From assembly GCF_001194135.2 (NCBI RefSeq), contig NC_068982.1, positions 57,255,327 through 57,296,404 of the forward strand: a stretch of 41,078 bases of DNA, given 5' to 3'. Origin of the DNA: Octopus bimaculoides (Eukaryota). Made by a program: the position numbers and the translations under genes. The number at the start of each line of letters is the position of its first letter. Within the stretch, counting starts at the first letter, position 1. The notes beneath the pieces were generated by a model. That model was not told the origin of the DNA. It saw nothing but the letters and a program-made list of their open reading frames with translations, and did not search any database. Below are positions 1 to 41,078 of this stretch, piece after piece.

Positions 1-63
1 TATATATAGTTGCTGTGAGAGATATGAAGGGAAATAGAGTGTGACTAGAAGCGAGGCCGTTAA

Positions 64-280
64 CCCATTAGGTTCCAGAGTATTTAAATTTCTGAATATT
101 ACTTTTTTGCAGATGATTGGAAATAGGTTAAAATGAAACAAAAAATTATTAAAACTCCTTTAGTTCAAATAGAAATGGAAATACTCAGTGTCCTATAAAT
201 AGGACACTACGACAATGTGATATAGCTTATTTAATGCTCCCATTAAGTGTCCCATTTATAGGACAGTAGGACTTAATGGG
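64..280. mobile_element. piggyBac-like MITE
   Basis: TTAA on both flanks (60-63, 281-284). Ends are CCCATTAGGTTCC and GGACTTAATGGG (imperfect TIR, CCC/GGG termini). Two internal palindromic GTGTCC(Y)AT..ATAGGACA motifs at 188-207 and 247-266. Confidence 0.55.
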
Positions 281-320
281 TTAAGAACGTGAGACAAACC
301 ACCTGTGCGCAGGCAAGATA

Positions 321-327
321 GATAGAT

Positions 328-358
<31 letters not shown>

Positions 359-478
359 CAAAGAATGAGATGTATGTGTGTGACTCAGAGAGCACTCATG
401 CGTTATACAGACACGCGCGTGCATACACGCACACTCACACGCATACACATACACTCACACACATACACACGCACACAC
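321..478. repeat. compound (GATA)/(GA)n/(CA)n microsatellite
   Basis: Directly visible simple repeats. Confidence 0.9.
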
Positions 479-715
479 AGTAAGAGAATGAGAGGAGAGA
501 AAAATGGCTAGGTTAGGGATTTTGTAGCAGGCTTAGCTATAAAATTCAGTTAATTGACAGCATTACGAACAAAATCGTTCGTTGATTACAATCGATGTTG
601 AACAAAACTGAATTCTGGAGGGTTTAACTTGATATGATAAAAACTTAACATCCATTATTTATTTCATCATTTGCATCGTGTTATACTTGTTTATTTACAT
701 TGTCATACATGTGTG

Positions 716-866
716 AGTGTATATTTATCTATCTATCTATCTATCATACACACATACATGCATGCATATATACATACATACATGCATGCATGCATGCATA
801 TATACATACATACATACATACATACATACATACATACATACATACTTACATACATAAATACATATA
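716..866. repeat. (TATC)n/(CATA)n microsatellite
   Basis: Visible tetranucleotide runs; source of the IHTY ORF 671-1108. Confidence 0.9.
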
Positions 867-875
867 CTACTGTAA

Positions 876-1076
876 ATAGTCAATCCAAACATGAACAAGC
901 AAGAAAGAACACGAAAAACAACAACGCGAGGACGTGGAGTAAGTACAGGGTTATTGGACGCTCAGGAAAGGAAAGAAAAGAAAGAGGATTTCACGTTTCG
1001 AGCGGAACTTTTCATCAGAAATATAGAAAAAGTCTAAAGAAGGGAAGTCGGAGAAAGCAAATCGCCAACGATACAC
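876..1076 (-). mobile_element. Penelope-type terminal repeat (arm type P1) with degenerate hammerhead
   Basis: Minus strand shares CTTTCCTTTCCTGAGCGTCCAATAA and CACGTCCTC.C.TTGTTGTTTTT with 30889-30950, downstream of a CTGATGA..GAAAC motif. Confidence 0.55.
988..1022 (-). ncRNA. degenerate minimal type I hammerhead ribozyme
   Basis: Minus strand ATTT-CTGATGA-A-AAGT TCC GCTC-GAAAC-GTG-AAAT. Stem I is 4 bp, stem II is damaged, and the triplet GUG is not cleavable. Confidence 0.45.
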
Positions 1077-1166
1077 AAGACTTTTTCAATTCCCTAGCGT
1101 TATACTAATACATTTGTTTGTTTTCTACACCACCTGTCTTCGTCTTTTTTTTTTGTGAATTCTCCC
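1077..1166 (+). mobile_element. Penelope-type terminal repeat fragment (arm type P2)
   Basis: AAGACTTT..ATTCCCTAGCGTTATACTAATA..TACACCACCTGTCTTCGTC..ATTCTCCC matches the reverse complement of 29929-30022; ends in a TA run. Confidence 0.5.
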
Positions 1167-1178
1167 TATATACATATA

Positions 1179-1219
<41 letters not shown>

Positions 1220-1292
1220 TCCTGTTCCATTAAGATAAGATCGACAAAAAAAGTACTCCATCCAGTGAGGGATTAATATATCATTTAATACA

Positions 1293-1463
1293 CACAGTAT
1301 AAAGATACGAGATACTAACAGTTTCTGGATGTGAAGACACGTGTCTCAGACAATGTGCTCAGAGCTTGGGATTGCTTGGAGACACAATGCGTGTTATAAA
1401 AATCTGCCTAGACACGTGCCTTCACGGCAAGATACTATTAGTAACTCGTATCTTTATACTGTG
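1293..1463. mobile_element. hairpin MITE with ~55-bp TIRs
   Basis: CACAGTATAAAGATACGAG..GTGAAGACACGTGTCT is the imperfect inverse of AGACACGTGCCTTCAC..CTCGTATCTTTATACTGTG. TA on the right flank, CA on the left. Confidence 0.6.
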
Positions 1464-2833
1464 TATGTTAGATAAAGAATATGTGTGTGCGTGCGTGTCT
1501 GTGTGTAAGTGTGTGTGTGCTTGCATACATAAACATATACATACACAAGCTTATGGATGTATCCATATATTTGTATGTACATACACGCACAGAGGCATAT
1601 TCATATAATTATATTTTCTTTATTCTGCTATTTGCTATTGTTGTCGTTGTTGTTATTGTTGTTGTTGTTGTTGACAGGGCAAATGGATTTAGCACAATCG
1701 ATGAGCGACCTATAACAATGAATTCTTTTACATTCTGATTTCGAATCCAGATGAATTCGGCTGTGGTTTTCATTCTTCCGAAGTGGATTCTAAAAATATA
1801 TTCATACAACCTAACATTAGGTTTAAAGGATCATGATGAGAGATGTTTGTATATTTGCAATGTATTTGTACATGTGTGTCTATGTATGAAGATATGTACG
1901 TACATATATAAATACATGCATACATGCATACATACGTACATGCATGCATATGTACACATACATGCATACATACATACATACATAACTGCAAACATGCATA
2001 AATGCACTCACGCATACGTACAAAAATGTATTCATACATATATGCATATATATCTATGCATACATAGTGTATCTATACTCAGTGCATATCCAACAGTTTT
2101 ATTTGGTGTTCCTACACAGGAAATAGATTTTAAAATTTGCCACGCAAACAAGAAACTAGGGAGATGCCATGCTGCTCGCTGGTTTCCATATTTTGCTGAA
2201 TATCAGTCGAAGTGTTCTGGTCTTCATTGTAAATCTCCAGAACCAAAACTGATTGCCATATCAGCAGACCTAATTAGGGACAACACCGAATTATTGACAA
2301 ATTTCCTATAATTCGCTGTTGCTAAGATACCAGTTTTAGAGAGGAACTGGTATCCAAGAGATTCGCTCTAATTTCTACTCCATTCAGTACTATCGATTTT
2401 GGCGGTTTTACTGACGTTGCTTGCTTGCTTGTTTCAGTTTTTATTTTTTGATTTTGTTGTTACTTTTGTAGTTTTGTTCTTGTTGTTGAAGCTATTAATG
2501 CGCTGGGTTTGGCAAAGTTTGTGAGTGACGAATTAAAATGCATTACTGCATTTAATTACGTCCCTTTAATTCCTGAGTTATGAGTTCAAATCCAGCTGAC
2601 GTCGATTTGTTTTCATAATTCAGCCAACAGGGTTAGAATATATGGTAGCATGAGACTGAAAAGGTGTTTGTAAAGATGTGTTTATGCATATTTTCTATGT
2701 GTATGTGCGTGGATATATATATATATGTGTGTGTTTGTGAGTCTCTGTGTGTGTGTGCGTGTGTGTGAGTGAATGTATGTATGTATACATTTATAGATAC
2801 ATTGACGGACAGATAGATTTACAGAGAGAAAAC

Positions 2834-2897
<64 letters not shown>

Positions 2898-2990
2898 AGA
2901 AATGGAAAATGAAGGGTGGAAATTGTGTAGAGAGAGAAATATAGGTAAATTCTGAGAATTACAAAACGCAACTAATCCAATATTTTTTTA

Positions 2991-4080
2991 TTCTTAGCCC
3001 ACCAAAATATCTGACAATTTCAACTACCACTTTGAGTCAATAGTTTTTTCAATATTTCAAGCTTCAGTTAATAGTTCAGACCAATTACATACGAAAAATG
3101 TTTATTCCTCAAAATATGTCCCATCATATTCTGTTGACCGTTGCTATCACTATGACAGAAGCTCAGTTCCACGCTTTTAAAATTCAGCTGTTTTAGAGGC
3201 AAAATATCTCTCGGCACCCGTTTACTATGTCATCCATATTGATGAACCATCATCTACGCAGAAAATGAGCCATGCCTCGAAAAATGTGGTAATCTGATAG
3301 TGCAAGGTCTGGACAAAAAGCAGAGTGAACCAGCACTTCCAGCCGGTCAAGTTCCACAATTTTCTCTTGGTCAGATTGGCATTGTGTTCTGGGGCGTTGT
3401 ATTGCTGTAGGAGAGCGCGTCTTCGACTCACCAATGCCGGGTAGCATGCTTTCAAAGCATTTTATACTCGCTGCAGTTATTGAGCATAAAGATTAGCATT
3501 CACAGCTTGGCCAGCTCAAACAAGCTTAGTGCAACACCCACTCAAGATACCACCAAACATACAATATGACCTTCTGTTCAACCCACCTTTCTTTGACAGT
3601 AGATTTTGAAGCCTGACCGGAACGGAGCCACTGATTTTCCTTACTGAAATTGCGAAAACATCAATTTTCGTCCACAGTTGCAATTCAACAACAAAAACGG
3701 ACGTCTTGAGGATTTGCCAGTAGTTGTTAGCAAATGTTCACACATCGTTGAGCCTGGTCATTGGTCAGTTCATGAGAAGCTTTTCGACAGCATCTTTTCA
3801 CAAGACCGAGATTAGGAAGGTGTCTATTGATGGTGCTTTGTAAAGGTCCAAATTCTACCAACAATGTAAGATTGCTTGTACTTGGCTGTTGTCATCCATT
3901 TCAAGCAAAGCCTCATCTTGCACAATAGGGTCTCTCTGACATTAGTTTGTCTTCAAGGCTGGTGACACTTACCTTGAAACGTCTGAATCAGTTTTGTGCT
4001 ACACGTTCGTTGACAGTTTGACAGTTCCTGGGCCTTCCACATCATTAATTTCTTTTGCCACTACCTCAAGTGGAAGAGTC
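2991..4080 (-). mobile_element. mariner transposase relic (frameshifted, stops)
   Basis: Minus-strand peptides EINDVEGPGTV, VNERVAQN*FRRFK..SLEDK, YPALVSRRRALLQ and HSAFCPDLALSDYHIFRGMAHFL resemble the mariner HTH, DD34D and YSPDLAPSDY motifs. Termini are uncertain. Confidence 0.9.
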
Positions 4081-4351
4081 TAATAAAGGCATCGGAGCCA
4101 GGTTTCCAGTTTGAGATTATTTTCTTGCTTCCCTCCTCTCAATATCAGACGTCTTGTAGCGAGTACTAGACATTATCCTAAAAGATATAAAAATAAGCTA
4201 TATACGTTCCATCATTTTCTCGAGCACTGTTTATCTAGGGTCAAAATGTTTCAAAGTTGATTGAGTATCATTCGAAGCAGATTTGGCAGTCCTTTCTTCC
4301 AGTTGTGATGCCACATACAGGTTCTATTGATTTTTCTTTTGCTTGCCACCA

Positions 4352-4383
4352 GGGGAGAGAGAGAGGAGGGAGATAGAGAGAGG

Positions 4384-4466
<83 letters not shown>

Positions 4467-4480
4467 AGACAGACAGACAG
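4352..4480. repeat. (GA)n microsatellite
   Basis: Long perfect GA run. Confidence 0.95.
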
Positions 4481-5084
4481 ACAAAGCGTTGTTGCTGCTG
4501 TGCTTGTTTGTCCTTCTGCAGTATGTCCATCTTAAATAGCTCCATGCTTTTCGCAGCCGTTGCTGAGAATGTATTGTTGATATTCTTGTTGTTGTCGTTG
4601 TTGCTCTCAATGGAAACATTGTTGCCGTTTATGTTGTTTTGCTTTTCTGCTCTATCATAATTTTTTTATCGTTGTACAGTTCTTTTTTTAACTCTGTACT
4701 GTGAAAGTACGTATTCCGAAAATCGATTCTCCAGTTTTAATTTGCAATAATTTTTACGTTAAAAACATATCTAATGTCATTTAGAAAGGCTTAAACGCCA
4801 TATCTTCTAATAACTGCTTGGTGGATAAATAAATACACACCAAAGAAGTTTGAACATGCCAACTCGATCGTCTAGAATTAGCAGTTAGACTTCTCTAAAA
4901 CCGCGTACTCTACTGTCTTTATCAAGGAAAAACATGTAGGAGGACATAGTCTTTAAAACATGCTTGATCCAATCACAGTTCGAAAGTATTTAACAATATA
5001 TTTGTTCTATCAGGGTTGATCTGAGGCGAAGTAACAAGAACAATATTACAACAACGATTTCAATGAAGGATTCTCTAGCTGGCT

Positions 5085-5260
5085 ACCACTTCTGCTAGAA
5101 ATAGCAGCTTAAACTCGCAGTAACCACATATCTTATAGTCCGTAATACATTAGAAGATACTCAATATTGTAGTCTTAGAAATACTATGTCTGAATAAATG
5201 ACAGGATGACTATGGCTGGAATGTTTTTTTATCATAGATCTGAACTGGAGCTAAGAGCAG
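5085..5260 (+). repeat. old dispersed repeat with core CTAGAAATAGCAGC(CAAAT)
   Basis: The same core recurs at ~4873, ~9109, ~25287 and ~37735 with partly similar downstream sequence; family not identified. Confidence 0.4.
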
Positions 5261-5500
5261 TGTTAAAAGCAGGTTTCATAAATATATTTAGTCTAGACTA
5301 TGGGTTTGGAAGCTAGGAGAATAGCCAAATAATTTCCAAATTGATACATTTTTTTGTTGTTGCCGTTGTGTAGACCCAACTAAGCCTTTATCGGTTTATG
5401 GTATGCAGATAGTCGGCAGAAATAGTAGTTCTGAGATTTATATCTAGATGATGTGATGATAATAATAATAATTATAATTATTATTATCATTATTATTATT

Positions 5501-5968
5501 AAGGCGGCGAGCTGGCAGAATCGTTAGCACGTCTTTACGCTTTGAGTTCAAATTCCACTGGAAACGATGCCTTTCATTCTTTTGGGGTCGATGTAATCGA
5601 CTTACCTCCGCCACCGAAATTGCTAGCCTTGTACCAATATTTGAAAAAATTATTATTATTATTAAAGCGGCGAGCTGGGAGAATCGTTAGCACACCGGGC
5701 GAAATGCTTAGAAGCACTTCGTCTGCCGCTACGTTCTAAGTTCAAATTCCGCCGCGGTCTACTTTGCCTTTCATCCTTTCGGGGTCGATTAAATAACTAC
5801 CATTTACGCATTCGTATCGATGTAATCGACTCGCTCCCCTCCCCCAAATTTGAGGCCTTGTGCTTCCAGTAGAAAGGATTATTATTTTTATTCTTAAGGC
5901 GGCGACCTGGCAGAATCGTAACTGCACTGGACTATAAAAAATACTTAGCGGCAGTTTTTATGTCTTTA
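5501..5968 (+). mobile_element. SINE family B, three head-to-tail copies
   Basis: Heads AAGGCGGCGAGCTGGCAGAATCGTTAGC at 5501, 5664 and 5896. B-box-like GAGTTCAAATTCC and central GTCGACTTTGCCTTTCATCCTTTCGGGGTCGA (resembles the Meta-SINE domain as recalled). Copies separated by (ATT)n-like runs. Confidence 0.85.
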
Positions 5969-6068
5969 CATGTATACACATACATATACATACATGTATG
6001 CATACGTACACACACACATATATATATATATACATATATATATATAAACTTATATACATAAACATATA

Positions 6069-6790
6069 TTGGGTCATCCCATAAATAATGCGGTTTTTAT
6101 GCTTCTTTTATTTTTCAAAATTATGATAAACAAAGTTCTTTTTCAATCTAAAATATACTCTCCTTTATTTTCTACACTGCTCTCCCATCTATCTGGTAGA
6201 CTTGCAAGGACCCTCTTCTAAAATTCACTTGTCCGTGACGAAAAATACTCCTCCAGTTCAGACCTCGGCTACGGAATTCATAATTTACCTGTCCAAATAA
6301 TTTTGAACACTGTGGAATAAATGATAATTAGATGGGGCAATGTACGGCGAATATAGTGGGTGAGGCATCGTTTCCCAGCCTTTGGAATGTCATCCTCGTT
6401 GTATGTGGCCGAGCATTATCCTGATGAAAGAACACCTTTTGTCTTGAAACAAAAGATGGTGGTTCTTCTTCTAGCACTGGCTTAAGCCGCTCAAGCTGCT
6501 TGCAGTAGATCTCCTTTGTTATTATTTGGTTTGGGTTTAAAAGTTCAAAGTGGACTAAACCTTTTGTATCCCACCAAACGTATTGAAGCTTCTGGCGCAA
6601 ATGCCAAACAGTACAGCATGTCTTTTCCAAATTTCTGGCAGAGTGGATTACGTCATAGTGCTGTTTTTCTCACAGACGGTGCCCAACTGACCCTACTATA
6701 CTGTGTAGTCGACAAAATCAAAAGCAAACAGTGCGCATGCGTAAAATAAAAAAAAATATAAAATGGCGACACTTTACCCATCGCAGCCTG
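6069..6790 (-). mobile_element. chimeric mariner relic
   Basis: Minus peptides VWWDTKGLVHFELLNPNQIITKEIYCKQLERL and FFHQDNARPHT. TA at both flanks (6067-68, 6791-92), but the two ends are not inverted repeats of each other. Confidence 0.85.
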
Positions 6791-6894
6791 TATATGTTCG
6801 TATGCATATATGTTTGAATGAATGTTTGTATTTAAGTACGTACAGAGAAGAAACGTGAGAGAGAGAGAGAGCAAAGAGGGCGAGACATAGATAC

Positions 6895-6960
<66 letters not shown>

Positions 6961-8633
6961 GATAAACAAGGCTGCCATATGCCAACAATGAGGCAGGATA
7001 TATTTTGATCGCTGCTAGCGAATCGATTAGCTAACACAAACCGCGCTAGAAAAGACTTCCGCTTGTATGTCTACAAAGCCCTCTTTCCAACAACATGACA
7101 AAGAAACCGAGAAGGGCTATGGGGAATGACGGAGATAAAACACATTCGTAGAAATCTCAAAGAAAAAAAAAACTAATGAAACAAACAAGAGAAAATAAGA
7201 CAAGTAACCAGAATGCCATGTGTCAGCATTAACTAGAGGATTCTTCGTCACATCATATATTTATATAGATAAGGCCTCACACGTGCCAGCCATATGGAAT
7301 TGCACATTTATGTGAATGTCAGAAATAGTTCATCTTCACCATTCTTACTGTGAAATAAATACAGGAAACGTATTCATCCATGTATTTCTCTAGCGATCAA
7401 TCCATCAATCAATCTGGTTCTATCTTTTTTTTTTCTTGCTATCTATATCTCTGTCTATTTATCTGTTTATCGATCAGTCAATCTGTCTATCTCTCTATCT
7501 CCTTATCAGTCACCTTATCTATCTGTCTATCTGTCTATCAATCACTCTGTTTATCTGTTCATCAACTAACAATTCTGTGTATGTATCTATTTACCTATGT
7601 GTGTATCTGTGAGCGTATATCAGTAAACAAGTACATGTCTACATACATACATATTTACATTCATAAACATACACACATGCCTACATATACAGACGCACGC
7701 ACACATATGTATGTATATATATATATATATATACACAAACATACCTATCCATCCAACCCCTTACATACATAATGCATACATACACCCACATAGGTCTTGA
7801 AGCTTACATTCTCAAATACAACAAAAAGGAAATCACATAAATTGAGAAGAAAGATTAAGCTTTCATTACAGAGGACAGATATTTGTTGACAAGTAGCTAA
7901 TAACCGTATGTAGAATCATACCAAATTACATTGGAACAGGTTGACGTTGGCAGCAAGACAAATAAATAAAGATTCCGCATTTATAAATATACACAAAGGG
8001 AATGAAAGCGACTGTCGAAATGGCCACCAAACGTTACGTGGATAAACTATAAAGGATATAGTTGAATTCTTGTCATTTGCTGAAAATGTCCGCCGTAGAT
8101 ATCATCGAACAATGGCAGCAGTAAAGTATATTAGCCACAGGTGTTTGTCATTGTTGGCGTCCATTATAATGGACGTTATAATGTGCTTACTTTCCTTCGA
8201 AAGGAATGATTGTGTGACCGCATTGACGCGAGTTCACATACATACGTACAAATAATATCCACCGAAGCACGCAAACATACGCAAACAAACGCATACGTGC
8301 ACACACACGTACGTAGGCAAATAGGTATATACAGACACACATATGTAGAAATACATGTGTATAGATGTACATTGTACGCATTCAATCTCTGATTAGATTT
8401 ACTGCACGTCAGTGTGCGATTGTGTGTACAGATGTATATTTGTAGTCGTTTAATGTTTTCGTAATGTGCAGCTCTTTATACATATGAGAGAGAGAGAGAG
8501 CGTGTGTGTGTGTGCGAGTGCGTGTGCGCGCGCTAGCGTATATCTGTGTGTGTGAGTTTATAAGTATATCTTTACATATGTAGCCATACATATGTGTGTG
8601 TACATATATAAACGTATATGTACATAACTGTAT

Positions 8634-8680
<47 letters not shown>

Positions 8681-9797
8681 AACACATTAATATACGTGTG
8701 GTTGCATAGTTCGTCTGTACAGATTTATGATTACCGTCTCATAGGTGCAAGTTTATACGCACGGAGGCATGTGTGTTTGTGTGTGTTTGTATGTGTGTGT
8801 GTATGTACGCGTGCTTTTGTGTCTGTTTGTCATCTGAGATAAAGCATTGCACTAGTTTATCTTTCATAAATCTGTGTCCATTAAAGACATGTCGGTGTGT
8901 CTGAGTTGCTTACCTTTTGGGAATAACGATTTGATACCCTTGTAATATTTGGTGTAAAATACTAAGAATTTTTTTAAAAATCATCATTCATCTGTCATCC
9001 GCTCGAAGAAAAAGCCTCAACGCAATTAAAGGCTAAGTTTGCAAACACCAGTAGCATAAATATATAAGTCAGCGTCGGAGCTTGAGCTTCTGTATGGTAG
9101 ATTTACTGCTAGAAATTGCAACCAAATCTTCTACAAATCATAAGTAGGATCTTGAGTAAGAAAGATCACAACGGATAATGTATTCTACTTCGAAAACGAA
9201 AGACTAGCCACTGTGGAATACCTTTCGTCTTAGAACTCTCGGTTGAAGTCGATGTAAGCCTGTACATATGTGCGTGTGTGTATGCGCGCGCGCACGCGAG
9301 TGCGTTTGAATTTCCCAATGGCTGAGGATTAGCATCACACTTTGAAACTCGGAGTACCAAAGAATTTGATTCAAACAGTTTTGCTCCATGCATGTAACCA
9401 CGTAACTCCCAATAAGTGTGTTGAGTGTCCTTCTTTCCTTTGTTCACTCACTCGTATATCCTGTCTTTGTTACCACTTTAACCCTCCGCAAATCCCAAAT
9501 TTTATTTAATTTGCTTTGCGGGAACGACTGTTTTGACGAAGACGCATGTTGCCCTAACGTTCGAAATGCGGAGTAGATAAAACAGGGGGCAACTGATGAA
9601 GGGATTCTTCTTTATGTTGCCTGTCTCGTTTCTCTATTTGTTTCTTTCGTTGTTCGAAAAAAGTTTGTTTTCCATGTTATTGTTTTTCCTGTCCTCGTTT
9701 TTCATGTTGTTCACGTTTCTTTTGATGTCCTGTACCCATATGTGCATGTATATATACATATATATGTAGGTATGAACATGTATGTATGTAAATATGC

Positions 9798-9835
<38 letters not shown>

Positions 9836-9951
9836 GCGCACACTCACAAACGGTGGTGCTCCAGCATGGCCACAGCTCTGAGCTGAAACTACAAAAAAAT
9901 ATATTTATATATATATATATATAGTATATATATATATATATATATATATAT

Positions 9952-10506
9952 NNNNNNNNNNNNNNNNNNNNNNNNNNNNNNNNNNNNNNNNNNNNNNNNN
10001 NNNNNNNNNNNNNNNNNNNNNNNNNNNNNNNNNNNNNNNNNNNNNNNNNNNNNNNNNNNNNNNNNNNNNNNNNNNNNNNNNNNNNNNNNNNNNNNNNNNN
10101 NNNNNNNNNNNNNNNNNNNNNNNNNNNNNNNNNNNNNNNNNNNNNNNNNNNNNNNNNNNNNNNNNNNNNNNNNNNNNNNNNNNNNNNNNNNNNNNNNNNN
10201 NNNNNNNNNNNNNNNNNNNNNNNNNNNNNNNNNNNNNNNNNNNNNNNNNNNNNNNNNNNNNNNNNNNNNNNNNNNNNNNNNNNNNNNNNNNNNNNNNNNN
10301 NNNNNNNNNNNNNNNNNNNNNNNNNNNNNNNNNNNNNNNNNNNNNNNNNNNNNNNNNNNNNNNNNNNNNNNNNNNNNNNNNNNNNNNNNNNNNNNNNNNN
10401 NNNNNNNNNNNNNNNNNNNNNNNNNNNNNNNNNNNNNNNNNNNNNNNNNNNNNNNNNNNNNNNNNNNNNNNNNNNNNNNNNNNNNNNNNNNNNNNNNNNN
10501 NNNNNN
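9952..10506. other. assembly gap (others: 19092-19610, 30142-30704, ~33604-33905, 35724-35733)
   Basis: Runs of N. Confidence 1.
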
Positions 10507-10835
10507 CGGAACAGCCTGCTCGTGAAATTAACGTGCGAGTGGCTGAGCACTCAACAGACACGTGTACACTTAACGTAGTTCTCGGGGATATTCAGCGCGA
10601 CACAGTGTGACAAAGCTGACCCTTCGAATTACAGGCACAACAGAAACAGGAAGTAAGAGCGAGAGAAAGTTGTGGTGAAAGAGTACAGCAGGATTCGCCA
10701 CCATCCCCTGCCGGAGCCTCGTGGGGCTTTAGGTGTTTTCGCTCAATAAACACTCACAACGCCCGGTCTGGGAATCGAAACCGCGATCCTATGACCGCGA
10801 GTCCGCTGCCCTAACCACTGGGCCATTTCGCCTCC
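10507..10835 (-). mobile_element. tRNA-derived SINE family A (3' end lost in gap)
   Basis: Reverse complement of the 21465 and 38326 copies; A box TGGCCCAGTGGTTAGG, B box GGTTTCGATTCCC. Confidence 0.9.
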
Positions 10836-11191
10836 ACTCAGCACACGTAACTAACATACATAAATGCACGCTCTCTTACATAAAAATTATATACACCTAC
10901 ACGCATATATATTTGAATACAAAGAAAATTATATAATAATAGTAAGCGTCTAGCGAGATATAATAGCTATATTTAAAAATTGTTTTAGTATATTAACAGT
11001 TATGGGTGGTAAAGCAATGTAAAAAGTTTAAAATTTTGATAGAGAAAAATGTATCCTACCATTAGAAAAAATTTGCTGATAAATAATTCGTAATAAACAA
11101 GTATTTGCTTAGAAATATACTTGTGGGTCAGAGAGTTATAGCGGAGGGGAGATAATTCTAAATGTATAAATGTATATCTTTTATATTTTAT

Positions 11192-11505
11192 GTTTCAATT
11201 AATGAGACTACAGCCATGCTGGGGCACCACCTTGAAGAATTTTAGTCAAACGAATCAGCCCCTGCAATTTTTTAAGCCTGTTACTCATTCTATCTATCTC
11301 TTTTGCTGACGTTACAGGGACGTAAACACACCAACACCAGTTGTCAAGCGGTGGCGGGTGGCGACAAACACAAAGACAACACATATATACATGTATACGA
11401 CGGGCTTCTTTCAGTTTCCGGTCTATCAAATCCACTCATAAGGTTTTGCTCAAGATGTGACACAGTGGGACTAAACTCGGAACCAAATGATTGGCAAGTA
11501 AACTT
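11192..11505 (-). mobile_element. SINE family C copy 1 (5' degenerate)
   Basis: Homologous to 11545-11980 (GCCATGCTGG.GCAC..CCTTGAA, GGGACGTAAA.ACACCAACACC, AAATCCACTCA). Confidence 0.7.
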
Positions 11506-11544
11506 TTACGATATATATATACACACACACATATTCTTTTATTC

Positions 11545-11775
11545 TCTTACTTGTTTCAGACATTTGACTGCGACCATGCTGGAGCACTGCCTTGAATGGT
11601 TTAGTTGAACAAATTGACCCCAGGGATATCTTTATTTAAGCCTACTACTTCTTTTATCGCTCTCTTTTGCTGAAACGCAAAGTCATGGGGACGTAAAGAC
11701 ACCAACACCGGTTGTCAAGTGGTGAGGGAGGGGACAAAGACAGACGCAAATACACACACACACACAACCATATAC

Positions 11776-11809
<34 letters not shown>

Positions 11810-11980
11810 GTATGTATGTATTCGTCGGTCTTTCAGTTTTCGTCTACCAAATCCACTCACAATACTTTGGTCGTCCCGAGGCTATAGTTGTAAACACTGA
11901 CCAAGGTGGCACGCAGTGGGACTGAACTCGGAAGCAAGTGGGACTGAACTTGGGAAGCAAGCTTCTTACCATAGCCTATA
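11545..11980 (-). mobile_element. SINE family C copy 2 (tRNA head, CORE-like segment)
   Basis: Minus strand TGGTAAGAAGCTTGCTTCC..GTTCAGTCCCACTGCGTGCCACCTTGGTCAGTG; internal (CA)n/(TATG)n and a short duplication of the B-box region. Confidence 0.75.
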
Positions 11981-11989
11981 CACAACCAC

Positions 11990-12030
<41 letters not shown>

Positions 12031-13148
12031 TTCATAAAATAGGGGCTTCTGGAAAGTTGAGTTAATGATTGTTTCGAATCCTGGATGAAACCAAGACACT
12101 TTTGTTCGTTAGTTACGTACGTATCCTTGTTCTACGTAAGAAATCGATATGTTCAGTAATGCAAGCTATTAATCTAGTGCATTACACCACATTAATATAT
12201 TTCATTAATAAATACATTACTATCTCTTGATAAAGTTAACGACAATTCAATGGTATGATCGATGTCATCTGTTTTTGGAGTTTATTAGCAAAGTTAATAT
12301 GACTTTCCTTATACAGGTGAATTTCTTTTATAGTTTCGAAATCTAAGACGTCTTATCAGTTTCTTGGTTGTGGCCATTCCACTTATATGAAACTCAATTT
12401 AATCTTCTGGTTTAAATAACATTACCATACGCATAATTTCTTTGCCATAAATCTAATGTAACTAATTAACCTGTCTCAATGAATCTTTCTTCGCCTACGT
12501 ATACTGGCTGTAGTTATTATTCTACAGGCGGTGAATGATACAACTAACCTGCCCAAATGTTATACATATCTCTGCTGTCAATCTTTCGTAAAGTGATGTG
12601 AAATCGTTATATACGAAAGACAGTGCATCTTCTGAACGCCAAAACAATCTTTTCGTATATTTAAATATATTATGTTATTATGCACGAAGTCAAAATTGAT
12701 ACATAACTCTGTATGGAATATTCATTAGTTTGGAGATGACTTTTTGACATCATCACATCTTTTTACATTGTTCATGAGATTCTTAATCTAACTATAAAAC
12801 CTGTTCTGACGATAGAAAAATAATTTCTGTATCGATACGCAATATTGAATCTTCGCAAAGAGACACGTATTATTATGTTCTACAATGTGACATTCTGGAT
12901 CGCTGGTTTTTAAACTCAATATGTATGTCAAACATAGTATTGTTGCTGTTGTTGGTTTTTGTTTAGCCCAATGTAAAACGAATCGAGCAAACCTTTGACC
13001 AAAAGCGCTCTAGTTGTGACCATCCTGTCTTTTTATAGGCACAGATCTGTATATTATTTTAATGGGATCTTTTTTGAGACGAAATTTATCGAAATTGATA
13101 AAATAAGTACCAGTCAAGTTCTGTTGTCGATAGTAGCGGATCTCTTCA

Positions 13149-13965
13149 GTTTGGCTCACAGATTTTTTAAATAAGGTTTGAAACTTCCGTATACTGGTGT
13201 AATTTCTCACGCTTAACACGTATTTTAGAGGTTATTTCGTGTTAAAGTTGTCGTATTTGAGCACCCATCAACAACGTGTATTCAGCTGAATAAACCTACT
13301 GTTGTTTGCGATAGTAATCGAAGAGCTACAACTTCCGGGTCATCTCTACTAAATGTATTTTTCCACCACGTGTGGATTATTCGGTGTGTTCTTTAGCTTG
13401 GCTGCTTTTTTTTTTGTGGTGGGGGGCTTACTTGTGGATATTTTTACTTCCTGCCTGTGATTATTTTCACCACTCTGTTCTATTTTATTTTTGTTTCCTG
13501 CCTGTGTTGCATATTGCACGCTTTGTTTTGCTTTTCCTTTGTCTTTTTTTCCCTTTTTGATCGCCCCTGTAGAGATGACCCGGAAGTTGTTGCTCTTCGA
13601 TTACTATCGCAAACAGCAGTAAGTTTGTTCAGCTGAATACACGTCACTGATTGGTTAAAATTACCCCAATACGACAACTTTAACACGAAATAACTTCTAA
13701 AATACGAAATTTTGTCAAAAATGTTGAAAGTAAACCGTGTTCTACGTGATCAATTATACCAGTATACGAAGTTTCAAACTGTTTAGTTAAAAAAAGATTG
13801 TTCAATCTTTGAGCCAAACCCTGAATACACGTCACTGATTGGTTGAAATTACCGAAATACGACAACTTTAACATGAAATAACTTCGAAAATAGAAACTTT
13901 TCTCAACAACGCTAAGAGAAAAAGATGTTCTATATGACACATTCTACCAGTATACGAAGTAAAAT
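13149..13965. mobile_element. foldback-type element with ~200-250-bp inverted arms plus an extra partial arm
   Basis: Left arm 13149-13349 is the inverse of right arm 13568-13820 (e.g. CGATAGTAATCGAAGAGC..ACTTCCGGGTCATCTCTAC). 13821-13965 directly repeats part of the right arm. Confidence 0.75.
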
Positions 13966-14124
13966 TAATTAATCGAGCTGCCTATGAAAAGTAAAAGATC
14001 CAAACCCCTGCTAAAGATTTCTTGCTTTGTCTCTACTTTAGAAAATATTATTATTACGAAAGACGACCAGACTTGTTATGAGAGTCGGACAAGACGCCTG
14101 TTAAAATATTTCTTACAGATTTTA

Positions 14125-14673
14125 AGGCGGCGAGCTGGCAGAAACGTTAGCATATTGGGCGAAATGCTTACTTTGTCCTTGTTTGTCCTCTGTATGTTTA
14201 GCCGCTTGTGGGCAATAAAGAAATAAGAAGCGTTCGCACATCGGACGGAATGCTTAGAGGTATTTCGTCTGTCGTTACATTCTGAGTTCAAATTTTGCCG
14301 AGATCGACTTTGCCTTTCATCCTTTCGGGGTCGGTTAAATAAGTACCAGTTACGCACTAGGGTCGATGTAATCAACTTAATCCTTTTGTCTGTCCTTGTT
14401 TGTCCCCTCTATGTTTAGCCCACTGTGGGCAATAAAGAAATAAATATTTGTTACGGATTTTAAGGCGGCGAGCTGGCAGGAACGTTAGCACGTCGGGCGA
14501 AATACTTAGCAGTATTTCGTCTGTCTACGTTCTGAGTTCAAATTCCGCCGAAGTGGACTTTGCATTTCATCCTTTCGGGGTCGATAAATTGAGTACCAGT
14601 TGCGTCCTGGAGTCGATCTAATCGACTGGGCCCTTCCTCCAAAATTACGGGCCTTGTTCCTTGAGTAGAAAAG
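14125..14673 (+). mobile_element. SINE family B cluster (two copies plus nested tail fragment)
   Basis: Heads at 14125 and 14463, two different 3' tails, and a 20-bp target sequence present three times. Confidence 0.9.
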
Positions 14674-14954
14674 AATATTTGTTACAGATTTTATTTCTTT
14701 TTTTTATATTATGAGTTTAAATCCTGCTTACATCTTTCCGGCGTCGATACATTACAGTATCAGTGAAATACTTGGTTCGAAGTAATAAGCTGTTTCTTCC
14801 TTTCAAACGACTTGCTTTGTGCCTTCGTTCGAAATTATTTTAATATTTGTTAACTTTTATTTGTAAAATACTTGGATAGTCCCTTTAATGATGTAAAAAG
14901 AAAAAAAACAAACATCCACAAAAGTGTTTGAATTAAAAAAATGTTATGTGCAGA

Positions 14955-15120
14955 TGCCTTACAGAGTATCCAAATGTTCTGAGTTCAAATTCTGCTGAGT
15001 GTACCTTTGAGTTTCCTCTTTTCGGGGTTAATAAAAAAAATTATCACTTAAGTACTGGATTCGATGTAATCGACTTATCTCTTCCACTAAAACTACTAGC
15101 CTTGGGCTAAAATAGGAAAT
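14955..15120 (+). mobile_element. SINE family B, degenerate
   Basis: TTCTGAGTTCAAATTC..CCTCTTTTCGGGG..TCGATGTAATCGACTTA. Confidence 0.7.
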
Positions 15121-16623
15121 AACATCGATAGAGCATTGTTAATATTGCTAATATATTATTGAAATTACTAATATGCGAATAATATTATCAATAATATTAC
15201 TAATATGGCTCTAGGACATAACTATATCCGAACTTAAGATAACATCGATCTGCATCAAATTTGAACTTTTACTTTCATGAAGTAAAGTTGTGTAGCCTCA
15301 TATGGAGATTAGCTTTGATTCGTTACTGTATTTCCAAGTATATTTGGTAGGCGACATTGTAAAATATCTTGATAAAATGTGATACATAGTTTTAGAAAAT
15401 ACACTTCAGAATTAGCATGGCTAATATGTTTATTGGCGAAAGTCTGCTTCCATATGATAGATGTTAATGCTTTTATTGTGTAGTCTTGTTTAGACTGAAT
15501 TTATTCGTCCAGGCCAGAGTAATTAATGTATTTACACGCGGAAGTATTAACAACGTAAATGTATGGTGTTATTATTGTATCAAGTGGTTGTCTTAGGTAC
15601 TATCAGTATGGTTGCATCTGGTGTTGTCTCAGATTTGTATTTCATTCATTCAAATTTCTAATCAACTCCTTTCTTTCGACTGCACTGATAATCGATTTGT
15701 TACCTTTTGTGTGACAACAGTCAATAAAGATATGCTGCAAACTTATTGTGACTTAGAAACAAATGAGAAACATTAATAACTGCCATTTTAAACTGCGCCC
15801 TGATATTGAATAATTGCCTGTCGCGCTCTCTTGTTCATGGGATGTCAATTTGATATTTTATGTGTTTGAATGGTAAGGTTCTCTTGTAAATCACACAATT
15901 CAAAGTTCAATCTCACTAGGTTGCTTCATGGGCAACTCTATATTCAACCTATGCCTTGTCAGTGAGATTAAATAGACAGAAATGCTAAGAAGGTCATGGA
16001 ATGTACCTACAAACAAAACGTCCAGTCTTGCCAGAGCGTGTTTAGTTTATTCCGCTTGAGAAATACACAATTCAGTGAAATACAGGACAATTTACACGGT
16101 AGTTCATTGGGCTCGGAAAATCTGATCACTTAAGATGGATTTAACGATTAGGTTATATAGAATAGAACCGTTGTAAGGTATATTCCAGTCTAGCACTACG
16201 ACAGTATGTATGTGTTCTCTTTCTCTTTTTAATTTAGAGTAAATTTAACCGGCCATCTACTTGATAGTAATGTTGTATGTATGTATCTGTGAGTGGTTGC
16301 AATATAGCTGGTGTTGCAGCTGTATTAAGGATAATTTATTATATCTTTGCTCTGAGAGTGAGTGCTTGAAAATATTTTGATTGTATCCTACTCAATGATA
16401 TCATAGAATTTAAATAATATGATATTTAATATGAAATATAATAATACGATTTTCGACAGCAAAGTCATTAATTTACATATTAAAGAAACAATCACAGATT
16501 AACAATTACCATGAGATTCTCGAATGTCAATAATTTATTACTTCATTTACATATTGCAGCCCACTCATTATAAAAACGCTGTGTCTCTCCATACATGCAT
16601 AACGGTTTCAATACTAGATTACA

Positions 16624-18230
16624 AATTTCGTCGAGCAGTCTGGTGAGCTGAGGTTTGATTGCTGTTGTTTGAATTGTGGATTGTTTTGTGCTGCTTTGCA
16701 GCGGTTTTCTTGTGCTTTCTCTCGATTTTTTTCGAGAGATAGCCATGGCAAAAAGGATGTTTTGTTTTGGTGGTTCCGAGTTGTCCTCTTCGGAAGAGGA
16801 GCTGGTACTTGCTGTCGACGGGATGGATAGGTGCCTGGGGAGGGGACGTTTTTCAGAAGTGGAAGAGGTGGAGAAAAGGGAGGTGGACTTTTCAAATATT
16901 GAAGGATTTGAGGAGGTGGTGACGTTGAGCTGTCCAGAAGATAGTGGACGAGATGGATAGGAGGACTATGGTATGCAGGGTGTACTCGGTGGAAGAGGGG
17001 AAGGCGGAACATGTAGAAGCTGAAATTATGGAAAGGGCGTTGTGCTCAGTCTGGCGGGACATGGCGTATCTGGCCGGAGGAGGTAAATTCGGAGTTATTG
17101 TAGTCCATTACAGGACGGAGGTCAGGGCAATGGAGCACGCTATGGAGACAGTAAAATCGGAAAAGGTGGTCCTTCTACCCACTTGTTTGGGAAGAGAGAC
17201 TTCCGGGATTGGGGTGGAGGGAGTCCCACCAGAGGTGGATGTGGCTTGGGTCGCGGCGGCTATTCTTCTGGGAGGTGGGGAGGAAGTGGTCGTCCTCCAA
17301 GCCACAGGGGTGGAGGGCTCGATTTGGAAGGGCGAGCAGTGAATCTGGTTGTGCAGGGTGCGGTGGAAGCACTGGAGGGTTTGGTGGAAGCGGTATCAGT
17401 CGGAGGTGTAGTGTTGAAAGTGTAAGTGTAGGGCAGGACTCCTCGTTCTTTTAAATGTGGCCAAAAAGGCTACATTAGAGCACACTGCCCTCTGCAGAAG
17501 CAGACTACGGAAAGGATGGACAAGATGCCGGAAAAAGAGCAAGAGGAGGAAAAGGGAAGAGAAGAAGCATGGACAATTGCAGAAGAAAGAAGGGAAAAGA
17601 GGAAGTAAGAACAGCGCGCTTTGGAACCCTAAACCTTACCCACCCCACCCATATCCTCTCAGATCCACCCTCTCCCCACAGACACCGAACCCACCCATCT
17701 CCCTCCTACATAATCCAAAAAGAAATGCAATCACAGCAAAGTACAAAGAATTCCCCTCCCCGTGAAGTAAATTACGTTTGTATATTGACGAACAAAGAGA
17801 AGAGGGAACTAATTCGGAAAGTAACAGATTGGAAAACGGCAAAATTTGTCGGTACAGAAAGATATATGAACATAGTAGGGTGGCACATGTGTTTGCTACT
17901 TTCAGAAAAGCAGGTAGAAGAAGTGAGGAAATACAAAAGAGGTTATAAGTTCTGGAAAATCAATACAGACGCTAAAAGGATACCAGACAGCACAGGATAT
18001 GAAGAACTATTAGAGGAATTTGGTGTAGATGTGGTAAAAGGACTCCCAAGGAAGTAAGTGATGCTGCTTGAGGTGGGGCAAGTAGCACATTTTCATTATC
18101 ATTTTATCATTCATCTTATCATACGTTTAATTCTATTTTTTCAGTTTTATTTAGTTTCGTGTTATGTGTCCCCACATGTGTTTGTGTTGACCCCTCTGTA
18201 TGGGCCCCTTGTAGGCAATATAGAAAGAAA
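16624..18230 (+). mobile_element. ORF1-only non-LTR retroelement (HAL1-like), full unit with TSD
   Basis: 24-bp TSD TAACGGTTTCAATACTAGATTACA (16600-16623) and TAACTGTTTCAATACTAGTTTACA (18231-18254). 121-nt 5' UTR, gag-like frame, 3' tail ending GGCAATATAGAAAGAAA. Confidence 0.85.
16745..18057 (+). pseudogene. L1/Tx1-type ORF1 (gag-like) pseudogene with CCHC zinc knuckle
   Basis: Stitched across frameshifts: MAKRMFCFGG.. / RRTMVCRVYS..LLPTCLGRETSGIGVEGVPPEVDVAWVAAA / VLKV*V*GRTPRSFKCGQKGYIRAHCP (knuckle 17447-17491) / C-terminal frame 17569-18057. Confidence 0.75.
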
Positions 18231-18424
18231 TAACTGTTTCAATACTAGTTTACAGTTTGCATCCCATTTCAAATTGGAATATATTTCCTTAATTTTATAA
18301 CTTCTTAAGGTTATCTCTCCTACCTTAATATTCTACAAAATATATTAAATGTTCTTGTAAGCTAATACTGTGTTCTACTGTGTTAGCAGTACTATTGAAT
18401 CTTTTGTTAAGTAATTTTGTTTCT

Positions 18425-18530
18425 AATCTCGGTATGAAGCCAGCAAATTTGAACTCTGAATGTAAAGAACTGGAGAAAAAAGCATTAGACATTCTTCCGA
18501 ACGTTTCAACAATTTTCCCAGCTCGCCACC
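18425..18530 (-). mobile_element. SINE family B 5' half, degenerate
   Basis: AAATTTGAACTCTGAATGTAAAGA..CCAGCTCGCCACC. Confidence 0.55.
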
Positions 18531-18934
18531 TATAGATTTGCTAAAACTGAAAAGTAGTTCAATGATCCTATCTTAATGAATCTCGAGTTATCTTCGTGTA
18601 TATAAAATTATATATCTGTGAAATCTCTATGCATTTTTATTTTCATTTAACAATCAAAAGAACTGGTCGATTATTTATTATTATTTTTTAATATTATTTT
18701 TTTTAGTTTTTCTGCTTGACTATATATTTCTTCTTCTTTACGCACAAACGTATCATATTTATTTAAAATCAGCAGCGGTACCTAGCCTTGCCTAGCTTTA
18801 TAGAAATCTATCAGGAAAAGTTATATACCCTAAGACTTTCATGTCAGAGGTACCCCCTTTGCAGGGTTTCAAGTACATGGTGTGGCCTTCAACTGGAACA
18901 TTCACACTCGCATTCTCTTTTACATACATTGATT

Positions 18935-19091
18935 TCAAATTTGGCATAACGCCAGCAATTTTTGGGGAGGCGGTAAATCACTTACATCGACCCCACCAGA
19001 GTTGAATTGGTACTTATTTTATCGACGCCCCACCCAACCCCAAGAGATGAATCACAAAGTCTATTCCGACAGCATTCGAACTTAGAACATA
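18935..19091 (-). mobile_element. SINE family B 3' half
   Basis: TTACATCGACCCCA..GGTACTTATTTTATCGAC; runs into the gap. Confidence 0.65.
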
Positions 19092-19610
19092 NNNNNNNNN
19101 NNNNNNNNNNNNNNNNNNNNNNNNNNNNNNNNNNNNNNNNNNNNNNNNNNNNNNNNNNNNNNNNNNNNNNNNNNNNNNNNNNNNNNNNNNNNNNNNNNNN
19201 NNNNNNNNNNNNNNNNNNNNNNNNNNNNNNNNNNNNNNNNNNNNNNNNNNNNNNNNNNNNNNNNNNNNNNNNNNNNNNNNNNNNNNNNNNNNNNNNNNNN
19301 NNNNNNNNNNNNNNNNNNNNNNNNNNNNNNNNNNNNNNNNNNNNNNNNNNNNNNNNNNNNNNNNNNNNNNNNNNNNNNNNNNNNNNNNNNNNNNNNNNNN
19401 NNNNNNNNNNNNNNNNNNNNNNNNNNNNNNNNNNNNNNNNNNNNNNNNNNNNNNNNNNNNNNNNNNNNNNNNNNNNNNNNNNNNNNNNNNNNNNNNNNNN
19501 NNNNNNNNNNNNNNNNNNNNNNNNNNNNNNNNNNNNNNNNNNNNNNNNNNNNNNNNNNNNNNNNNNNNNNNNNNNNNNNNNNNNNNNNNNNNNNNNNNNN
19601 NNNNNNNNNT

Positions 19611-19852
19611 CCCAGACCGGGCGTTGTGAGTGTTTATTGAGCGAAAACACCTAAAGCTCCATGAGGCTCCGGCAGGGGGTGGTGGGGATCCCTGTTGTAC
19701 TCTTTCGCCTCAACTTTCTCTCACTCTTTCTTCCTGTTTCTTGCGTAACGCTGCGATGGCCTGGCGTCCCGTCCAGCTGGGGGGGGGGGACACAAACGCC
19801 AAAGAAACCGGGAAACCGGGCCCAGGAGCCTGGCTAGGCTTTGAAAGGGCGT
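19611..19852 (+). mobile_element. SINE family A variant with alternative 3' module (V-domain-like)
   Basis: Matches family A to TTCCTGTTTC (19740), then CTGCGATGGCCTGGCGTCCCGTCCAG replaces the usual 3' module. Confidence 0.8.
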
Positions 19853-20254
19853 GAGAAAAGAAGTGAAAAATCAATGTGACGGATGTGCTTGCTTTTTGCT
19901 GCGTGACAAATTAAACCTTGCTGTAATATTTGACACTGCTGAACGTCAAGCATCTTCTACGTTTTTCAGCATTGAACGATATTTGGTTTTAATAAGTGTT
20001 AAAGCTGAAAAAGTCGTTTCACATAGGTATTTGGTGCTAAATGACAAAAGAACATGCAACAACATTTCAGAAATCACATATAAACTGAAATTCAAGTGTT
20101 TGAATCTAATTTTCGCGACCCATAGTTTATGAAGCGCTGATGTAGATGACAGTCGTAGAAAACGCGAATTGTGTGGGATGTTGATGTAATACGATCAGAT
20201 ATTGATTCAGTACAACTACATGGGAGGTTATTATATTAGTTTCATATTTTGGGG

Positions 20255-20425
20255 TAGTGGGCAAGTCGATTACATCGACCCCACTGTTCAACTGATACTT
20301 ATCTTATCGACCCCGAAAGTATGAAAAACAAAGTCGACCTCGGCGGCATTTGAACTCAGAAAGTAAAAACGGACGAAATGAGCATTTTTCTCTGAGTGCT
20401 TAGCGATTCTCCCAACTCACCACTT
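20255..20425 (-). mobile_element. SINE family B
   Basis: GTCGATTACATCGACCCCA..TCGACCCCGAAAG..AAAGTCGACCTCGGCGGCATTTGAACTCAGAA. Confidence 0.85.
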
Positions 20426-20459
20426 GTGTGGTGATGATTGCGTGGAGTTGGGTGATGAT

Positions 20460-20690
20460 TGTGTGGCGTTTCTGTTGTGTGGGTTGTATTATTTTGTTCG
20501 GTAGTCATTGGGAGCTGATTGTAAAGAGTATGTAGTGTTATATTGATTGATGATGATTTTGTTGAGCTGCGATTCATGACGTGACCTAAGTTATCTAGCT
20601 GTAATCCTTACTTAAGCTTTGTTGATCCACATCAAGTTTCATGAGACCAATGAAGTTACTATTCTTGTTTTTTCATTTAGAAAATATATC
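20460..20690 (-). repeat. diverged duplicated module (copy X; copies Y 23376-23610, Z 23150-23320)
   Basis: AAGCTTTGTTG.TCCA...CAAG.TTCAT.AGAC.AA..AAGT.AC and GGAG.TGATTGTAAA..GTATGT are shared between X and Y. Confidence 0.6.
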
Positions 20691-21464
20691 TTCAGATGAA
20701 ACATGTAGGTCTACATTATACAAGGAGTTTCACCCTGTTAATGTCAGCGGTTCTTTCCTTTTCCATTCTTAATGCTCTCAGTGGTAGCGGAAATGGCACA
20801 GCGGCGACCAAAGCACAGTGTTGTATTCAGATTCGCCTCGATTATGTCCCTTTAAAAAAAGTATTTAAGTTGCTACAATCGGCAAAACTCTTTGAAGACG
20901 ATGTCCCAGCAGGACCTTATTTCATTGAATGAAACTTATAAAAGATTAAGAAAAAAAATAGAATACAGCTAGAATCTAATTCCATTAATTCTATAACTGC
21001 AAATCCTTTTTGTATAACCTTTCTCTTATATTTATTGAAGTAGTTGCGTTATTTTACCCAGAATTATATTGACTCATTCATTCTATTTCTTATCCTTATC
21101 TATTATTCAATACTTTATTGTACGCACGATCTTCCTTATTCTATTCGTCATTCTGTTAACAATGTTAATTTCCTTGTTAATCTAGATAGGAAGGGCTCTG
21201 TTCAAGACCTATGACAAAGCAAGGGAAATCCCTTCTGAATGACCCTATACATTATATCCATCCTATATTTCCAGGCATCATTCCGTTCGATATTATTCCT
21301 ATTTTCACACACATACTCCTCTCCTCCCGCTCTCTCTCTCCCCCCACACACGCACACACACATCTCCCTTGTTTGTAAGCATTTCTATCGCCTTCAATTC
21401 CTTCTATGTCTTCTTCTCTCTCTTCATTTTACTATCTATTTTATTTCTATGTTTACTGTATGGC

Positions 21465-21849
21465 GTGGAGGCGCAATGGCCCAGTGGTTAGGGCAGCGGA
21501 CTCGCGGTCATAGGATCGCGGTTTCGATTCCCAGACCGGGCGTTGTGAGTGTTTATTGAGCGAAAACACCTAAAGTTCCACGAGGCTCCGACAGGCGATG
21601 GTGGAGAACCCTGCTGTACTCATTCACCACAACTTTCTCTCTTACTTCCTGTTTCTGTTGCGCCTGTGGTTCAAAGGGGCCAGCCTTGTCACACTGTGTC
21701 ACGCTGAATATCCCCGAGAACTACGTTAAGGGTACGCGTGTCTGTGGAGTGCTCAGCCACTTGCACGTTAATTTCACGAGCAGGCTGTTCCGTTGCTCGG
21801 ATCAACTGGAACCCTCGACGCCGTAAGCGACGGAGTGCCAACAACATTA
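21465..21849 (+). mobile_element. tRNA-derived SINE family A, full length
   Basis: A/B boxes, (CAA)n-like tail, perfect 12-bp TSD TTACTGTATGGC (21453-21464, 21850-21861). Confidence 0.95.
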
Positions 21850-22683
21850 TTACTGTATGGCACAATGAGATAAACATTAACCCAATCACATCAAACATTA
21901 AACAAAATTACCAGTAAAACTACTAACTTATTTCCTTCAATCTACACTTTATTTCCTTTCTCTTCTGCGTACAGTTTCTAATGATTCTAACCTGTTTCTC
22001 TCCATTTGCAAACTTTTCCCCCAACTCACTGATTGGCAACATTCCTTCCAGAAACCTTTTCTATTCAACTAAAGCACTCCGTTTTCTCTGTCACCCTTCC
22101 GCCAACTCTTAAGTATTCAAAGCGTTTATTTATGCTTTATTATCTTTTTTTATCAAATATACATTTATATATTTTTTTCTTTGTAGGATTTTTTGATGAT
22201 TGCACAAAAAATAACTGTATAATCAATTGAATGAGACGGCCAAATAATTAAGAACTAATTGACCAATTCCGGATCATTAATATTATTTTTCAGCAGTATT
22301 TTTTAATTGCATGCTTTCACAGCACTATCGAGTGCATCTCCGTGTGCCTTGAGTACGTGCAGTATTTTTTTTCAGTCGTTCTGAACTCTGATGTATTGAA
22401 AATACTCTATGTAACAAGTATGCAGTGCCTAGTAATGTTATTTTCTCTATTTTGTATATATGTGTAGCTCAGGTAATTTTTGTTTTGTATTTACCGTTGC
22501 ATTTAAAAAAAGTTTTTTTTTGTAAGGCACCTATTATCAGAGAATTTTTTTCTGTTTTCAATCGACAGAACGTTTTTTTTTTTTTTTCTGTTTCTAGATA
22601 TTTCTATTTGTTTAAGCAAAGTAGCTAGTTAGAAAATCTTCTGTCGACTGCAAGAAAATGGTAGGGGTTCGCTCCCCTGGTTG

Positions 22684-22686
<3 letters not shown>

Positions 22687-22752
<66 letters not shown>
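22687..22752. repeat. (TA)n microsatellite
   Basis: Perfect TA run. Confidence 0.95.
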
Positions 22753-22756
<4 letters not shown>

Positions 22757-22820
22757 GTGTAGATGGCATCTATAACCAGCTGGCGATAAACATATATTTG
22801 TTTTAAGTTTTCCTGTTAAA

Positions 22821-23057
22821 CAAATGGTTCTTAACTAGGGTCCATATAAGATTTTGCTCTTAAAATTTATGTGCAATAAATTAGTTATATTTCTACAATA
22901 CACAAAATATTTTAGTCTTTTATACAATTCCTAATAATATTTAATTACAAAAACACAATAGGATTTTTTTAATATATACATCGAATCGCTATAGAGGTCC
23001 AGTTGAGGAAAACAAGAATCAAGGGGTCCATAGGCGAAAAATTGTTGAGAACCTTTG
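22821..23057. mobile_element. hAT-like MITE
   Basis: Ends CAAATGGTTCTTAAC / GTTGAGAACCTTTG; subterminal GGGTCCATA; homologous to 32399-32736. TSD not clean. Confidence 0.6.
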
Positions 23058-23709
23058 TGTTTAAGTATTTAGAGGTGTTTGTATTTCATAAGAACTATGT
23101 GACTGATGTGACGTGTTTTAGTGTCGAACGATGATTAAGAAATTGTACCGTATGTATTCTAGTGTATTAGTTGGTGACACTCATACAGAATGTGAATTGT
23201 GTGAGTTGTTGGTAGTATACCATCTGATATCGGTTAAGTATGTGTTGTGTTGTAACTTCGATAACTTAGATATTTTCGGCCAAGTCAAGTTTTGTTGTGT
23301 CATGGCCATTCAAGTAGGGAGTAGTTGTTGACTGAGATATATCCAGATATAGTAGGTACTGATTGTGAGCGATATGTTTTCTGTGGTTTGTAATATATTG
23401 TTTGTTGGTTGTTCTGTAGAGAATGTGTTATTACTAGGAGTTGATTGTAAAATGTATGTGTTGTGTTACATCGTTTGGCAACTACATTATAGAATGTTTC
23501 TCGACGTAACCCTGGCAGTCCACCAGTAGACCCTACCAAAGCTTTGTTGGTCCATTGCAAGCTTCATAAGACTAACAAAGTCACATTCTTCTTTTCACAT
23601 AAGATAATCTAAGTCAGTTAAATGTAAATTTTTATTCTTCGTTTTCTACGATACAGTGTTAATTTCTTAATTCAAAATATCTCTTTTGCTTTGCGTAATT
23701 GTTTCTACA

Positions 23710-23895
23710 AACGGTAAAGGTCTGAAATTTGTTGGAAGGGGACTAGTTTATTACATCGACCTCAATGCTCAACTGGTACTTATTCTATCTACCCTGAAAG
23801 GTCGACCTCGGCGAAATTTGAACTCAGGACGCAAAGCTAGAAGAAATGTTGTTAAGTATTTTGTCCGGTGAGCTAAACTATTCTGACAGCTCGCC
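23710..23895 (-). mobile_element. SINE family B
   Basis: TTACATCGACC..GTCGACCTCGGCGAAATTTGAACTCAG..CAGCTCGCCAC. Confidence 0.8.
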
Positions 23896-24564
23896 ACATA
23901 ATTTAATATGTAAGAGTGTAATTAAAAGTAAATATAAATTTGGTGATCTCTAGCGTTTTCTTCTTGAATTTTGTGAAACTTTTTCTGAAAAATTTGTACA
24001 ACACTACTGAAGATTATGTCTGGTGCTATATTATTGGGTAGAATTTTTATAGAGTATGCATGAAATGTGGGCTATATCTAGTCTAGCTACAAACCCAATC
24101 GTGTCACTGAATATTCTCGGATTCTGCAAGGACTGGTCAGATAATAGTGATGTGGCCAATATTTTCATGGTCCCGGCTATGTAGTTTGCATTTAATATTA
24201 CCATTCTTTTCTATTAACGTAAAATCACACACTGATACGCTACAGTCTCTGATACACTGCTCTGCCTTTTCTAACTCTGCTATAATTACCTTTCCGCCAT
24301 GAAGGTGTATCATCTATACGCAAAGCATTCCCGTTCCACTCGTCTTTCCAACGCTCATCACTCTTTTGTCCCAACTCATAGGCTCCGCACTAATTACTAT
24401 GTCAATTACTTCTTTCACAGAACGTCAGTCGTCTGCAGTTCTCTCCTTACTCATATTTTTCCTGTTGGTATTGAATTTGGCGGTCCAAAAGGGACATTAG
24501 TGTCATCATCCTAAATAGGAGTACCTGAAAACGGTATGAACCCTTCAATTAAATATTAATTTCA

Positions 24565-24730
24565 ATTTTTGGCATAAGTCCAGTAACCAGCTGGTATTTA
24601 TTTTATCAACACTGAGAGGATGAAAGAAAAGTCGATTTTGATGGAGTTTGAAATCAGAACGTACAGACTGGCGAAATATCACCAAGTATTTGCCCGGCGT
24701 GCCAAGGGTTCTATTTGCTCACTGCCTTAC
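24565..24730 (-). mobile_element. SINE family B, degenerate
   Basis: GGATGAAAGAAAAGTCGA..TTTGAAATCAGAACGT..TTTGCCCGGCGTGC. Confidence 0.7.
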
Positions 24731-24830
24731 TCTTCAATTAAATATATATATAAAACAACATTTGTAGCAAGACATTGGTCTTGTGCAGCTAAAATCACAT
24801 ATGTTTTTGCTATTATTTCAGAGCTTTCAA

Positions 24831-25040
24831 AAGGCGGCGAGCTGGCAGTAACGTTAGCAACGCCCGACAAAATGCTTAACGGAATTTCTTACGTCTCGAG
24901 TTCCAATTCCACCGAGGTTGTCTTTGCCTTTCATCGTTTTGGGGTCGATCAAATAAGTACCAGCTGAGCACTGGGGTCGATGTAATCAACTTATACCCCC
25001 CAGCCACAAAGTTGCTGGCCTTGTGCCAAAATTTGAAATC
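24831..25040 (+). mobile_element. SINE family B
   Basis: Head AAGGCGGCGAGCTGGCAG; flanking ATTATTTCAGAG at 24812-24823 and 25041-25052 is a probable TSD. Confidence 0.85.
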
Positions 25041-26711
25041 ATTATTTCAGAGATTATGTACCAAAACTGGCATCACACTATCTCACTTTCTCGTTGTTAA
25101 ATCTTGTAGAATATTGCCCATGGAGTGGTTTTCCTCTCCACTTTTCTTTAATATATTTTGGATTTCTGCTTTGATTTTTGTCAGACAATCAGACGATACA
25201 CAACGTTTAATTAAAAAGATGCGATGATCACTGCTTGAACGGTTTTAATCATCGACAGACTATTCTCTGTAGAGTGTCTTAACCTTCTAGAAATAGCAGC
25301 CAAATCACGCTGAAGAAACCAGAAGGATAAAAGAATATTAGTGAAACTAAGTGGTCATGGTTAGAATGTCTTTGATCATACGTCTGCGAAATGAACTTTT
25401 TCTTTTCTCTTCCTCTCGGATTAAAAAATGATATCCACATTAGTCCCGACAGAATTATTGATACTTTGATTTAAGCAGAGCCGCGTACGTATTTTTCATA
25501 GACTGACTTTTCAGGTCAAATATGGAGGTGGGTTTGAAGTATACCGTTTGCTTGTTACTAGACTGCACACATTAGCATTGGTCGACCAATATTCACCCTG
25601 TTGATTAGGCCAGCATATCAACATCTTGCTGACTAGGATTGCGCATTCGACGACTTTGTATTTTTACATTTTTTCTTTCTTTATTCGCTTCATTTTGTCG
25701 TTCAATCAAGAGTAATCAATGAGATAACAAGAATAATGAAATTAGCTATAATCAGCAAACGTGCTTCGGCAGTCGTTTTCTTATAGTTTGTTTGCACTAT
25801 ATTTGTGTTGTTGTTGCTGTTGCTACTACTGCTGCTGTTGTTGTTGTTAAGGAGGATATTATTTTCTTGTTATAATTTTTTAAATTTATTTTTGCCTTGA
25901 CCATTCCCTTTTTTATTATTATATAGTTTATATTATATATCTTTGTTTTTGCTGTTTTATTTTTATGCGTAAATGTCTTTTTTTTTATCTATTTTTAATA
26001 ACATATTTTATTTTGTAACTGTTTTATTTTTGTTTCGTTTTATTTTGGGCTTTCTTCTTCCTCATTTCCTTATTATATATTTATTTTTCTTTCCGGCTTT
26101 TTATTAATTTATTACCATTAATTTTTTTTGTAAAAGTCAGCAAATTATCAAAATGTCGCCTGGCGTCTGCCTGTTGGAGGAAAGGAAGAAAATTGATGAT
26201 CTAACCTCTCCGTCTATCTCTCTGCTACGTACAAAATCTAATGGATGAGAAATCTAATGGAGTCAGGTAAAATAAGTTCATCTTTCATTTCTATCTTTTT
26301 TCCTTCCTTTCTTTCTTCCTTTTTACTTCATTTTTTTTCTCCTTCTCTCAATATTTTTACATTTTTCACCAATACAAAGCACACACATACAGGAAAAATA
26401 ACACATAACAGAAATACCCGTCACAGGTGCATGCATATATACATATAAAATTAGTGTAACGAACACGTATCAAAGGAGAAGCATTTTTCATATGCTGGAA
26501 AAGTGTATACTCGTGCTTACACATTCAAATAAAACTCGGTGCACATGAAATGCACATACAGAATAAAGCAGAGAAATATTATGTACATAAATGCAAATGT
26601 ACAGATAGACATACATACACATGAATATGCACACAGGCATTCATAGATACATACATCCATCCACCAATCCATCCATCTATTATAATTATTATTATTATTA
26701 TTATTATTATT

Positions 26712-27361
26712 AAGGTGGCGAGCTTGCAAGATCATTAGCACGCCGGGCAAAGTGCTTGGTGGCCTTTTGTTCTGAGTTCGAATTCGTTCTGAGTCCAAAT
26801 TCCGTTAAGGTCGACTTTGAATTTCATCCTTTGAGTACCAGTGAAACACTGGGGGTGATGAAGTCGACTAGTCATCTCCCCTACATTTCAAGACTTGTAC
26901 CTTTAATAGAAAGGATTATTATTGTTATTATTATTAAGGCGGTGAACTGACAGAATCGTTAGCGCGCCGGACGAAATGCTTAGCTGTATTTCCCCTGTCA
27001 CTACGTTCTGAGTTCAAATTCCGCCGAAGTCGACTTTACCTTTCATCCTTTTTGGGTCGATAAATTAAGTACCAGTGAAACACTGGAGTCGATGTAATCG
27101 ATTAGTCCCCTCGTTCAAAATTTCAGGCTTTATGCCTTTGTGCCTTTAGTATTATTAGTATTAAGTCGGTTAGCTGCCAGAGTCGTTAGCACTCCGGGCA
27201 AAATGCTTAGCGGCCATTTGATCTGAGTTCAAATTCCGCTGAGGTCGACTTTACATTTCATTTCTTTCCAGGTCAATAAATTAAGTACCAGTGAAACACT
27301 GGGTCGATGTAATCGACTAGTCCCCTCCGACCAAATTTCAGGCCTTGTGCCTTTAATAGAA

Positions 27362-27362
<1 letters not shown>
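26712..27362 (+). mobile_element. SINE family B, three head-to-tail copies
   Basis: Heads at 26712, 26936 and 27163, each preceded by (ATT)n; long (ATT)n follows to ~27435. Confidence 0.9.
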
Positions 27363-27423
<61 letters not shown>

Positions 27424-27469
27424 CATCATTATTATTACTTTATTGTTACTTTGTAATTACTTTATTTGC

Positions 27470-29352
27470 TGCGGAGTGCACCGGATGTGTTTTTGAACGC
27501 TCCAAGTAAGTTCTTTTTGAAAACAGTTGTTTACACCCGTTTGGTGCCGTTTTTTTCAGTATATATTTTGTTCCAAGTTGTTAATAGAAACACCAAGAAG
27601 TTGTCACTGGGTTTCTGTGTTTGTTTGGTCCCTTGCGGGGCTATATTCAGCCCACCATATAAGTTCGGTGGTTGTTTAATCATATACAATTCAACAAGAT
27701 AATGGGGCGCATCTTGAAACAGTTAAGAAAAAACTGTATCCCCTGCAGGTTTAATGACTGTTAAAGATTTTACTCCCCTTCCCTCCATTACTGGCAACAA
27801 TACAGAAGAGGGGAAGGAGAAAGAGGAGGCAGAAAAAGTACAAAGTCCACCTCATACTAACACCAGTGGCAACATCGCCAACAGCAGTTGTAGTAGTGAC
27901 AGTAACAGCGGCAGCAGTTACAGCAGTAGTAGTGGTAGCGACAACAACGTGAGAAACCGCAACAGCAGCAGCAGTGGCAGTAGAAATAGTAGCAGAGACA
28001 GTAGTTTCGTTAACAATGCTACGGAAATAATCCTACAATTGAAGGCGGAGTGGAGGAAAATAGCGATGACGGTGGGGGTGAGAGCGTCAACGGTGAAAGG
28101 GGCCACAATTCCACCACCACCACGAACAGCAGCAGCAGCAGTAACCACAACGATGACGACAGCAACAAAAACAATAACAAAAATAAAAGGTTTGCTGATG
28201 TAGCGAACACAAATAGAGAAATGTTTGCCATCGCACTCGATGACAAAACTCATGAGCTCTAAAAAGCGAAACACATCATTAAATTTTGGTGGGGTAAATC
28301 CACACTGCTCGTACATCCCGAAATAATAGAGGCAAAAAAAGAAGACAGTATATTTCAGATGCGTATCATGGAAAAGTAGAAGAGCTGAAATAGCCTCCAT
28401 CAGTTCTGTTGAGAAGGCCCTCAGAGAAATTTTCATAGATGTGGCACATATACAGAGTAGGAGGTGGAGTTTGCCAGCATTAAGTTCCTCTTTAAAAGTA
28501 AGGAGTTCGCGCGAAGAAACGCAGTGCCACCCCGATGGACTGAGGAGTGGGTCCTGTATCCCACCTACTTCTGAAATAGAACGACCAGATTTGGTATAAA
28601 TGATGTGCCACCAGGCGTAAACATCAGGTGGATTGTCGCCTGTGCGGTGCACGATTCAGAATCACTCCTGGAGGTAAAAAGGAGTAGCAGGGAGAACTGG
28701 TATGGGATCAATTTGGAAATATCAATCCATGTGAAACCAGAAATATCGAGAAAATCCCGGACCTGATCCAGCAGCCCAACAGGGTGGAACTGCTTTTCGT
28801 CGTGGAAGACAAGAAGCCCAGATGCAACTTTTGTGGGACCACAAGCCACCTGAGAGCCTTTTTTCCCCCAAAAGTTGGGAGGTACATGGCTACACCTGCA
28901 ACCTACATCGCATCCTCAACAAAAGCAACAGCAACAACAGCGACATTTTAATAAAACTGTAGTTTCCTCTCCAACAACAGAGGACGTGAAACCCATAGAA
29001 TGGAGGAAACCACTCAGAGTATGTCAAACCAACCTTCTTCACCCTCTCATTCAAGCATACACTCACACCAACATGCTCACACTACCACAGACACAGTCAC
29101 ACTCCCCGAGACAGATCATACAGACACTAGTTCCTCTTTATCCAGTAGTGAAGATGAGGAAAAACCTTACAAAGCAAAAAGCGTAAAATACAAAAGGTAA
29201 AGCAAACGAACCTCCACTAACACCTGAAAGCACAGAAACCCCCAGCACATCGGACATAGACAGGAAAAACAACACCAGCACCACAACCCCCACTACCCCA
29301 ACCAAATCCGCCAAAGCACTCACAACCACATGTAGACCCCAAATGAAAGTTC
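27470..29352 (+). pseudogene. second L1/Tx1-type ORF1 relic (3'-interrupted retroelement)
   Basis: Stitched frames KKTVYFRCVSWKSRRAEIASISSVEKALREIFIDVAHI / WVLYPTYF*NRTTRFGINDVPPGVNIRWIVAC / IEKIPDLI..LLFVVEDKKPRCNFCGTTSHLRAFFP (knuckle 28823-28867) align with 16745-17491. Confidence 0.75.
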
Positions 29353-29370
29353 ACTTATATATATATATAT

Positions 29371-29894
29371 CTCGCAGCAGGGGAAGCCGGAAAGCAACTT
29401 CTGTGGCTTGATTAGATACCATTACTTCTCAGTAACTGTCTTCTCAAATCTCGACACGGTGGGGAGTAAGGAAGCAATTTATGCGTTTCTTCACCTATGT
29501 CGAGATTTGAGACCGTTGAGACCGCTAGAGGAAGCAACTCCATAAGTTCCTTCCCCTGTTACTAGGGCCACTACTAGTGACGGTCTCAAATCTCGCCAGA
29601 AATTGCTTCCCCTGTGTCGAGATTTGAGACCGTCTCAAATCTTGCAGCAGGGGAAGCAACTTCTGTGGCTTGATTAGATGCCGTTACTTCCCTAGTAACT
29701 GTCTCAAATCTCGATACGGGGGTGGGGAGCAAGGAAGCAACTTATGAGTTGCTTCCCCTATGTCGAGATTTGAGACCGTTGAGACCGCTAGAGGAAGCAA
29801 CTCCATAAGTTCCTTCCACTGTTACTAGGGCCACTACTAGTGACGGTCTGAAATCTCGCCAGAAATTGCTTCCCCTGTATCGAGATTGGAGACC
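29371..29894. repeat. two tandem ~262-bp units built from inverted ~28-bp sub-repeats
   Basis: The motif GTCTCAAATCTCG.CACAGGGGAAGCAA and its inverse recur about 10 times; period 262-263 bp; flanked by (TA)n. Confidence 0.9.
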
Positions 29895-29895
29895 A

Positions 29896-29928
<33 letters not shown>

Positions 29929-29930
<2 letters not shown>

Positions 29931-30120
29931 GAGAATATACAAATAATAACAACAGACGAGGACAGGTGGTGTAAATAACAAAAGTATATATTAGTATGAC
30001 GCTCGGGAATACGGAAAGTCTTTGACGTTTCGAGCTACGCTCTTCAACAGAAAGAATACGGAGACAAGGAGAAAAACACGGAGAAAAAAAATTGAATAGT
30101 GTTCAGTCAACGGTCAATCA
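29929..30120 (-). mobile_element. Penelope-type terminal repeat (arm P2) with hammerhead
   Basis: Homologous to 1077-1166; contains the hammerhead core; ends at (TA)n. Confidence 0.6.
30019..30055 (-). ncRNA. minimal type I hammerhead ribozyme (variant core CUGUUGA)
   Basis: TCTTT-CTGTTGA-A-GAGC GTA GCTC-GAAAC-GTC-AAAGA. Perfect 5-bp stem I, 4-bp stem II, palindromic ACGU in place of stem III, GUC triplet. Confidence 0.65.
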
Positions 30121-30719
30121 TATATATATATATATACACTTNNNNNNNNNNNNNNNNNNNNNNNNNNNNNNNNNNNNNNNNNNNNNNNNNNNNNNNNNNN
30201 NNNNNNNNNNNNNNNNNNNNNNNNNNNNNNNNNNNNNNNNNNNNNNNNNNNNNNNNNNNNNNNNNNNNNNNNNNNNNNNNNNNNNNNNNNNNNNNNNNNN
30301 NNNNNNNNNNNNNNNNNNNNNNNNNNNNNNNNNNNNNNNNNNNNNNNNNNNNNNNNNNNNNNNNNNNNNNNNNNNNNNNNNNNNNNNNNNNNNNNNNNNN
30401 NNNNNNNNNNNNNNNNNNNNNNNNNNNNNNNNNNNNNNNNNNNNNNNNNNNNNNNNNNNNNNNNNNNNNNNNNNNNNNNNNNNNNNNNNNNNNNNNNNNN
30501 NNNNNNNNNNNNNNNNNNNNNNNNNNNNNNNNNNNNNNNNNNNNNNNNNNNNNNNNNNNNNNNNNNNNNNNNNNNNNNNNNNNNNNNNNNNNNNNNNNNN
30601 NNNNNNNNNNNNNNNNNNNNNNNNNNNNNNNNNNNNNNNNNNNNNNNNNNNNNNNNNNNNNNNNNNNNNNNNNNNNNNNNNNNNNNNNNNNNNNNNNNNN
30701 NNNNTATTCATCTCCCTTT

Positions 30720-30974
30720 TTCACTCTCCTGTCTTAAAGAGAACTTTTCCCCCACCACCTCCTCTTCCGGTCTTTTCATAATGTAACCGCGTGGGCATCG
30801 GTACCATTTTCCTCTTTCTCCGTTCTTCCATTCTCCGAACTTTCCATCTTTCCGACGAAGGGCTACGCCCGAAACGTCATACACTCTCTCTTTCCTTTCC
30901 TGAGCGTCCAATAATACTATCCATATCACGTCCTCACTTTGTTGTTTTTTTGTTTTTTTGTTATTGTTTTTTTG

Positions 30975-30978
<4 letters not shown>
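30720..30978 (+). mobile_element. Penelope-type terminal repeat (arm P1) with hammerhead
   Basis: Homologous to the reverse complement of 876-990; ends GAACT + (AT)n. Confidence 0.6.
30845..30885 (+). ncRNA. minimal hammerhead-like motif (variant core CCGACGA)
   Basis: CCGACGA-A-GGGC TAC GCCC-GAAAC-GTC. Stem II is perfect; stem I is not paired in this copy. Confidence 0.5.
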
Positions 30979-31010
<32 letters not shown>

Positions 31011-32398
31011 GTTTGTGTGTGTGTGTATGTGTACCTTTTTAGCATTTCACATAATTTTTTATTCTTCTTCCTCACTATTCTCCCACCAACCTCCTCTTTT
31101 CCCCCTTTGACTTCTTCAATTTTCTTTTATCATTTATTCATACTTTTTTTTGTTTTTAGATATAATTTAAACAATTGTTTAATTGAAATGTCAAAAATGC
31201 GTTGATTTGTCGTTACCTTACTTCCTATTGCTGCTAATTAACAATCCCTTTTGGTCCAAAGCCACAGACAATAAACCAAAGCTGTAACTAGATCTTTGTA
31301 ACTAAATATTTCAGTTAAAATCTGTCAAAGCTTTGTGTATGCTACTCATCGTCTTAATTGTACTATTTCCTGTTTCAAGCAAGTTTTACGGTTTTCTTTT
31401 TTCTTTTTTTCTTTTTGTAACTGACAGTTCTTCTTGAAATAACAATGCTTCAAGTCTTCGAGTTTGTGATTTAGTCGCAATTCTTTGTAAAAAGTTTACG
31501 ACTAACTTGTTGAAGTCATTTGGAAGGTTATGAAAATTAAATCTTGCGTCAGACTGACTTGTCTCCCTTATTAGCAAGTCCGATCTCTCATAATATCGCT
31601 AATGTCTCTCTCCAAGCAAAACTGCCAACAAAAATATCGTTTCTCAGAATCTCCATTCTTGCTCAAATATTATATTTATCTACCTGTTAGCTGCATATAC
31701 CGATAATAAGTTCAGTATAATAGAAAATGAAGACTGAGGAAACATCGTGATATGAGTTACCGGATGTAGTGTATTGTCGAAGAAATCTTTGTTGTTCAGC
31801 GAATTTCTTTTATATTTCATTCATTACTCGTTTTGATTTTAGAAAAATATTAAATGGCATTCATTTGTGTCGCTATGACCTCGAAAATATTATACGGTGT
31901 TCATTGTGTCTTTCACATATGTTCTGAACAAACGCCAGGACTTTGTATTTCTATTTTGGCTGTGGTATGTACGTTTATATGTAGTCACTTGAAAGCCATA
32001 AAAGATTATTTGTATCTTCACATTTGAAAAAATTAAAGACCATTCAAATACTGGACTATATTGAGCTAAAAAGAATTTCCATGGTTACATTTACTAAGCA
32101 ATCACAGAAACATATACGTTTGATATTGGTAGAAAACCTCTCACTGGTTAGTGAGTATGTGTGTGTGTGTATAAGCGTAAAATATTGCTTTAGTCAGTAG
32201 AAATAGGTTTTTAGTTTTCAGTAACCAAGGCCGTGTATACTTTTTAAAATAATCCATGAAAAGATATGATGTTCAATTGCAGAAACTTTAACTACCAGTC
32301 TCAATTCTTTCGCTTTAAAGCTGCAAATATCGTTGTATTTTACTGTAGGTTTGGTTGTTTAATCGTTTGAAACAGAAATAGGTAAAGTCATTCAAGAT

Positions 32399-32736
32399 GA
32401 GTGGTTCTCAACTGAGATCCATGTGGACCCTGTGGGTCCATATAAGATTTTTGCGGTTCATGCAACAAAAGTGTAAATTGAGGAACTACAATAGTATTTT
32501 AAGGACCCCCTGGAAAACTTTTGCTTTAGATGTATGTATTGCAAGAAATAGGTTTCTTTCTTTGACGTTTTTCATTGTTCAACCCACACAAGTGAATGTG
32601 TGAAAAACAAAATATGAATATAGAAAGAAGTTTCTATAAAACCAGCTTTTAAACGTCGAATTGCTATGGAGGTCCAACAGAATAAAATAGTAATCAAAGG
32701 GATCATAGATAAAAAAAAAATGGTTGAGAACCTCTG
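32399..32736. mobile_element. hAT-like MITE
   Basis: Ends GAGTGGTTCTCAAC / GTTGAGAACCTCTG; same family as 22821-23057. Confidence 0.65.
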
Positions 32737-32940
32737 CTCTTAATGGTTTGTGAAGCACAATAGTATATTTGTATTTAGGAAACATTTGAGTGCGTAATGA
32801 TCTTGAGGTTTACCCGGGCACGAAATTTAATGACTTATTGAATTTAACTGGTATTTTTAATCCTCAGATACGGTTAGTAATGAATTTATTCATTTACTTT
32901 CCTTTATAATGGTTTATATGTAATTTATACTGAAATATTC

Positions 32941-33145
32941 GTTTCAAATTTTGGCACAAGGCCAGCAATCTCGAGGGAAGGGATGAGTCGATTGCATAGA
33001 CATCAGTGCTCAACTGGTACTTATTTTATCGACCCCGAAAGGATGAAAGGCAAAGACGATACCGGTAGAATTGAATGTAGTGAAGGGTGAAATTCCGCTC
33101 AGCATTTTGCCCGGCGTGCTAACGATTCTGTCAGCTTATTGCTTT
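32941..33145 (-). mobile_element. SINE family B
   Basis: GGCACAAGGCC..TCGACCCCGAAAGGATGAAAGGCAAAG..TTTTGCCCGGCGTGCTAACGATTCTG. Confidence 0.85.
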
Positions 33146-33244
33146 AATTTATATATTGAGTAGTGATTTTATTTGTTCAAAATTGGGTGCACCAAGAATG
33201 ATAAAAATTAAATGTGGGCTTTCTGCGATATTACGCTATGTCCA

Positions 33245-33376
33245 CCTTGTCAATGCAGAGCAGCCAAGCCTTCTGAAAACCAGTGGATAGATTCCACTGA
33301 AATTAGATAAATAACCCTCGAACAGATAGTCAGCAGCGCCGCCTGGCTGAGGCTTGGCTGCTCTGCATTGACAAGG
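33245..33376. repeat. perfect 27-bp inverted repeat with 78-nt spacer
   Basis: CCTTGTCAATGCAGAGCAGCCAAGCCT (33245-33271) / AGGCTTGGCTGCTCTGCATTGACAAGG (33350-33376). Confidence 0.9.
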
Positions 33377-34297
33377 GGCAACAACCTGAAACTAGTCTGC
33401 AGATGCCAAACCAGCAGGGGCACACTGCTGACCTCCCCTGTTCGAAGGTTATAAAGGACACAGGTTTCGTGTGTCACATAGCTAGCTAGAGGCGATGGCT
33501 TCTTGGAGCTAATTCACAGCAGCTTTCGTCCTAATTTTGGGACTGCCATGTTGGCTTGGCGATAACTATTAATTTCCAGTTTAGAAATATTAATAACTAT
33601 ATANNNNNNNNNNNNNNNNNNNNNNNNNNNNNNNNNNNNNNNNNNNNNNNNNNNNNNNNNNNNNNNNNNNNNNNNNNNNNNNNNNNNNNNNNNNNNNNNN
33701 NNNNNNNNNNNNNNNNNNNNNNNNNNNNNNNNNNNNNNNNNNNNNNNNNNNNNNNNNNNNNNNNNNNNNNNNNNNNNNNNNNNNNNNNNNNNNNNNNNNN
33801 NNNNNNNNNNNNNNNNNNNNNNNNNNNNNNNNNNNNNNNNNNNNNNNNNNNNNNNNNNNNNNNNNNNNNNNNNNNNNNNNNNNNNNNNNNNNNNNNNNNN
33901 NNNNNGCGTGTATGTTTGTACATGTGTGTACCGCTTCTCCTTGTGTGTGCATGTGTGTGTTTTGCAACTATGTGCCGTGTTTGTATGTATAGATGTGCAT
34001 CTCCGTGTGTGGACGTGTGTCTTCATATGTGTCCTTGTGTGAAGTAAAGTGTGTGTGTATATATGGTCATGTTTTTCAGTTTTCATTTGTGTATGTGTAC
34101 TTGTTTGATCATAGAACCTATGTACCTATCCATCTGTATGTTGATCTGTTTACTTTCATATCCATATGCTTATATACATGTGCATATACATATATATATA
34201 TATATATATACACCCTCCCACACACATAGATACATCTATCTACATAACAGCCCACTAATTATCCTACTGTACCTGTGGGTACGGGGTATGATATCTA

Positions 34298-35490
34298 CTA
34301 TGTATATTTCCTATTTAGTTTTGGGGAAGCTTCATTTATGAGGACATACTCCTGTATTTGTCTGAGTGTTGGGTCTTTTGGGTGCTTGCATAAGATGCGG
34401 ATGTCAAGCTGACCCAGGTTGCCTCCATGTTGGTCCTTGGCATGTTGGTAGAGTATGGAGAACTGGTTTTTTTTTGTCATCATATTGTCTCAAATGTTCA
34501 TTTAGTCGTTCCGCAATGCTCCTAGATGTCTCCCCTATGTACGTCACGTTCATGTCTTTACAAGCACCTTCTATGCATCTTATGCTGTAAACTACGTTTG
34601 TAGTTCTACAGTTAATGTCAGGGCTAATCCTACATACCATGCAGTTATCATTGGTACATAGTTGTGATTTGACGGCGTTTCCTGGATTTTCATCAATCTT
34701 AATTTTGACTTTGGTCTCCTTCAGGGTTTTTCTAAATCTACGAGCTAGTTCTCCATGCGCTGTGGCCTTTACAAACATCACTCCTTGATATTTGTCAGAT
34801 TTATACGTGTTCACACTGTTTGCTTTGTCACAAGTTCTTTGTATCCTATTCCAGTCTTTGTTTCTATATCTAGGGCAGTTACCACTGGTATCATTACGTA
34901 TAATGTTATCTAAGTTCCTTCTAGCACCCCTGTATACTCGAACCCTATCTTTCTGATCATATCCAGAGAATTGCATGCGGTGCATGCAGTTCTATATGTT
35001 TTTTCGTTTCATAGGGTTCGCATAGTGGGGACACGTTGTTCATTATCCTAACTAAGTTTGCTATCAGTATGTTAATCTTCATGTTGTGTGACAAAGCTGA
35101 GTTCTTGTGAACAACATTTTGAAGCTATGGGTTTCATATAATAGGAGTGGAGGAGCTGCACTCTATTGTTCACAGTTTCTAACCAAAGTTCAGTATCAAG
35201 AACGGGGAGTCTATTGTTGGGGTGCCTAGTGGGGTAATCTATAGTTACCTTAATACTTTGGTGGAAGGAGTTAGCTCCTTGCTGGATGGTCTCCATTACG
35301 TTCCTTTCAGTTTCTACACTACCGTTACGAGAGTTAGTCCTATGATATTAATGTCTACATATCTACTGTAGAGTAGAAGAGTTGTGGACTGTTCTGATAA
35401 CATATGCTTAAGTTTTCTGTCCCACTAGGTCATGAAGAGGCCGGCTACATCTCCAGCTACACCGACACCGATGGCTGCACTTTGAACCTG
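34298..35490 (-). mobile_element. Penelope-like element relic: RT C-terminal half, Cys linker, GIY-YIG endonuclease
   Basis: Minus peptides AIGVGVAGDVAGLFMT*WDRKL..YSRYVDINII (RT motif, one Asp lost), TIDYPTRHPNNRLPVLD, CTNDNCMVC..CRTTNVVYSIRC..YIGETSRSIAERLNEH and RQIQEYVLINE. The Cys linker suggests the Neptune group (inference). Confidence 0.9.
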
Positions 35491-35681
35491 CATGTATAGT
35501 TTTTTGTTAAACTTTACTGTGGTTCTTCAAGGTGGTTTTTACACGTCCACACATATGGAGATGCACATCCATCCATACATACATACAAACACGGTACAGA
35601 GTTGCAAAACGAACACACGCGCGCACACTCAGACATGCACACACAAGGAGACAGAGGTACACACACAAACATATACAAACA

Positions 35682-35723
<42 letters not shown>

Positions 35724-35874
35724 NNNNNNNNNNAAGGAACGCAGTTTGAATAACGGACAGTCAAAACTGTTGTAAGACACAACGAAAAAGTTAGAAAAGT
35801 AAAAAAGAAAGGTGTAAATTTTACCAGTGGGTGTGTTAAATTATAAAAAATCTTACAAACCAAATCCCAAAACC

Positions 35875-35910
<36 letters not shown>

Positions 35911-36170
35911 ATTAGCAGATACATTTTATACTCTCTGAATATACTTCAGCTATTCGAATTATTTTCGAGGGTGAATCGAGTGCACGGCACTGCAGAGCAG
36001 AAATAACTGCAAAATGTCGATATTTTTCGTTCTTCTTCACCGCCGGAGCGATTTGCTTCACCTGGCTTTGAAGTAGGTGACATTGATAATGTTTACATTA
36101 TAGCATTATAAAGCTGCTCCTAACTCAAAATGTGAGTGCTTGCAAACACACACACACACACACACACACA

Positions 36171-36216
<46 letters not shown>

Positions 36217-36954
36217 TTTTTTTTTTTTTGCCCACAAGTGGCCAACACAGAGGGGACAATACAACCACATATATACATACATACATACATACATACATAC
36301 AGATACATGCTTTTGTTGAATGTCATTGTTCAAAGAATTATACAAAATTTGTTGAAATACAGGTGTGGATCAGTTCAGACGTCAATACACAAAGCAAATC
36401 ATAACAAAATGGCTTCGTATTGCTGTTTTAGCCTTTTGCTTACTTCATTCATCAGACTGCAGCGAAGCTGGCGGGAATGGAATTCATTGTGTTTTCTTAA
36501 TGAGGATGCAATACATTGTATCTACTTAATGCAGATTCAATGTTTTATTTTAATTTTGTATATTTATTGTTGAAAAAATGAGATAATATATATTAACTAT
36601 ATTATATGACTCACATTTATGTTATCGAAGAAATGTTTATATATGATATAACCAGAACAGCACTTACTAACTTTGTAGGGTTACCAAGGCTGGTAATAGA
36701 AAAGAGAACGTATCTTTGAGACTGAAAATCTTATTCGATTCCTTTAAACAAAAGTATACGAAGGACCAGGTAGAAGTGATAAGGGTTAAGTCAGGTGATG
36801 GATTACGACTGCCAGCCAAATTTGGAGGAATGCAAACAAAAGCAACTGCACTGGAGTTCGAATTCAAAACTTTCAAAAGCAGAATTAAAGTTTGCAATCT
36901 TTTTAACCAGAAACTCGCCTGTTTCTACGTCTCCACTCTCGGTAATCCTTTCTG

Positions 36955-37200
36955 GTAAAGGCACAAGGTTTGAAACTTTGGGGGAGGAAGCTAATTAATT
37001 ACATCAACCCCGGTGCTTGACTGGTACTTATTTCATCGACCCAAAATAGATGGAAGGTAGTCGACCTCGTCGAAATTTGAACTCAGAACATGAAGACGGA
37101 CGAAATACTGCTAAGCAATTTGTCCAGTGTGAAAACTCGATTACATCGTACCCCATACTTGACCGGCGCTTATTTCATCGACCCCGAAAAGCTGAAAGGT
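36955..37200 (-). mobile_element. SINE family B copy plus adjacent fragment
   Basis: GGCACAAGG..GTCGACCTCGTCGAAATTTGAACTCAGAAC; second TCGACCCCGAAA fragment at 37136-37200. Confidence 0.8.
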
Positions 37201-37836
37201 ATTATGTCCGGCGTAGGAAAGGTTATTCCAGGCTAGCCACTTTAAAGACTTTATTTAATACTAATAAATTATATGTAGCTATTAACGTTTAAAATTCTAA
37301 ATGACACCATTACACTTCAGTTACACCGCTAATTCTCTTACAAAATGCATAAATGTTACATTTTCATTTCTGTCCTTTCTGTCCTGTAAGTCCTTTGATG
37401 TAAAACTAAAGCAGTATCATTGAGTTATCTATTAGAAAAACAAAAAACAAAAAGTTGAATCAATAAAACATGTCATAAGAATGTCTAGTTTCACAGTTCA
37501 TTCAATACAATTACATGATGTGCTGAGAGCACTGGGCATAGCTAATAGCAGTCACATAGTTATTATCTAATTATTTATTCACATGCAGTGTACTACTGTA
37601 TTGTAGCGGTATTCTCTTGACAAATCGACCCTTGACTACGTTGCGATTTCTCAGTTAGAACGCTATATCGGCCGAAAAAATAAGTGCATTGGCATCGGGC
37701 CAACATGGAAGCAGGAACATGATCGCTTGATCTGCTAGAAATAGCAGCAAAACCTCCTTCAAGCTACACCTTACTTTTTAAGTAATAAAGAAACGGCTCG
37801 TTGGACAAGGTTTTTTCAGGTGTGTGCACTACCGTA

Positions 37837-38070
37837 ATGGGTCGTTCGGAAAGTTCGTGACGATTTTTAAAGGAAAAGAAAAAAAAAAGGTCAATAAATA
37901 CTTGCCATTACATTTTTAATCAACCAAATATGAACCATTTTGTTGCACAATGCGTCTCCATCTTTTCTTTAACTTGAAAATACCCTCTTCCCAGAATTGA
38001 GGTGATTTCATGGCAAATAAGTCGAAAGGTAAGCTACTATAAATCGACACAAATTTTCCGGACAACCCAA
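37837..38070 (-). mobile_element. internally deleted mariner (MITE-like)
   Basis: TA flanks (37835-36, 38071-72); ~30-bp imperfect TIRs ATGGGTCGTTCGGAAAGTTCGTGACGATTT / AAATCGACACAAATTTTCCGGACAACCCAA; internal FWEEGIFKLKKRWRRIVQQNGSY is a mariner C-terminus. Confidence 0.85.
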
Positions 38071-38325
38071 TAGATATCTGCTTGATTTGGGCAACAGTAA
38101 ACAACAATAATAATGTGTATTTGATACCTCAATTTCTTTTTTCCTTTCTATATAAATCTGATGCTTCCTGCTTAATAACAAAAGGAAGCTATTCATTATC
38201 ATCTTTTTTTTTTTTTTTTTAATATTCAAGAGTGTTAGAGAATTTTCACATCATTAGTCGTGTCTTTCTACCATCAGCCGTGTTTTCATTGTGTGCACGT
38301 TTTCTTTCTTGAATACTGTTATGGT

Positions 38326-38718
38326 GTGGAGGCGCAATGGCCCAGTGGTTAGGGCAGCGGACTCGCGGTCATAGGATCGCGGTTTCGATTCCCAGACCGG
38401 GCGTTGTGAGTGTTTATTGAGCGAAAACACCTAAAGCTTCACGAGGCTCCGGCAGGGAATGGTGGCGAACCCTGCTGTACTCTTTCACCACAACTTTCTC
38501 TCACTCTTTCTTCCTGTTTCTGTTGTACCTGTAATTCAAAGGGCCAGCCTTGTCACACTGTGTCACGCTGAATATCCCCGAGAACTACGTTAAGGGAACA
38601 CGTGTCTGTGGAGTGCTCAGCCACTTGCACTTTAATTTCACGAGTAGGCTGGTCTGTTGATCGGATCAACTGGAACCCTCGACGTCGTAAGCGACGGAGT
38701 GCCAACAATAACAGCAAT
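38326..38718 (+). mobile_element. tRNA-derived SINE family A, full length
   Basis: Highly similar to 21465-21849; 9-bp TSD TGTTATGGT (38317-38325, 38719-38727). Confidence 0.95.
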
Positions 38719-39130
38719 TGTTATGGTACTATGAGCCATGTTAGTAAACGATTATGGTGAGTTCGATGCTCTTGTTGAAGCTTTTCTCTTTTAGTCCATG
38801 TTCTACTTAGTAACACAGGAAATAAGAATTTATCGCAGTCAATGATTTATAATAATGCTACAAGAGTGAAGGCCCTTACAAATACATATCACTTGTTCCT
38901 ATCACTTCATAAAAATATACAGCAATCATTTTGCGATTTCCGCAGTCAAACGAGAGATAACTCCACGTACTAATAGGAAGCATATCACCCTCAGAACGCA
39001 TTCGTTTCTAACTTTTCTCGACGTGGGTGTTGGAAATATTTTAGTCGGACGTGGGTTATTTTACAATGCGTAGTAAGTAACGCTTGAATAAAATTTGCAA
39101 TAAAAGTTTTAACTAAAATTACTTTTGAAT

Positions 39131-39457
39131 ATATATGTGTGTGTATATGTGTGTATGCATGTGTGTGTATGTGTGTGTGTATGTATATAAATGTGCGTGT
39201 GTATCTATCTATATATGTATATGTGTGTGTATATATATGTATATGTGTGTGTGTATATATATGTATATATATGTGTGTGAGTGTATATATATATGTGTAT
39301 GTGTATATGTGTATATATAAGTGTGTGTATGTATGTATATATATATATATGTATGCATGTATGTATGTATGTATGTATATATATATATATATGTATGAAT
39401 ATATATGTATGCATGTATGTATGTATGCATGTATATATATACGTTTGTGTGTCTGAG

Positions 39458-39490
<33 letters not shown>

Positions 39491-39556
39491 ATGAATATAT
39501 ATGTATGCATGTATGTATGTATGCATGTATATATATATATACGTGTGTGTGTCTGA

Positions 39557-39614
<58 letters not shown>

Positions 39615-39625
39615 ATGTATGCATT
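39131..39625. repeat. complex (TA)/(TG)/(TATG) microsatellite with ~100-bp tandem duplication
   Basis: CGT(T/G)TGTGTGTCTGAGTAT at 39442 and 39542. Confidence 0.9.
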
Positions 39626-41078
39626 AGGCTGTAGACTAACCCGTTCATTTTATAGAGGTGATGCAAAAACGTTGAGAAATACTGCTTTACACCTTCTAAA
39701 TAAGAGTGGATATTGTACGGTGTAACCATAAATATATAAAATAATGACATGGTAGCTACTGGAACACGTGAAACTATACATCTACTCGATCAGGAAACAC
39801 CTGAGATTAAACGATAACTATTTACAAACTACCTGCGCTGTTCCGAGATAAAATAAGTTTGTTGAATTAAGCTCACTCTCTGTCATAGGTGCAACGTTGC
39901 ATAATTCGGAGACAAGAGTAAGAACTCGTAGATTTTTATTTAAATAACCGTCATATTATTTATCTAGTATATCATTTAAACACGACATGCTGTGAGATGA
40001 TGAAGCTTATAAATATACATAAGCATACACATGCACACAAACACACGCATAGAAAACAACACCAAATTTTAAAAATGCATTCAAAATTAAGATTTTGAGT
40101 TCGAATTTGTGGTAATTTTCGGAAGGTGAAAATAAAAGGAAGGAAAAGAAAAATGAAGATAAAACACGAAATATAACTTTATAAAAGCTAGAATCAATAA
40201 AATGCAATTTTTTTCTAAAAATGAAAAACAGCACGCTAAAAACGATAAAAACATAACAAAAACAAGTAGAAAAAACAAACAAAACACAAAACAAAGATAA
40301 AACCGAAAAAGATATTGCACGCAGCGACGTAGCAAACTATATTCAAAACAATATTCGTGTCTGTTTATAAGCGACAAAATGTCTACCAGTTATCTATGAT
40401 GCTAGCAGAATATAAGTGACATATCTCCATCTCTCTTCTCTCTCTATTTAACAATCTAGTACCGACAAGGGCCTGAACTCCACTAGTCGACGCCTTATTC
40501 AGTCGCAGTGATGCTTTAACAGCAGTTCAATTGTCTCCACACATGAAACGACTAGCTTCAATTAGAACCATTATTGTCTTAACAGTGCACTACAGCCGGA
40601 AATTAAGATAACTTTTGCACATTTCGATAGAATCTCGAAATGTAGTTGTTCTTGATCTTGTTGTTCTTAGTTTTGTTATGAAGATTTTTTTAACTGATTT
40701 TTGTTTTGTGGTTATTTTATTATTTGCTTATAATATATATATATATATATATACATGTATAAATATATACACATATATATTTCTTATTTGTTTTCTACTA
40801 TTCTTCTTCCTCTTACTGATTATTATTATTATTATTATTATTTGTCTATTCTGTGAACTACAGAAGTACTTGCTTTTAAGAAGTGAAGGAACATTGAGGA
40901 AAAAGAAAAAAAAATGAAATAGAAGAACGCGACTGATGATTGGAAGAAAAAAGAAAAGAAACGAGATAGCTAGTGATGAGAGGAGGAAGAGAGTGTGGTA
41001 AATACAAAGTACTGGAGTGACATTGCTAAGAATTGAGACGGCACGATGGTGAAATGAAAGATAGATCCTATATATATA

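What the first reader, a model, noticed from the sequence alone, without database searches (positions are those of the whole stretch)
16600..18254. Complete 1.6-kb ORF1-only retroelement (half-LINE) bounded by a 24-bp TSD
Seen: a 24-bp direct repeat with 2 mismatches brackets a 1607-bp unit. The unit has a 121-nt leader, ATG at 16745, a decayed gag-like frame with RRM-like core and CX2CX4HX4C knuckle (SFKCGQKGYIRAHC), a stop at 18057, and a short 3' UTR with A-rich end. It has no endonuclease or RT remnant and no room for one. Established: LINE truncation normally removes the 5' end and ORF1, while ORF1-only elements mobilised in trans (HAL1, half-L1) are known in mammals. Inference: this retrotransposed as an ORF1-only unit, a cephalopod half-LINE family that supplies its own RNA chaperone and borrows ORF2. 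I am not aware of this being described in octopus but cannot search.
Basis: partly seen in the sequence, partly recalled or inferred. Interest (0 to 1): 0.85.

Follow-up and report, generated by a model that had tools for sequence, protein, structure and literature searches.

The report
Octopus half-LINE: ORF1-only retroelement copy
This 1.6-kb insert is a dead copy of an octopus jumping gene that kept only the RNA-binding gene (ORF1) of its parent LINE and lost the copying enzyme. Two more copies with the same layout and their own insertion scars in another octopus species show that such "half-LINEs" move as units, as HAL1 does in mammals.

Summary
A 25-bp direct repeat (23/25 identical) brackets a 1,606-bp unit made of a 121-nt leader, a decayed ORF1, a 172-nt 3'UTR and an A-rich end. 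One correction: the zinc knuckle in this copy is degenerate (Cys->Ser, His->Tyr).

The ORF1 has 117 relatives, and all 20 whose source was looked up are octopod. In eight sampled elements from four species, a homologous ORF1 is followed by APE endonuclease plus reverse transcriptase. That enzyme is closest to human L1 ORF2p. These elements end in the same 3' tail as the window unit, so the parent LINE kind is identified.

The window unit has no ORF2. Its ORF1 ends at the conserved GTAAGTGATG motif, which includes the ORF2 start codon, and runs straight into the 3'UTR.

Two further 1.6-1.7-kb units in O. sinensis have the same junction, 3'UTR body and tail, each with its own target-site duplication (16/16 and 17/18). 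One carries an intact 463-codon ORF1. The other splits a SINE cleanly. A 0.9-kb derivative lies in O. bimaculoides.

The half-LINE reading is therefore supported. This is a new octopod example of a known kind (HAL1-like). Copy number, catalogue status and trans-mobilisation remain untested.

The parts
16599..16623 (+). Left copy of the target-site duplication (25 bp)
   Evidence: It matches 18230-18254 at 23 of 25 positions. No shuffle out of 300 reached this.
16624..16744 (+). 5'UTR (121 nt)
   Evidence: The block TGCTGCTTTGCAGCGGTT...TTGTGCTTTCTCTC is shared with the 5'UTRs of the ORF2-less elements in L002 (84% over 58 bp) and L010, and more loosely L011-A.
16745..18057 (+). ORF1 pseudogene with a natural C-terminus. 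Order: N-terminal SEL-SSEEEL-AV motif, RRM, second RRM-like domain (inferred), CCHC relic, Pro-rich linker, C-terminal domain. It carries 3 frameshifts and 2 stops.
   Evidence: - phmmer with 16944-17339 gave 117 hits, the best at 6.7e-26.
- BLASTP of the conceptual ORF against the intact L011-A ORF gave 40% identity over 205 aa, E = 2e-38.
- The C-terminal Y..L.EEFG.DV...KGLP motif aligns with the ORF1 ends of full-length LINEs.
16944..17339 (+). Longest open stretch of the core (132 aa): a complete RRM fold plus the start of a second domain
   Evidence: AlphaFold2 pLDDT is 84 with a b-a-b-b-a-b order. The top Foldseek PDB matches are RRM domains.
17447..17488 (+). Degenerate CCHC zinc-knuckle relic (S-FK-C-GQKG-Y-IRAH-C)
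   Evidence: Read directly from the sequence. The position is intact in P0010, P0003, L011-A and L010.
18054..18063 (+). GTAAGTGATG: relic of the ORF1-stop / ORF2-start junction, including the ORF2 ATG
   Evidence: The same 10-mer, with at most one mismatch, sits at the ORF1/ORF2 boundary of full-length LINEs (L004 9333, L011 8981 and 14259). It also sits at the ORF1/3'UTR boundary of the ORF2-less L011-A (2028) and L010 (8901).
18058..18229 (+). 3'UTR (172 nt) with an A-rich end (AATATAGAAAGAA)
   Evidence: It aligns end to end with the L011-A 3'UTR (68.75% over 176 columns, E = 2.5e-8) and with L002. Full-length LINEs match only its last ~55 nt.
18176..18229 (+). Conserved LINE 3' tail (...CCCCTCTGTATGGGCCCCTTGTAGGCAATATAGAAAGAA)
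   Evidence: The tail is shared with full-length LINEs of O. vulgaris, O. sinensis and A. hians, with SINE copies at 14174-14226 and 14382-14445, and with 36217-36270(-).
18230..18254 (+). Right copy of the target-site duplication

Best explanation
The unit at 16624-18229 is an old, coding-dead insertion of an ORF1-only ("half-LINE") non-autonomous retrotransposon of octopods.

**Parent.** It derives from an L1-superfamily LINE, probably the group annotated as L1-Tx1. Full-length members of that LINE are about 5.3 kb. They carry ORF1 (RRM, RRM-like domain, CCHC, C-terminal domain), ORF2 (APE endonuclease, RT, zf-RVT) and a conserved 3' tail ending in AATAAAGAAA.

**What the half element keeps and lacks.** It keeps the 5'UTR, all of ORF1, the ORF1-stop/ORF2-start motif GTAAGTGATG, its own short 3'UTR and the LINE tail. 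It lacks all of ORF2.

**How it most likely works.**
- The 1.6-kb RNA is transcribed from the 5'UTR (inferred).
- Its ORF1 protein coats that RNA (inferred).
- ORF2 protein from a full-length partner recognises the shared 3' tail and copies the RNA into a nicked target by target-primed reverse transcription (inferred). SINE copies in the window carry the same tail.
- Insertion leaves 16-25-bp target-site duplications (shown).

**Origin.** ORF2 was probably lost by a deletion or template jump between two similar short sequences that flank it. These are AAGGTAAGTGATG before ORF2 and AAAGTATCAGTGG(T/G)G about 25 nt after its stop (inferred).
For: **Shown: the unit is a bounded insertion with no ORF2.**
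- The TSD-bounded 1,606-bp unit contains no endonuclease or RT.

**Shown: its ORF1 is a LINE ORF1.**
- In L001, L003, L004, L009 (two copies) and L011 B, C and D, a homologous ORF1 is followed by endonuclease and RT.
- The L004 ORF2 scores Pfam Exo_endo_phos, RVT_1 (6.5e-31) and zf-RVT.
- Its best PDB match is human L1 ORF2p at 1.4e-61, against R2 at about 1e-24.

**Shown: the tail is shared.**
- The same 3' tail occurs in the half elements, the full-length LINEs and SINE copies.

**Shown: other units have the same architecture and their own TSDs.**
- L011-A has a 16/16 TSD and an intact 463-aa ORF.
- L010 has a 17/18 TSD. Its reconstructed empty site aligns across the junction with a SINE (81.6% over 152 bp, E = 1.7e-39).
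- L002 is a 0.9-kb derivative with the same 5'UTR and 3'UTR.

**Shown: the ORF2-less elements form lineages.**
- The junction and 3'UTR body are shared only among ORF2-less elements (4 of 4, against 0 of 8 full-length).
- In the ORF1 tree, L010 and L011-A group at 100% bootstrap. The window unit groups at 100% with L002 and other sequences, none of which is a confirmed full-length element.
- Between L010 and L011-A, pN is 0.27-0.31 and pS is 0.69-0.74. This fits purifying selection on ORF1, though dS is saturated.
Against: - Only three full units and one shortened one were seen. All but the window copy were reached through ORF1-homologous annotated proteins, so the sample is biased.
- No sibling copy close to the window unit was found. 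The nearest protein is 48-53% identical, and the word-based protein searches returned nothing close.
- The ORF1 tree does not join the O. sinensis pair to the window's clade with support.
- The short direct repeat flanking ORF2 could produce the same deletion more than once.
- Transcription, ORF1 protein function and trans-mobilisation are inferred, not shown.
- The predicted hairpin in the tail is weak: -1.8 kcal/mol and 4 pairs.
Confidence: 0.75

Rival explanations
1. By-products that recur but do not propagate. Each ORF2-less unit arose independently from a full-length LINE RNA when the reverse transcriptase jumped between the two similar short sequences flanking ORF2. The units would share an architecture without forming a self-propagating lineage.
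For: - Full-length elements carry AAGGTAAGTGATG before ORF2 and AAAGTATCAGTGG(T/G)GAGGCGGGGC shortly after it. The half elements read GTAAGTGATGCTG..GAGG.GGGC at that point.
- L002 shows a second internal deletion, placed differently, at another microhomology.
- HAL1 is reported to have arisen several times in mammals (PMC5753468).
Against: - The 3'UTR body downstream of the junction (TAGCA..CTTTCAT.TTATCATTTT...) is shared by all four ORF2-less elements and by none of the eight full-length ones.
- The ORF1s of the ORF2-less elements form their own well-supported groups.
- The units are only 53-57% identical overall, yet keep the same length and layout.
Confidence: 0.13
2. One-off genomic deletion. 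A full-length LINE inserted at 16624 with this TSD, and ORF2 was later lost from the chromosome by recombination or replication slippage.
For: - A 5' LINE fragment with ORF1 but no 3' part lies at 27754-~29340 in the same window, so LINE copies in this region can lose sequence after insertion.
- The direct repeat flanking ORF2 could mediate such a loss.
Against: - Both breakpoints fall within a few nucleotides of the ORF2 start and about 25-35 nt past the expected ORF2 stop. The same junction is seen in two other TSD-flanked units in another species.
- The 3'UTR body is of the half-element type, not the full-length type.
Confidence: 0.07
3. Retrocopy of a domesticated host gene. A LINE ORF1 was co-opted as a cellular gene (as with L1TD1 in mammals), and these units are processed pseudogenes of its mRNA.
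For: Several relatives are annotated as single genes in octopus genomes, for example XP_052823999 and XP_036368115. One unit has an intact ORF.
Against: - The units carry the LINE 3' tail and the ORF1/ORF2 junction relic.
- They are deeply diverged from one another, and each has its own TSD.
- One lies inside a SINE and another at the 5' edge of a LINE.
- No intron-containing parental gene was seen. The annotated 'genes' examined are the elements themselves or chimeric models.
Confidence: 0.03

Closest known systems
HAL1 (half-L1) of mammals
   Same: It is a non-autonomous LINE derivative that keeps the 5'UTR, ORF1 and the LINE 3' end and encodes only ORF1p. It is presumed to use ORF2p from the autonomous LINE. 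HAL1 is said to have arisen repeatedly (Kojima 2018, PMC5753468).
   Different: - The parent here is an octopod L1-superfamily LINE, not mammalian L1.
- The ORF1 protein here has an RRM, a second RRM-like domain, a CCHC knuckle and a C-terminal domain. Mammalian L1 ORF1p has a coiled coil, an RRM and a CTD (my own knowledge for the mammalian side).
- The 3' end here is a conserved sequence tail shared with a SINE, not just poly(A).
HeT-A of Drosophila (Jockey clade, gag-only telomeric element)
   Same: It is a non-LTR element that encodes only a Gag/ORF1-type protein with CCHC knuckles and depends on RT supplied in trans (my own knowledge).
   Different: HeT-A is confined to telomeric head-to-tail arrays and serves telomere maintenance. 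The octopus units are dispersed insertions with TSDs, one of them inside a SINE. No telomeric context was seen.
Full-length octopod L1-superfamily LINEs (L004, L011-B/C/D, L001, L003, L009; probably the 'L1-Tx1' families of the 2026 O. vulgaris annotation)
   Same: They share a homologous ORF1, the GTAAGTGATG junction motif and the 3' tail. The O. vulgaris annotation lists 13 recently active L1-Tx1 families. Their mean insertion length is about 5.4 kb (2,288,644 bp over 421 insertions), close to the 5.28-kb unit in L004 (PMC13282606).
   Different: They carry a ~3.4-kb ORF2 (APE, RT, zf-RVT) and a different 3'UTR body.
SINE-LINE tail partnership (stringent-type LINEs)
   Same: A non-autonomous element shares the 3' tail of its LINE partner. 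SINE copies at 14174-14226 and 14227-14445 carry the same tail.
   Different: The half element is Pol II-type and protein-coding, with a LINE 5'UTR, not a small-RNA-derived head.

Membership tests
Half-LINE (ORF1-only non-autonomous LINE derivative; the HAL1 kind) | The ORF is homologous to the ORF1 of an autonomous LINE | tested here: met
   A homologous ORF1 is followed by endonuclease and RT in eight elements from four octopod species.
Half-LINE (ORF1-only non-autonomous LINE derivative; the HAL1 kind) | No ORF2 (endonuclease or RT) between the ends | tested here: met
   tblastn with the family's endonuclease and RT finds nothing in the window. ORF1 ends 172 nt before the right TSD.
Half-LINE (ORF1-only non-autonomous LINE derivative; the HAL1 kind) | The 3' end is shared with the autonomous LINE | tested here: met
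   The last ~55 nt are 78-79% identical to the tails of L004 and L011-C.
Half-LINE (ORF1-only non-autonomous LINE derivative; the HAL1 kind) | Several copies with the same ends and internal junction but different TSDs | tested here: met
   The window unit (23/25 TSD), L011-A (16/16) and L010 (17/18) qualify, plus the shortened L002. This is only n = 3+1.
Half-LINE (ORF1-only non-autonomous LINE derivative; the HAL1 kind) | Mobilised in trans by the partner's ORF2p | not testable with these tools
   This needs a retrotransposition assay or population data on new insertions.
HAL1 sensu stricto | Derived from mammalian L1, with an L1-type ORF1p | tested here: not met
   All 20 relatives whose source was looked up are octopod. 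The ORF1 carries a CCHC knuckle. PDB sequence searches with P0010 found only nucleocapsid knuckles, not L1 ORF1p.
L1 superfamily LINE (L1/Tx1) | APE endonuclease, RT and a C-terminal zinc motif in ORF2; RT closest to L1 | tested here: met
   This is met for the full-length relatives only: Exo_endo_phos, RVT_1 and zf-RVT, and human L1 ORF2p at 1.4e-61. The window unit itself has no ORF2.
L1 superfamily LINE (L1/Tx1) | Placement within the L1 or the Tx1 clade by RT phylogeny | not tested
   No reference RT set was available. The 'L1-Tx1' label rests on the match in length with the published O. vulgaris annotation.
RRM + CCHC type LINE ORF1 protein | RRM fold | tested here: met
   AlphaFold2 pLDDT is 84 with a b-a-b-b-a-b order. 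The Foldseek top hits are RRM domains, though E-values are only about 0.01-0.1.
RRM + CCHC type LINE ORF1 protein | CX2CX4HX4C zinc knuckle | tested here: inconclusive
   The knuckle is degenerate in the window copy (S...C....Y....C) and gives no Pfam hit. It is intact in relatives.
Processed pseudogene of a host gene | Derived from a spliced mRNA of an intron-bearing cellular gene | tested here: not met
   All relatives examined are LINE ORF1s or chimeric gene models. The ends are LINE ends.

The most novel reading that the evidence does not exclude
Octopods harbour an old half-LINE lineage that was still active recently. It has split into subfamilies only 53-57% identical to each other, yet keeps ORF1 under purifying selection. 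It rides on the same 3' tail as the autonomous L1-Tx1-like LINEs and as a SINE subfamily, giving three tiers (LINE, half-LINE, SINE) that compete for one reverse transcriptase. ORF2 loss would be made easy by a short direct repeat flanking ORF2. The intact 463-codon copy with a perfect TSD in O. sinensis would then be a live element.
Probability: 0.5. Interest if true: 0.65.

Novelty: new member of a known kind. Interest (0 to 1): 0.58.

Why it matters
ORF1-only LINE derivatives are well described only in mammals (HAL1) and, in a special telomeric form, in Drosophila (HeT-A).

An independent case in cephalopods has a different ORF1 protein type and a sequence-specific 3' tail. It would show that "keep the chaperone, borrow the polymerase" is a recurrent strategy. 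It would also give a natural system for asking whether ORF1p supplied in cis helps an RNA capture ORF2p.

There is a practical side too. Such units are annotated as ordinary genes in octopus genomes (for example XP_052823999 and XP_036368115) and enter chimeric gene models. Work on LINE activity in the octopus brain has so far considered only RTE elements, which lack ORF1 (PMC9115989).

Tried and rejected
**Searches that found nothing useful**
- Pfam on the window's own translated pieces gave nothing meaningful.
- Rfam gave no hits.
- The word-indexed protein search returned nothing for the stitched ORF, only P0001 for the RRM+knuckle part and nothing for the C-terminal ORF. Close sibling copies therefore could not be found this way.
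- Exact look-ups of the window's own ORFs found them not on record.
- Bao & Jurka 2010 (PMC2923044) is not held.

**Uninformative loci**
- The Logan contigs L005, L006-L008 and L012 hold related ORF1s but stop before the ORF1 end, so they say nothing about ORF2.

**Ideas considered and dropped**
- Splicing as the cause of ORF2 loss: the GTAAGT splice-donor-like motif is retained in the half elements, so it was not used as a donor.
- 5' truncation: I first read L002's upstream TCTGCTGCCGCGTGCAC as its 5' end, which would make the window unit 5'-truncated. It more likely belongs to another LINE's 5'UTR into which L002 inserted, with a possible 14/16 TSD (ACACAACACAGTTCGT). That TSD is not above chance on its own.
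- Tail hairpin: the GCCCCTTGTGGGC hairpin has little support.
- Second element: no TSD or 3' end could be found for the ORF1 element at 27.7-29.3 kb.
Full report
**1. The observation**

The region was read directly.
- A direct repeat lies at 16599-16623 and 18230-18254, with 23 of 25 bases identical.
- It brackets 16624-18229, which is 1,606 bp.
- In 300 shuffles of the two flanks the best 25-mer match never exceeded 20. Real control window pairs reached 22 or more only at microsatellite-rich positions.
- The unit is 47% G+C, against 33-38% in its flanks.
- It has a 121-nt leader, an ATG at 16745 and a stop at 18055-18057.
- Reading through needs three frame changes (about 16940, 17330 and 17600) and passes two stop codons at 17423-17431.
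- The quoted knuckle SFKCGQKGYIRAHC is a relic. The first Cys is Ser and the His is Tyr.
- Pfam finds nothing meaningful in the window's own translation.

**2. What the ORF is**

An exhaustive phmmer search with the longest open piece (16944-17339, 132 aa) found 117 proteins. The best had E = 6.7e-26.
- All 20 hits whose source was looked up come from Octopus bimaculoides, O. vulgaris, O. sinensis or Argonauta hians, from unnamed Logan sequencing-run contigs, or from one unnamed MetaClust entry.
- Intact relatives carry RCFKCGQKGHIRANC-type knuckles, and some reach the Pfam zf-CCHC threshold.
- An AlphaFold2 model built on 54 of these sequences has pLDDT 84 and the beta-alpha-beta-beta-alpha-beta order of an RRM.
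- Foldseek against the PDB returns almost only RRM domains, with high probability but weak E-values.
- The C-terminal ~100 residues align with the ORF1 ends of relatives through a Y..LKEEFG.DV...KGLP motif. The window ORF therefore ends at its natural stop.

**3. The ORF1 belongs to a real LINE**

DNA around the homologues was fetched.

In L004 (O. vulgaris) a 5.28-kb unit occurs three times head to tail. It holds:
- ORF1.
- An APE endonuclease (Pfam Exo_endo_phos).
- A 993-aa RT ORF with RVT_1 (6.5e-31) and zf-RVT.
- The RT ORF's best solved-structure match is human LINE-1 ORF2p at 1.4e-61, against R2 proteins at about 1e-24.

The same ORF1-endonuclease-RT order is seen in L001 and L011-B, C and D (O. 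sinensis), L003 (Argonauta) and two copies in L009 (O. bimaculoides).

Six of the eight (all but the two L009 copies) end in a tail close to TGTCCCCTCTGTGTTTGGCCCCTTGTGGGCAATAAAGAAATA.
- The window unit ends in the same tail (18176-18229).
- So do two SINE copies at 14174-14226 and 14227-14445 and a fragment at 36217-36270(-).

A 2026 curated O. vulgaris annotation lists 13 recently active L1-Tx1 families. Their mean insertion length is about 5.4 kb, which fits this LINE (PMC13282606). I did not test clade placement.

**4. ORF2 is missing, and missing neatly**

No endonuclease or RT of this family is detectable anywhere in the window.
- In full-length elements the ORF1 stop and the ORF2 start lie in a conserved motif, AAGGTAAGT(G/A/T)ATG.
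- The window unit has GTAAGTGATG at 18054-18063, which includes the ORF2 ATG.
- It then continues with CTGCTTGAGGTGGGGC. In full-length elements the similar GAGGCGGGGC lies about 35 nt after the ORF2 stop.
- The unit is therefore 5'UTR, whole ORF1, a few nucleotides, then the 3'UTR.

**5. The same architecture recurs with different target-site duplications**

*L011:495-2185 (O. sinensis, gap-free assembly; 1,691 bp)*
- It is flanked by a perfect 16-bp duplication, GGATGTGATATAATGA.
- It holds an uninterrupted 463-codon ORF1 with RCYKCGLRGHIRAFC.
- The ORF runs through GTAAGTGATGCTGGCGGAGGGGGCCGTTAGCATCGCTTTCATGTTATCATTTT into the tail.

*L010:7458-9056 (O. sinensis; 1,599 bp)*
- It has the junction GTAAGCGATG... 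and no endonuclease or RT within 16.7 kb.
- It has an 18-bp duplication, 17/18 identical.
- Removing it and one repeat copy restores a SINE that aligns across the join (81.6% over 152 bp, E = 1.7e-39).
- Its ORF is open for 372 codons and then has one or two frameshifts.

*L002 (O. bimaculoides)*
- It holds a 0.9-kb relative with the same 5'UTR block and 3'UTR.
- ORF1 jumps from about residue 225 into the 3'UTR at a short microhomology.

*Shared untranslated regions*
- The 3'UTRs of these ORF2-less elements align with each other over their whole length (window against L011-A: 68.75% over 176 columns).
- Full-length LINEs match only the last ~45-57 nt.
- That gives 4 of 4 against 0 of 8, or p of about 0.002 by Fisher's exact test (my own arithmetic).
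- The 5'UTRs share a block just upstream of the ATG.

**6. Lineage or recurrent accident?**

*For a lineage*
- In a neighbour-joining tree of the ORF1 core, L010 and L011-A pair at 100% bootstrap.
- The window unit sits in a 100% clade with L002, P0010 and other O. bimaculoides or Logan sequences. None of these is a confirmed full-length element.
- Between L010 and L011-A, nonsynonymous differences per site (0.27-0.31) are far fewer than synonymous ones (0.69-0.74, saturated).
- This fits selection on ORF1. It is not proof that the selection acted while ORF2 was absent.

*Against a single origin*
- The two groups are not joined with support, and the units are only 53-57% identical overall.
- Full-length elements carry similar short sequences on both sides of ORF2: AAGGTAAGTGATG, and AAAGTATCAGTGG(T/G)G in the 3'UTR.
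- A deletion or template jump between them would give exactly this junction and could happen more than once.

The exclusive 3'UTR body argues that the sampled units descend from ORF2-less ancestors. Independent origins, as reported for HAL1 (PMC5753468), are not excluded.

**7. Mechanism**

Shown:
- The element is bounded by target-site duplications.
- It carries a LINE ORF1.
- It lacks ORF2.
- It shares the LINE tail.
- It recurs as a unit.

Inferred:
- It is transcribed from the 5'UTR.
- ORF1p acts in cis.
- The partner's ORF2p recognises the tail.
- Insertion is by target-primed reverse transcription.

The tail's small hairpin (GCCCCTTGTGGGC) has little energetic or covariation support.

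**8. State of this copy**

It is dead.
- It has three frameshifts, two stops and a broken knuckle.
- Two of 25 positions differ between the repeat copies.
- No close sibling was found. The nearest protein is 48-53% identical, and the nearest DNA (Logan contig L012) is 67-70% identical and ends before the junction.

**9. Comparison and novelty**

- The closest known kind is mammalian HAL1. Drosophila HeT-A is a second gag-only non-LTR element, with a special telomeric role.
- The octopus units work like HAL1 but are not HAL1. The parent LINE, the ORF1p architecture and the tail-based 3' end all differ.
- Neither the octopus brain LINE study, which found only RTE elements without ORF1 (PMC9115989), nor the 2026 O. 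vulgaris repeat paper, which has no mention of ORF1 or non-autonomous LINEs, describes them.
- Repbase and Dfam could not be consulted.
- I rate it a new member of a known kind, of moderate interest.

Noticed in passing
window 27754-~29340 (+): This is a second, divergent LINE ORF1 remnant. It has a 5'UTR starting TTTGCTGCGGAGTGCAC near 27466, a serine-rich N-terminus, an RRM core and a decayed knuckle (PRCNFCGTTSHLRAFF). Its core is homologous to the studied ORF1 (BLASTP E = 7e-14). It groups with full-length LINEs of A. hians and O. sinensis. It has no ORF1 C-terminal domain, no ORF2 and no tail. It runs into a (TA)n tract and a 263-bp tandem repeat (29392-29894), then an N gap.
   Followed up: partly
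window 14120-14445 (+); also about 13 SINE-body matches across the window: These are SINE copies (head GGCGGCGAGCTGGCAGAAACGTTAGCA...). The copies at 14174-14226 and 14227-14445 end in the same 3' tail as the L1-like LINE and the half element. Other copies of the same SINE body in the window match only positions 1-~155, so their 3' ends do not match this tail. SINE subfamilies may therefore use different LINE partners.
   Followed up: partly
window 36217-36270 (-): A 54-bp copy of the LINE tail ends in A13 and sits next to (ATGT)n and (AC)n microsatellites. It is probably a severely 5'-truncated LINE or SINE insertion.
   Followed up: no
L004:2400-17026; L011:495-16850; L009:9760-20300: Full-length LINEs of this group lie head to tail with almost no spacer. 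L004 has three near-identical 5.28-kb copies. L011 has the half element followed by three different subfamilies. L009 has two copies. L011-A sits at the 5' edge of a LINE, L002 appears to sit in a LINE 5'UTR and L010 sits in the 5' part of a SINE. This may reflect a target preference for retroelement ends, or tandem duplication.
   Followed up: no
window 18054-18063; L004:9333; L011:2028, 8981, 14259; L010:8901; L001:~7805: The motif at the ORF1-stop/ORF2-start boundary, (A)AG|GTAAGT, is a consensus 5' splice site. It is conserved at the DNA level although the ORF1 frame and stop position differ between elements. In L001 it is followed by a pyrimidine tract and an AG just before the ORF2 ATG. 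It may act in splicing or in ORF2 translation control.
   Followed up: no
window 34404-34985 (-): A 193-aa ORF has a GIY-YIG nuclease domain (Pfam E = 2.6e-5). It is probably the endonuclease end of a Penelope-like element.
   Followed up: partly
proteins P0089, P0027, P0001 (O. bimaculoides and other octopod annotations): Some gene models fuse this LINE ORF1 to host-type domains: C2H2 zinc-finger arrays in P0089 and LDL-receptor class A repeats in P0027. P0001 splices out of the L002 element at CAAG|GTAAGA. These could be annotation chimeras or real exonisations of the element.
   Followed up: no
window 9952-10506, 19092-19609, 30142-30704, 33604-33905, 35724-35733: There are five N gaps, and microsatellites are very dense, as in a scaffolded short-read assembly. 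Structures next to gaps, such as the second ORF1 element, cannot be trusted to be complete.
   Followed up: no
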